From the NCBI GenBank assembly GCA_963751275.1, contig CAVVTZ010000011.1:374925-438924 (forward strand): a stretch of DNA of 64,000 nucleotides, given 5' to 3'. Every line of letters starts with the position of its first letter. The first letter of the stretch is position 1. The notes beneath the pieces were generated by a model, which was not told where the DNA came from, did no database searches, and worked only from the letters and a program-made list of their open reading frames with translations. Of this stretch, positions 1 through 64,000 are shown piece after piece. The position numbers and the translations under genes are program-made. The stretch comes from an uncultured Gemmatimonadaceae bacterium (GTDB lineage Bacteria > Gemmatimonadota > Gemmatimonadetes > Gemmatimonadales > Gemmatimonadaceae).

Positions 1-733
1 CAGGCGCACGAGCTCGTACTGCGCGCGGTTGGTGTCCTGGTACTCGTCGACGAGCAGATCAGCGGAAGCGCCGCGCGGTACGCGGCGAGCCGTTCGGGTT
101 CTCCTGCAGCATGCGCACCGGCAGCACGAGCAGGTCGTCGAAATCGACGGCGTTGCGATTCGCGCAGGGCGCGGTCGAGCAATCTGCGTACACGCGTGCG
201 ACCGCCTTGGCTGAGCGGCGTCTGCGCGAGCGTCGCGTACTCCGCCGGGCGCCACGAACGCGTTCTCGCGTCGGAGATCGCGCGGCGGATCGCGCGCCGG
301 CGTCCATTGCTTGGCGGGGATCCGCAGGCGCGCTCCATCGCGCGCTTCACGACGGAGAGCGTGTCGTCCTCATCGTAGATCGTGAAGCTCGGCGTACGCT
401 GCACGAGCGACGCGCTCGCGGCGCAGCATCCGCGCGCCGATCGCGTGGAAGGTGCCGACCCACATCCCGGCCGGCTCCGCGCCGAGCAGCCGCGCCACGC
501 GCTCGCGCATCTCGCCGGCGGCCTTGTTCGTGAACGTCACCGCCAGGATGTGCCGCGGCTCGCACGACGCCGTCGCTCGATGAGTCGCGCGATGCGCGCC
601 GTGAGCACCCGCGTCTTGCCGGAGCCGGCGCCGGCGAGCACGAGCATCGGGCCCTCGCCGTGCTCCACGGCTTCGCGCTGGGCGGGATTGAGGCGCGCGA
701 GCATCTCCGCTTCGCGGCCGGGCAGGACGCTGG

Positions 734-737
<4 letters not shown>
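1..737 (-). CDS. pcrA: UvrD/PcrA DNA helicase, N-terminal part (runs off window; frameshifted)
   Basis: [18 protein letters not shown] (Walker A), [19 protein letters not shown] and [10 protein letters not shown] across frames. Confidence 0.92.
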
Positions 738-3158
<2,421 letters not shown>

Positions 3159-3161
3159 CGT

Positions 3162-3788
3162 TCACTCGCTCGGAACGCCGGTGTCGAGACCCAGGAACCC
3201 GCAGTTCGGATCGACCACCATGCGGTAATAGATGGTGCGGCCGTTCGGCGCCGTGATCGGGTCGTACGGCGAGAAGTTGATGCTGTCGATGATGAACTTG
3301 GAGTAGATGTAGCGGCGCGCCGCGACCGATTGCACCGAGCACGTCGGATTGGACGTGAGGGACTGCACGTAGAAGCGAGTGCCGGCGTGGATCGTGATCG
3401 CGGTCGAGTCGCTGTATCCGAGCGTCGGCGAGACGAGCATGCTGTCGTAGGGTTGCAACGAGATCTGCAGGCCCGCGGTCAACGCACCCGTGAATCCCAC
3501 GAGACCCGGCGGCAGGGCGACGGCCGTCGTGTCGTGGATATCGAAGACGACATCGTAATGTGCGCCGGGCACGGCGCGCACGGGGCTCGGCCCGTAGAAA
3601 CTGGGGCCGAGCAGGGTGAGCGTGGCCACCCCCGTCGGGCCACTCTCCGGCGCACCGGTGAGCGCGTAGACACCGGCGGTATCGAACACGTTGTCCTGCG
3701 TCGCAATGGTCTGCGTCGGGCCACTGCACGCTCCGGCCGCGGCGGCGGCGAGCGCTCCCGCGGCGAGGAGGAGGATCCGGACCTTCAT
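3162..3788 (-). CDS. Hypothetical lipoprotein
   Basis: MKVRILLLAAGALAAAAAGAC signal with lipobox-like Cys; GGAG 5 nt upstream of ATG. Confidence 0.7.
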   Translation of the reverse strand: MKVRILLLAAGALAAAAAGACSGPTQTIATQDNVFDTAGVYALTGAPESGPTGVATLTLLGPSFYGPSPVRAVPGAHYDVVFDIHDTTAVALPPGLVGFTGALTAGLQISLQPYDSMLVSPTLGYSDSTAITIHAGTRFYVQSLTSNPTCSVQSVAARRYIYSKFIIDSINFSPYDPITAPNGRTIYYRMVVDPNCGFLGLDTGVPSE

Positions 3789-3830
3789 CAAATCACCTGG
3801 CAAGGGAGCACGTGAGCGACCAACCTGCGA

Positions 3831-3903
3831 AGAATACCCCGCCGGCTGGGAAGGTTCAAGCCGTTCTCGGCGCTTGACTTGCCGTGAGCGAATCGAGTAG
3901 CTT
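3831..3903. promoter_or_regulatory. Back-to-back sigma70-type promoters
   Basis: Minus: TTGAAC-17-TATTCT (3859-3831); plus: TTGACT-18-TAGCTT (3874-3903), between divergent genes. Confidence 0.55.
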
Positions 3904-3931
3904 CGCACCACCCGAACCCGCCGGAGCGCGC

Positions 3932-4285
3932 ATGCCCACCATCCGTGACCTCGTCGGTGTCCTCCGCCAGCGCGAAGGGGTCGAGGCCGCCGTCGTTCTG
4001 GGCCGCGATGGCCTGCTCATCGACAGCGACGTCCAGTCCGCGATCGACGCCGAGAGTCTGGCGGCGCTCGTCCCGCAGATCGTGGCCGCCGGCGATGAAT
4101 TCGGCGCGCACGACGGGCGCGGCGCGCTGCAGACCGCGATCCTCGAGTACGGCCACGGCATCGCGGTGGTGTGCGTGCTCAATGCGGACGCGATCCTCCT
4201 CGTGCTCGCGCAACCCACGGCGAACCTGGGCCAGCTGCTGTTCGAACTGCGCCGCAACCGCGCGAACATCGCGGCGCTCGTCTGA
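3932..4285 (+). CDS. Roadblock/LC7 (MglB-like) protein
   Basis: GVEAAVVLGRDGLLID ... ANLGQLLFEL pattern, 117 aa. Confidence 0.85.
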   Translation: MPTIRDLVGVLRQREGVEAAVVLGRDGLLIDSDVQSAIDAESLAALVPQIVAAGDEFGAHDGRGALQTAILEYGHGIAVVCVLNADAILLVLAQPTANLGQLLFELRRNRANIAALV

Positions 4286-4289
4286 CCAG

Positions 4290-4706
4290 GTGCCCGACCC
4301 CGCCGGCCGGCTCCGCGTGCTCGTGGCCGACGATGAACCGCACATCGGCCGCATCATCAAGATGAAGCTCGAGCAGGGACCGTTCGACGTGACGCTCGCC
4401 TATGACGGACAAGAAGCGCTGACCGCCGCCGAGGATTCGCCGGGCCTCGCACTCGTATTGCTGGATGTGATGATGCCGAAGATGAGCGGGCTGGATGTTC
4501 TCGCCCAGCTCCGCCAGAACGAGCGCCTGAAGACCGTGCCTTGCATCATCCTCACCGCCGCCGGCCAGGAGCAGCACTACCGCCAGGCGATCGCCCTCGG
4601 CGCGAACGACTTCCTCACGAAGCCCTTCAGTCCCAAGAAACTGTACGCGCGCGTGGCCGAACTCACGGGCGTCGCCCCCGAAGGGCCCGAGGACCAGCCG
4701 TCGTGA
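4290..4706 (+). CDS. Single-domain response regulator (CheY-like)
   Basis: VLVADDE, LLDVMMP, IILTA, FLTKPF. Confidence 0.9.
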   Translation: MPDPAGRLRVLVADDEPHIGRIIKMKLEQGPFDVTLAYDGQEALTAAEDSPGLALVLLDVMMPKMSGLDVLAQLRQNERLKTVPCIILTAAGQEQHYRQAIALGANDFLTKPFSPKKLYARVAELTGVAPEGPEDQPS

Positions 4707-5740
4707 GCCGCTGGGCCGTGATCCTGGCGGGCGGCGTGGGCTCCCGCTTCTGGCCGCTGAGCACGCCGGCGCGCCCCAAGCAGCTGCTGCCGCTCGTGAC
4801 CGACTCGCCGCTGCTGGCCGACACCGTGGCGCGGCTCGCCCCACTCGTGCCGGCGGAGCGCACGCTGATCATCACGAACGCGTCGCTCGCGCCGGCGGTG
4901 GCGAAGCTCCTGCCCTCGCTGCCCGCGGAGAACATCATCGCGGAGCCGCGCTCGGCGGGCACGGCGCCGGCGCTCACGTGGGCCGCGCTCGAGATCGCCC
5001 GGCGCGACGGATCGGGAGCGACGATGATCTGCGTGCACGCCGACTGGGCGATCGGCGATGCCGACGGATTCCGGAAGGCGCTCGATGCCGCGGCGACCGT
5101 CGCGGAATCGTCGGGCAGTCTGGTGACGGTGGGCGTCGTGCCGTCGCGTCCCGATCCGGGCTTCGGCTACATCCGCGCGGCCGAGGAAGCGCGCGGCGGC
5201 GCGCGGCGTGTCGCCAAGTTCATCGAGAAGCCCGATCGAGCCACGGCCGAGACGCTGGTGCGTGAGGGATGTCTCTGGAATTCCGGGATCTTCGTGTGGG
5301 GCGCGGGCGACTTCCTCACGGAAGTGCGCCTGCACTGCCCCGAAGTCACGAAGGCGCTGCCGCACTCGGAGCCGGATGAGATCGCGGCGTTCTTCGCCGC
5401 GTGCACACCGATCTCCGTGGATCACGGCGTGCTCGAGCGGAGCCGGCGCGTGCTGGTGCTCCCCGGCGATTTCGGGTGGGATGACGTGGGCACGTGGGCC
5501 GCGCTCCACCGCGTGCGCGCGAAGGATGCCGCGGGGAACGCCGTCGCGGGCGACGTGCATCTGCTGGACGCGCGGGAGAATGTCGTGCACGCCGAGGGGC
5601 AGACCGTCGTGGCATACGGCGTGGAGGGGCTCGTGATCGTGGCGCGCAACGGCGTGACGCTCGTGACGACACGCGAGCGCGCGGCCGATCTCAAGACGTT
5701 GCTCGACGCGCTGCCGCCGGCGGTCCGCGACCGCGCATGA
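4703..5740 (+). CDS. manC: Mannose-1-phosphate guanylyltransferase
   Basis: ILAGGVGSRFWPLS..PKQLL, FIEKP, WNSGIF, WDDVGTW. Confidence 0.9.
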   Translation: MSRWAVILAGGVGSRFWPLSTPARPKQLLPLVTDSPLLADTVARLAPLVPAERTLIITNASLAPAVAKLLPSLPAENIIAEPRSAGTAPALTWAALEIARRDGSGATMICVHADWAIGDADGFRKALDAAATVAESSGSLVTVGVVPSRPDPGFGYIRAAEEARGGARRVAKFIEKPDRATAETLVREGCLWNSGIFVWGAGDFLTEVRLHCPEVTKALPHSEPDEIAAFFAACTPISVDHGVLERSRRVLVLPGDFGWDDVGTWAALHRVRAKDAAGNAVAGDVHLLDARENVVHAEGQTVVAYGVEGLVIVARNGVTLVTTRERAADLKTLLDALPPAVRDRA

Positions 5741-6955
5741 CGGCGCTCTACCTGTACGACGACGCGCGCGCGCGCGCGTTCGAACCATTCGCGCTCACGC
5801 GGCCGGCGAGCGAGCTGCGTGCGGGCACCGCGATCATCCGGGAGCAATGGGAGATGGCGCTCGGCACGATCGATGCGCGCGCCGCCGGCGCGATCACGGC
5901 CGCGCATCTTGCCGACTTCTCCGAGGCGGGCGCGCCGCCGGCCGCGCGTGGCGTGGTGCCGGCCGGCGCGATCATCGCGAACAGCCGCTTCGCCGCATCG
6001 CTCACGCCGGCGCCCTTCGCGAAGGACGCGGCGGCGTGGACGAGCGGCGGGCGGACTTCCGCGGTGCGCATCGCGAAGGACGTGCCGCTCGCGGCGTTCA
6101 CGAACGGGAGCGCGACGCTCGAATCACTCGCCGTCGCCGGCGCTCCCACGAGCGAGATCGGCGGCCGCTGGCTGGATGAGGTGTGGCATCTCGATCACCA
6201 CGCTGTTGCCGACGCTGCGCGAGGACATCAATGCGATCGGCCCGACGTTCACGGGTACAGCGGTCGATCAGGCGACCGTGATCGGCCCGCATCCCGTGTA
6301 CGTGGAGGAGGGCGCGACGATCGAACCGCTCGTGGTGTTCGACGTCAGTGCCGGCCCGGTGATGGTGCGCGCGGGATCTGTTGTGCGCGCGTTCACCCGC
6401 CTCGCGGGACCGTGCGCCGTGGGCGCCGACAGTCAGATCCTGGGCGACCGTGTATCTGGCTGTTCGATCGGCGACCAATGCGTCGTGCGCGGCGAGATCA
6501 GCGAGAGCATCGTGATCGGGCACGCGAACAAAGGGCACGAAGGTTTCGTCGGCCACTCGGTGCTCGGCCGGTGGGTGAACCTGGGCGCCGGCACGATCAC
6601 GAGCAACCTGAAGAACAGCTACGGCACCGTGTCGCTCTGGACGCCGGAGGGCGTGCGCGACACCGGGACCGTGAAGCTCGGCACGTTCTTTGGCGACCAC
6701 GTGAAGACCGGGATCGGCGCGCGGCTCACCACCGGCTCGGTGATCGGCGCGGGGTCGAACATCTACGGCAGCGTGATGCCGCCGCGCCATGTGCCGCCCT
6801 TCTCGTGGGGAGACGGCGACGCGCTGGCAGAGTACCGCCTCGAGGAATTCTTGAAGACCACCGAGCGCGCGATGAGCCGGCGATCGGTCACGCTGAGCGA
6901 CAGCATGCGCCGGCAGCTCACCGCGGCGCATGCGTTAACGCGGCGCCGCGGCTAG
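5737..6955 (+). CDS. GlmU-like sugar nucleotidyl/acyltransferase with hexapeptide repeats (frameshift ~6190)
   Basis: PFALTRPASELRAG N-terminus; NKGHEGFVGHSVLGRWVNLGAGTITSNLKN; KLGTFFGDHVKTGI. Confidence 0.8.
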
Positions 6956-8334
6956 CTCCAGTCCCGACGGCGCAGCGGAGGCGCGCAGCCACGCCGCCGC
7001 CCGCTCCCCGCAGCGTACGGCGTTCACGGCCGCGTCGGCGAATCCGATCGCGCGCAACCCGTAGCCCGTGATGAACAATCCGGGCATCGCATCCACGGCG
7101 CGCTCGATGCGCTCCACGCGCTGCACGTGGCCGAGTTCGTACTGCGGGATGGCGCGCGGCCAACGCTGGATCGCCTGCATCACCGGCGCGGCGGTGATCC
7201 CGTACACGCGTGCGATCTCCGCGCGCGCGAGCGCCACCAGTTCGGCCTCGCGTCATCGCGCCGGCGTCCGGATCCACGCCGCCGCCGAACATCGCGCGGA
7301 TGAGCACGCTGCCCTGCGGACTCCGCCCGGGATAGAAGCGGCTCTCCCACAAGTTGCCGAGGGCGCGCAGTCCTTCGCCGCGCGCGATGAGCGCGCCGAA
7401 GCCGTTCGGCACGCGCGCCGCCTCCGCAGCTCCGAAGCCAAGGCCGACCACCGACACCGGCGGGCACTTGATCGCGTCCAGCTCCGCCGCGAGCGCCGCG
7501 TCGAGCGGCCGGAGGAGCGGCGCGGCGGCGAACGGCTCGGCCGCGATGAGGACGGCGTCCGCCGGGATCATCTCGCGGTCACCTTCCACCACGACCGACC
7601 ACCCCTGGTCCATGCGAACGATGGCACTCACCTTCGCGCCGAGCCGTACGCTGAACCCTCCGCGCGCCGCCACCGCCTCGGGAAAGCTCTGCATCCCGCG
7701 CCGGAAACTCGTGAGCGCGCCCGAGGTCGTCCTGCCCCGCTTCGCGATCATCCCGCGGATGATCGAACCGTGGTCGCGCTCGAGCGCGGTCATGCGCGGG
7801 AAGGCCGCTTCCACCGAGAGCGCACGCGCGTCGCCCGCGTAGATGCCGAGCGTCATGGGACGGATCATGCGGTCGGCCACCTGCGGCCCGAGCCGGCGCG
7901 CGGTGAAATCCCAGATCGATTCGTCGCCGCCGCCCGTGCGCCGCTTGATGAACGGTTCGCCCAACATCCGCAGCACGCCGCCCACGCCGAGAATGCCGTT
8001 CCGGACGAGCGCGATGGGATTCGGCGCGACCTCCCGCATCGTGCCGTCGATCAGGATGAATCGGTGCGCCGCCGCGGCGTCGGCCGTGACGCGCTCCCCG
8101 TCCATGCCGCAGCTCGTGATGAGCCGGTCGACATCCGGGCGCCCCCCGAGGAATCCGCCGGGTCCCGCTTCCACCAGCCAGCCATCGCGCGCGATCGTGC
8201 GCGCCTTGCCGCCCACCTGCGGACTCGCGCTCGAGTACGAGGATCTCCGCCGCGGCCGCGCCCACCGACTGCCGCACCGCCCACGCCGCCGCGAGCCCGC
8301 TGATCCCGCCGCCGATCACCACGATGCGCTTCAT
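6935..8334 (-). CDS. hemY: Protoporphyrinogen oxidase, HemY-type flavoprotein (frameshifted)
   Basis: VIGGGISGLAAA FAD motif, EAGP, GIYAGD, WPRAIPQY. Confidence 0.9.
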
Positions 8335-8336
8335 GG

Positions 8337-9761
8337 TCACACCGTGCGGCTGAACACCGGCTTCGCGGCGCCCGCGTGCTTCTCGCGCTGATATCGGTCG
8401 AAGCACATCGCCAGGTTGCGCACGAACAGCTGGCCGACCGCCGTCGCCTCGATGCGCGCCGGCGTGACCGTGACCATCCCTTCCCGCTCGTGCGGCGCGA
8501 GCGCCGAGAGATCCGACGCGAAGTATCCGGCGAAGTCGATGCCGAACTCGCGCTCGATCGCGCCGGTGTCCACGCGGAAGTTGCACATTAGCTCGTGGAT
8601 CACCTTGAGCCGCACCGCATCGTCCGCGCTGCGCGCGACGCCGCGCGCCACCGGCAGCTTCCCCGCCGCGATCATCTCCTCGTACGTCGACAGCTTCTTC
8701 TCGTTCTGCACGTACGCGCCGCGCACGTCGCCGATGGCGGAGATCCCGAGGCCGAGCACATCATCGCCGGGGATCACGGTGTAGCCCTGGAAGTTCCGGC
8801 GGAGCCGTCCCTCGCCGAGCGCGCGCGACAGCTCATCATCCGGCCGCGCGAAATGGTCCATCCCGATCGCCGTGTACCCCGCCTTGAGGAATTTCTCCCG
8901 CGCGATCGCGAAGAGCGCGATCTTGGTCTCCGCGTCGGGGAGCTGGTCCTCTTCGAGCTTCTTCTGATTGCCGCGCACCCACGGCACGAACGCGAACGAA
9001 TACACCGCCGTGCGGTCCGCGCCCAGCGAGATCACGGAATCGATGGTGCGCTCGAAGCTCTCCGGCGTCTGCAGCGGCAGTCCGTAGATGAGGTCGACGT
9101 TGATCCCGCGGAATCCACGGCGCCGCGCGTGCTCGATCAAGCCCGCCGTCTGCTCGAGGCTCTGCACCCGGTTCACCGCCTCCTGCACCGCCGGCGTGAG
9201 GTCCTGCACGCCGAGCGAGATCCGATTGAAGCCGAGATCGGCGAGCGCGTCGAGATGCGCGTTGGTCGTCACGCGCGGATCCGCCTCGAGCGCGAGTTCG
9301 GCGCCGGGCATCGGCCGGAATTCCTTGAGCAGCGGCGTGAGCAGGTCGGTGAGCTGCGCCGGCGTGTAATACGTCGGCGTGCCGCCGCCGAGATGGAGCT
9401 GCGCGACGCGCCGGCGGTTCGGCAGCCGCTCGGCGAGCATCGCGATCTCGCGCTTCAGCAGTTCGAGGTACGGCGCCGCCATCTCCTTGTGCTTGGTCAC
9501 GATGACGTGGCACCCGCAGAAGAGACAGCGCTCTTCGCAGAACGGGAGGTGCACGTACATCGACAGCGGCGCATCGCCCAGCCGGTCGGCCTCCGCGAGC
9601 CGCCGCTCATAGTCGTCCGCGGTGAACCCCTCGTGGAATTCGACGGCGGTCGGATAGCTCGTATAGCGTGGGCCCGGCTGGTCGTACCGCGCGAGCAGCT
9701 CGGCGGTGACGCTGCGGCTGACGGGCGCCGCGCCGGGAGCGCGACTCTTGGTGGCGCTCAT
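8337..9761 (-). CDS. hemN: Oxygen-independent coproporphyrinogen III dehydrogenase
   Basis: GPRYTSYPTA, HLPFCEERCLFCGC radical SAM motif, GGGTPT, GMDHFA, RNFQGY. Confidence 0.96.
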   Translation of the reverse strand: MSATKSRAPGAAPVSRSVTAELLARYDQPGPRYTSYPTAVEFHEGFTADDYERRLAEADRLGDAPLSMYVHLPFCEERCLFCGCHVIVTKHKEMAAPYLELLKREIAMLAERLPNRRRVAQLHLGGGTPTYYTPAQLTDLLTPLLKEFRPMPGAELALEADPRVTTNAHLDALADLGFNRISLGVQDLTPAVQEAVNRVQSLEQTAGLIEHARRRGFRGINVDLIYGLPLQTPESFERTIDSVISLGADRTAVYSFAFVPWVRGNQKKLEEDQLPDAETKIALFAIAREKFLKAGYTAIGMDHFARPDDELSRALGEGRLRRNFQGYTVIPGDDVLGLGISAIGDVRGAYVQNEKKLSTYEEMIAAGKLPVARGVARSADDAVRLKVIHELMCNFRVDTGAIEREFGIDFAGYFASDLSALAPHEREGMVTVTPARIEATAVGQLFVRNLAMCFDRYQREKHAGAAKPVFSRTV

Positions 9762-10780
9762 GACGACTTCTCCCCGTGCACGACTTCGACGAGCGCGTGC
9801 ACGCTGTCGATCGGTGTGTCAGGCATGATGCCGTGCCCGAGGTTGACGATGTGGCCGCGCGCCGGCACACGCGCGAGCAGCGCCCGCGCCGCGCGCCGCG
9901 TGGCGTCCGGACCGGCGAGCAGGATCGCGGGATCGAGATTTCCCTGCAGCGCTTTCGCGGCGCCGAGGGTCGTGCGCAGCGCCGCGAGGTCCTCGCGCCA
10001 GTCGACGGCGAGCGCCTCGGACTCCAGCGCGCCGTACAGCTCGACGAGATGCGGCGCGTCCTGCACGAAGAGGATCCGCGGCACGCCGAGCGATCTCGTC
10101 TCGGCGAGATAGCGCACCGAGGTGCGGGCGCACGAGCCGCGTCCAGTCGGCGCGCGAGAGCACGCCGGCCCAGGTGTCGAACAGCTGCACCGCCTGCGCG
10201 CCGGCGCCCACCTGGCGCTGCACGTAGCGAATGACGAGGCTCGGTGAGCTTGGTGAGCAGCGCGCAGAGCAGCCCCTCATCGCGCGCCGCGAGCGCGCGC
10301 AGCGCCGGGAAGCCGGGGCTGCCCCGCCCTTGCACCAGATACGCGGCCAGCGACCAGGGCGCGCCGGCGAAACCGAGCAGCGTCGCGCGGCCGTCTAGCG
10401 CGCGCTGCACGCGGCCCAGCGCGTCGATCACCTCGGGGGCGATCTCGTCATCGGCCGGCTCGCGCAGCGCGTCCACATCGGCCGCGGTGCGCACCGGCGC
10501 GGCGAGTACGGGGCCCGGATCGAAGCGCACCGGCGACGCCGAGCGCGGGGATGGGGCTCATGAGATCGGCGAAGATGATCGCGCCGTCGAGCGGGAAGCG
10601 CGCGAGCGGCTGCAGCGTCACCTCGGCGGCGAGCTCCGCGCTCCCCGACAGTTCCTCGAAGCTGTGCTTCGCGCGCAGCGCGCGGTATTCGGGCAGATAG
10701 CGGCCCGCCTGCCGCATGACCCAGAGCGCGCGGCGCTCGGTCGCTTCGCCGCGCAGCGCTCGCAGCAGGATATCGTTCAT
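9758..10780 (-). CDS. hemE: Uroporphyrinogen decarboxylase (frameshifted)
   Basis: [33 protein letters not shown]. Confidence 0.95.
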
Positions 10781-11503
10781 GCGCCGTCTCCTTCGCCGTC
10801 GGCGCTGAAGCGGTAGCCGATGCCGCGCACCGTGTGGAAATGGCGCGGCTTCTCGGGATCCGGCTCGAAGCGCTTGCGCAGCCGCATGACGAAGTTGTCG
10901 ATCGTGCGCGTGGACGGGAGCACGTCGTCGCCCCACACCTTCTCGAGCAGCTCGTCGCGCCAGACCACCGCGCCGCGCCGCTGCACCAATTCCTTGAGGA
11001 TCATCGCTTCCTTCTGCGTGAGCAGCTGGTCGCGCCCGTCGAACGACCGGCCGCGAAAGTTGCGGAAATCGAATTCGTTGCCGCCGAAGCGCACCACCGG
11101 CTCGAGCGCGGTGATCGGCGTCGTAGCGCACGCGGCGCCGCAGGATGGCGGACACGCGCAGCAGCAGCTCGCGCAGTTGGAACGGCTTCGGCAGGTAGTC
11201 GTCGCCGCCCGCCTCGAGGCCGCGGATGCGGTCGTTCGGGCCGCCCTTCGCGGTGAGGAAGAGCACCGGGGTGTCGCGCCCCTCGCGGCGCATCGTCTCG
11301 CACACCGAGAAACCGTCCATGCCCGGGAGCATCACGTCGAGGACGATCAGATCGAACTCTTCCTGCCGGATCTTCGCGAGCGCGACGCGTCCGTCGCCGA
11401 GCACGTCCACGTGGTAGCCCTCGGCCTCGAGGTTCTCGCGGATGCCGCGCGCGAGATTGAGCTCGTCTTCCACGAGCAGGATGCGGGGCGTCGTGTCGGT
11501 CAT
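10777..11503 (-). CDS. OmpR/PhoB-family response regulator (frameshift ~11115)
   Basis: [21 protein letters not shown]; winged helix [23 protein letters not shown]. Confidence 0.92.
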
Positions 11504-12610
11504 GATGCGACGGATCCCGGCCGCGGGCCAGATCACGGTGAACGTCGCGCCCTGTCCCGGGCCGTCGCTCGCCGCCGCGACGGTGCCGCGGTCGAGCTCG
11601 ACGTGCCGGCGCACCAGGAACAGGCCGAGCCCGGTGCCACGCGTGCCGCCGCGCTCCTCGCGCTCGATCCGGTAGAACTTCTCGAACAAGCGCGCGGCCT
11701 CGTCGGCGGAGAACCCGCTGCCCTCGTCCTGCACCTCGAGCACGACCGACCCATTCGTGCGCGGACCCGCGGATGCCGCACGGTGCGTCCGGGCGGCGAT
11801 GCCTTGATCGCGTTGTGGAGGAGATTGCGGAGCACGATGATGCGTGCCGTCGCGCTCGCCCGCACGGTCAGGTCACGCCGGCCACGCCGGCGTCGATCGT
11901 CACGCTCGCACTCGGCCGCGAAGCCGGCGAGCTCTTCGACGACGCTGCCGACCTCCTCGGCGAGCTCGATCGGTTCCGGCGTGCGGCGCGCCCGTCCGCG
12001 GCGAGGCGCGAGGCGTCGAGCACATTCGCGATCATCCCCTGCAGCCGGCCGAGCTCGACGAGCATGCGGCGCACGAGCTCGCCGCGCTGCGCCGGCGGCG
12101 GGTCGCGCATCGCGAGCGTCTCCACCGACAGCCGGAGGCTCGCGAGCGGACTCTTGAGCTCGTGCGACATGCCGGCGAGGAATTGCTCCTGGCCGCGCCG
12201 CAGCTCGGCCTCCTCACGGAGCGCGCGGTACGACGATCACCATCGCGCCGACGAGCACCACGAGGAAGAACGCGCCCTCCCACGCGTAGCGGTTGAGGCG
12301 GTGGAAGCGCTGGCGCTTCAGGTCATCGAGCACGATCGGCGACACGGCGATCATCGAGGAGTCGGCGCTGATCGTGAGCGCGGGGAACGCGGCGCTCAGT
12401 TCGCGCCAGCTGCGGCCCGAGCGCAGGAGCGCGCGCGCGACGACGCTGTCGCGGGTCGATACGTCGATTCCTGCGCCGCGAGCACGGCGCCCGTGTAGCG
12501 CACCTGGTCCACGAGCCACCAGCCGAGCTACGGTGGTGCAACGTGAGCAGGACGAGGAATCCACATCTGCAGGCGGCGGGTGCGGCGGAGCGTGGTCGGC
12601 GTGCGCTCAC
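11500..12610 (-). CDS. Membrane sensor histidine kinase (multiply frameshifted)
   Basis: [15 protein letters not shown]-box [33 protein letters not shown]. Confidence 0.88.
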
Positions 12611-13916
12611 GCGAGCAGCGCCTCCGCGGGAGCGGCCAGCGCGGCCGCGAGCGCGTCGCGCAGTCGCGCGAGATGCGCGGGCGTGTGCGCGAGCGAGAGG
12701 AACCCCGCCTCGTACGCGGACGGCGCGAGCGCGATGCCGCGCGTCGAGCAGCGCGTGGAAGATCGGCGCATAGCGCGCCGCGGCGGCGCCGTCGATGCGC
12801 TCGGCCGCGCGCGGTGCGGCGCCCGCCTGCAGCGAGATCCAGAAGAGCGAGCCGGCGCGCACGAGCGCCGCCGGCTCCGGCGCGGCCGCGAGCACCGGCG
12901 CGAGCATGGCCTCGAGCGCGGCGCCGGTCGCCTCGAGTTGACGCCAGCCGTCCTCGCGCTCGAGCACGTTCAGCGTGGCGAGCCCCGCGGCCATCGCCGC
13001 CGCGTTCCCCGAGAGCGTGCCGGCCTGGTACACAGGACCCTCGGGCGCCAGCATGCGCATGATGTCGCGCCGACCGCCGAACGCGCCCACCGGCAGTCCG
13101 CCGCCGATCACCTTGCCGAAGGTCGCGAGGTCCGGCGTGATGCCGAGCAGCTCCGCGGCGCCGCCCTGCGCGAGGCGGAAGCCGCTGATCACCTCGTCGA
13201 AGATGAGCAGCGCGCCGGCCCGCTCCGTCTCGCGGCGGAGCGCCGCGAGAAATTCGGGCCGCTGCAGCAGCAGGCCGTTGTTCGCCGGCACCGGCTCGAT
13301 GATCACCGCGGCGATCTCGTCGCCACGCGGGCGCAGCAGCGCGGTGAAGGCCGCTTCGTCGTCGAGCGGCAGCACGAGCGTCTCGCCGCGCGAACGCCGC
13401 GGGAACACCGGCCGACGACGGCGTGCCGAAGGTCACGAGCCCGGAGCCGGCCGCCACGAGCAGATGATCCGCGTGGCCGTGGTAGCAGCCGGAGAACTTC
13501 ACGATCTTGTCGCGCCCCGTGTAACCGCGCGCCACGCGGATCGCGCTCATCGTCGCCTCGGTGCCCGACGAGACGAAGCGCACCTGATCGAGCCCCGGAT
13601 ACCAGCTCACGATGCGTTCGGCGAGCTCGATCTCCGTCTCGCCCGGCGCGCCGAAGCTCGTGCCCCGTCCGCCGGCCGCGATGATCGCGTCGCGGACCGC
13701 CGGATGCGCGTGGCCGAGAATGAGCGGCCCCCACGAGTTCACGAAGTCGACGTAGCGCTGGCCGTCCACATCCTCGAACTCCGCGCCGCTCGCGCTATGG
13801 AACACGAGCGGCGTGCCGCCCACCGCGCGATACGCGCGCACCGGCGAACTCACGCCGCCGGGCATCACGCGCTCGGCGCGCTCCATCCACGCTTTCGACG
13901 AGGCGCCGGCGCTCAC
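12607..13916 (-). CDS. hemL: Glutamate-1-semialdehyde 2,1-aminomutase (frameshifted)
   Basis: [53 protein letters not shown]. Confidence 0.96.
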
Positions 13917-14923
13917 AGCCAGCCTCCGGCGAGCGCTTCGCGCGCGTGGTACGTGATGACGATCTCCGCGCCCGCGCGCGCCATGGCGTGCAGGTTCTCG
14001 CGCACGACCGCTGCCTCGTCGAGCCAGCCGGCCCGCGCGGCGGCCTTCACCTGCGAGTATTCGCCGCTCACATTGTACGCCGCGAGCGGCAGGTCGGTCG
14101 CTTCGCGCACGGCGCGGATGATGTCGAGATAGGCCAGCGCCGGCTTCACCATGAGCATGTCCGCGCCCTCGCGCGCATCGAGCAGCGCCTCGCGCACCGC
14201 CTCCGCCGCATTGCGCGGATCCATCTGGTAGCTCCGGCGGTCGCCGTGCTGCGGCGCGCTGTCCGCGGCTTCGCGGAACGGGCCATAGTAGGCCGACGCG
14301 TATTTCACGGCGTACGAGAGGATCGCGGTGTTCACGAATCCGCGCTCGTCGAGCAGGTCGCGGATCGCACCGACGCGGCCGTCCATCATGTCGGATGGGG
14401 CCACGATGTCCGCCCCCGCTTCGGCGTGCGCCGCGGCCATCTCGGCGATCGGGCGAAGCGAAAGATCGTTGTCCACTTCGCCGTCGCGCAGCACGCCGCA
14501 GTGGCCGTGGTCCGTGTACGCGCACAGGCACACGTCGGTGACGATAACGATGTCCGAACCGAGCGCGTCCTTCAGCGCGCGGATCGCCCGCGGCACCGTG
14601 CCGTCGGGATCGCGCGACGCCGCGCCGTCGGCATCCTTCTCGCCGGGCGCCGGCGTGCCGAAGAGCAGCACCGTCCGCACGCCGAGCTTCCGGTCCGCCT
14701 CCACCGCGCGCACGAGCGGCTCGATCCCCAGCCGCGCGATCCCCGGCATGGACGCGATCGGCTCCTGGCCGCGCGCCGATGGGAGCACGAAGTGCGGCAT
14801 GATCAATTGATCCGCGCGCACGTGCGTCTCGGCGACGAGATCGCGGAGCGCGGGAGTGTGGCGGAGCCGGCGCGGGCGCGTGCGCCCGGGGCTGACGAGG
14901 GTCTCGGTCGTTTCGGTGATCAT
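13913..14923 (-). CDS. hemB: Porphobilinogen synthase (Zn-type)
   Basis: [43 protein letters not shown]. Confidence 0.97.
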
Positions 14924-15654
14924 GGGAGCGCCTCCAACATGCCATCGAGATCGGGCCGCCGCGCCTCGGCGGACACCGGGAGTCCCACCGCCGCTGCGGC
15001 CGCCGACGTCGTGGGACCAATTGTGATGACGCGCGCGTCCGGCGGGAAGTGCGCGCGATTGACGAAGCCTTCGGCCGCCGACGGGCTGGCGAGCAGGATC
15101 GCGTCGATCCCTTCCGCGGCGAGATCGCGCTTGGGCCCATCGGCCGGCGCCGGGATCATCGCGTAGACGTTCACGCGCGTCACGGGGACGCCGGCCTCTT
15201 CGAGCGCGCGCTCGACGTCCGTCCGTCCGTACACGGCGCCCGCGACCACCACGCTCGCCTCGGTGGCCGCGCCGCCGAGCCGCTCGAGCAGCTCGTGCGC
15301 CAGACCCCGCGCATTGCTCTCCGTGGCGACCAAGTCCACGCGGCCCAGCGCCAGCGCGGCGGCGCGCGCGGTGACCGGGCCGACGACCGCGACGTGCAGC
15401 GCCCGCGGCAGGGTGCCGTCCACGATCGCGCCCACGGCCTCGGCCGCGCGCCGCGAGGCGAGCACCAGCCACGACGCGTTGGCGATCGCCGCGCGCAGCG
15501 CGCGGGCGGTGTCGGCGTCGTGCATCGTGGCGATCACCAGACACGGCATCACCACCGGGACCGCGCCGAGCTTCCGGAGCCGCGCGGCCCAGCGCTCGGC
15601 GTCCTCCGCCGCGCGCGTGACGAGGATCCGCCGCCCCGCGAGCGCGGGCGTCAT
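14920..15654 (-). CDS. hemD: Uroporphyrinogen-III synthase
   Basis: [26 protein letters not shown]; position after hemC. Confidence 0.9.
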
Positions 15655-16568
15655 GCGATCACGGCGGCGGACAATGCACCCCACGCCAATGCCGCCAGCG
15701 CCTCGGGATCATCCCCCATCACGTCGGCGCGCGCGACCGAGCCATCCTCGCCACCAAGCATGGTGTAAAGATGCAACGTCGCACCGCCGGCGTCGCACCA
15801 TGCGCCAAAGGGGAGCGCGCAGCCGGCCTCGGCGAGACCAAGCAGCGCACGCTCGGCGCGCAGCGCGCGCGACGTGCGCGGGTCGTCCAGCGCGGCCACC
15901 GCAGCGAGAACGCCGCCGGCATCGCGCCGCACCTGCACCGCGATGGCGCCCTGCGCCGGCGCCGGCACGAAGCGCCGCGGATCGAGACGCGTGCGCGCGA
16001 TCTCCACCGGCACGAGCGCCGAGCCGCTCGCGCGATCCAGACGCTCGAGACCGGCTGCCGCGAGCAGGATCGCATCGAACTTGCCGTCCGTGAGCGCGCG
16101 AACGCGCGTAGGGACGTTGCCGCGCAACAGCGCGATCTCGAGGTCGGGGCGCGCCTCGGCCAGGAGTGCTTTGCGCCGCGCCGCCGACGTGCCCACCCGC
16201 GCACCCGCGCGGAGCGGGATCGCTCCGGCGGACGCGTTCGCCGCCTCGGGGCGCACGAGCAGCACGTCCGCGGCATCGAGCCGTTCCGGCACCGCGGCCA
16301 CCACCAGTCCGTCGGGGCTCTTCGACGGAAGGTCCTTGTACGAGTGCACGGCGACATCGGCGCGGCCGTCGAGCAGCGCCGCTTCGATCTCGCGCACGAA
16401 CACACCGAAGCTGCCGACGTCGGTGAACGCGCGGTCGGTGACCTGGTCGCCGATCGTGGAGATCACGATCGTCTCAGTGGTGTGCCCCGCGGCCTCGAGG
16501 CGGCGCGCGACATCCGCCGACTGCGCGCGCGCGAGCGCGGAACCGCGCGTGGCGATGCGCAGTCTCAT
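15651..16568 (-). CDS. hemC: Hydroxymethylbilane synthase
   Basis: IATRGSALA, AVHSYKDLP, GTSAARR, RGNVPTR, PAPAQGA. Confidence 0.96.
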   Translation of the reverse strand: MRLRIATRGSALARAQSADVARRLEAAGHTTETIVISTIGDQVTDRAFTDVGSFGVFVREIEAALLDGRADVAVHSYKDLPSKSPDGLVVAAVPERLDAADVLLVRPEAANASAGAIPLRAGARVGTSAARRKALLAEARPDLEIALLRGNVPTRVRALTDGKFDAILLAAAGLERLDRASGSALVPVEIARTRLDPRRFVPAPAQGAIAVQVRRDAGGVLAAVAALDDPRTSRALRAERALLGLAEAGCALPFGAWCDAGGATLHLYTMLGGEDGSVARADVMGDDPEALAALAWGALSAAVIA

Positions 16569-17910
16569 GATTCCTCCAATTCCTGCTCGATGAGCATCGC
16601 CACGCCGGACTCTCCGGCCGCGTCGTGCAGCTGCTTCGCGAGCTCCGGCTCGGTGTGCGACAGGAAGGCTTCGACCGCGGCGGGCCCCGCCTGGAAGACC
16701 AGGTCGCGCAGCCCCACGGACGGCACGTGCGCGAAGCGCCGCGCGAGCGTCTCCGCCCAGCGGCGCACGGCATCGCGTTCGGGCTCGCCGAGCGCCGCCA
16801 ACTCCTGCTTGAAGAGGCGCTCGACGCCCTCGATGGCGGTGTGACGGAAGCGCCGGTGCAGGTCGGCGATCATCGGTCCGATGAGCCGCTCCGCCATCTG
16901 GCGCCGGAGTTCGGTGAGCGACGTGTCCACGATCTCGCGCGCATCCGCGAACTCGCCGATCACGCGCTCGCGATCCTCGGCGGCGGAGAGGGAGATCTCA
17001 TCCATGCCGACGCGCGGGACGTCGGCGGCGATCGCGTCCTCGGGGGTGACGTTGGGCGGGATCGCGAGATCGATGATGAGCGGGCTCTGCGCCGACGGCG
17101 TGCGCGCCGCGATGCGCTCGAGGTCGGCGCGCGCGAACACGGGCTCCTTCGCGCCGGTGGCGACGATCACCACTTCCACGCCGTCGGGCGACTCGCGGAA
17201 CGCAGTCGAGCGAGCGCGCCTCACCCTGCACCGCGCTCGCGAGCGACTGCGCGCGCTCGAGCGTGCGGTTCACGATGACGACGCCGGTGCCGGCCGCCGC
17301 GAGCTCGCGCGCGCACTGCTCGGTCATCGGCGACACGCCTACGAGCGCGACGCGGCCCGGCGTGCGTGCCAGGCGCTCGCGGGCATACCGCACCGCGACC
17401 TGCGCGAGCGATACGCGGCCGATCCGTCCTTCCGTCACGGGCCGCACCTTCTTCGCCACCCGCAGCGCCTCGGTGAAGAGCGCATCGAGGTGCGGTCCGA
17501 GCAGCGCGAGCTGCCGGGACCCTTCCACCGCCTCGCGCACCTGGCCCACGATCTCGCTCTCTCCCACGCGCGCCGACTCGAGGCCGGCGGCGACGAGGAA
17601 GAGATGCTCGGCCGCGCCTTCGCCCTGCCACGCGCGCAGCGTGTGCTCGGCCTCGCCGGCGCGCGGCTCGCGGCCCGTGAGTTCGGCGAAGATGCGCCGG
17701 CGCAGCACGGGGCAGCGGCGTATGGCCGTCGGAGGAGAACACCACCTCCACGCGATTGCACGTCGCGAGGTAGACCAGCTCCGGCACGCCGATCACCGCG
17801 GCGAGCCGCGGGACGCACTCGGCGCGCTCGCCCTTGGCGATCGTGAAGGACGCGATCGTATCCGCGGTCCCGTGTCTCCAGGAAATGCCGACGACGCCGA
17901 TGCGGTGCAT
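16565..17910 (-). CDS. hemA: Glutamyl-tRNA reductase (frameshifts ~17710 and ~17210)
   Basis: YLATCNRVE catalytic Cys motif, GESEIVGQV, VNRT, IDLAIP; first gene of hem operon. Confidence 0.9.
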
Positions 17911-17985
17911 GTGCGCTCCCGGTTCCGAATGATCACGCCGCGTGGATCACGCGACACGGGGGATGCTATCCATGCGCGCAAGGCG

Positions 17986-18007
17986 TGTGTCACAGGAATG
18001 TCATCGC
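17986..18007 (-). promoter_or_regulatory. Candidate OmpR-family tandem operator upstream of hemA
   Basis: TGTGTCACAGGAATGTCATCGC; TGTCA repeated at 11-bp spacing; 19/22 identical to 19027-19048; TAGCAT -10 at 17968-17963. Confidence 0.65.
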
Positions 18008-18038
18008 CCGTCGGGGAATCCCGGGCGCACGGGCATGA

Positions 18039-18995
18039 TCAGCCTCGGGCCAGATTCGCGAGAGACGCGATGAACTCCGGGCGGTCCTCGACGGCGGCCA
18101 CGCGAAGTAGGGATTCTCCCCCGGCCTCCGTAAAGGATTCCCTGCCACGAATCCCGATCTCTTCGATGGTCTCGAGGCCATCGGTGAGGAATCCGGGGGT
18201 GATCACGGCCACGCGGCGCACTCCGCGGCGCGGCAATTCCTCGAGCACCGTGGCCGTCGCGGGGGTGAGCCACGGCTCGGGACCGAATTTCGACTGGTAC
18301 GCGTGCGTCGCACGATCCGCCGGCCACTCGAGCGCGGCGAGCAGCGCGCGCGTGGTCGCTTCACAGTCGGTGGTGTAGGTGCGGCGTTCGCGGCGATCGT
18401 AGCGCACGGGGATGCCGTGGTACGAGAGCACGAGATGGTCGGGTGGCGCGTCCGCACGCGCGAGTGTCTCGCGCCAGACGGCGGTCATCGCGCGCACGTA
18501 TCCGCCTTCATCCGCGGGAATGACGCGCTCCACCACGCGCGATGCGATGCCCGCGCGCGCGGCGGCTTCCCGCGCGCGCTGGAACGCGGTGCCCGTCGTC
18601 GCGTCGGTCCGGTGCGGGAAGAGCGGGACCACGACGATGGGGCCGGTGGTCTCGCGCGCGAGCCGCGTCATTTCGCGGTCGAGCGACGGTTCACCATAGC
18701 GGTAGGCCGCGCTCACCGTGAAGCGGCCGTCCGCGATCGCGCGCACGGCCGCGACCATGTTCTCCGTTCCCACGCGCAGCGGCGAGCCACCCGCCTGCCA
18801 GATCGAGGCATACTGCTCGGCGACGCGCGCCGGCCGGCTGCGCAGGACCATCGTGCGCAGGATCGGCTGCCAGAGCCAGCGCGGCAGATCGACCACCGAG
18901 GGGTCGCTCAGGAACTCGTCGAGGAACTCGCGCACCGCCTCGGCCGTGGGCGCGGTGGGCGTGCCGAGGTTCACCAGCAATAGGTGTGGCGTCAT
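18039..18995 (-). CDS. hemH: Ferrochelatase
   Basis: LLVNLGTP, FLSDP, GGSPL, SYHGIP, YQSKFGPEPWLTP, DGLETIEE. Confidence 0.95.
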   Translation of the reverse strand: MTPHLLLVNLGTPTAPTAEAVREFLDEFLSDPSVVDLPRWLWQPILRTMVLRSRPARVAEQYASIWQAGGSPLRVGTENMVAAVRAIADGRFTVSAAYRYGEPSLDREMTRLARETTGPIVVVPLFPHRTDATTGTAFQRAREAAARAGIASRVVERVIPADEGGYVRAMTAVWRETLARADAPPDHLVLSYHGIPVRYDRRERRTYTTDCEATTRALLAALEWPADRATHAYQSKFGPEPWLTPATATVLEELPRRGVRRVAVITPGFLTDGLETIEEIGIRGRESFTEAGGESLLRVAAVEDRPEFIASLANLARG

Positions 18996-19026
18996 ACCGT
19001 GACGATAAGGGGGACCGGCGGCACGC

Positions 19027-19048
19027 TGTGTCACAGTCCTGTCATCGC
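19027..19048 (-). promoter_or_regulatory. Candidate OmpR-family tandem operator upstream of hemH
   Basis: TGTGTCACAGTCCTGTCATCGC; matches hemA box; TATCGT -10 at 19007-19002. Confidence 0.65.
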
Positions 19049-19863
19049 GCCGCTCCCTCGAACTGCGCGGTGTACGCCCGCACCCGCTCGAGATAGTCGC
19101 GCGCCTCGGTGCTGTCCCCGCCGAGTTCGGCCAGATGGTCCGTCCACGCGGCTCCGTGCTTCTTCACGAGATCGTGCACGCGGATGTAGCCGCGGTTGTA
19201 GCACACCGTGACGAGATCGATGAGCTGCGACTCGGTGAGCGGCGCACCGCCGTTGATCCGCTTCCGGGCGAACGAGCCGTAGCCCCCGGGCCAGAAATCG
19301 GTGGACCATTTGTTCTCGAGCAGCCGGATCCAGAAGACCGCGGCGCGCGCGGCGTGATCAGGGGCGAAGAGATACTCGTTTCGCGACGTGACCGCACCGG
19401 CGCGCAGCAACGAATCGATGGCCGTGGCCGTGGGCGAACCCGCGTGCACGAGTGGCGACCGCGGCCACGCGGTGACCTCGGGCGCCATCCAATGGAAGTG
19501 ATACTCCGTGACCATGAGCCGGAGGTCGGCATCGGTGCGCGCCGTGAGTTGCGCGATCCCGAGCGCCGGCGCCGCCGAGACCGCGAGTGTGTCACCGGCG
19601 CTCTCCTTCACGAGGAGGGCGATGACGTAGCCGGGATCGATGCCGAGCCGCGGATCGCGCCCCCATCGCTCCACGAGCGGCGCGATGCGGCGCATGACGA
19701 ACTCGTAGTTCCCCGCACTCGCGATGCGCAGGCTGCCGTTCGCATTGCGCACGGAGTCGCGCGGCACCGCCGCCACGCGCGACGCCGAGTCGGCATGGAA
19801 GCGCAGTCCTTGCGCGGACAAGGACGTCGGAACCAGGAGGGATACGAGCAGCAGAACACGCAT
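19042..19863 (-). CDS. Secreted SLT-like lytic transglycosylase
   Basis: Signal peptide; KES..AVS...ALGIAQL and CYNRG resemble SLT motifs I-III. Confidence 0.7.
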   Translation of the reverse strand: MRVLLLVSLLVPTSLSAQGLRFHADSASRVAAVPRDSVRNANGSLRIASAGNYEFVMRRIAPLVERWGRDPRLGIDPGYVIALLVKESAGDTLAVSAAPALGIAQLTARTDADLRLMVTEYHFHWMAPEVTAWPRSPLVHAGSPTATAIDSLLRAGAVTSRNEYLFAPDHAARAAVFWIRLLENKWSTDFWPGGYGSFARKRINGGAPLTESQLIDLVTVCYNRGYIRVHDLVKKHGAAWTDHLAELGGDSTEARDYLERVRAYTAQFEGAAR

Positions 19864-19888
19864 CGTGCACTCAATCTATCAGTGTGGT

Positions 19889-19978
19889 CATCATGCAAAT
19901 CATGTGCATCCTGTCAAAAGGCCGTTGCAGGTCTGGCCCAAGAACTGCTTTGACAGGATGAGCATGATCAACAAGATG
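19889..19978. repeat. Palindromic element A (3x 9-mer arms)
   Basis: catcatgca-aatcatgtg-catcctgtc / gacaggatg-agcatgatc-aacaagatg; perfect 12-bp IR core CATCCTGTCAAA; homologous to 57111-57197. Confidence 0.8.
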
Positions 19979-19986
19979 GGTACAAT

Positions 19987-20018
19987 GAAGCGGGCCCGGC
20001 TTTCGCCGGGCCCGCTTC
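19987..20018 (-). terminator. Hairpin terminator after groEL
   Basis: Perfect 14-bp stem GAAGCGGGCCCGGC with GAAA loop on minus strand. Confidence 0.75.
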
Positions 20019-20059
20019 GGCCGTATCTAACGTCCAACGCCCAACGTCTGGGAGTTGGT

Positions 20060-21724
<1,665 letters not shown>

Positions 21725-21738
21725 TTAGTTGGTGCGGA

Positions 21739-22044
21739 TCAAACGATCGCGAGGACGTCGCTCTCGCGCAGGATCAGATACTGCTCGTTGTCGAGGGTGA
21801 CCTCGGTGCCGCTGTACTTCCCGTAGAGCACCTTGTCGCCGACCTTGACCTCCATCGGCACGCGCTTGTCCTTCTCATAGCGGCCGGGACCGGCGGCGAC
21901 GATCTCGCCGACCTGCGGCTTCTCCTTGGCGGTATCGGGGATGTAGAGTCCGCCGCGCATCGACTCGGCTTCCTCCATTGGCCGTACCACAACACGATCT
22001 GCGAGCGGATTGACCTTCACCGCATGCGCGCTCTTCGTGGCCAT
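21739..22044 (-). CDS. groS: Co-chaperonin GroES
   Basis: [29 protein letters not shown]. Confidence 0.99.
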
Positions 22045-22104
22045 ATCGCTGGTCCTCCTCCGTATGGGTTCAACAGGAAGTGATAGATATAGTAGTGCGC
22101 CTTC

Positions 22105-22131
22105 TTAGCACTCACCTGCCCTGAGTGCTAG
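22105..22131. promoter_or_regulatory. CIRCE element (HrcA operator)
   Basis: TTAGCACTC-N9-GAGTGCTAG upstream of groES; minus-strand promoter TTGCGA-17-TAGATT at 22166-22138. Confidence 0.93.
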
Positions 22132-22311
22132 CACCTCAATCTATCGGATCGCGAAGCGCATCGCAACACTCGATCCGGTAACGAGCGACATGTGTGAAGT
22201 CACGGGAATGTGACGCCGTAACTAATTGTTATATAAGTTGTTGCAGTTATCAACAAATTCTGCACTCGACCGGGCGAAAGGGACTTATGCGCCACGCGGG
22301 GCAAGCCGCGC

Positions 22312-22425
22312 CATCCGCGCCCTCCGCGTGATCCGCGTGCAAGCAGTTGCACTTCTGGCGGAGTGCCGAGATCACCACAACTGCTTCCACGCGGATCACG
22401 CGGAATAGCGCTGAACACGCGGATC
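22312..22425. repeat. Palindromic element C (9-mer arms, ATCCGCGT type)
   Basis: catccgcgc-cctccgcgt-gatccgcgt-gcaagcagttg ... caactgcttcc-acgcggatc-acgcggaat...acgcggatc. Confidence 0.8.
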
Positions 22426-22494
22426 GGCCCGCGATGCGAATTGGCGCCACAAGGCGCGGCAAGTTTCGATTTCTTGGCTAACTGCGAACCACCG

Positions 22495-23403
22495 TCAGAT
22501 CGCGAACGCGGCAATGACGGCGATATCGGTGATCGCCCAGGCGACGAGGGCGGCGTACATGCCCTTCTGATGCTCGGCGGGGGTCATGCGCTGGTGCGCG
22601 GCGAGCCAAGGGAACAGCACGGCGCTCCATGACGCGGCGGCGATCGCGAGGCCGAGCCACTGCCACAACGCGATGTGCGTTTGGGCGGCGGCCCAGGTCA
22701 GCATCGCGAAGGCGACCACGGCCGCGCCGGCGGCGACGATGAGGCTGCCGCGCATGCCGAGCATCAAGGCGAGTGTCCGGTCGCCTCGGCGCGTGTCCTC
22801 ATCGAACTGATATAGCTGCGTGAGCGGATAGAGCGACGCAAAGAGCGCGCAGAAACTCCACAGCACCACCGCCATCACGCCGGGCAGCGGGCGGCCGGTG
22901 ATCGCCCAGCCCGCGTACGGCGTGAGCGTGCCGAAGCCGATCATGTTGATCAGCCAGTCGGCGCCGGCCACCGCCTTCAATCGAACCGGGGGCACCGAAT
23001 ACACGAGCGACATCACGAAGCACGCCGCGTACGCGAGCGCGAAACCCACCGGCAGCGCGAAGGCGAGCACCTGCCCCGCCGCCATCATCGCCAGCGCGAA
23101 GGGCGCGAGCCGCGCCGGGGCCGGCGGCGGCGCATCGAGATAGCCGATGTCCCCTTCGTCCTTGTCGAAGGCGCTGTTGATCGCGAGCGTGCCGCCATTC
23201 CCCAGGATCACCCAGATGAGCAGCCCGGCGATGAGCGAGCCGAGTTGCTCGCCATGGAGCACGCCGCTCACGCCCACCGCCAGAATGAATCCCAGCGCCG
23301 TGTGCGCGGCCATGATCGGCCACTCGGCAGGGCGCAAATGCAGCACATAGCTGAACGCGTCGCCCGGCAGCAGGCGGTAGCCCAGATCGCGCACCCGCTT
23401 CAC
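22495..23403 (-). CDS. UbiA-superfamily prenyltransferase, unknown substrate
   Basis: Multi-TM; NSAFDKDEGD and YPLTQLYQFDED..RGDRT Asp-rich motifs. Confidence 0.8.
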   Translation of the reverse strand: MKRVRDLGYRLLPGDAFSYVLHLRPAEWPIMAAHTALGFILAVGVSGVLHGEQLGSLIAGLLIWVILGNGGTLAINSAFDKDEGDIGYLDAPPPAPARLAPFALAMMAAGQVLAFALPVGFALAYAACFVMSLVYSVPPVRLKAVAGADWLINMIGFGTLTPYAGWAITGRPLPGVMAVVLWSFCALFASLYPLTQLYQFDEDTRRGDRTLALMLGMRGSLIVAAGAAVVAFAMLTWAAAQTHIALWQWLGLAIAAASWSAVLFPWLAAHQRMTPAEHQKGMYAALVAWAITDIAVIAAFAI

Positions 23404-24185
23404 GCGCGCGTACCGCCTTCGAGCAGCGTGTACGCGATCTGCAGGCCGTACAGCGTGAGGAACGGCTCCACGACTTCGATCTGCTCCGAGAGCGGCGCGA
23501 TCACCTCGGCGAGTCCACCGGTGGCGACCACCTTCGGGACGCGCCCGCCCGGCCACTCCTTCTTCAGGCGGCGCACGAGGCCGTCGATCATCTCCGCGGT
23601 GCCGAGCATCACACCGGCACGAATACACTCCTCCGTGCGGCGGCCGAGCGCGCGCTTGGGCGGCACGAGTTCCGTGGCCGGGAGCTTCGAGGTGCGGCGG
23701 ATGAGCGTGTCCGCCGATGTGCGCAGACCAGGCGCGATGATCCCGCCGAGGAAGACGCCCTCGGCGGTGATGCAGTCGTAGGTCGTGGCAGTGCCCAGGT
23801 CAACGACAATGGTGTCGGTCTTGTAGAGGCGGCTCGCCGCGAGCGTGTTGATGAGGCGGTCCGCACCCACGGTGGCGGGCTCCTCCACGTCGAGCACGAT
23901 CGGGAGCCCCGACGAGGCGTCGACGATCCGCGGCGATGTGCCGAAGAGCGCGCGACAACCGTCGGCCAGCGGCCCGGTGACGGCGGGCACCACCGAGCCG
24001 ATCGCCGAGCCCGTGATCGCGGCGCGCTTCACGTCGCGGTAGCGCAGCAGTCCATCGAGCATCATCGCGCATTCATCGGGCGTGCGCGACGCATCGGTGT
24101 TGGTGCGCCAATGCGCCTCCAGGCGCGCGCCATCGAAGAGACCGATGGTGGTCTCGGTGTTGCCCACATCGAAGACGAGTATCAC
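23400..24185 (-). CDS. coaX: Type III pantothenate kinase
   Basis: FDVGNT, SVVP, VGADR, VDLGTATT, GGIIAPG, ATGG. Confidence 0.95.
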   Translation of the reverse strand: MILVFDVGNTETTIGLFDGARLEAHWRTNTDASRTPDECAMMLDGLLRYRDVKRAAITGSAIGSVVPAVTGPLADGCRALFGTSPRIVDASSGLPIVLDVEEPATVGADRLINTLAASRLYKTDTIVVDLGTATTYDCITAEGVFLGGIIAPGLRTSADTLIRRTSKLPATELVPPKRALGRRTEECIRAGVMLGTAEMIDGLVRRLKKEWPGGRVPKVVATGGLAEVIAPLSEQIEVVEPFLTLYGLQIAYTLLEGGTRA

Positions 24186-24941
24186 GCTGTTCCCTCCGCA
24201 AGGACGAGCGATCCGCTGCGGCACGCGGTGGTGCCGGCCGCGGTGGTGATGAGGAGCGCGCCGTTGGCATCGATCCCCGCCACCGAACCGACGGCCGGCT
24301 CGGTGCACTGACGTCCGCGCGCGAGGTCGCGTGCCGCGAATTCGGTGAGTTCCTTCGGCGAGAGCGGTCCCGTGGCCGCGGCGGCCGCGCGCAGCGCGGG
24401 AATGAGCTCCGCGAGCACTTCCACGCGCGACGTGCCGCCGCGGAGCGCGGCGGCCGGCAGCGCGCGCGGCGCCAGGAGATTGATGCCGATCCCGATGGCG
24501 ACCCACTCGAGCTTCTCCTCGCGCCAGCGCGCTTCCACGAGCACGCCGGCGAGCTTCTCGCCGCCCACGTACAGATCGTTGGGCCACTTGAGCTGCACCG
24601 GCGATGTGGTGAACCGGTCGAGCACGCGCGCGGCCTTGAGGCCCGACGCGCAGTGACAGGAGCTCGATCGCCTTCGGGTCGCGCGGGCGCTCGAGCAGCG
24701 TCACCAGGATCCCGGCGCCGGCGGCCGAGGTCCAGGTGCGGCCGCCGCGTCCGCGCCCGGCTGTCTGTTCCTCCGCGAGGATCAGGGTCCCCGCGGGCGC
24801 GCCGGATTCCGCGATCGCGTGCGCGACATCGAGGGTGGACGTCACCGAGTCGTAGACCTCCACGCGCGGCAGATCGAGCAGCTGCATGAGCGAGGCGCCC
24901 GCGCGGCCGTCGTAGGTGTCATTCGCGCCGACGCGCGACAT
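24182..24941 (-). CDS. birA: Biotin-protein ligase without HTH (frameshift ~24630)
   Basis: QTAGRGRGGRTW, LKWPNDL, KLAGVLVE, GIGIN. Confidence 0.93.
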
Positions 24942-24951
24942 GCCGCGCTGA

Positions 24952-25755
24952 TCAACCACGGTAGGCCACGAGCGCGAGCACGGCCGCGCCGAGCACGAGC
25001 CGGTAGAGGGCGAAGACACCGAAGCTGTTGCGCGTCACGAAGCGTAGCAGCACGGCGATCGCGAACCACCCGCTCACCGCCGCGGCGGTCACGCCCACGA
25101 GCAGCGGCATCGCGAGCGCGTGCTCGTGCAGCAGGTGCGGCACCTTGAACAGCGCCGCCGCGGCGATGATCGGCATGCTCATGAGGAAGCTGAAGGTCGC
25201 GGCGCTCTCGCGGTCGAGGTCGAGCGCGCGGCCGGCGGTGATCGTCGAGCCGGACCGGGATACGCCGGGGATGATCGCGAACATCTGCGCGGCGCCGATC
25301 AGCAGCGCGTCGCGGCCGCGGATGTCGCCGATCGTGCGCGTCTCGGGCGCCGCGCGGTCCACCACCCAGAGGATCACGCCCATCACCATCGTCGCGCCCG
25401 CGATCAACGCCGGCGCACGGAACGCGTGCTCGGCGTACTTGTCGAGGAAGACGCCCGCAATGCCGCCGGGGATCGTCGCGATGATCAGGAAGAGCACGCG
25501 GCGCTCTTCCGGCGTCACGATCTTCCGGGTGCGCACGATGTTCAGCGCGGCGCGCGCGAGCCGCATCCACTCGGCGCGGAAGTAGCCGAGGACGGCCACG
25601 AGCGTGCCGAGGTGGAGCGCGACGTCGAAGGAGAGTCCCGGCTCGGGCCAGCCGAAGACCCACGGCGCGAGCGCCAAATGCGCGGAGCTGCTGATCGGCA
25701 GGAACTCGGCGAGGCCTTGGAGAATGCCGAGGACGAAGGCCTGGAAGAGGGTCAT
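24952..25755 (-). CDS. uppP: Undecaprenyl-diphosphatase
   Basis: QGLAEFLPISSSAH, HLGT, PGVSRSGSTI, FALYR. Confidence 0.97.
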   Translation of the reverse strand: MTLFQAFVLGILQGLAEFLPISSSAHLALAPWVFGWPEPGLSFDVALHLGTLVAVLGYFRAEWMRLARAALNIVRTRKIVTPEERRVLFLIIATIPGGIAGVFLDKYAEHAFRAPALIAGATMVMGVILWVVDRAAPETRTIGDIRGRDALLIGAAQMFAIIPGVSRSGSTITAGRALDLDRESAATFSFLMSMPIIAAAALFKVPHLLHEHALAMPLLVGVTAAAVSGWFAIAVLLRFVTRNSFGVFALYRLVLGAAVLALVAYRG

Positions 25756-25785
25756 CGCGAGGGGAACGAGTGGGGCGGCAAGGAA

Positions 25786-26592
25786 TCAGATCCGAGCGAT
25801 CACGAACGCGAGCATCGTGCAGACCATCGCCGCCTTGAGCGCGCGGGGCGCACCGGGCAGCCCGCGCATCGAGCGCGCCGCGCCGATCGCCGTCAGCAGG
25901 AGCGCCGGCAGGATCAGCCATTCGAGCCGCGGCAGTGCGCGCGCGACGGGGATAATCTGCACCGCGAACGCGAGCGAGCGCGACGACGATCAGCGTTCGA
26001 GCCACCGGAAGGCCCCCACCGGATGGGGACAGTGCGTCTATGACCGGTGTCGCCGGGCATGTCATCAATGTCCTTCGCGATCTCGCGCGCGAAGTGCATT
26101 GGCGACGGCGATCGCGACCAGCACGAGACCCGCGGTCGGATTGCGCACAGCCCACGCACCGTATAGGAATGGCAGCGAGGCGAGGGCCGCGACGATGATG
26201 TTCCCCGGCAGCCCGTTCGCTTTGGATCGGACGTTGTACTCCAGGATGAGCCAGTAGACGGCGCAACTCACGAGAGCGAGCCAGGAGTTCACGAAGGCGC
26301 TGAGGAGACTTCCGAGCACGCCGCCGCCGATGCCGATCTTGAGGGCGACGACTGGGTCGACCCGCCCGGACGGTAATGGACGAGATGGATGCGCTCGCTG
26401 GTCGATCGCCCGATCGAATGCATCATTCATCGCGTTCGCACCGACCGTGAAGCAGATCGCCGCGAGCGCCGCGAAGGTCACCGGAACGGAATGCCCCCAC
26501 CCTGCCCACCACGCGCCCACGAACACGCCCGCCGCCGCGATGAGGCAGTTCTGCCAGCGCGCCAGCTCGAAGTACGCGCTAACCGAGGACAC
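25786..26592 (-). CDS. UbiA-family prenyltransferase, DGGGP-synthase-like (frameshifted)
   Basis: RWQNCLIAA, NDAFDRAIDQRAHPSRPLPSG, REIAKDIDDMPGD, C-terminal LKAAM. Confidence 0.75.
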
Positions 26593-27707
26593 CTTCGTAG
26601 AAGCGCTCGTATTGCGCGACGATCTCGTCCTGTCCGAAGCGCGCCCGCGCATCGGCCGCCGCGGCGGCGCTCATCGATTCCCACTTCGCGCGGTCTCCAA
26701 GGATCGCGACCGCGGCGGCCGCCATCCCTTCCACATCGCCCGCCGGCCGCAGCGAACCCGTCACGCCGTCGCGCACGACCTCGGGCAGTCCGCCCGCGTT
26801 CGAGCACACCACCGGCACGCCGCACGCGAGCGCCTCGAGCGCCGACAAGCCGAAGGATTCATTCTCGCTCGGCAGCAGGAAGAGGTCGGCGCTCGCGAGC
26901 AGCGGCGCCACGGCGTCGAGCTTGCCCAGGAAATACACGTGCTCGGCGACGCCGAGGTCGCGCGCCTCCTGCTCGGCGGCGCCGCGATCCGGACCGTCGC
27001 CCACCATCACGAGCGCGGAGGGCAGCTCGCGCTGCACGCGCGCGAAGATCCGCACGATGTCGCGCACGCGCTTCACCGGCCGGAAGTTCGACACGTGGAT
27101 CATGATCTTCCGCTTGTTGCCGACCTGCTCGCGGAGCAGCGGCGGATAGAGTGCGCGGTCGTAGACGGCCGGATCGACGAAGTTCGGGATCACCTCCACC
27201 GCGCACGTCGAGCAGCCGAACGCCGTGTACGTCTCCTTGCGCAGATACTCGGACACCGCGGAGAGTCCGTCCGACCGCTCGATGGAGAACTTCGTGATCG
27301 GTTGGAAGGAGGGGTCCTGCCCCACGAGCGTGATGTCGGTGCCGTGGAGCGTCGTGATGATGCGCACGCTCTGGTCCTGGTCCTCGAGCATCTCGCGCGC
27401 GATCCACGCGCTGGTCGCGTGCGGGATCGCGTAGTGCGCGTGGATCAGCTGCAGCCCGTGGTCGCGCACCACCTCGTGCATCCGCACCGCGAGCGCGAGG
27501 TCGTACGGCGGATACTCGAAGAGCGGGTAGCGCAGCACGTCCACTTCGTGGAAGAACACGCGCGGCAGGAAGCGACGGCAGCCGGAAGGGCTGCTTGTAC
27601 GTGATGAAGTGCACTTCGTGGCCGCGCGCCGCGAGCGCGATGCCCAGCTCGGTCGCGACGGCACCGGAGCCGCCGTAGGTCGGATAACAGGTGATGGCGA
27701 GCTTCAC
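26579..27707 (-). CDS. bshA: N-acetyl-alpha-D-glucosaminyl L-malate synthase (frameshift ~27578)
   Basis: [53 protein letters not shown]. Confidence 0.93.
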
Positions 27708-28637
27708 GCGCTGGATCCTCCTGTATCGTTCGCATCCCACCAGGCCAGCGCGCGCTCGAGCACATCCTCGCTGCGCGGGTCGATCCGGGTGACATCCTGG
27801 TCCGCGATCTGATGCCGGAACCAGGTGCGCTGCCGCTTCGCGTACTGCCGCGTGGCGATGGTCACGAGCGCCATCGCTTCCTCGGCGTCGATCGCGCCCG
27901 CGGGCCACGTCACGAATCACCGCATAGCCCGTCGCGTTCCAGGCGGGCGCGTCCTCGGGCACGTGCTCCAGCAGCGCCGCGACCTCGTCCACCCAGCCGC
28001 GCTCGAACATCCCCTCCACGCGGTCCGCGATCCAGTCGCGCAGCACGACGCCGGGATCCAGGACAAGATACCGCGCCGGGACGGCGTTCGCCCCGGCGCC
28101 GCTCTCGCCATGCCATTCGGAGATCGGCTTGCCCGTGAGCGTCGCGACCTCGATCGCGCGGAGCAGCTGCGCTCGCCCGAGGTGGGCGCGCGCCGGGTCG
28201 AGCTGCTCGACGCGGCGCCGCAGTTCGGCGGTGCCGAGTTTGGCCAACTCGCCGGCGAGCACGGCGCGCGCCTCGGGATCCAGCGGCGGCTCCTCGAAGA
28301 GCGGCGCCGCGAGCGCCCGCACGTAGAAGCCGGTGCCGCCCACCACCACCGGCGTGCGGACGGCCGCCTCGCTCTCCGCGATCCAATCGCGCGCCGCCGC
28401 GGCCCAGGCGGCCGCCGAGAATCGCTCGGCGGGATCCACGATGTCGATCCCGCGGTGCGGGATGAGTGTCATCTCTTCGGCGGTCGGCTTCGCGGTGCCG
28501 ATGTCGAATCCGCGGTAGATCTGCCGCGAATCGGCGCTGAGGACCGTGATGTCGCGATGCGCCGCGATCGCCACCGCGAGCGCGGACTTCCCCGCCCCGG
28601 TCGGGCCGCAGATGATGCGCAGCTTACTGCCGGCCAA
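27704..28637 (-). CDS. miaA: tRNA dimethylallyltransferase (frameshift ~27910)
   Basis: [40 protein letters not shown]. Confidence 0.95.
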
Positions 28638-30361
28638 AGCGACGCTCGAGTTCGTCCCAGCCGAGCTGCACGATCGTCGAGCGGCCGTGCACGTCGTGCG
28701 CCGGAAGCGTCGGTGGCGGCAAGCGACGCGTAGAGCGCGCGCATCTCCGGAGGGCGCGAGCTCGTCGCCCGCCTTGATCGCGGCCTTGCAGGCGATGGTC
28801 GCGGCGAGCCGCTCGTGCCGCGCGAGACCCGACGCGGAGCGGTCGCCCGTGAGCGCGGCGAGCGTGTCGCGCAGGCAGCGCTCGGCGTCGAACCGCGGGT
28901 GCGGCATCGGCACCGCGTTCACGATGAGCGTGTGCCCGCCGAAGCCCTCGATCTCGAAGCCGAGCTTCTCGAACAGTCTCGCGATTCTCCTCGAAGGCTT
29001 CGCCCTCGGCCGGGCCGAGATGCAGCGTGAGCGGAAAGAGCAGCCGCTGCGACGGCTCGTCGCCCGCTCTGGAGCACGTGCATGAACTGCTCGTACAGCA
29101 CGCGCTCGTGCGCGGAGTGCTGGTCGATCAGCAGCACGCCGCCGTCGATCTCGCAGAGGAGATAGGTGCGGCGGAGCTGCGTGAGCGGCGGCACCTCGAT
29201 CGCGGCCGGCGCCGGCGGTGCGGCCTCGGCGGGATCCGCCGTCACATCGAACGCGCCGAGCGAAGCCGGGTTCGTCGGCCGGCAGCGCACGCAGTGCCTC
29301 GACATGACCACCGGCGCGCCGGCGCCGAACGCGGGTGCGGCCCACGAGCGCGCGCCGAACGCCGCCGCGCTCTCGGCGACGCCGAGCGCGCGGCGCACCG
29401 CGTGCTCGACGGCGCGCTCCACCGGCCAGCGCTCGCGGAAGCGCACCTCGGCCTTGGCGGGATGCACGTTCACGTCGACGTCGGTCCGCCGGAATGACGA
29501 GTTCGAGCACGAGCGAGGGCCGCGTCCCGGCGGGGATCGTCGAGCGGTAGCCGCCTCCGCGGCGCGCACGAGGCCGCGCGTCGCGGATCGGCACGGCCGT
29601 TCACCGAGAGGAAGACGCGGCGCCCCGCGGTGCCGACGTCGCCCGGCCGCTCGACGAGCCGCTCACGCGCACCGGGCCGCTCACATCGTCGACCTCCACG
29701 AGGCGCTCCGCGAACTTCGCGCCCCAGAGCGCCGCGACGCGCGCGCGCAGCGACGGCGCCGGCGGGGAGCGCGAGCACCGTCTCGCCGTCGCGCACCACG
29801 GTGAGCCGCACATCGCGCCGCGAGAGCGCGAGCGTGGTGACGATCGTCGGCGATGCCGCGCGACTCGGAACGCGCGGAGCGCAGGAACTTCGTGCGAGCG
29901 GGCGTATTGAAGAAGAGGCGCGAGACCGTGACCGTGGTGCCGCGGCGGCGCGCCGCATCGGCCACCGGCCCCACCGCGCCGCCCACCGAGCGCAGCGCGG
30001 TGCCGGCGCCGTCGGCGGTCGCCGTCTCGAGCTCCAGCTCCGCCACCGAGGCGATGGCCGGCAGCGCTTCGCCGCGGAATCCGAAGCTCCCCACGCCCGA
30101 CGAGATCGCGGTCGCGCGGATCTTGGACGTCGCGTGCCGCTGCAGCGCGAGCAGCGCGTCGGCGCGCTCCATGCCGCATCCGTCGTCCGCCACGCGGATG
30201 CGCGCGCGCCCGCCCTCGTCGATCGCGATCTCGATCGCGGTGGCGCCGGCGTCGAGCGCGTTCTCCACGAGCTCCTTCACCACGGACGCGGGACGCTCGA
30301 CCACTTCGCCGGCGGCGATCTGATCGATCACGGCGCTCGGCAGCACGGCAATGCGGGGCAT
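28624..30361 (-). CDS. mutL: DNA mismatch repair protein MutL (multiply frameshifted)
   Basis: [58 protein letters not shown]. Confidence 0.95.
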
Positions 30362-30392
30362 GAGCAAAGCTACCGGGCGCGACGCTGCGAAA

Positions 30393-32485
30393 TCAATCGC
30401 CCGCGAGCGGGAGGAGCGCCTCGCGCGGCACCCAGCCGTCGCGGTCGCGGTCGACGCGCACGTTCTCCCACACGCCATCGCGCGCGACGATGCGCACGGT
30501 CTCGCCCAGATGGAGCACGGAGGCGCGTTCCCCGCCGAGCGCGGGCAGGATGCGCAGCGGCACGTCGTGCCGCGCCACGGAGAGCCCGGCCGTCGAGAGC
30601 CGCCCCTCGAGGAAGAGGCCCGCGCATCCGCAGAGGATGGCGGCGCCGAGCGCGGTGAGTGCGATCGATGCGCCGGCGAGCGGCTCGCGGCGGCGGAGGC
30701 GCAGGCGAGGGCCACCCAGCTCGCGGCCCAGAGCAGCGAGGCGATGAGGATCACGGGCAGCGGCGGGATGGGTGGCACCGCGCCCGGCGACGACGCCGAT
30801 GCCGGCGCCGTGATGTCGAGGCGCTCGCGCACGTCGGCGGCGAGCGGCTCGAGGCGCAGCGCGCGCTGCCAGCCGCGCACGGCGTTCGCGGTGTCGCCGG
30901 CGGCGAACGACGCAGTGCCGAAGTTCGCCCACGCGTCGGCGGCGCGCGGCTGCGAGTCGGCCAGCGCGCCGAAGTCGGCGGCGGCGTTCGCGTAGTGGTG
31001 GTCGTCATAGGCCGACACGCCGGCGGCGAACTGTGCGTCCGCATCCGGGAGCTCGCCGGCGGCGAGCGCACGGGCGCCGGCGAGCAGGCAGAGGGCGAGG
31101 ATCAACACCGTGGCGGGCGCGCGCCAGCGCCGCGCCTCGGCATCGATGGCGGCGTAGAGCTTGAGCGCGCGCGGGCCGGCGCCGCGCACCGGTTCGCCAC
31201 GGAAGGCGAACGCGGCGGTGTTCAGTTCGGCGATGAACGCGGCGGCCGATGCCGCGGTCGCGCCCGAAGTGCCGGCGCGTCGCGCGGCGCGCCGGATCGC
31301 CTCCGGTTCGGCGAGCGCACTGGCCGGCGCGCGGAGCCGCCGGCCCACCGCGTCGAGGAAAGCGCGGCGCAACGCACTCAGGTCGGCGCCGTCGGGGCGG
31401 CGCGCCAGCTCGCGCAGTATCTCCTCGGGCGCGCGGCGCTTTCTGCTGCGCCGCTCCCGCTTCGGCCGGTGCGCGATCGCGAACGCGATCGCGGGCGCGG
31501 GCAGCAGGACGATGAGCATGATGTACGGCGCCGTGAGATAGATCGGCACCGGCAACTCGCCGCGGAACTCCGTGCGCACCGTCCACGCCGGCGGGCGCGC
31601 GATGGCGGCGCTGTCGATCACGGCGAGCCCACCGGGGGCGATCATGACGGGGATCGCGCCGGTGAGCGCCACGTCATAGCGCTTCCGGTACGGATCGAAA
31701 TAGGGATAGCGCACCGGCGCGAGCGCCTGCCGGCCGGCGCGAGTCGGCGTGATCTCCCAATCGAACTCCTTCGTGCCGCGGATCGTGATCGAATCCGGGG
31801 AGAGCGTGACGCGCTCGCCGGCCGGGATCGCGCTCGCCCACGGAATGTCGAGCGCCGGGCGCGGGAAGAGCTTCACGTTGCCCACGCCGATCACGCGCAC
31901 CGTGAGATGGATGACGTCGCCCACGCGGGCCGCCGTGGTATCCATTCGCGCATCCACGCGCAGCACGCCCACGGCGCCGGCCCAGTCCGCGGGGCGGCCG
32001 GCGGCGGGCGGATCGATCGCAATGAGCACTGCGCTGTCGCTGCGCAGCTCGAAGCTCTCCTCGCGGCTGAAGAAACTATAGGAGAGCGGCATGGCGTACA
32101 CGAGTCGCGCGGGCGCCACCGCGTAGCGCCCCGGCGCGAGCGGGAAGATCGCGCGCAGGCTCACGTGCGCCTCGTAGCGGCGCCGGCCCACCGGCGGCAT
32201 CGGGAAGCCGCTCATCGTCGCGGGCGGTTCGTACGCCATCACGCCGCGCAACTCCGGCGGGATCTCCTCCATGCGGCGCAGCCGGTCGCGCACCGACTCA
32301 TCGACGAACGCGCCGAACTCGTAGGTCGCCTGCTGGCCGACGTACACGGTGTCGGGCTCGATCACGGTGCGGAAGTTGACGACCTGCGCCGTGTCGAGCG
32401 GCGCGCGCACCACCGCCGCCGGCTTGCGCGCGGTATCACGCGCGGCGCCACCGAATAGCGCGAGCGCGAGGAGCAGCGCGCTCAC
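30393..32485 (-). CDS. BatD-like domain fused to TPR and SH3 (BatE-like); frameshift ~30690
   Basis: Signal peptide; VYVGQQ, GAVG.L, G.GN, YFDP BatD motifs; [20 protein letters not shown]3 end DGWVP. Confidence 0.75.
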
Positions 32486-34146
32486 CAGTCCTTGCCTCCC
32501 GGCGGACGGTCCGGCGCATTCTGCTTCTGCTTCTTCGCCTGCGCTTCCTGCTCCTCGCGCTGCGCGCTGTTCAGCAGCGCCTGCGCCTGCCGCGGATCGA
32601 TCTGCTGGCTCGGCTTCGGCGGACCGCCGCTCGGCCGCTGTCCGCCGCCATTCGACTTGCGCTCGTTGTTCGACAGTTCATAGTTCCATTTCGCGTCCTG
32701 GTCGCCCGGGCGCAGCCGCAGCGCGCGGCGATAGGCGGAGGTCGCGGCCGCGTACGCCTGCGACGCCTCCTCCGGCCCCTTCGAGGCGCGCGCCGCGTAC
32801 AGATAGACGAGGCCGAGGTTGTACAGCGCCTGGTAGCGCAGATCGAGGTCCTTCGACTCCGACGCCGCGCGCTCGAGCGCCGCGGCCGCCTCGTCGCCGA
32901 GGCCCACCTGCCCCGACTGGCCGGCCGCGAGCAGCGCGGTGCCGAGATTGTACTCGAGCCGCGGCGACGGCGTGCCACTCTGGATGGCGTGCGCGTACGC
33001 GTCCGCGGCCTCGTGATAGAGCCCCGCGGCGTAGAGCTGGTCGCCGGTACGCGATTGCGCGGATGCGGCAGACGGCAGCAATGCGAGCAGGACGAGAGAC
33101 GCCACGACGGTGGACGAAGCCGCCGCCGTCGGGCGGCGGCGCCCGCGCCGCTCCGCGAGCATCGTGTCGAACAGCGCGAGCAGCACCGCCGGGATCAGGA
33201 AGAGCTGGAAGCGCGCGCGGCGGTCGGTCGCGCGCTGCGCCTCGCGCGCCGTCGCGCGCAGCGCGGTGAGGGCCTGCTTCACGCGCGCCGCTTTGTCGGT
33301 GGCTTGCGCCGGGATGAAGGTGCCCTGATCGCCCGCGAGCGCCTGCAGCGTCGCGGGCGTGTACCGGGTGACCACGACCTTGCCCTCGAAATCGCGCTTG
33401 GCCGTCGTCGTGCCGCCGGGGACCGGGATCGGGATCGTCGCGCCCGCCTCGCGTCCGAAACCGACGGTGATCACCCGGATGTCGGCTTTCTCGGCGCGGC
33501 GCGCCGCGGCCTGGATCTCGTCATCGCCATCGAACGCTTCGCCGTCGCTCATCACGATGAGCGCCTTGTCGCTCGCGCCCGGCGTGGCGAGCAGCAGCTC
33601 GGTGCCCATGTCGATCGCGCGGCCGATGGAGCTGCCGGCCTGCCCCACCACCGATGGGTCGAGGTTGTCGATGAACAATTCGAGCGCACCGTGATCCACC
33701 GTGAGCGGCGACAGCACGTAGCTGCGCCCCGCGAAGGCGATGAGCCCGATGCGATCGCCGCCGGAGAGCGCGAGGAAGCGGCGCGCTTCCTCCTTCATGC
33801 GCTCCAGCCGATTGGGGCGCTCGTCCTCGGCCATCATCGAGAGCGATGCATCGAGCACGAGCACCACGTCCACCCCCGTCGCGCGCTGCACGGTGGTCTC
33901 CATGCCCCAGCGCGGACCCGCGTACGCGACGGCGCCGCACGCCGCGGCGAGGCCGAGCAGCACGATGCGCGGCCACGGCGCGTTCATCGCGGCGGGCGGC
34001 AGCAGGCGCGCGATGACCGAGCCGCTGCCCAGCCGCGCGAGCCGGCTCGCGCGCCGGCGGAACGCGAGCCAGAGGAGCAACCCAATGCCGAGCGCGAACG
34101 CCGGCGCCGCGAAGAGCGCCCACGGATATTCGACGATCGTGCTCAC
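32482..34146 (-). CDS. vWA protein (BatB-like) with C-terminal TPR (BatC-like)
   Basis: [26 protein letters not shown] TPRs, [11 protein letters not shown] end. Confidence 0.85.
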
Positions 34147-35139
34147 GGCAGCGGCCCCCGCCAGAACAGGAGGAGCACCTCGAGCGACAACGCGAGCAAT
34201 GCCGCGCCGAGCGGCCAATGGTACTCCTCGGCGAAATGCACGTACGTGCGCGCGCGCACCGGTTCGCGCTCGAGCAGGTCGATCTGCTGGTAGATGTGCT
34301 CGAGCGCCGCGCCATCCACTCGCGCGGAAGTAGCGCCCGCCCGTGGTGCGCGCCACATCGCGCAGCAGGTCCTCATCGATCTCCACCGGCCGGTACTCGT
34401 AGCGAATGCCCATGAGCCCCTTGCCCACGGGCACGGGCGCCATCCCCTGCGTACCGGCGCCGATCGTGTAGATCTTCACGCCCATCGCCGCGGCCGCCTG
34501 CGCGGCGGTGCGCGGATCGATCGCGCCGCGGTTGTTCTCGCCGTCGGTGAGCAGGATGAGCACCTTGCTCCGGCCGGGCGCATCGCGCAGACGGTTCGTG
34601 GCCGTCGCGATCGCCGTGCCGATGGCCGTGCCGTCGTCGAGCTGTCCGGACTGGAGATTGTCGACCGCTGTGAGCAGCACGGGATAGTCCACCGTGAGCG
34701 GCACCTGCGTGAGCGCTTCGCTCGCGAAGGCGACGATGCCGATCCGGTCGCTGTGTCGGCCCAGGATGAACTGCTTCACGCGATCCTTCACGACCTCCAG
34801 CCGGTTCTGCGGCTGGAAATCCTCCGACAGCATGGAACTCGAGAGATCGATCGCGAGGACGATGTTGATGCCTTCGGTGGTGATCGGCTCCGCGCGCGAA
34901 CCCGTGCGCGGGCGCGCGAGCGCGATGATCAGGCCGGCGAGGAGGAGGTTGCGCAGCACGAAGAGCACACGCGAGACGGCGCGCCCCGCGTGCGGCAGCC
35001 GGCCGAGCACGTCGGCGCGCGAGAAGACGATCGCGGGCGGCCGGCGCGAGCGGCGCGCGAACCACCACGCCGGCAGGAGCAGCAGCAGCGCGAGCGCCCA
35101 GGGCGACCCGAAGAAGAAATCGGGAAGGAACGGGATCAT
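34143..35139 (-). CDS. batA: vWA protein BatA-like (frameshift ~34315)
   Basis: ALARPR, IDLSSSM MIDAS, GTAIG, LLTDGENN, TGGRYFRA. Confidence 0.88.
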
Positions 35140-36059
35140 GCGACCTTCTTCGGCGACGCCGCCGCCGGCACGATCACATCGCGCGCGAACGCGTCGTCGG
35201 AGAGCGTGAGCAGCGTCTTCACCTCGCGCGCGACCTCCTTCGCCCGCACGACGCTCACCGGCCGGCGCGCGAACTGCACCTGATCGGCCTCCTCGAGCAC
35301 GGCGGCCACGCGGTTCAGCGGCAGGGCGCGGCCGAGCAGCGCGGCGACGAGTTCGGACGTCGTCTGCGAACGGGAGACGACCTGCACCCGGCTGCTGAGA
35401 TAGCCGCGCAGGATGTGCGCGTGCAGCGCGACGTAGCGGCTCGGCTCGCCGGCTTCGAGCAGGCCGAGCGCCTCCACGCGGGCGAGCGCCGCTTCGGCGA
35501 CGCTCAGCGGCGACGGGGGCGGCGCGGCGGCGCGGCGCCGGCGATGGCGGCGCCACAGGAGCGCGATCACACCGAGCGCAAGCGCCGCCACGAGCGCCCA
35601 CGGCCACCACACGAGCGGCGACTTGAGCACGCCGAGCGCCGGCTTGGGCACGCGCAGCGACGTGTCCGCCGGCAGCACCGAGAGCACGAAGACGCCCGGA
35701 TGCGCCTCGACCTTCTGCGCATCGGCGCCGGCCCCGATCTGCACGGGCACCGTGAGCGACTGCGCGCCCGTCTGCCATGCCTGCAAGCGGTAGACGGCGA
35801 CGCGGGTCGGCGCGCCGGTGCTGTCGACGTCGAACTTCACGACGGGCGGATCGACCGCCTCGAGCGGCTGCGCGGTGTCGGGGCCGGCGGGGAACGCGAT
35901 GACCGAACGGAGCGGCGCGTGGACCGTGATCGTCACGTTGAACGGCTCGGCGACCGTCACGGTCTCGGGGCTCACGCTCCACGAGATGGCGGGCGCCGGC
36001 GCGGGCGCGGGTACCGGCGCGGCCGCCTGCAGCAGCGCGAACACCACCGCGGCGATCAT
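35136..36059 (-). CDS. Bat-operon membrane-anchored hypothetical protein
   Basis: Signal peptide, beta-rich domain, TM, QTTSEL..ADQVQFA; conserved slot between DUF58 and BatA. Confidence 0.7.
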
Positions 36060-37057
36060 CGGCGGCGGCGCCTGGTCTCGCGCAGGCGGAAGAAGCGGAG
36101 CAGCGGATCGACGTACCGCTGGTCCGTGCGCACGGCGACTTCGTCGATCGCGAGGCGGCGCAGCAACTGCGTGCGCGCCTCGACCTCCGCCTGCATCTGG
36201 TCGCGATACTTGCGGCGGATGACCGGATTCCCGGTGTCGACATCCACCACCGCGCCCGTCTCCGGATCCGTGAAGCGCGCGAGCCCGATGTCGGGCAGGT
36301 CGCGCTCGCGCGGGTCGGTGATGGTGACCGCCACCACGTCGTGCCGCTGCGCGAGGATCTTGAGCGGCCGCTCGAGGCCGGTCGCGACGAAATCGGAGAT
36401 CAGGAAGATGATCGCGCGGTGCGGCAGCATCTTCGCGAGGTAGTCGATCGCGGCGGGGATGTCCGTTCCCTTCCCCTCCGGCTCGTGCACGAGCACGTCG
36501 CGAATGAGACGCAGCACGTGACGGCGCCCCTTCCCCGGCGGCACGACGTGCTCCACGCGGTCGGTGAAGAGCAGCGCGCCCACGCGATCGTTGTTGCGGA
36601 TGGCCGACATCGCGAGCACCGCGCCGATCTCCGTCGCCAGCTCGCTCTTGAAGCGCTGCGCCGTGCCGAAGCGCTCCGAACCCGAATGGTCCACGGCAAG
36701 CATCACGGTGAGCTCGCGCTCTTCCACGAAGCGCTTCACGAACGGATGCCCCATGCGGGCCGTCACGTTCCAGTCGATCGTGCGCACCTCGTCGCCGTCC
36801 GAGTATTCGCGGACCTCGGCGAATTCCATGCCCTGTCCCTTGAACACGGAGTGGTATTCGCCGGTGAAGAGCGCATTGACGAGCCCGCGCGTGCGCAGCT
36901 CGACCAGGCGCACCTGGCGCAGCACGTCGGCGGGCACCACCACCGTCCGGCGCTGGCGCGCGCCCGCGTGCTCGCGCACGGCCGCCGCCTGAACGGCCGC
37001 CTGATGACCGGTCGCCCGCTTCGCGAGCGGCCGCGGGCCGGTCACCGGCTCCGCCAT
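36056..37057 (-). CDS. DUF58 protein
   Basis: [40 protein letters not shown]. Confidence 0.92.
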
Positions 37058-38037
37058 CAGGGGCTCTCGACCGCCGCGAGGACGCGCGCCACGACGTCGT
37101 CGCTCGTCACCTCCTCCGCCTCCGCCTCGTACGTGGTGAGCACGCGGTGGCGGAGCACGTCGGGCGCGATCGACTTCACGTCGTCGGGCGTGACGAAGTC
37201 GCGGCCGCGCAGGAAGGCGAGCGCGCGCGCCGCCTGCGCGAGGACGATCGTGGCGCGCGGACTCGCGCCGTACTCGATCGAGCGGCGCGAGGTCGTCGAG
37301 CCCCGCCGCCGCCGGCTCGCGCGTGGCGTGCACGATGTCCACGATGTAATCCACGACGCGCGTCGTCGAGATAGATCTCGGTGATGCGCCGCGCGCCTCG
37401 AGGATCGCCGCCGGCGACGCGACGGCGTCCACCGCGATCGTCGCGCCGCCCGCCATCCGGCGCATGATCTCCTTCTCCTCGGTGCGCGTCGGATAGCCGA
37501 CGCGCATCTTCAGCATGAAGCGGTCGACCTGCGCCTCGGGCAGCGGGTACGTGCCCTCCTGCTCGATCGGGTTCTGCGTCGCGAGCACGAGGAACGGCTC
37601 GGTGCAGCGGATAGTGTCGTGCCGCCGAGCGTGACCTGCTTCTCCTGCATCGCCTCGAGCAGCGCGGACTGCACCTTCGCCGGCGCGCGGTTGATCTCGT
37701 CGGCCAGGATGATGTTCGCGAAGATCGGGCCCTTCTTCACGCGGAACTGCGCGGTGGCCGGATCGAAGACCTGCGTGCCGAGCACGTCGGCCGGCAGCAG
37801 GTCGGGCGTGAACTGGATGCGGTGGAAGCTCGTCTGGATCGCTTCCGCGAGCGTCTTCACGGTGAGCGTCTTCGCGAGGCCCGGCACGCCCTCGAGCAGC
37901 ACATGGCCGCCGGCGAGCAGGCCGACGAGCAGCCGCTCGACCATGTCGTCCTGGCCGACGACGCGCTTCGCCACCTGCTCGAGGATCGCCTGCACCAGCG
38001 CCGTGTCCACCGTGGGAGTGCTTGCCCGTGTCGCCAC
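37057..38037 (-). CDS. moxR: MoxR-family AAA+ ATPase (frameshifted)
   Basis: [57 protein letters not shown]. Confidence 0.95.
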
Positions 38038-38103
38038 GCGATCGCTCCGGAGTGCTCGGGAATACGTGAATGATGCGGGGCGCCGCGCGCCCCGGGGAGT
38101 GGC

Positions 38104-39736
38104 TCAGCGCTTGATGCGGAAGCCGCCGTCCTCGTGTTCGAATATCCATACGGCCATACGGGACGGGACGATGGCGGTGTCACCGCCGATCCAGTTCCTG
38201 GCGGCCGCGGAGCCTGTGCCGGCCGGCTTGGGCTCCGCCGCGATCGTCGCGGCGCGCTTCACCCACTGCGCGAGGTTCGACGGACGCAGGTCCACCCAGC
38301 CGCGCGGCGCGATCTCCGCGCCCTTCGCGCCCGGCGGCACGACCACCACTTCGCCGCGCAGCACCGACAACCCATCACTCAGCAGGATCGGAATGCCCAC
38401 CGACAGGATGACCTTGCGCAGCGCCGGGTCCTGTTCGCGCACCAGCCGCTCGGCGCGCGCCGCCGCGCTCGCGGGATCCGCGGCGGCGAGGTCCTTCACG
38501 GAGGCAAAGAGCTTCGAGAGGATATGCCCCTCGTACAGCAGCTTCGTGAGGCGCGGCGGGCCGAGCATCTCGAAGCCGATCGATCGCACGCCGTGCTCGC
38601 GCTCGAGCGCGTCCAGCGCCTGCACCGCGACCGAGCGGAGATAGCCGCCGCGGTAGGTCGGGCCGAACGTCGCGCCATCGAGCGCCGCGATCACGTCCTT
38701 CCCGGTAGGCGCACCGCGAAGCTCCATGATCACGGCGTCGGCGAGTTCCTCCGCCGTGACGATCTCCATCTGGCCGAGCGACGTCACCGTCTCGAACTCC
38801 TCGCGCGCGAAGACGCCGTTCTCGCCCATGGAGATATAGGCGCTCTCCAGCGGCTGCCCGGTGCGCGTCCAGCCGCGCGCGCCCGGCGTGAACGCATCCT
38901 CCACCTTCATCGGCCGCTCGCAGTCCACCATCTCGATCGTGCGCCCGCCGCGCTTCACCGGCCCGTACGTAGATGTCGCTCCATCCGATCGCCGCCGTCG
39001 GCTTGATCTCCACCGTGTTCGGCGCGCCGGGCGTGCGTCCCTGCAGGAAGAGGATCATGCTCTGCGCGCCGGCCACCGCGGTCTTGGCCAGCAGCGTGCG
39101 CGACGGCTTCTCCTCGCTGTGCGTGTACGGGATGTTCAGTCCCATCCCGCCGGTGCCGCTCGTTCCGATCTTCACGTACGCCTGCGTGCCGGCCCGCCGC
39201 ATCCCATCCGAGAGCGCTTCCTGGTGGCGCACGAGCTGCGGCACGGAGAGCGTGAGCAAATGCCGCTCCACGGTCTCGCGGTCGACATGGCCCGCGTCCG
39301 CCGCCGAGAGCAGCCGCTGCGCGCTCGCGAACCCGTCCTGGTACGCGACCGCGGTCGCGGTGTTCACGCAGTCCACCACCACGCCGGGGCGGTGCGTCGT
39401 GAGCCAGTTGTGGAGCACGTTGCGCTCGAGCGAGACGGCGGTGGGCGGGCCGAGCATGTCATCCACGAGTTCGCGCCGCGCGGTCGCGTCGGCGAGCACG
39501 TCGTCGCGCGGGCGTTCCGCGAGCGTCACCGTGTGGAAAATGTTGCCCCAGATCGGCGTGAGCGTTGTCTTCCCCGCGTGCGGCTCGAGCGCTCGCACCG
39601 CCGCCTCCGCCTCGTGCCGCCAGAGTCCGGCGATGATGATCTGTTTCGGAGCGAAATCCAGCAGGCGGCGCGCCACGGCGAGCCCCACCAGTCCGCTGCC
39701 ACCGAGGATCAGCGCCGTCGAATCACGCAGTTCCAT
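38104..39736 (-). CDS. Large NAD(P)-binding SDR-like protein (frameshift ~38965)
   Basis: N-terminal [11 protein letters not shown]ossmann motif; [32 protein letters not shown]. Confidence 0.65.
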
Positions 39737-40457
39737 GCTTCTCCCGTTTCGGCTCGCGCGCGAGCGCAGAGATGATGTCCAGTTCCTTGGACGTGAGCGC
39801 CCGGCACTCGCCCGGCTCCAGATCCCCCAGCGTCACCGGCCCGAAGCGCACGCGCACGAGGCGCTCGACGAACAAGCCGAGCGCCTTGCACAGCCGGCGC
39901 ACCTCGCGATTCCGCCCCTCGGTGATGGACACGGTGAACTCCCAGCGCCCGCCGCCGAGCGCGTCGGCCCGCACATCGTTCACCTTCACCAGGCCGTCAT
40001 CGAGCATCACGCCGCGCTTCGCCTGCACCACGGCCTTCCCCGCGTCGCCCGTGACCGTGGCGACGTACGTGCGCTCCACTTCGCGGCTCGGGTGCAGCAG
40101 CGCGTGGATCGCCGTGCCGTCGTTCGTGAGCAGCAGCACGCCTTCGGTGAGATAGTCGAGGCGCCCCGCATAGGTGAGGCCGGGGATCTTCGGCACGAAC
40201 TCGAAGATCGTGCGCCGCCCCGACGGATCGCTCCGAGTGGTCATGACGCCCGACGGCTTGTTGAGGACGATCCACTGCGTATGCGCCGGCTGTTTCACGG
40301 TGGTGCCGTCCACCATGATGGTGTCGGCGGCCGGGTCCACGATCTGGCCGAGCAACGCCGTCGCGCCATTCACGCGCACGCGCCCCGCGGCGACGAGCTC
40401 CTCCGCCTTCCGCCGCGACGCGACACCGGCGCGCGCGAGCGCACGCTGGATGCGCAT
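39723..40457 (-). CDS. rluB: RluB/RsuA-family pseudouridine synthase
   Basis: S4 domain ASRRKAE, LNKP, GRLDYLTEG, EGRNREVRR. Confidence 0.92.
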   Translation of the reverse strand: MRIQRALARAGVASRRKAEELVAAGRVRVNGATALLGQIVDPAADTIMVDGTTVKQPAHTQWIVLNKPSGVMTTRSDPSGRRTIFEFVPKIPGLTYAGRLDYLTEGVLLLTNDGTAIHALLHPSREVERTYVATVTGDAGKAVVQAKRGVMLDDGLVKVNDVRADALGGGRWEFTVSITEGRNREVRRLCKALGLFVERLVRVRFGPVTLGDLEPGECRALTSKELDIISALAREPKREKHGTA

Positions 40458-40459
40458 CG

Positions 40460-41011
40460 TCACGGCGACAGCACCTCGCGCGGCTCCAGGCGCAGCGCGA
40501 TGGCGAGCTCGTCCGCGCGCGGCAGCTCGCCCAGGTGGCGGAGCGCGAATTGCTCCAGGAAGAGCGGCGTCGTGCCGTACAGCAGCGGGCGGCCGAGTCC
40601 CTCGCCGCGCGCGACGACATCGATCAGCCCGCGCTCGAGGAGCGTCTTGAGCATCCCGCCCACCGACACGCCGCGGATCTCCTCGATCTCCAGGCGGCCG
40701 AGCGGCTGGCGGTACGCGATGAGCGCGAGCGTCTCGAGCGCCGCCGCGGAGAGACGGTGCGGCCGCGCCGCGAGCTGCGCGCGCTCGATCGTCTCGGTGT
40801 ACTCGGCGCGCGTCAGCACCTGCCATCCGCCGGCGAGCTCGACCAGCTCCACGCCGTGGCCGCCGGTCTCATAGCACTCGCGGATCTCGTCGAGCGCCAT
40901 CGCAATGGCGGCCGGCGACGCCTCGGGATCCAGCAGCGCGAGCTCGTCGGCCGGCACGGGCCGGCCGCTCGCGAACAACGCGGCTTCAAGCAGCCTGGCC
41001 AGAGGCGACAC
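40460..41011 (-). CDS. scpB: Segregation/condensation protein B
   Basis: LEAALFAS, LSAAALETLALIAYRQP, GRPLLYGTT. Confidence 0.95.
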   Translation of the reverse strand: MSPLARLLEAALFASGRPVPADELALLDPEASPAAIAMALDEIRECYETGGHGVELVELAGGWQVLTRAEYTETIERAQLAARPHRLSAAALETLALIAYRQPLGRLEIEEIRGVSVGGMLKTLLERGLIDVVARGEGLGRPLLYGTTPLFLEQFALRHLGELPRADELAIALRLEPREVLSP

Positions 41012-41727
41012 GCGCGATCTCCACGGAGGCGAAAGGTTGGCGCTGACGGAGAGTGAGATCCCCGCGGCGCGCGAGTTCGAGCAGCGCGAGCAGACCGGAC
41101 AATACCTGCCACGGCTCAGCGCCGTGCGCGACGACGTCGTACCAGCGGAACCGTTCGCGCAACGCGAGCAGCGCCGCGATCGTCGCCATCGCCCCGTCCA
41201 CATCGAGCACGCGCGGCACGACGTCGTGCAGATCCGGCTCGCGCGCCATCCGGAGCACCCGGTCCACCGCCGAGAGCAGCTCGGCGAGCGAGAGCGCGAG
41301 CGGCCCCGCCGCGGGCGCCGGGTCCATGGGAAGATAGCCGCGGGAGAAGCGATTGCGCCGTTCTTCGCCGCGCCGTTCGAGCAGGTCCACGACCTCGCGC
41401 ATCTGCTGGTACTCGAGCAGCCGGCGCACGAGCTCGGCGCGCGGGTCCTCCCAGTCATCCTCGCCGCCGGGACGTGGCAGCAGCATCTGCACCTTGATGC
41501 GCACGAGGCGCGCCGCCATCTCGAGGTATTCGGCGGCCTCTCCGAGTCCCAGCGCGTGGATGCGCCGCAGGAACTGCTCGCAGAATGCGCGCGATCGGGA
41601 TGTCGGTGATCTCCACCTTCTCATCGCGGATCAGCGTGAGCAGGAGATCGAGGGGACCCGAGAACTCGTCGAGCTCGACGACGAAGGACGGCGGCGCATC
41701 GAACCCGAAAATGCCGGGCGCCGTCAT
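40986..41727 (-). CDS. scpA: Segregation/condensation protein A (frameshift ~41587)
   Basis: FSGPLDLLL, EYLEMAA, DPRAELVRRLLEY, LALLEL. Confidence 0.93.
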
Positions 41728-42398
41728 GACACGCCCAGGAAGAAGGTGCTCAGATGATCGGCGACGAAGTAGGAAGGCACGAACACCCAATTCATCGCCG
41801 ATCCCGTGAAATTGAAGAGCAGGATGAGGATGATGATCCCATAGCGGCCCGCGCGCTCGTACTCGACGGCCAGCTTCGGCGGCAGGAAATGCTTGAGCAC
41901 GTGCGAGCCATCGAGCGGCGGGACCGGCAGCAGGTTGAAGACCACGAGCAGCACGTTGATCGATGCCGCCGCCGAGAAGAGCCGTTGCACCGTGTCGAGC
42001 ACGGGCGCGTCGAGGCCGGCGCGCCGCCCGAACACGCCGATGCCGATCACGATCGCCGTGGACACGATGGCGATGAAGAGATTCATCGTCACCCCCGCGA
42101 GCGACACGATGATGTCGCTCCACTTGGGGTGACGGTACCGGCTCGGATCCACCGGGCACGGCTTCGCGCCGCCGAAGGCCGACTGGCCGTGCGACGCGAT
42201 GAGCATCATCCCCGGCAGGATGATCGTCCACCAGAGATCGATGTGCTTGATGGGGTTGAGCGTCAGCCGCCCGGCGTCACGGGCGGTGGGGTCCCCCTGC
42301 GAGAGCGCGGCCCACGCATGGGCGAACTCGTGCGCCGTGAACGAGAAGAGCAGCACCGGCGCGAGCAACAGTATTCCCTTCAGCGTCTCGGAATCCAA
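41724..42398 (-). CDS. Site-2 protease (M50 family)
   Basis: HEFAH, GRLTLNP, FNLLPVPPLDG. Confidence 0.93.
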   Translation of the reverse strand: MDSETLKGILLLAPVLLFSFTAHEFAHAWAALSQGDPTARDAGRLTLNPIKHIDLWWTIILPGMMLIASHGQSAFGGAKPCPVDPSRYRHPKWSDIIVSLAGVTMNLFIAIVSTAIVIGIGVFGRRAGLDAPVLDTVQRLFSAAASINVLLVVFNLLPVPPLDGSHVLKHFLPPKLAVEYERAGRYGIIILILLFNFTGSAMNWVFVPSYFVADHLSTFFLGVS

Positions 42399-42458
42399 AT
42401 AGGGCTCGGCGGTTTCGGGACACGTGCAACGCGTGCCGCAGGCGCGGGCTCACGGGGA

Positions 42459-42531
42459 AAAGTATGTCCGCGCGCTGCAGGTGTCAAAGCACTGCGGCGC
42501 CTTGACATCGCGCCTCGGCGCCGTGTAGCTT
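42459..42531. promoter_or_regulatory. Back-to-back sigma70 promoters (S2P operon and rpsT)
   Basis: Minus TTGACA-17-TACTTT (42487-42459); plus TTGACA-18-TAGCTT (42502-42531). Confidence 0.7.
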
Positions 42532-42571
42532 TCGCGCTCCGTCAGACCTGCATTTCGCTCTGGAGAACGTC

Positions 42572-42805
42572 GTGCCGAGAATCGCATCCGCCAAGAAGAA
42601 CATGCGCAAGTCGCGAGCCGCCGAGGTGCGTAATCGCGCCCAGCGCGCGGCGCTGCGCACTGCCGTCAAGAAGGCGAGCACCGCCGGCGCCACGCCGGCC
42701 GACAAGCTGGCCGCCGTGAAGCTGCTCGATCGCGCCGCCCGGAAAGGCCTGATCCACCGCCACGCGGCTGCGCGCCGCAAGAGCCGGCTGGCGAAGGCGA
42801 AGTAG
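42572..42805 (+). CDS. rpsT: 30S ribosomal protein S20
   Basis: SAKK..R.RNRAQR..LRTAVKK..LDRAARKGLIH..AARRKSRL. Confidence 0.95.
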   Translation: MPRIASAKKNMRKSRAAEVRNRAQRAALRTAVKKASTAGATPADKLAAVKLLDRAARKGLIHRHAAARRKSRLAKAK

Positions 42806-42832
42806 CTCGGCTCGAGGTCACCGCACCATCAG

Positions 42833-42868
42833 AACGGCCCGGATCGCTTAGTGCGAATCCGGGCCGTT
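42833..42868. terminator. Hairpin between convergent rpsT and ccoS
   Basis: AACGGCCCGGAT/ATCCGGGCCGTT 12-bp stem overlapping ccoS stop. Confidence 0.6.
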
Positions 42869-43036
42869 TGGTTCGTCGGGGGGCCGGTCGACGGGAGGTG
42901 GATCGTCGATCAGCGGCCGGTACGCCGGCGTGGAGAGATCATCGAACTGCCCGGTGCGCGCGCCCCACACGAAGGCGAACACGAAGCCCACGACGAGCAC
43001 GAGGGCGAGCGGCACGAGCACGTAGAGGACGCTCAC
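42848..43036 (-). CDS. ccoS: cbb3 oxidase maturation protein CcoS
   Basis: Short TM protein with FVW...GQFDDL. Confidence 0.9.
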   Translation of the reverse strand: MSVLYVLVPLALVLVVGFVFAFVWGARTGQFDDLSTPAYRPLIDDPPPVDRPPDEPNGPDSH

Positions 43037-45474
43037 AATGCGTCCGCGCCGAACGTGCGGCCCCGCCACGCGATCAGGAGCACCGTGAGCGAACTCAGCG
43101 GCATCAGGATCGCCGCGAGCAGCGGATCCATGCGTCCCGTCATCGCGAGCGCGGCGCCCGCGAGGTTGTAGAGCAGCGAGAATGCGATCGCAATGCGGAT
43201 CAGCCGCATCGTGCGGCGCGCGCCGTCCTCGAGCTCGAGCAGCGGCGCGAGACCCTGCCGCGACAGGAAGACGTCGGCGGCGGCGAGACAGGCCTCCGCG
43301 CCCCCGTGCACACCAATGCCGACCGTCGCTGCCGCGATCGCCACGGCATCGTTCACGCCGTCGCCGACCATCACCACCGCACCCGACGCGCGCGCCCGCT
43401 CCACCGCCGCGCGCTTCTCCTCCGGCGAGGCGCCACCGCGCGCGTCGGCCGCGGGAATGCCGAGCGCGCCCGCCGCCGCGGCCACGACCGCCGGATCATC
43501 GCCGGAGAGGATCGACACCGACCAGCCGCGACGGCGCAGGCGCGCGATGGCCGCGGCCGCGTCCGGCCGCACGGGATCGCCGAACGCGGCGCGGCCGACC
43601 ACCACGCCATCCACCGCGACGAGCACCGGCGTGAGCGCGGCACTCGCCGCGCCCGCGACGCCCGGCGCGTTCTCCGTGCGCGTCGCGATGTACCACGGAC
43701 TGCCGGCCGCCACGCGGCGCCCGCCGACCAGGCCCTCGATGCCGCCGCCGATGGTCTCGCGCACGTTGTCCGCGACGAGCCGCGTGTCCCCCCACGCCCG
43801 TTGCAGCGCGAGCGCGATCCCGTGCCGCGAATGCCGTTCGAGCGCGAGCACGAGCGGCCGCACATCATCTGGGCCCGTCCATTCGATCAACTCCATGCGG
43901 CCGCCGGTGAGCGTGCCCGTCTTGTCGAGGATCATTTGCGCGGGGCGCGCGAGCGACTCGAGCGCATCCCCGCCCTTCACGAGGATGCCGCGCCGCGCCG
44001 CGCGCCCGATCGCCACGGTGATCGCCATCGGCGTCGCCAGCGCGAGCGCACACGGGCACGAGACGATCAGCATCGCGATCGCATTATCGAGCGCGCGCGC
44101 CGGATCGCGGTTCACCCAGTACGCCCACGTGATCGCCGCGAGCGCGAGCACCCCCGCGATGAACGAACCCGCCAACCGGTCCGCGAGGCGCACGATCGGC
44201 GCGCGCCGCCGCGCGCTCTCCGCGACATCGGCGAGCAGCTTGCCGATGCGGCTGGATTCCCCCGTGCCCGTCACCGTGACGCGGATCGGCGCGCCGAGGT
44301 TGACCGTCCCGGCGAACACCGCTGCGCCCTCGGCCACGGCAATCGGACGCGATTCCCCCGTGAGCAGCGATAGATCGAGCGAGGAACTCCCCGCCACGAC
44401 CACGCCGTCGGCGGCGAGCGTGTCACCCGCCCGCACATCCAGCACCGCGCCGGGCAGCACCGCCTCGACCGGCACCTCGCGGATCGCGCCGAGCTGCACG
44501 ACGCGCGCCGTCGCCGGCGCGAGCGAGAAGAGCAGCTCCGACGCATTCACCGCCGCGCGCTGCGCGCGCTGCTGCAGGTAACGCCCCACGAGCAGCAGGA
44601 AGATGAGCGTCGCCACACCGTCGAAGTAGACGGGGCCCGCATCCCGAACGGTGTTGTACGCGCCGCGCAGATAGCCGGCGCCCAGCGCGAGCGCGATCGG
44701 CACATCCATGTTGAGCGTGCGGCTGCGCAGTGCGCCCATCGCGCTGCGGAAGAAGACGCGTCCAGGGCCGAGGATCGCCGGCGTCGTGAGCAGCAGACTC
44801 CACCAGCGGAAATAACGCAGGAACGCCGGATCCATCCCGCCGAACCAACCGGCATAGATCGCGATCGCGATCATCATCACGTTGCCTGCGATCGCCCCCG
44901 CGATGCCGATCCGCGTGAGCGACACCCGGTCCTCGGCGCGCCGCAGTGCCTCCGTGCCGGCACCGCGGAAGGGATGCGGCGTGTAACCGATCCGGTCGAG
45001 GAACCGCGCGATCGCCGAGAGCGTCACGCGCCGCGGATCCCACACCAGGTGCGCGATCGCCCGGCCAATGTCGAGCTCGGCGGCCGCCACGCCGGGGATC
45101 GCGAGCGGGACCTTCTCCACGAGCCACACGCACGACGCGCAGTGGACGCCCGAAAGATAGAGATCGCACTCGACCAGTCCATCCGCGCGCGGTTTCACGT
45201 AGAGCGCGACGAAGGCATCGTGATCGAACTCCTCGAAGCTGCGACCGCTCTCGGCCACCGGTCCGGTGCGCCGCTCCGCGAACCGGTAGTAGTCGTCGAG
45301 CCCGTGCTCGTGGATCAGCGCGAAGGCGAGCCGGCAGCCGCTGCAGCAGAACTGTTCGTGCGCGCCGCGCTCCACGAGGCCCTTCGGCACGGGCAGCCCG
45401 CAGTGCACACAGGCCACCGTGCGCGCCGGCGCAGTGGGCGTGCCGGCACCGCGCTCCCTAACGCCGCTGGCCAT
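43033..45474 (-). CDS. ccoI: Copper P1B-type ATPase CcoI/FixI
   Basis: CVHCG..FCCSGC, HCASC, TGES, CPCALALATP, DKTGT, GDGVND. Confidence 0.93.
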   Translation of the reverse strand: MASGVRERGAGTPTAPARTVACVHCGLPVPKGLVERGAHEQFCCSGCRLAFALIHEHGLDDYYRFAERRTGPVAESGRSFEEFDHDAFVALYVKPRADGLVECDLYLSGVHCASCVWLVEKVPLAIPGVAAAELDIGRAIAHLVWDPRRVTLSAIARFLDRIGYTPHPFRGAGTEALRRAEDRVSLTRIGIAGAIAGNVMMIAIAIYAGWFGGMDPAFLRYFRWWSLLLTTPAILGPGRVFFRSAMGALRSRTLNMDVPIALALGAGYLRGAYNTVRDAGPVYFDGVATLIFLLLVGRYLQQRAQRAAVNASELLFSLAPATARVVQLGAIREVPVEAVLPGAVLDVRAGDTLAADGVVVAGSSSLDLSLLTGESRPIAVAEGAAVFAGTVNLGAPIRVTVTGTGESSRIGKLLADVAESARRRAPIVRLADRLAGSFIAGVLALAAITWAYWVNRDPARALDNAIAMLIVSCPCALALATPMAITVAIGRAARRGILVKGGDALESLARPAQMILDKTGTLTGGRMELIEWTGPDDVRPLVLALERHSRHGIALALQRAWGDTRLVADNVRETIGGGIEGLVGGRRVAAGSPWYIATRTENAPGVAGAASAALTPVLVAVDGVVVGRAAFGDPVRPDAAAAIARLRRRGWSVSILSGDDPAVVAAAAGALGIPAADARGGASPEEKRAAVERARASGAVVMVGDGVNDAVAIAAATVGIGVHGGAEACLAAADVFLSRQGLAPLLELEDGARRTMRLIRIAIAFSLLYNLAGAALAMTGRMDPLLAAILMPLSSLTVLLIAWRGRTFGADAL

Positions 45475-46177
45475 TGGCGGGCATCTCCATGCAATGCGCG
45501 GCAGTGTCGTGCGCGGGCGCCATCGGCGCGAATTTTCCCGCCACGGTGAGCAACCCGATGACCACGAGCGCCGTGGACGTGATCACCGGCAGGCGCGCGC
45601 GCGCCGGACCGAGCGCGCGCTGGACGCCGAGGCCGAGCGCCGCCATCGCCGGCACCGTGCCGAGCCAGAACGCGCCCATCACCGCGGCACCGCGCCAAGC
45701 GGATCCCGCGGCGGCCGCGGTCGCGACGAAGGCGTACAGCCATCCGCAGGGGAGGAGCGGCGTGAGCGCGCCGAGCACGAGCCCCCGCTCCACGCCCGAT
45801 CGCACCCGCGCGAAGCGCATCGCGCGGTCGAGCGCGGCGCGCGCGAACGGCGGCGCGGCGAGTTGCGGCACGCGCACCCCCGCGGCGGCGAGCGCCGACG
45901 CGAGTCCCCACACGATCATGAGCGATCCGGCGACGATCGCCGCCGGCCGCGCGACGCCGGCGATCGTGCCCGCGCGGTCGAAGCCCGCGCCCGCGGCGCC
46001 CGCGATGGCGCCAAGCACCGCATAGGAGAAGAGCCGCGCCCCGTTGTACGCGGCGGTCGCGCGCGCGCCCGCTCCGGCGCCGCCCGACACGAAGCACGCG
46101 AGCCCGCCGCACATGCCCGCGCAATGCGCGCTGCCGAGCAGCGCGGCCACGAATACCAATGCGACGAGCGCGATCAC
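45458..46177 (-). CDS. DsbD_2/TauE-like cbb3 assembly membrane protein
   Basis: GSAHCAGMCGG, YNGAR..SY, LLPCG..Y, FWLGT. Confidence 0.88.
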   Translation of the reverse strand: MIALVALVFVAALLGSAHCAGMCGGLACFVSGGAGAGARATAAYNGARLFSYAVLGAIAGAAGAGFDRAGTIAGVARPAAIVAGSLMIVWGLASALAAAGVRVPQLAAPPFARAALDRAMRFARVRSGVERGLVLGALTPLLPCGWLYAFVATAAAAGSAWRGAAVMGAFWLGTVPAMAALGLGVQRALGPARARLPVITSTALVVIGLLTVAGKFAPMAPAHDTAAHCMEMPANGQRR

Positions 46178-46683
46178 CGCGCGGCGATCGGCGTCGCGGC
46201 GGCGGGCCGGGCCGCCGCGTCTCCATGCAGGTCCGCCGTGAAGTGATCGGCGCCGAGCACGGCATCGATGCGGAATTCCCAGAGCCCATCGCGGTCCAAC
46301 GGCAGCAGTGCCGCATACCGGCCGTCGCCACGCTCCGCGAGCGACGCGCTCACGTGGCGCTCGCCATCCAGATTGCTGATCGCCACCACCGCCACGCGAG
46401 CGCCCGCCACGGCCCCGCCCTTCGCGTCCGTGCAATGCAGCGAGAATTCCGCGCCCGCCGCCGCGCGCGCGCCGATCTCCGCCGAGGCGCTCCAGCCCAG
46501 CCGCCGGTTCGCGGCCTCCTGCGCGATCACGTCGTCGAAGTCCACCGCCTTCCTGTAGTAGTCGGGCTCCACCGCGAACGTCGGATCGCTCGCGGCGGCA
46601 TAGAGCATCACGCCCTGTCCGGCGACGGTCGCGATCAGCAGCGCCGCGACCAGCCACGGCCAGTACCATCCCTTGGTCTTCAT
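46174..46683 (-). CDS. ccoH: FixH/CcoH-family protein
   Basis: WPWLV TM, VEPDYYRKA, LGW; position after ccoG. Confidence 0.82.
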   Translation of the reverse strand: MKTKGWYWPWLVAALLIATVAGQGVMLYAAASDPTFAVEPDYYRKAVDFDDVIAQEAANRRLGWSASAEIGARAAAGAEFSLHCTDAKGGAVAGARVAVVAISNLDGERHVSASLAERGDGRYAALLPLDRDGLWEFRIDAVLGADHFTADLHGDAAARPAAATPIAAR

Positions 46684-48104
46684 CGCGGCGCTCCCGGTGC
46701 GTGCTCCGTCGTTTCATCTTCGCTGGGCCCCCTCAGGCTCCACGCGACCTCGTCCTGGAACGCTCCGCCATCGCTGATCCGGAATCGCACGGCGCGCACT
46801 CCGTCGTGAAAGGCCGACGCGGGGAGCACCACGAACAGCATCGTCGTGGCATTCGCGCCCGGCGCCACCGCGAGCGGCAGTTCCGGCGCGATGATCCTCG
46901 CGCCCGGCGCCCCGAGCAACTCCACCGAATACTTGTGCTCCGCCGACGACCGGTTCGCCACCTTCACGCGCACCTGGTTCACCACCGTACCGTCCGGCGA
47001 TCGCGTGAACGGCTCGCCGATCGCGCCCAGCAGCGTCACGTCCGCCCGCGGCTTCATGCCGAGTGCGGAGAGGAATCCGCCGAACGCGAGCGCGAAGGCG
47101 AGCGGATACAGCACCGTGCGCGGGCGCAGCATGTGCCGCGCGTGACCCGCGAGCGCCTCGCGCGAGGTGTAGCGAATGAGCCCCAGCGGCTTGCCGACCT
47201 TGGCCATCACCGCGTCGCACGCGTCCGCGCACTGCGTGCAGTGGATGCATTCCATCTGCAGGCCGTCGCGGATGTCGATCCCCGTCGGGCAGGTCACGAC
47301 GCACGCGCCGCAGTCCACGCAGTCGCCACGGCGCCCCGCGAGCGGCAGCGGATCGCGCGGCTTGCTGCGCGGCTCGCCCCGGTTCGGATCGTAGGCCACG
47401 ATCAGCGATTGCTTGTCCAGCAGCACCGACTGGATGCGCCCGTACGGGCAGGCGACGAGGCACGTCTGCTCGCGGAAGTACGTGAAGTCGAAGAACACGA
47501 GCCCGGCCGTCACCGCCATCACGAGGAACGGCACGGGATGATCGAAAGGAGACTGCGTGACCCAATGCCGGATCGAGTCGGTGCCGACGAAATACGCCAG
47601 GAAGAGGTTGCCGAGGATCACCGCGAGCACGGCATACACGGCGTACTTGAGCAACCGCCGCGGATGGAGCTTGCCGCGCTCGCGATCGTAGACGCGCGAT
47701 TGGTTCCATCCGCCCTCGAGCAGCCGCTCGAGCGGGCGGAAGAGATACTCCATGTACACCGTCTGCGGACACGCCCACCCGCACCAGACGCGGCCGAAGA
47801 GCGCCGTGAGCAGGAAGATCCCGATCATGATGCTCAGTCCGAGCAGCATCAGCAGCAGCGTGTCGGTGGGCAGGAACGTCGTGCCGAAGAACGTGAACTC
47901 CCGCCGCGGGAGGTCGAGCAGCATGAGCGGCTTGCCGTTCAACCGCAGGAACGGGATCGCGACGAACGCGATCATGAGCCCGTACGCCACGATGCGCCGC
48001 CGGTGCCAGAACTTGCCCGTGGACGGCTTCGGCCGGATCCAGCGCCGGCTGCCGTCCGCGTTCAGGGTGGCGAGAACGCGCTCCGTGGCGACGGGAGCGC
48101 TCAC
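46680..48104 (-). CDS. ccoG: Cytochrome c oxidase accessory protein CcoG
   Basis: GRVWCGWACPQT, CPYGRIQS, CVDCGACVVTCP, CIHCTQCADAC. Confidence 0.95.
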   Translation of the reverse strand: MSAPVATERVLATLNADGSRRWIRPKPSTGKFWHRRRIVAYGLMIAFVAIPFLRLNGKPLMLLDLPRREFTFFGTTFLPTDTLLLMLLGLSIMIGIFLLTALFGRVWCGWACPQTVYMEYLFRPLERLLEGGWNQSRVYDRERGKLHPRRLLKYAVYAVLAVILGNLFLAYFVGTDSIRHWVTQSPFDHPVPFLVMAVTAGLVFFDFTYFREQTCLVACPYGRIQSVLLDKQSLIVAYDPNRGEPRSKPRDPLPLAGRRGDCVDCGACVVTCPTGIDIRDGLQMECIHCTQCADACDAVMAKVGKPLGLIRYTSREALAGHARHMLRPRTVLYPLAFALAFGGFLSALGMKPRADVTLLGAIGEPFTRSPDGTVVNQVRVKVANRSSAEHKYSVELLGAPGARIIAPELPLAVAPGANATTMLFVVLPASAFHDGVRAVRFRISDGGAFQDEVAWSLRGPSEDETTEHAPGAPR

Positions 48105-48679
48105 GGCGAGGCGGGCGCCGCGACCGGCGTGCCCTGCGGCGCCTTCGGGTTCGGCGGATGCGTGCCGTGCAGCGAGACCACGTACGCGGTGAGGGCGTTG
48201 ATGTCCTCCGGGTGGAGCAGCTTCCCCCACTGCGGCATGCCCATTGCGAGCACGCCCTGATTGATCGTGTTGTGGATCTCCACGGGCGTGCCGCCGTGGA
48301 TCCAGTAGTCATCGGTGAGATTCGGTCCGATGAGCCCGCCGGCATCGGGCCGGTGGCAGCTCACGCAGTTCGTCGCGAAGAGCGTCTTCCCCTTCGCGAC
48401 CTCGGCCGGATCCTTTATGATCGCCGCCATCGCCTCCGGCGACACCGTCATCGTGGAGAGATCGGGATGCGCGGCGTTGAACGCCGCCATCTCCTCCGCA
48501 TACATCTTCTGCGGATTCGCGCCGGCGCCCAGGTTGCCGGGCGCGAGATAGTAGACGGGAACGAAGAGGATCGTCGCCCAGAAGAGCAGGACCCACCAGC
48601 GCGGCATCGGGTTGTCGTACTCCTGGATGCCGTCGTACTCGTGCTCCATCATCGGACGGTCTTCACCGGGTCGCGTCAT
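48101..48679 (-). CDS. ccoP: cbb3 oxidase subunit III, short monoheme form
   Basis: HEYDGIQEYDNPMPRWW, single CVSCH, GPNLTDDYWIHG, MPQW. Confidence 0.92.
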   Translation of the reverse strand: MTRPGEDRPMMEHEYDGIQEYDNPMPRWWVLLFWATILFVPVYYLAPGNLGAGANPQKMYAEEMAAFNAAHPDLSTMTVSPEAMAAIIKDPAEVAKGKTLFATNCVSCHRPDAGGLIGPNLTDDYWIHGGTPVEIHNTINQGVLAMGMPQWGKLLHPEDINALTAYVVSLHGTHPPNPKAPQGTPVAAPASP

Positions 48680-48680
48680 G

Positions 48681-48881
48681 TTACCGGCCTCCGGGCTCGC
48701 GCGGTTCTTGGGGTTTGTTGTCGTCGAGCGGCATGCGGCTGTCGCGATCGTACATCGCGCGCCGCGACGGCGCGTAGATGCGGATCACCAGCACGATGAA
48801 CGCCGCGAGGAAGAGGATCATCGCCACGATCGCGTAGCCGGACAGGCCGGCGCCGCTCACGACATCGGCGAGCGACTTCAT
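48681..48881 (-). CDS. ccoQ: cbb3 oxidase subunit IV
   Basis: Small single-TM protein ending MPLDD between ccoNO and ccoP. Confidence 0.8.
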   Translation of the reverse strand: MKSLADVVSGAGLSGYAIVAMILFLAAFIVLVIRIYAPSRRAMYDRDSRMPLDDNKPQEPREPGGR

Positions 48882-48882
48882 C

Positions 48883-51105
48883 TCACGGACTCCCGCCCGG
48901 CACCACCGATGCCGACGCGGGAACGGGCGCCGGCGCCGTCTGCGCCGCGGCCGGCTTCGCCTTGATGTCGGTGCCGAGCCGCTCGAGATACGCGACCAGC
49001 GCGACGATCTCCTTGTCCGCAAGCTCCGGCGGGCCGCCGTTCGCCGCGATGTCGGCCGCGATCGCTTTCGCCTGCTCGTGCGCCATCGCCGGCGCCCGGT
49101 TGATCGCGTCGCCGTACGGCACGCCGAGCATCGCCATCACGTCCACGCGCTTCTGGATGCCATCGAAGTCCAGCGCGTTGCTCTGGAGATGCGAGTACGA
49201 CGGCATGATCGACTTCGGCGAGATCGAGCGCGGATCGTACATGTGCCGCACGTGCCAGAGCGCCGGATACTTGCCGCCCTCGCGCGCGAGATCGGGACCG
49301 ATGCGGCGCGACCCCCACAGGAACGGGTGATCGTACACGCTCTCGCCCGGCTTCGAGTAGTCGCCGTAGCGCTCGGTCTCGTGGCGGAACGGACGGATCA
49401 TCTGCGAGTGACAGTTGAAGCAGCCCTCGCGGATGTAGATGTCCCGCCCCGCCAGCTCCAGCGGCGTGTACGGCTTCACGCTCGCGATGGTCGGCACGTT
49501 GGACCGGATGAGGAACGTCGGGATGATCTCGAAGAGCGACGCGACGACGATCGCCACCACCACGAGCACGGTGAAGGTGAGCGGCATGCGCTCCCACGTC
49601 CGGTGCCACGCGAGCCCCACGAAGCGGCTCCACGCGCCGGCCGGCTCGGCCGCCGGCTTGGGCGCCGTGAGCGGCAGCAGCGGCGCCGCCTGCACCACCG
49701 GCACATCGTACGTGGCCGGGCGGTGCTTCCACGTCATCACGATGTTGTAGATGAACAGCACCATGCCCGCGATGTACATCGTGCCGCCGGCCACGCGCAC
49801 CCAGTACATCGGCATCAGCCGCGCCGTCGTCTCGATGAAGTCGGGGTACTGCAGCCGCCCGGTCGCGTCGAACGCGCGCCACATCAGCCCCTGCGTGATT
49901 CCCGCGCTGTAGATCGACACGACGTACAGCAGGATGCCGAACGTCGCGATCCAGAAGTGCGTCTCGGCGAGCTTCTTCGAGTGCAGCGGCGCCTGGAAGA
50001 GGCGCGGCGCCAGCCAGTAGACCATGCCGAACGTCATGAACCCGTTCCAGCCCAGCGTTCCGGTGTGCACGTGCGCGATCACCCAGTCGGTATAGTGCGC
50101 GAGCGAGTTCACCGTCTTGATCGAGAGCATCGGGCCCTCGAACGTGCTCATGCCGTACGCGGTCACGGCGATCACGAAGAACTTGAGCACCGGCTCTTCG
50201 ACCACCTTGTGCCACGCGCCGCGCAGGGTGAGCAGGCCGTTGATCATGCCGCCCCAGCTCGGCGCGAGCAGCATCAGCGAGAAGACCATGCCGAGCGTAC
50301 TCGCCCAATTCGGGAGCGCCGTGTAGTGCAGATGGTGCGGGCCGGCCCAGATATAGAGGAACACCAGCGTCCAGAAATGCAGGATCGAGAGCCGGTACGA
50401 GAAGATCGGACGCTCGGCGGCCTTCGGCAGGAAGTAGTACATCATCCCGAGGAACGGCGTCGTGAGGAAGAACGCCACCGCGTTGTGGCCGTACCACCAC
50501 TGCATGAACGCGTCCTGCACGCCGGCGTAGATCGAGTAGCTCTTCAGCGGCGAGACCGGGATCGACAGGTTGTTGAAGATGTGCAGCACCGCGACGGTCA
50601 CGATGCTCGCGATGTAGAACCAGATCGCGACGTACAGGTAGCGTTCGCGGCGCTTCGCGATCGTGCCGAAGAAGTTCACGGCGAAGGCCACCCACACGAC
50701 GGCGATCGCGATGTCGATCGGCCACTCCAGCTCGGCGTATTCCTTGGCCTGCGTGAAGCCGAGCGGGAGCGTGATCGCCGCGGCGACGATGATCGCCTGC
50801 CACCCCCAGAAATGGAATCTGCTCAAGCCGTCGGAGAACATCCGCGTCTTGAGCAGGCGCTGCGAAGAGTAATACGCACCGGTGAAGAAGGCATTCCCCG
50901 CGAAGGCGAAGATCGCCGCGTTCGTGTGGAGCGGTCGCAGTCGCCCGAAGGCGAGGATCGGACCGAGATTGAACATGGGGTTCGCGAGCTGCAGTGCGAT
51001 CAGTAGCCCGACGAGCATGGCGACGAGGCCCCAGAGGAGCGTGGCGAACAGGAACTTGCGTACGATGTCGTCGTCGTACGTGAATGAGTCCATTCGCGCA
51101 TTCAT
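48883..51105 (-). CDS. ccoN: cbb3 oxidase fused subunits I and II (CcoNO)
   Basis: FGRLRPLHT, WWYGHNAV, GPHHL, AHVH; then YIREGCFNCHSQMIRP, WGSRRIGPDL, SIMP in one frame. Confidence 0.97.
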   Translation of the reverse strand: MNARMDSFTYDDDIVRKFLFATLLWGLVAMLVGLLIALQLANPMFNLGPILAFGRLRPLHTNAAIFAFAGNAFFTGAYYSSQRLLKTRMFSDGLSRFHFWGWQAIIVAAAITLPLGFTQAKEYAELEWPIDIAIAVVWVAFAVNFFGTIAKRRERYLYVAIWFYIASIVTVAVLHIFNNLSIPVSPLKSYSIYAGVQDAFMQWWYGHNAVAFFLTTPFLGMMYYFLPKAAERPIFSYRLSILHFWTLVFLYIWAGPHHLHYTALPNWASTLGMVFSLMLLAPSWGGMINGLLTLRGAWHKVVEEPVLKFFVIAVTAYGMSTFEGPMLSIKTVNSLAHYTDWVIAHVHTGTLGWNGFMTFGMVYWLAPRLFQAPLHSKKLAETHFWIATFGILLYVVSIYSAGITQGLMWRAFDATGRLQYPDFIETTARLMPMYWVRVAGGTMYIAGMVLFIYNIVMTWKHRPATYDVPVVQAAPLLPLTAPKPAAEPAGAWSRFVGLAWHRTWERMPLTFTVLVVVAIVVASLFEIIPTFLIRSNVPTIASVKPYTPLELAGRDIYIREGCFNCHSQMIRPFRHETERYGDYSKPGESVYDHPFLWGSRRIGPDLAREGGKYPALWHVRHMYDPRSISPKSIMPSYSHLQSNALDFDGIQKRVDVMAMLGVPYGDAINRAPAMAHEQAKAIAADIAANGGPPELADKEIVALVAYLERLGTDIKAKPAAAQTAPAPVPASASVVPGGSP

Positions 51106-51212
51106 CGGCCGTTCCGCTCCGGTTCGGGGGATGCGGAATGATGCAGGCCGCGGAACGCGACCGCCATTGCGAAGGGGCCCTACAGAAATGTGAGGGAAAG
51201 ACCTACAGCGCA

Positions 51213-51291
51213 GCCGTTGGACGTGAGACGAGCAACGGCAACGAATGCACCGGGGCCCGGTCAGTCGTTGGCAGTTCTAACGGCCAACGTC
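51213..51291. repeat. Long imperfect hairpin with heptamer-like arms
   Basis: cgttggacgtgag vs ctaacggccaacg (11/13 complementary); inner aacggcaacga/tcgttggcagtt and accgg/ccggt. Confidence 0.55.
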
Positions 51292-51298
51292 TTCGCTG

Positions 51299-52462
51299 TT
51301 AGAGCGCCGCGAGCTCCGCGCCGCATCGCTCGCAGTACCACTCGGTGGGATAGTTCAGCGTGCCGCACTCCTGGCACTTGAGCGTCTTCACCTGCTCCGG
51401 TGGGACGTCGCGCAGATACGCGGGCACGGTCTCCGCCGACGCGCGCGGCTTCGTGACGGTCTCGAGCTCCATGGAGATCGACGGATCGATGATCTTCGAC
51501 TTCGCCGACGCCTCCGCGGCCGCCGTCGCGGCGACGGACTCGCGCATTGGCGGCGCGGTGGCGAGGGTCTCGATCACCGGCGCGGCGGCCGCAACCGGCG
51601 CAGCGGGCTCCGGCGCCGTCTCCTTGGCGGGCTCCTTCTCCGGTTCCTTCGCCTTCGCGGCCGCCGGCTCCGGCGCGGGCGGCTTCTCCGGCGCGGGAGC
51701 GGGCGCCGCCTTCGACGCCGCGCCCGACGCGCTCGCGCCGTTCCCGACCGCCGCGTGATCGCCGCTCTTCTTCGCATCCACCATCGAGCGCAGGAATTCG
51801 AGATCGTCGAACGGACTCGCGGGCGCCGCCGGTTCCGGCGCCGCGCCGCGCGCGCTCACCGCGAGCGGGTCGCCCGCCTCGAGTCCCCACGCGTCGCGTT
51901 CGGCCGCCGCCGGCGCCGCGGGTACGGCGGCACCCTTCGAGCTCCGCTTGGGCGACGGCACCGCGGGCACGGCCGGCGGCGTCTCCGTCACCGTGACGTC
52001 CGATGCGCCGATCTCCAGCACTCCGATCTCGCCGTCGTCGCCGAGCATCGCGCGCAGGTTCGTGAGCTCCGCCGTCACCCGCAACCGCTCCGCGGTCACC
52101 TGCTCGAGTCCGAGCGCGGTGCGCTCGAGGATCTCGCGATGCTCCTCGGGTTCGAGCTCGCCCACGTTCTCGCGCAGCTCGGCTTCGGCCATCTCGTCGC
52201 GGTGCTTCGCCTCATCGATGTCGAGCGACGTCAGTCGGTCGGCGAGGCCCTGCTCCATCTCGCGCAGCGCGGCGCGGTGGCGGCCCAGCTGCTCGTTCAC
52301 CCGCTGGAGTCGCGCCGTGTAGTCGGCGTGGACGCGGGTGTAGATATGCGCCGGCGTCACGGCGCGCTTCGCGTCGAGCGTGGCGAGCCACGACTCGAAA
52401 CGCCGCCGCTCCGCGAAGAGCGCTGCGACCGCTTGTGCCGACTGTTGTGGCGATTCCGTCAT
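51299..52462 (-). CDS. Coiled-coil protein with low-complexity linker and C-terminal zinc ribbon
   Basis: Helical N-terminus; Ala/Pro/Glu linker; CQECGTLNYPTEWYCERCG. Confidence 0.8.
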   Translation of the reverse strand: MTESPQQSAQAVAALFAERRRFESWLATLDAKRAVTPAHIYTRVHADYTARLQRVNEQLGRHRAALREMEQGLADRLTSLDIDEAKHRDEMAEAELRENVGELEPEEHREILERTALGLEQVTAERLRVTAELTNLRAMLGDDGEIGVLEIGASDVTVTETPPAVPAVPSPKRSSKGAAVPAAPAAAERDAWGLEAGDPLAVSARGAAPEPAAPASPFDDLEFLRSMVDAKKSGDHAAVGNGASASGAASKAAPAPAPEKPPAPEPAAAKAKEPEKEPAKETAPEPAAPVAAAAPVIETLATAPPMRESVAATAAAEASAKSKIIDPSISMELETVTKPRASAETVPAYLRDVPPEQVKTLKCQECGTLNYPTEWYCERCGAELAAL

Positions 52463-52584
52463 GCCATCTCCATCCGCCGCGCGTCACCCCGCAGGCACGT
52501 CTGCCTACGATGAATATATCCTAACTAAGACACTCCGCCCTTGCGAACGGTAACATATGGCGTCGCTTGGACTTCCGACGCTGG

Positions 52585-53871
52585 CTAGGCGCCGTGGCGG
52601 AAGACGAGGCGCCCGCCGACGATCGTCGCGAGCGTGCGGCCGCGGAGCGTGCGGCCCGCGTACGGCGTGTTGCGCCCCTTGGAGAGGAACGCGCCCGGTT
52701 CCACGGTCCATTCGTGCTTCGGATCGAAGACGGTCACATCCGCGACCGATCCGGCGCGCAGCGTGCCGCCCGGCAGCCCGAAGAGCCGGGCCGGCCGCGT
52801 GGACATCCGGTCCACCAGCGTCGCGAAGTCGACGATCCCCGGCTCGACGAGTTCCGTGACGACCAGCGCGAGCGCGGTCTCGAGTCCGACGATCCCGAAC
52901 GGCGCGTCGGCGAACTCGCGCTCCTTCGCATCGTAGTGATGCGGCGCGTGGTCGGTGGCGATCAGGTCGATCGTGCCGTCGCGCAGCGCTTCGCGCAGCG
53001 ACTCGACGTCCGCCGCCGTACGCAGCGGCGGATTCATCTTCGCCGCCGTGTCGTACTCGCTCACCGCGTCCTCGGTGAGCGTCAGGTGGTGCGGCGTCAC
53101 CTCGGCGGTCACGCGAATGCCGCGCTCCTTCCCCCAGCGGATCAGCTCGACGCTCCCCTTCGTGCTCATGTGCGCGAGATGCACGTGGCCGCCCGTGCGG
53201 CGCGCGAGCAGGATGTCGCGGATCACCATGATCTCCTCGGCTTCCGCGGGAATCCCTCGCAGTCCGAGCCGCGCGCTCAGGTATCCCTCGTTCATCGACG
53301 CCGCCGAAGGCGAGCGACGGCTCCTCGCAGTGATCGATCACCGGGATATTGAACGTCTGCGCGTACTCGAGGGCGGTGCGCATCAGTTGCGCGCTCACCA
53401 CCGGCCTGCCGTCATCGCTCACGGCGATCGCGCCCGCGCCCACCATCTCGCCGAACTCGGCGAGCGCTTCGCCCTTCTGGCCCACCGAGATCGCGCCGAT
53501 CGGATAGACGCGCGCCGCGCCGGCGCGCATCGCCTGGCGGATGATGAAGCCCACCGCCGCCTGGTTGTCGGTGACCGGATCGGTGTTGGGCATCGCGCAG
53601 ATCGCGGTGAACCCGCCGGCCGCCGCGGCGCGCGCGCCGGTGGCGATCGTCTCGACGTCCTCGCGTCCCGGCTCGCGCAGATGGCAGTGCACGTCCACGA
53701 AACCCGGCGTCACTACGCAGCCGGCGCAGTCGATCACCTGGGCATCGTCGCCGCCGTCGATCGTGCCGCCGGCGCGCGCGATCTTGCCGTCCACCACCAG
53801 CACGTCGCCCACCGCGTCGAGCTTCTGCGCGGGATCGAGCAGCCGCCCGCCCTTGAGCAAGAGGATCGGGT

Positions 53872-53875
<4 letters not shown>
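52585..53875 (-). CDS. pyrC: Dihydroorotase (frameshift ~53295)
   Basis: [35 protein letters not shown]. Confidence 0.95.
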
Positions 53876-54847
<972 letters not shown>

Positions 54848-54851
<4 letters not shown>

Positions 54852-55399
54852 GCGTCCGCTCCGCCGCGCACCAGGATCACCGCATCCTTGCCGTCGAGCT
54901 CCGCGACCATGACGTCCACGCGGTCGCCGGCGTCCACCGTCACCTTCTTGCCGACGACGTCGGCGTGGATCGGGAGTTCGCGCCCGCCCCGGTCCACCAG
55001 CACCGCCAGGGCGATCCGGGCCGGCCGGCCGAAGTCGGCCAGCTCGTCGAGCGCGGCTCGAACGGTGCGTCCGGTGTACAACACGTCATCGACGATGACC
55101 ACACACTTCCCTTCGAGGTCCCACGGCAGGTCGGTGGGCCCGACCACCGGCCGCGGGCCGACGGTCTGGAGATCGTCGCGGTACAGCGTGATGTCGAGCG
55201 AGCCGCGCGGGACGCTCGATTTCTCACTTTCGCCGATCAGCGCGCCAAGGCGGGCAGCGAGCTGCACGCCCCTTCGCTGGATGCCAACGATCACTAGATT
55301 GTCGGAACCATCGTTGAGCTCGATGATCTCATCCGCCATGCGGCGGAGGGTGCGGTCTACCGCTTTCGCGTCGAGCAGGGTCGTGGTCGAGTTTGGCAT
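54848..55399 (-). CDS. pyrR: PyrR bifunctional regulator / uracil phosphoribosyltransferase
   Basis: [34 protein letters not shown]. Confidence 0.95.
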
Positions 55400-55457
55400 C
55401 GCGCCGCAATATATCCCGCGGGCGACGCCGAGACAAAAGGGCGCGAGGCCTACCGGC

Positions 55458-56072
55458 ATGTCCGAGACGTTGCTGCATCTCGTCGAACACTTCGGGTACG
55501 TGATGGTGGCGGCGCTCATCCTGGCGGAAGGGGTGGGTCTCCCGCTGCCCGGGGAAGCCGCGCTCGTGATCGGGTCGGCCCTCGCGGCCACCACCGGGCG
55601 GCTCACGCTCACCGGCGTGATGATCGCGGCGGCCGTCGGCGCGATCGGCGGTGCGGCGGCCGGCTACTGGATCGGAGCCTCGCTGAGCGACGAGCGGCTG
55701 CACCGCTGGGCCGCCCGGTTCGGCATGGCGCCCGCCCGCTTCGAGCGCGCCCAGCACACCTTCCGCAAGCACATCGTGCGCACCGCGATCATCGGCCGGT
55801 TCGTCACTTTGCTGCGCATGGTCGTGGCGTTGCTCGCGGGGGCGAGCCGCATGCCATTCTGGGCGTTCATGCTCTACAGCTCGATCGGCGCGCTGATCTG
55901 GACGGGGGTCTACGGCACCCTTGGCTACCTGTTCGGCAGCAATCTGCCGCGCTTGGAGCACGAGCTGGGCCGGAGTTCGGTGATCATCCTGCTCACCGTG
56001 ATCCTCGTTGGCGTACTATTGTATGCCCGCCACCGGCGCCGGGTGGAATCCGAGCCGGAGCCGGCGCCATGA
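55458..56072 (+). CDS. DedA-family membrane protein
   Basis: EGVGLPLPGE, GYWIG, GRFV.LLR, AG..RM. Confidence 0.92.
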   Translation: MSETLLHLVEHFGYVMVAALILAEGVGLPLPGEAALVIGSALAATTGRLTLTGVMIAAAVGAIGGAAAGYWIGASLSDERLHRWAARFGMAPARFERAQHTFRKHIVRTAIIGRFVTLLRMVVALLAGASRMPFWAFMLYSSIGALIWTGVYGTLGYLFGSNLPRLEHELGRSSVIILLTVILVGVLLYARHRRRVESEPEPAP

Positions 56073-57019
56073 CCGGAGCGCGCCGGGCCCTGATCTGGTC
56101 CTTCCTCGTGGCGACGGCATCGGCGGCGTCGGCACAGGCGCCGTCCGCCCCGCCACGCGCGCGCGACACGACATACGCGTGCCCGAGCTGCCGCTTCCGC
56201 GCGAGCGCCAACGCGTATACCGCCGCGTCGGCGCGCGTGACCGGCGCCTGGCACGATTACTACGCGGCGATGGCGGCCTATGAGGCCTGCATGGCCACGA
56301 GCATCGCCGCCAACGCCGGCCGCTGCGGCGAATTGCCGAACCAGCCGGCCGGCAGTCCCTGCACCGCCCCCAGCGACAAGGGCATCGCGCTCTGCAACGC
56401 GACGATCCCGCCTGAACAATCCGGCGCGGAATTCGTCGCATTACCGGACAGTCTCGCCTCGATCGATCTCAGGCAGGCGGCGTTCACGTCGGCGGGGAGC
56501 GTGCGATATGTGTGGGATGCCTTGAAGGCGCGCGAGGAATTGAAACCGTCGAGGCGCACACGCGACAGCGCGGCCACATCGCAGCGCCGGCACACGGCCG
56601 ACAGCCTGCTCGATGCGCTGCAGGCGCAGGCCGAGCCGCCGCCGTTCGAGCAGCACGCGTCCAAGATCGCCCTCGACGCAGGGATCGCGCAGCTCAATCA
56701 CGCCGCGATCAGCGACGACGCCGACGAATACATCGATGCGCTCCGTTTCATCTCCTTCGCCGACAGCCTGCACCCATCGCCGGAATCCAAGTTCGTGCTG
56801 GGCCTCATCACGTACCAGATCGGCGAGCATGCGCTGCTCGCGGCGTGGGAGATCCACAACTGCAGCGTGGTGCTGCTGGCGTCGGACGCGATCATGAAGT
56901 CGGACCGCTATCTGTCGCAGAACTCGATCGTCGCGCCGGAGAACGCGATGAAGCTCCGGCGGTCGCTCGTGCTGATGCAGAAGGACGCGACGGAACTCGT
57001 CACGCGAAGATGCCTTTGA
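56069..57019 (+). CDS. Secreted Cys-rich hypothetical protein
   Basis: Signal peptide (ASAQ); 8 Cys; ATGA overlap with DedA. Confidence 0.65.
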   Translation: MTGARRALIWSFLVATASAASAQAPSAPPRARDTTYACPSCRFRASANAYTAASARVTGAWHDYYAAMAAYEACMATSIAANAGRCGELPNQPAGSPCTAPSDKGIALCNATIPPEQSGAEFVALPDSLASIDLRQAAFTSAGSVRYVWDALKAREELKPSRRTRDSAATSQRRHTADSLLDALQAQAEPPPFEQHASKIALDAGIAQLNHAAISDDADEYIDALRFISFADSLHPSPESKFVLGLITYQIGEHALLAAWEIHNCSVVLLASDAIMKSDRYLSQNSIVAPENAMKLRRSLVLMQKDATELVTRRCL

Positions 57020-57110
57020 ACGATGGACGGCGACTGCCGACTGTCGGCTGTCGCTATCTACTCCTGGCGGCGGTCGAGTTCACGGTCGCCTGTAGTCGCG
57101 GTGAAGATCC

Positions 57111-57197
57111 CATCGTGTTCATCATGTAGATCCTGTCAAAGCGGTTCGTGGTCTTCCAACGAACTACGTTGACAGGATTCACCTGATGAACATGATC
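57111..57197. repeat. Palindromic element B (3x 9-mer arms)
   Basis: catcgtgtt-catcatgta-gatcctgtc / gacaggatt-cacctgatg-aacatgatc; homologous to 19889-19978. Confidence 0.8.
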
Positions 57198-57199
57198 GC

Positions 57200-57662
57200 T
57201 CAACGAACCGGCGCGTGCATCGCCGTCAACGCGAACCAGAAGATCGCGGACGACATGATGATCTCGAGGATCGGCCCGATCGCGGCGCTGCGCTCACGCG
57301 TGTCCACCGGCTTGAACATCAGCACGATATGCGTCGCGGCCAGCAGCGCGAGGAACGTCGCATCCACGATGGCGACCGTCGCCATCGCGGTCACGCTCGA
57401 GAGCCGCACGACGGTCGCGATCGCCACCGCGCCCCAGGCCGAGATGCGCGAGTCCCACCTCGATCCCCGCATCGCTGCGCCGCTGCAGCATCTCGCTCGC
57501 GAAGATGCACACTCCGAACACGCCGACGCTCAGCAGCACTACCCAGCGCAAGCCGCGCACCGGATTGATCTGGTCGTACCCGAGCGCGAAACCAATGAAT
57601 GCGGCCGCATGACCGCCCCACATCAGGATCGAAGCTGCGCGGGCCGTCCGCGGCGCGGTCAT
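57200..57662 (-). CDS. Hypothetical multi-pass membrane protein (frameshift ~57440)
   Basis: Two consecutive hydrophobic ORF halves; ATG overlaps RidA stop. Confidence 0.55.
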
Positions 57663-58099
57663 TTCGCGCTCACCGCGCCGACGCACTCGATCTCCACGCG
57701 CGCACCGAGTGCGAGGCCACTCGTGCCGAAGGCGCTGCGCGCCGGCTTGTTGCCGGGGAAGAAGGTGACGTACACCGCGTTCATCTGCGCCCATTCGCCA
57801 ATGTCGGCCAGCATCACGGTGCACTTCACCACGTCATTCATCGAAGAGCCGTTCGCCTCGAGCAACTTCTTGACCTGCTCCATCGCGGCTTTCGTTTCCG
57901 GGCCAATGCCGCCGGCCACCGGTTTCGCGCCGGTGCTGTCCACACCGATCTGTCCCGACAAATAGACCATGCCATTCACGACCACGGCCGCCGAGAACGG
58001 CCGGGCGACGGGGCCGGGCATCGGCACGTAGGTGGCGGCGGTGTGCGTGGCGCACGCCGCGAGCAGCGCGATGACGGGAAGGAAGGCACGCTTGGTCAT
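57659..58099 (-). CDS. RidA/YjgF-family protein with lipoprotein signal
   Basis: PFSAAV, YLSGQIG, MN.VY, PARS, VEIEC; N-terminal LAAC lipobox. Confidence 0.88.
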   Translation of the reverse strand: MTKRAFLPVIALLAACATHTAATYVPMPGPVARPFSAAVVVNGMVYLSGQIGVDSTGAKPVAGGIGPETKAAMEQVKKLLEANGSSMNDVVKCTVMLADIGEWAQMNAVYVTFFPGNKPARSAFGTSGLALGARVEIECVGAVSAK

Positions 58100-58210
58100 G
58101 GCGACTCGGTGGCAAAGGGTGGGCCGACGGAGCGACTCCGCTAAACTAGCGATTCCGGGCGCGCGGCGATACAATCGCAATGTCCGACCACCCACCTCCG
58201 GGAGGAGTTC

Positions 58211-60085
58211 GTGGCCGACCCGCAATCCGAGCTGAGGGAGATCCGCGCTGGGCTCCGCTCGCTCGCCGATCGGCTGGACCGGTTGGAGCGTTCGCTCAAG
58301 AATGCGCCGGCGTCCGCCGCCGCTGAGCCCGCCACCGCGACACCGGCCCCCGCCGTCGGCGCGCCGCGCGCGCCGACGCCGGGGGAGATGTGGGAAGAGG
58401 CCGTGCGTCGGTCGCGCGCCGCGGGCGGCCCGGCGGCGGCAATGCCGCCCATCGCGCGAGCGTCCGCTCCGCCGCGCGCATCGGCGCTCACCAGCCGTGG
58501 GACCTCGGAGATGGAATCCAAGATCGGCGCCCATTGGCTGAATCGCATCGGGATCGCCGCGCTGCTGGTGGGCGTCGCGTACTTCCTGAAGCTCGCGTTC
58601 CAGAACGGATGGATCGGCCCCGCCGGCAGGGTCGCGATCGGGCTGGTGGCGGGGATCGCGGTGATCGCGTGGAGCGAGCGTTTCCGGTCGCGCGGCTACC
58701 AGTATTTCTCGATCGCCCTCAAAGCGGTGGGGATCGGCACGCTGTACCTGTCCCTGTGGGCGGCGTTCCAGCTCTACCATCTCATCCCGGGCTCCATCGC
58801 GTCGATCGCGATGATGGTCGTGACGGCCTCGGGGATCGCGATGGCGCTCGCGGAGCACGAGGAGATCCTCGCCGCGCTCGCATTGATCGGTGGGTTCGTC
58901 ACGCCGCTGCTCCTTTCCACCGGCGAGAACCGCGAGCTCCAACTCTTCTCGTACGTCGCACTGCTCGACGTGGCCAGCGTGGTGCTGGCGGTGCAGCGCC
59001 CGTGGCGGCGCCTGCTCTTCCTGAGCTTCGTCGGCACGATCTTCTTCTACACGGGCTGGTACTCCGAATTCTACGACGTCACACAGCTCCCGCTCACCGC
59101 CACGTTCGCGACGGTCTTCTTCGCGATCTTCGCGCTCGCGCCGCTCGCGGCGCGGCCCCTGGGCGAAGGTCATGTCGATCTGCCGGCCTTCCCGGTGCTG
59201 CTCACCCTCGGGAGCGCCGTCCTGTACTTCGCGCAGATCTACGTGATGCTCGAAGAGCCGTACCCGCACGGCGCCGCGTGGGTCGCGCTCGGCCTCGCGG
59301 CGTTCTATGTGACGCTCTCGCGCGTGTCGGAGGCGCGAAGTGCCGATCCCGTGGCCCGGTCGCCGCTGCGCCTGGTGCAGCTCGCGCTCGCCATTGGCTT
59401 CGTGACGATCGCGATCCCCATCCGCCTCGACGGCCAGTGGATCACCATCGGCTGGGCGGTGGAATCGGCCGCGCTGCTCTGGGTGGGCACGCGCATGCAG
59501 TCGGATCTCATCACGGGCCTGGGCGGCGCGGCGCTCATGCTCAGCATCGGGCGCCTCGTCGCGATCGACGACATGCGCACCGAGACGCATTTCCTCAACG
59601 CGCGCCTGGGCACCAACGCGATCGTGATCGCGATCCTCGGGGCGTTCGCGCAGGTGGGAGCAAAGCGCGGTGACGAGAACAGCCGGCAGGCTGCGCGGCT
59701 CGCCGTGGTGCTCATCAACATCCTCGCGCTCCTCGCCCTCTCGCGCGAAGTGAACGACCACTTCCTGTTCGAGCGCGCGCACGGCACGCTCGACGCGTCG
59801 CTCGGCATGCAGGAGGCGTTCACCTACTCCGGACTGTGGATGCTCTACGGCGCCCTGCTCATGACACTCGGCTTCATCCGGCGCTCGGCCGACCTGCGGT
59901 GGATGGCGCTCATCGTGATCGCCGTCACGATCGCGAAGGTCTTCCTCTACGACATCTCCGAGCTCGATCGCGCCTACCGCGTGGTCAGCTTCATCGTCCT
60001 CGGCGTGCTGCTGCTCGGGATCTCGTTCATGTACCAGCGCGGCTGGATCCAAATGCCGCACGATGACGCGGCGGCGGATCCGTGA
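58211..60085 (+). CDS. DUF2339-like polytopic membrane protein
   Basis: ESKIG..WLNRIG, FLKLAF..GWIGP..RV, GGFVTP, KVFLYD..L..YRVVSF. Confidence 0.85.
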   Translation: MADPQSELREIRAGLRSLADRLDRLERSLKNAPASAAAEPATATPAPAVGAPRAPTPGEMWEEAVRRSRAAGGPAAAMPPIARASAPPRASALTSRGTSEMESKIGAHWLNRIGIAALLVGVAYFLKLAFQNGWIGPAGRVAIGLVAGIAVIAWSERFRSRGYQYFSIALKAVGIGTLYLSLWAAFQLYHLIPGSIASIAMMVVTASGIAMALAEHEEILAALALIGGFVTPLLLSTGENRELQLFSYVALLDVASVVLAVQRPWRRLLFLSFVGTIFFYTGWYSEFYDVTQLPLTATFATVFFAIFALAPLAARPLGEGHVDLPAFPVLLTLGSAVLYFAQIYVMLEEPYPHGAAWVALGLAAFYVTLSRVSEARSADPVARSPLRLVQLALAIGFVTIAIPIRLDGQWITIGWAVESAALLWVGTRMQSDLITGLGGAALMLSIGRLVAIDDMRTETHFLNARLGTNAIVIAILGAFAQVGAKRGDENSRQAARLAVVLINILALLALSREVNDHFLFERAHGTLDASLGMQEAFTYSGLWMLYGALLMTLGFIRRSADLRWMALIVIAVTIAKVFLYDISELDRAYRVVSFIVLGVLLLGISFMYQRGWIQMPHDDAAADP

Positions 60086-61317
60086 AGACCGCCGCGTGCC
60101 TGCTGCTCGCGGCCGCCGCGGCCACATTGGATCCCCAGCCCGGGATCGCGTACTTCGCGCGCGTCCGCAATGTGACCACCGCCGACCCGTCCCAGCAGAA
60201 CTATCTCATCGTGGACGCCAATGTCTGGGCGAACGCGCGGCCGGACCTGGCCGACCTCCGCCTGTACAGCGGCGAGACCCAGGTCCCGTACGCGCTGGTC
60301 GAGGCGCGCGGCGGCGCCTCGCGCGTGGAGTCGAACGTGAACGTGCTCAACGCCGCGCGCCATGGCGACCATACCGAGTTCGATCTCGATATGGCCGGCG
60401 TGGCGGAATACAACCGCATCGCCCTCGCGCTGTCGGCCAAAGACTTCGTCGCGTCCGCGTACGCGACCGCCGGCGATGCGCCGGGCGCGAAGGCCGCCGG
60501 CGCGGCCTGGCCCGCTCCCTCCACGCTCTTCGACCTCTCGCGCGAGCACCTCGGCGACAACCTCACGATCGCCGTCCCCGCGTGGACGTTCCGCTACGTG
60601 CACGTGCGTCTCACGCCGGGGATCACGCCCGAGCAAGTGCGCGGCGCCACGGTATCGCTCCTGCAGGAGCGTGACGCGCAGTGGACCGACGCCGGCCGCT
60701 GCGGCGTGCCCGAACGGCGCGGGCGCACGAGCATCATCGTCTGCACCGTGCCGCTCCGCACCCCGATCGACCGCGTGCTCTTCACCGTGCCGCTCCCGCA
60801 GGCGAACTTCCGCCGCGCGGTGACCGTGGGCATCGACAGTGGCGCGCGCCTCGGCGGCGGGAGCATCACCCGCGTGCGCATCACGCGCGTCGGACAGACC
60901 GCGATCTCGGAGCAATTGGCCGTGAGCGCCGCGAACGATTCGCTCGGGCGGCTCACGCTCACGATCGACAACGGCGACGACCCGCCGCTCGTGATCATCC
61001 AGGCGCAGCCACAGGTCCTGCAGCGCCGGCTCTATTTCGAACCGCCCGCGCGCGCCGGCGTGAAGCTCTACTATGGAGACGCGCGGCTCATGGCGCCGCG
61101 CTACGACTACGCCAACTTCTTCCACGAGGACCCCAACGCCGCGCTCGCGGCGCTCGGGCCGCCGACGGCGAACGCCGCGTACACCGGCCGCGGCGACGAC
61201 CGCCCCTGGTCCGAGCGGCATCCCGCGGTGCTCTGGATCGCAATGTTCCTGGCGGTCGTGGGGATCGGTGCGATGGCGCTGAGCGGACTCCGCCGCGCGG
61301 AGCAGCCGCGGCGCTAG
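60082..61317 (+). CDS. DUF3999-like exported protein with C-terminal TM
   Basis: DLADLRLY..VPY, IDNGDDPPL, LYYG..APRYD; coupled to DUF2339. Confidence 0.75.
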   Translation: MKTAACLLLAAAAATLDPQPGIAYFARVRNVTTADPSQQNYLIVDANVWANARPDLADLRLYSGETQVPYALVEARGGASRVESNVNVLNAARHGDHTEFDLDMAGVAEYNRIALALSAKDFVASAYATAGDAPGAKAAGAAWPAPSTLFDLSREHLGDNLTIAVPAWTFRYVHVRLTPGITPEQVRGATVSLLQERDAQWTDAGRCGVPERRGRTSIIVCTVPLRTPIDRVLFTVPLPQANFRRAVTVGIDSGARLGGGSITRVRITRVGQTAISEQLAVSAANDSLGRLTLTIDNGDDPPLVIIQAQPQVLQRRLYFEPPARAGVKLYYGDARLMAPRYDYANFFHEDPNAALAALGPPTANAAYTGRGDDRPWSERHPAVLWIAMFLAVVGIGAMALSGLRRAEQPRR

Positions 61318-61811
61318 CCGTCGAGTCCGTCGTCCTCGCGCTGCCGTGCGCGCTTGCGCAGGCGTCGCCGCTCCCGCCAATCGGGCGCGAGCGGGTCCAC
61401 GACCTTGATCGTCACGCCGGCCATGAACGCGGTGCCGCGCACGCGCACCAGCGGCGCGTCCGCGAGCGCGGCGGACGGCACCTTGGACTTGAGCTTGAAC
61501 TCGCCCATGACCGGGTGCCCTTCGCATTGAATGCGCAGGTTGTGCGGCACGATGATCGTGACATTCGCCATCACCGCCACGACGTCGATCTCGGACAGGC
61601 CGGCGCCCAGCTGCACGTGCGACAGGTCCAGCTCCACCTCGCCCATCACCGAGACCACGCGGAAGAGCCGCGGCAGCATCCACTCGCCATTGCGGCTCAC
61701 CGTGGACATGACCGACGTCACGCCGCCGCGCTCGGAGACGTAGGCGTCGGGGATCATCACCGGCCCGGCGAGGGCGAGCGCCACGGGGAGGTCCGATCTC
61801 GGGTTCGTCAC
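61314..61811 (-). CDS. LiaF/DUF2154-like beta-repeat protein (start uncertain)
   Basis: VMGEVELDL, VMANVTIIVP, PLVRVRGTAFMAGV. Confidence 0.65.
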   Translation of the reverse strand: MTNPRSDLPVALALAGPVMIPDAYVSERGGVTSVMSTVSRNGEWMLPRLFRVVSVMGEVELDLSHVQLGAGLSEIDVVAVMANVTIIVPHNLRIQCEGHPVMGEFKLKSKVPSAALADAPLVRVRGTAFMAGVTIKVVDPLAPDWRERRRLRKRARQREDDGLDG

Positions 61812-61936
61812 AGTAGGGAACACGATAACGCGCACCACGGGATTTCGGAACGGTTGCAGCGTCAGACAATGGTGAGACGGCGCCGCGCGTGGTATGATTG
61901 GCCGGTCGCGCGTCTCCCCCTCCACCCAGAACGATC

Positions 61937-62686
61937 ATGACCGCCGTCGAATTCAGCACGATCATGTTCGCCTGCGTATTCGGCGGCGCCCTCGCCGGCA
62001 TGTCCGTTCGCGCGATGCTGCCGGGCGAGCACTTGCAGAGCGAGTCCCGGGATTCGATCAAAGTCGGGATGGGATTCGTTGGGACGATGGTCGCGCTGGT
62101 GCTCGGATTGCTCGTCGCGTCGGCCAAGAGTTCGTATGACACGCAGAGCACCGAGGTGACACAGATCTCGGCGAACATCGTCCTGCTCGATCGCGTGCTC
62201 GCCCACTACGGCCCGGAGACGGCCGCGGTGCGCGCGACGCTCAGGGAGACCGCGACCAGCTTCACCGAGCGAATGTGGGCGCCCGACACAGGGCGTGCGG
62301 CGTCCAGTCCTTCGGCGAAGGGCGACATGCTGTTCGACGAGGTCGAGTCGCTGGCGCCGAAGGATGACGTCCAGCGAGGACTGAAGGAGCAGGCGGTGAG
62401 CATGATGGTGGATCTCGCGCGCACGCGCTGGCTCATGTACGAACAGCGCACCACGGGCGTCTCGATGCCGCTCCTGATCATGCTCATCTCGTGGCTGACG
62501 CTGATCTTCATTAGCTTCGGGCTCTTCGCGCCAAGGAACTTCACCGTCGTCGGGAGCTTCTTCGTGTCGGCGCTGAGCGTGTCCGGCGCGGTGCTGCTGA
62601 TCGTGGAGATGTACTCCCCCTTCTCGGGGCTGATCCGGATCTCGCAGGCGCCGATGCAGGCGGCGATCGCCGTGCTCGGCAGGTAG
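61937..62686 (+). CDS. DUF4239/bestrophin-like membrane protein
   Basis: ALVLGLLVASAKSSYD, LDRVLAHYGPE, PFSGLIRIS; extended -10 TGnTATGAT at ~61890. Confidence 0.75.
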   Translation: MTAVEFSTIMFACVFGGALAGMSVRAMLPGEHLQSESRDSIKVGMGFVGTMVALVLGLLVASAKSSYDTQSTEVTQISANIVLLDRVLAHYGPETAAVRATLRETATSFTERMWAPDTGRAASSPSAKGDMLFDEVESLAPKDDVQRGLKEQAVSMMVDLARTRWLMYEQRTTGVSMPLLIMLISWLTLIFISFGLFAPRNFTVVGSFFVSALSVSGAVLLIVEMYSPFSGLIRISQAPMQAAIAVLGR

Positions 62687-62903
62687 CGCCGGCTGACCGC
62701 TCTGTATCATCGCCTTGGCGGCGCGGCGGTGTGCGCGAAGCCGCAATGAGCACAAACTATCACGCGCCGGGCACTGATGGCCATCCCGGAAATCCGCGTC
62801 CTGCCCGATTCACCGCACGATGCGGTGTCTCACCGCAAGGAATACTTGAAGCGTGCTGAGCGAACTCGCTGCGGCCAAGCAACTTGGGGAATTCCAATGT
62901 TCG

Positions 62904-62919
62904 TGGACCTCTTCGTGCC
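62904..62919 (+). promoter_or_regulatory. Candidate sigma54 promoter of pilin 1
   Basis: TGG-acctcttcgt-GC (GG-N10-GC), same position as the motif before pilin 2. Confidence 0.55.
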
Positions 62920-62994
62920 TTACAGAGGGGTGCGAAGTCACTGCAGGTTCCCAGCGCCGCACGCTTTGTCGCGGTTCGCTCATTCTGGAGAAAC

Positions 62995-63375
62995 ATGATG
63001 CGCTCCACCGCCAAGAAGGGCTTCACCCTGATCGAGCTTCTGATCGTCGTGGTCATCATCGGCATTCTGGCCGCGATCGCGATCCCGAAGTTCGCCAACA
63101 CGAAGGAGAAGGCCTACGTCGCGTCCATGAAGTCGGACCTCCGCAACATGGCGACCGCGGAGGAGAGCTACTTCGCGGACAACCAGACCTACACCACGTC
63201 GCTCGTGAACATGAACTTCACGGCGTCGCAGGCGGTGGTCGCGACCGTGACGGATGCGAAGGGCACGGGCTGGGCCGCGAACACGACGCACCCGGCGACC
63301 GCAATGACGTGTGAAGTCGGTTTCGGCGCGGACTCGATCTCCGGCGTCGGCGATGGCGTGATCAAGTGCCAGTAG
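62995..63375 (+). CDS. Type IV pilin
   Basis: KKG|FTLIELLIVVVIIGILAAIAIP prepilin cleavage site; C-terminal Cys pair; GGAGA RBS. Confidence 0.95.
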   Translation: MMRSTAKKGFTLIELLIVVVIIGILAAIAIPKFANTKEKAYVASMKSDLRNMATAEESYFADNQTYTTSLVNMNFTASQAVVATVTDAKGTGWAANTTHPATAMTCEVGFGADSISGVGDGVIKCQ

Positions 63376-63397
63376 TTCCAACGCTCCTGTAGGAACG

Positions 63398-63429
63398 AAC
63401 GGGCCCGGCAGCGATGCCGGGCCCGTTTT
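63398..63429 (+). terminator. Rho-independent terminator after pilin 1
   Basis: AACGGGCCCGGCA-GCGA-TGCCGGGCCCGTT followed by T run. Confidence 0.85.
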
Positions 63430-63727
63430 GCGTTCCTCTACTCCGGACTGCGACGGGAGACCTAGACGGTGGAGGGCGTGCGTGGTGTATTCTCTCGTCT
63501 CGGTCTAGCGTGTTGGTCTGTCGTGAGCCTATCACGGGCAAGCGGAGTAGGCCTGTTCTGGGACACGCGAGCGACCGGAACTATCACGCCCAGGCCGTTA
63601 TTTGCGATTCTGCCTACCCGCATTTTGCCACACGAATTGCGGCATGCGGTATGCCGTCGGCGGGCGCCAGACATGGCGGCGCACCGAAGTCCTATTGGAA
63701 CAATCACTTAGCACGCAACCTCGTTTG

Positions 63728-63743
63728 TGGCCCCCATCCTGCC
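63728..63743 (+). promoter_or_regulatory. Candidate sigma54 promoter of pilin 2
   Basis: TGG-cccccatcct-GC (GG-N10-GC), ~80 nt before ATG. Confidence 0.55.
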
Positions 63744-63822
63744 TTATGTGAGGCCGACGCAGTCCGTTGGTAAACCTGCCGCGCGTTCGCGTCGCGGTCC
63801 ACTATCTCAGGAGAAAGACACC

Positions 63823-64000
63823 ATGCGCTCCACCGCCAAGAAGGGCTTCACCCTGATCGAGCTTCTGATCGTCGTCGTGATCATCGGCATTCTGGCCGCG
63901 ATCGCGATCCCGAAGTTCGCCAACACGAAGGAGAAGGCCTACGTCGCGTCCATGAAGTCGGACCTCCGCAACATGGCGACCGCGGAGGAGAGCTACTTCG
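63823..64000 (+). CDS. Second type IV pilin (5' part; runs off window; absent from ORF track)
   Basis: ATG at 63823 after AGGAG; 176/178 nt identical to pilin 1 from 62998. Confidence 0.93.
   Translation, partial: MRSTAKKGFTLIELLIVVVIIGILAAIAIPKFANTKEKAYVASMKSDLRNMATAEESYF

Follow-up and report, generated by a model that had tools for sequence, protein, structure and literature searches.

The two-component pair that lies between hemL and hemE in this 64,000-nucleotide stretch of DNA from a soil-type Gemmatimonadaceae bacterium (the window) is very probably, judging from its sequence and surroundings, the orthologue of Leptospira HemKR, placed within a complete and self-regulating heme cassette. 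The preliminary description knew of no earlier account of the arrangement, but the Leptospira pair and its hem-box have been published (PMC2266917, PMC11426443). The core claim was thus already known, and the finding in the window is in itself no discovery. In L. interrogans, the pair sits between hemL and hemE, and in Bdellovibrio it is linked to hem genes (Louvel 2008, PMC2266917). The hem-box, TGACA[N6]TGACA, and ALA as the cue for shut-off are described by Imelio 2024 (PMC11426443). The Leptospira proteins also go by the names Hklep and Rrlep (LEPBIa1423/1422 in L. biflexa, LB014/LB015 in L. interrogans), and for L. biflexa phosphotransfer, box binding by phospho-HemR, activation of hemA, and ALA-triggered dephosphorylation have all been published. 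Deletion of hemKR in L. biflexa leaves hemA without significant change, which points to composite control. Morero 2014 is said to have defined the hem-box.

The cassette occupies the minus strand in the order hemH, hemA-C-D-B-L-K-R-E-N-Y, and holds a complete set of genes for heme biosynthesis (Table 1). As had been described, the genes for the kinase and the OmpR-type regulator lie between hemL and hemE with overlapping start and stop codons (GTGA, ATGA and ATGA). The hemA gene is of a distinct cassette type, with 26-40% identity to the usual Gemmatimonadota HemA. The hemK of the cassette is unrelated to the HemK/PrmC methyltransferase.

Table 1. Features of the heme cassette, listed along the direction of transcription (positions in the window).
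Feature	Positions	Strand	Remarks
hem-box 5' of hemH	19027..19048	-	core TGACA-N6-TGACA at 19044-19029
-10-like hexamer TATCGT (hemH)	19002..19007	-	21 nt past box; 6 nt 5' of hemH ATG
hemH, ferrochelatase	18039..18995	-	TIGR00109 above cut-off
hem-box 5' of hemA	17986..18007	-	core 18003-17988; kept in orthologous cassettes and Leptospira
-10-like hexamer TAGCAT (hemA)	17963..17968	-	19 nt past box
hemA, glutamyl-tRNA reductase, cassette type	16565..17910	-	2 frame breaks
hemC	15651..16568	-	TIGR00212 above cut-off
hemD	14920..15654	-	PF02602
hemB	13913..14923	-	sequence and position; 83% identity to G001 orthologue
hemL	12607..13916	-	2 frame breaks; G001 orthologue above NF000818 cut-off
hemK (Hklep), sensor kinase	11500..12610	-	4 frame breaks; TM1, ~70-aa loop, TM2, HisKA, HATPase_c
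hemK phospho-His codon	12164-12162	-
hemR (Rrlep), OmpR-family regulator	10777..11503	-	1 frame break; Asp56; recognition helix RTIDN
hemE	9758..10780	-	3 frame breaks; G001 orthologue above TIGR01464 cut-off
hemN	8337..9761	-	TIGR00538 above cut-off
hemY/hemG, protoporphyrinogen oxidase, final gene of cassette	6935..8334	-	at least 1 frame break; TIGR00562 above cut-off

Identity to the Leptospira proteins is modest, at 35% for the whole regulator and 23% over the aligned part of the kinase, and Asp56 of the regulator aligns with Leptospira Asp53. In a FastTree phylogeny of 76 regulator sequences, the hem-linked regulators from Leptospira, Bacteroidota-like and Gemmatimonadota genomes form one clade of 31 (support 0.97), which leaves out all 5 other OmpR regulators of the genome that contains the window (G000, a 3.1-Mb assembly that is 83% complete). 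Sequence searches of the PDB returned generic OmpR regulators only; entry 4q7e, which we take to be the L. biflexa HemR receiver, came only 29th among 49, which means that the receiver by itself has no discriminating power. Riemerella PhoPR was considered as a Bacteroidota equivalent and set aside, as the portion of its description available to us makes no mention of heme and the motif differs. No plasmid-borne Leptospira hem locus appeared among the records listed (30 of 90 and 60 of 75).

Two 22-mers mark the entry points of the cassette, and their reported positions, their identity at 19 of 22 bases and the two copies of TGTCA at 11-bp spacing are all confirmed. What the preliminary description did not bring out is their orientation: the hem genes lie on the minus strand, and along the direction of transcription the box therefore reads TGACA-N6-TGACA. 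Distances to the -10-like hexamers (Table 1) are counted from where the TGACA repeat ends. At hemH, the first TGA of the box also serves as stop codon for the SLT-domain gene that lies upstream, a one-mismatch variant of this box is present in a contig of a relative, and we infer that the start of hemH is leaderless. When the whole genome was scanned with the shared 18-mer, allowing at most 1 mismatch, both boxes were recovered and nothing else. A weight matrix trained on 15 orthologous hemA boxes likewise placed them first and second in the genome, at 32.6 and 29.1 bits, with the next site at 19.0; one of the training sites has the same sequence as the hemA box of the window, and the hemH box lay outside the training set. 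Shuffling the window is weak evidence taken alone, since at 2 mismatches 6 of 100 shuffles also give two matches. A third TGTCA-N6-TGTCA site in G000 (C11:128648) was rejected, as it lies in an inverted repeat beside an apparent tmRNA end and has no -10 element at the right distance. Further regulon sites, of the hmuO, exbB1D1 and TonB receptor type, were looked for in this 83% complete assembly, where no site apart from the two hem ones is prominent; we regard the wider regulon as regulon content, not as a family-defining trait.

The kinase/regulator pair is rare in Gemmatimonadota (13 of 400 genomes), and from genome to genome the presence of the box tracks that of the pair and not membership of the phylum. 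Footprinting of hemA promoters found the box in 21 of 21 intact cassettes with the upstream region that belongs to hemA itself, including 7 held-out cassettes, versus 0 of 22 hemA upstream regions from genomes lacking the pair (at most 2 mismatches). The box-to--10 distance is 19 nt in 12 of the 15 first-round Gemmatimonadota sites, 20 nt in the other 3, and 19 nt in all 7 held-out cassettes. The earlier proposal of control at both entry points finds partial support: at hemH, 13 of 14 other cassettes have no box at up to 2 mismatches and the 14th carries a 2-mismatch remnant; the hemH box is lineage-specific. Among more distant metagenome cassettes, one of the two with the hemA upstream region in view (L086) lacks a recognisable box. 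The metagenome scan used a single generic H-box pattern and covers only the matches listed, so that its numbers mean "at least" and do not amount to a census. Judging from related genomes, the predicted HemKR pair is far more widespread than reported. As box, spacing and gene order are kept across phyla, many proteins labelled PhoP/PhoR there are probably heme regulators.

That same label, carried by many of these proteins, raises the question of whether the box is instead a Pho site, or the site of some other OmpR regulator, with the embedded pair doing something else. The E. coli Pho box consists of TGTCA-like repeats at 11-bp spacing, and the plus strand of the box, with TGTCA at the same spacing, resembles it. 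In addition, a box of similar type precedes the kinase gene of a second type of pair (G080, G332, G091), whose regulator, read in G080 and G091, has an RTVDN helix. However, no box lies before phoB or pstS of G000; in that genome, a single 2-mismatch match falls within the gene preceding phoB, and a solitary half-site lies far upstream of pstS. A box found mainly at phosphate genes had been put forward as one refuting outcome; the box is no PhoB site. PhoB carries an RTVDMH helix, the DN helix occurs in 0 of 5 other OmpR regulators of G000, and the regulator scores 168.8 bits against TIGR02154 (PhoB), for which the cut-off is 296.2; no NCBIfam model reached its cut-off among the best 25 listed. 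As for another regulator, G000 (83% complete) showed no kinase of the second type, and the box follows the pair as described above. We therefore consider this reading highly improbable.

Least credible of the readings is that the conserved element is a promoter only, its second half-site GTGACA being a -35 hexamer that needs no regulator. GTGACA does match TTGACA at 5 of 6 positions, and TTGACA is common at this place in Leptospira sites. Yet the spacer is 19-21 nt as opposed to 16-18, a consensus scan makes no promoter call, the upstream half-site is kept at exactly 11 bp while the intervening bases vary, and binding is published for Leptospira.

If the system in the window works like HemKR, HemK would be on by default and would phosphorylate HemR, and phospho-HemR would bind both TGACA half-sites, which are spaced by one turn of the helix. 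Of these, the downstream one would take the -35 place, yet 19 nt from the -10 element, and the bound regulator would recruit RNA polymerase. A single transcript from hemA to hemY would include hemK and hemR, giving positive autoregulation, and in this lineage hemH would be driven as well. As ALA, or a later porphyrin or heme, accumulates, the membrane part of HemK would switch the kinase to a phosphatase and the pathway would be turned off. The basis for this in Gemmatimonadota is homology, gene order, box position and co-occurrence with the pair; binding by Gemmatimonadota HemR, the sign of control and the signal are what we infer by analogy.

The sensor module of the kinase bears on the signal. 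In every kinase scored, 119 of 119 of the Gemmatimonadota type and 35 of 35 from Leptospiraceae, the EGxFF motif places its Glu 38 residues N-terminal to the phospho-His. A sensor profile built from Leptospira alone scores at least 5 bits in 166 of 172 two-TM family members versus 2 of 66 other two-TM kinases; cross-scores are low, with medians of ~8 bits. At H+4, 118 of 119 Gemmatimonadota-type kinases and 120 of 120 of the Sphingobacteriaceae type have Ser, and 35 of 35 Leptospiraceae kinases have Thr, a conservative change at a position that in the Leptospira kinase (T102) is required for phosphatase activity. Of the preliminary description, a dedicated OmpR-type pair in the hem operon, as a putative activator through this box, stands, and its box travels with it, but a periplasmic heme-binding domain, as had been suggested, is questionable: in L. 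biflexa the loop is dispensable for growth, and across the family its length ranges from ~10 to ~70 residues. The pair could nevertheless bind the box and sense a non-metabolite cue (oxygen or redox, envelope, iron) through a larger periplasmic loop, which in Gemmatimonadota is ~70 aa long, with a helix and a beta-hairpin, compared with ~30 aa in Leptospira; the direct ligand is unproven even there. We think this unlikely, as loop length is free to vary (a 32-aa loop deletion occurs among the fusion proteins described below) while the membrane-edge residues stay fixed across the family, and as a construct with a replaced loop still complemented the L. biflexa mutant.

In this assembly, frameshifts affect the kinase, the regulator, hemA, hemL, hemE and hemY, with 13 breaks that the preliminary description did not mention. 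This genome's cassette could thus be a decaying pseudogene cluster with boxes that are relics. The 13 breaks fall in ~12 kb (4 in the kinase), or ~1.1/kb, against 37 in 91 kb elsewhere, or 0.41/kb in 77 background genes; rpoB is intact, and three congeners lack both the cassette at this site and hemE. On the other hand, 26 of the 77 background genes are likewise broken, most of the indels that can be placed clearly are +1 insertions that are missing from short-read relatives and G004, the pieces remain 69-94% identical to G001 (apart from three kinase segments at 49-59%), and both boxes are perfect. Decay is therefore unlikely, and the many single-base indels in the window's genes are probably sequencing errors. 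No RNA run holding the window sequence was found among the sequencing runs listed (best share 0.11).

Outside the window, the HemK sensor occurs in frame with the HemR DNA-binding domain, as a conserved fusion seen in 11 clusters and found together with loss of the box. It joins TM1-loop-TM2 of HemK to an OmpR winged helix inside the hem operon, and the winged helix was the only match in a fold search of the fusion model. In G112, the kinase core, receiver, box and promoter have been lost together; its ten loose box matches fall inside ORFs (7) or between genes (3), none of them at the hem operon, so that no regulon can be assigned to the fusion. As Demey 2023 (PMC10269533) cites, in Neisseria gonorrhoeae Rsp a PilS sensor is joined to the DNA-binding domain of PilR. 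It appears to be the closest precedent, a sensor joined to the DNA-binding domain of its own regulator with kinase core and receiver lost, but it belongs to the PilSR families, whereas the fusion here is of HemK/OmpR type in a hem operon. Tentatively, HemKR may be a portable, self-regulating heme cassette shared across phyla (Spirochaetota, Bacteroidota, Gemmatimonadota and probably Acidobacteriota), whose kinase reads porphyrin in the membrane via fixed Trp, Arg and Glu residues, and which in one Gemmatimonadaceae lineage, after an in-frame deletion bounded by two 7-nt repeats, has become a single-protein membrane transcription factor that works with the same ligand and no phosphorylation, its parent still present in the same genus. 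Such a fusion, if it works, would offer a rare example from nature of a two-component system becoming a membrane-bound one-component regulator.

The comparison across phyla helps with the question of what HemK binds. It narrows the sensor to a few fixed residues at the outer membrane edge, with a loop that can shrink to ~10 residues, and the fixed residues and dispensable loop are direct targets for mutagenesis in L. biflexa, a harmless saprophyte used as a model.

Among known systems, PhoB/PhoR and the Pho box share with this one the OmpR family, direct repeats at 11-bp spacing across the -35 zone and TGTCA on the opposite strand, but differ in the orientation of the box relative to transcription, in the recognition helix, and in having a separate phoB-phoR-pstS locus without the box in G000. 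Staphylococcus HssRS and Corynebacterium HrrSA/ChrSA likewise represent two-component control of heme homeostasis; they are heme-activated, have mainly efflux or use as targets, recognise other boxes and are not known to lie within the biosynthetic operon. From Leptospira HemKR, the system in the window differs in phylum, in loop length, and in its patchy distribution (13/400 Gemmatimonadota genomes versus 77/81 Leptospiraceae). Here hemH lies upstream on the same strand with its own box, while in Leptospira it is downstream and opposite, and there are two genomic sites, none before heme oxygenase or ExbBD genes. The likenesses to HemKR are a two-TM HisKA kinase and an OmpR regulator between hemL and hemE, and the order hemA-C-(D)-B-L-kinase-regulator-E-N-Y, found in 3 of 8 Leptospiraceae loci fetched and in the published order. 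The box is a perfect match to the hem-box, 19 nt from a TAnnnT hexamer, the distance also present in all 5 Leptospira hemA promoters seen, and the hemH core is 1 nt off the published LEPBIa3430 site. Finally, the two systems share the membrane motifs WW (after TM1) and EGxFF (TM2), with Glu at H-38, and the RTIDN recognition helix.

The placement of a sensor kinase and an OmpR-family regulator between hemL and hemE, together with a shared upstream box, is already described as the Leptospira HemKR system, and the window holds a further instance of it. The preliminary description knew of no earlier account of this arrangement, yet Louvel 2008 (PMC2266917) and Imelio 2024 (PMC11426443) describe it in Leptospira. 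According to the former, hklep (hemK) and rrlep (hemR) of L. interrogans sit between hemE and hemL and are co-transcribed with both, full hemAEL expression needs the pair (effects on hemH being weaker), the periplasmic loop of Hklep is replaceable, and a pair in Bdellovibrio is likewise linked to hem genes. The latter gives the hem-box TGACA[N6]TGACA as the binding site of phospho-HemR, which activates hemA and represses hmuO; it adds that ALA triggers HemK phosphatase activity through T102, and that the hemA change in a deletion mutant was not significant. Titles and abstract openings, with subscription papers and most supplements outside scope, yielded no report of HemKR beyond Leptospira except Louvel's Bdellovibrio remark.

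In the window, the gene order is hemH, hemA, hemC, hemD, hemB (assigned by sequence and position), hemL, kinase, regulator, hemE, hemN, hemY, and the kinase and regulator genes overlap their neighbours as first noted. By its named homologues the organism belongs to Gemmatimonadales. The two 22-mers reported before hemA and hemH were confirmed, with 19/22 identity; since all cluster genes lie on the minus strand, the element reads TGACA-N6-TGACA. A 2014 study by Morero is said to have defined this hem-box. When the 3.1-Mb assembly of the window's own genome (G000; 14 contigs, 83% complete) was scanned for the shared 18-mer, 0-1 mismatch was found at those two places only, and two mismatches at four occurrences. 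The consensus sigma-70 promoter upstream faces the SLT gene and hemH and may allow transcription of hemH from there as well, without HemR.

Coordinates of the box, the cassette and related features
Feature	Position	Strand	Detail
hemA box	17986-18007	minus	TAGCAT (TAnnnT) 19 nt after box
hemH box	19027-19048	minus	TATCGT (TAnnnT) 21 nt after box
Cassette	6935-19042	minus	12 kb, between SLT and nucleotidyltransferase genes
SLT-domain (lytic transglycosylase-like) gene	19042-19863		First half-site of the hemH box supplies its stop codon (TGA)
Sigma-70 promoter	19890-19917	minus	TTGACA, 16 nt, CATGAT; sole consensus in 6500-20200
Perfect TGACA-N6-TGACA	G000:C11:128570-128670		In inverted repeat outside window, just past apparent tmRNA end; no -10 at expected distance
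Sphingobacteriaceae-like cassette	L091:4634-13541		hemA-C-B-L-K-R-x-hemE plus probable hemJ; one-mismatch box
HemK-HemR fusion (G112)	L230:13896-14675		One 259-aa ORF

Frameshifts affect six cluster genes of G000 (13 breaks), and sequencing error is the likely cause. Among G000 genes compared with a relative, 26 of 77 were broken (37 breaks in 91 kb), rpoB is open, and those indels that could be placed clearly are for the most part single-base insertions that the congener G004 does not share; frame breaks are about 2.5 times as frequent in the cluster as in this background. All protein comparisons were based on the intact orthologues of G001 and G021.

Conservation of the box in orthologous promoters held for hemA and failed for hemH. 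Of 400 Gemmatimonadota genomes, 13 yielded the kinase, G000 being absent from these because it is frameshifted; all 13 cassettes with hemA in view carry the box before hemA, and so does G001. A box-plus-minus-10 pattern matched 12/13 genomes with the pair, a circular count in that the pattern was drawn from those loci, and 6/387 without it (reversed control, 2/401). Among the six, G126 has the same cassette on a contig ending in hemB, in G091 the box precedes a different kinase, and four have the pattern before unrelated genes. The unmatched pair genome, G276, has the pair without nearby hem genes. Eight of nine newly found genomes served as a held-out set (G681, with its regulator at the contig start, was excluded): seven have the full cassette, all with the box 19 nt before TAnnnT, and in the eighth, G689, the order has changed to hemH-hemA-K-R with the box before hemH. 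At up to two mismatches within 400 nt, the box was absent from all 22 hemA upstream regions from genomes without the pair (29 hemA loci in 41 relatives, minus four loci of pair genomes and three without usable upstream sequence; 0/21 without the unpublished G012). The control genes differ in type from cassette hemA and are perhaps not first in their operons. Beyond Gemmatimonadota, a one-mismatch box lies 20 nt ahead of TACTTT in a Sphingobacteriaceae-like cassette, and locus L086 has no box.

Several cassettes have internal deletions with box and pair kept (L002, L017, L019, L021, L255): hemC-D-B-L is missing in G021, G080 and G377, and hemD was not detected in G332 and G597. G276 (L027) and G689 (L260) belong to one genus and have a shorter-loop pair, alone in the former and behind hemH-hemA only in the latter.

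At hemH, 13 of the 14 other upstream regions have no box at up to two mismatches, and the site is local to the window's lineage. G004 has a two-mismatch remnant directly abutting the hemH start codon, with no -10. At the corresponding position, one low-depth contig from an unrelated study has the box with one mismatch, so the hemH site probably does exist in this lineage; a second instance of a box before hemH is that of G689.

The box could instead be a PhoB site. We rejected this reading, since the phoB and pstS upstream regions of G000 lack the box. G000 has a separate phoB-phoR-pstS locus, its PhoB has RTVDMH as recognition helix, and a DN helix is absent from all five of its other OmpR regulators. 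A second pair type, not found in G000, occurs in a few relatives, G080, G332 and G091 (L045, L049, L033, L285, L286). It combines a long TPR-like kinase, whose gene has a similar TGACA-N6-TGACA box upstream, 19-20 nt before the -10, with an RTVDN(H) regulator helix; cross-talk with HemR is possible in G080 and G332, where both pairs are present.

The history of the cassette is likely one of transfer plus loss. In the window's genus, G000 and G004 carry it at a site that is empty in G001, G002, G003 and G005 (L221, L222, L223, L224); G001 has its cassette at another location. No hemE was found in G002, G003 and G005 (63-89% complete), and these three congeners may thus need outside heme. Cassette genes of G000 and G004 diverge about as much as their flanks, which argues against recent transfer between the two. 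A tree built from seven hem proteins does not group the second family's cassettes as a clade: three of them nest in the first family beside G001. Cassette-type hemA occurs in 14/400 genomes, 12 with the pair, plus G126 and G112.

In G112, an in-frame deletion of kinase core and receiver joins HemK TM1-loop-TM2 to the HemR winged helix within an otherwise complete cassette; the hemH-hemA spacer is lost, and box and -10 with it. Its congener G706 has an intact pair plus box, with an in-frame 7-nt repeat common to its kinase and regulator at the junction. The fusion occurs in only 1/330 family genomes searched. Fusion proteins P0393-P0403 form 11 clusters (53-100% identity; 259-aa and 227-aa forms), and the fusion is thus not a single accident; the Asn of the RTIDN helix is replaced in all of them. 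In the predicted model, TM2 continues as one unbroken helix into a normal winged helix (mean pLDDT 82). No DNA site could be assigned from box matches in G112, and box loss is as compatible with a relic as with a rewired regulator. Demey 2023 (PMC10269533) cites the nearest precedent, Neisseria Rsp.

Homology, gene order, box position and co-occurrence of box and pair are shown by the analysis itself. One FastTree clade (support 0.97) contains the hem-linked regulators from Gemmatimonadota (14), Leptospira (9 of 35 used) and metagenome cassettes (6), plus two further proteins; the remaining 45 sequences, including all five G000 paralogues, fall outside it. The Glu of the EGxFF motif in TM2 lies 38 residues before the phospho-His in 119/119 Gemmatimonadota-type, 35/35 Leptospiraceae, 72/72 matched Sphingobacteriaceae-type (the motif expression missed 48/120) and 73/74 distant kinases. 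A Leptospira-only sensor profile scored at least 5 bits in 166/172 two-TM family members versus 2/66 other two-TM kinases, and in just 24/120 short-loop Sphingobacteriaceae-type proteins. The L091 kinase has a loop of about 10 residues, and its first 110 residues have 3161 relatives, many labelled PhoR.

The kinase occurs in 77/81 Leptospiraceae genomes, and a published primer retrieved six named saprophytic Leptospira loci with hemK-hemR. Of eight fetched Leptospiraceae loci, three read hemA-C-B-L-K-R-E-N-Y with the box ahead of the first gene, two have K-R close to hemE and hemN, and in the other three no hem genes accompany the pair or the lone kinase. All five Leptospira hemA promoters examined (the short first ORF being taken as hemA by position) have the box, 19 nt, then TAGAAT, TATAGT or TATGAT.

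Very probably, then, the pair acts through the box as a HemKR orthologue. By analogy with Leptospira, from which binding, sign of control and signal are taken over, phospho-HemR would activate the hemA promoter, and here also that of hemH, from a repeat over the -35 region, and would raise its own production; less certainly as regards the signal, ALA or a later porphyrin would turn HemK into a phosphatase, switching HemR off. Beside the fusion, the point of interest is that cross-phylum conservation pins the sensor down to few residues. Kinases of the window's type and Leptospira HemK are alike in having WW after TM1 and EGxFF in TM2, but differ at H+4, which is Ser in the former and Thr in the latter.
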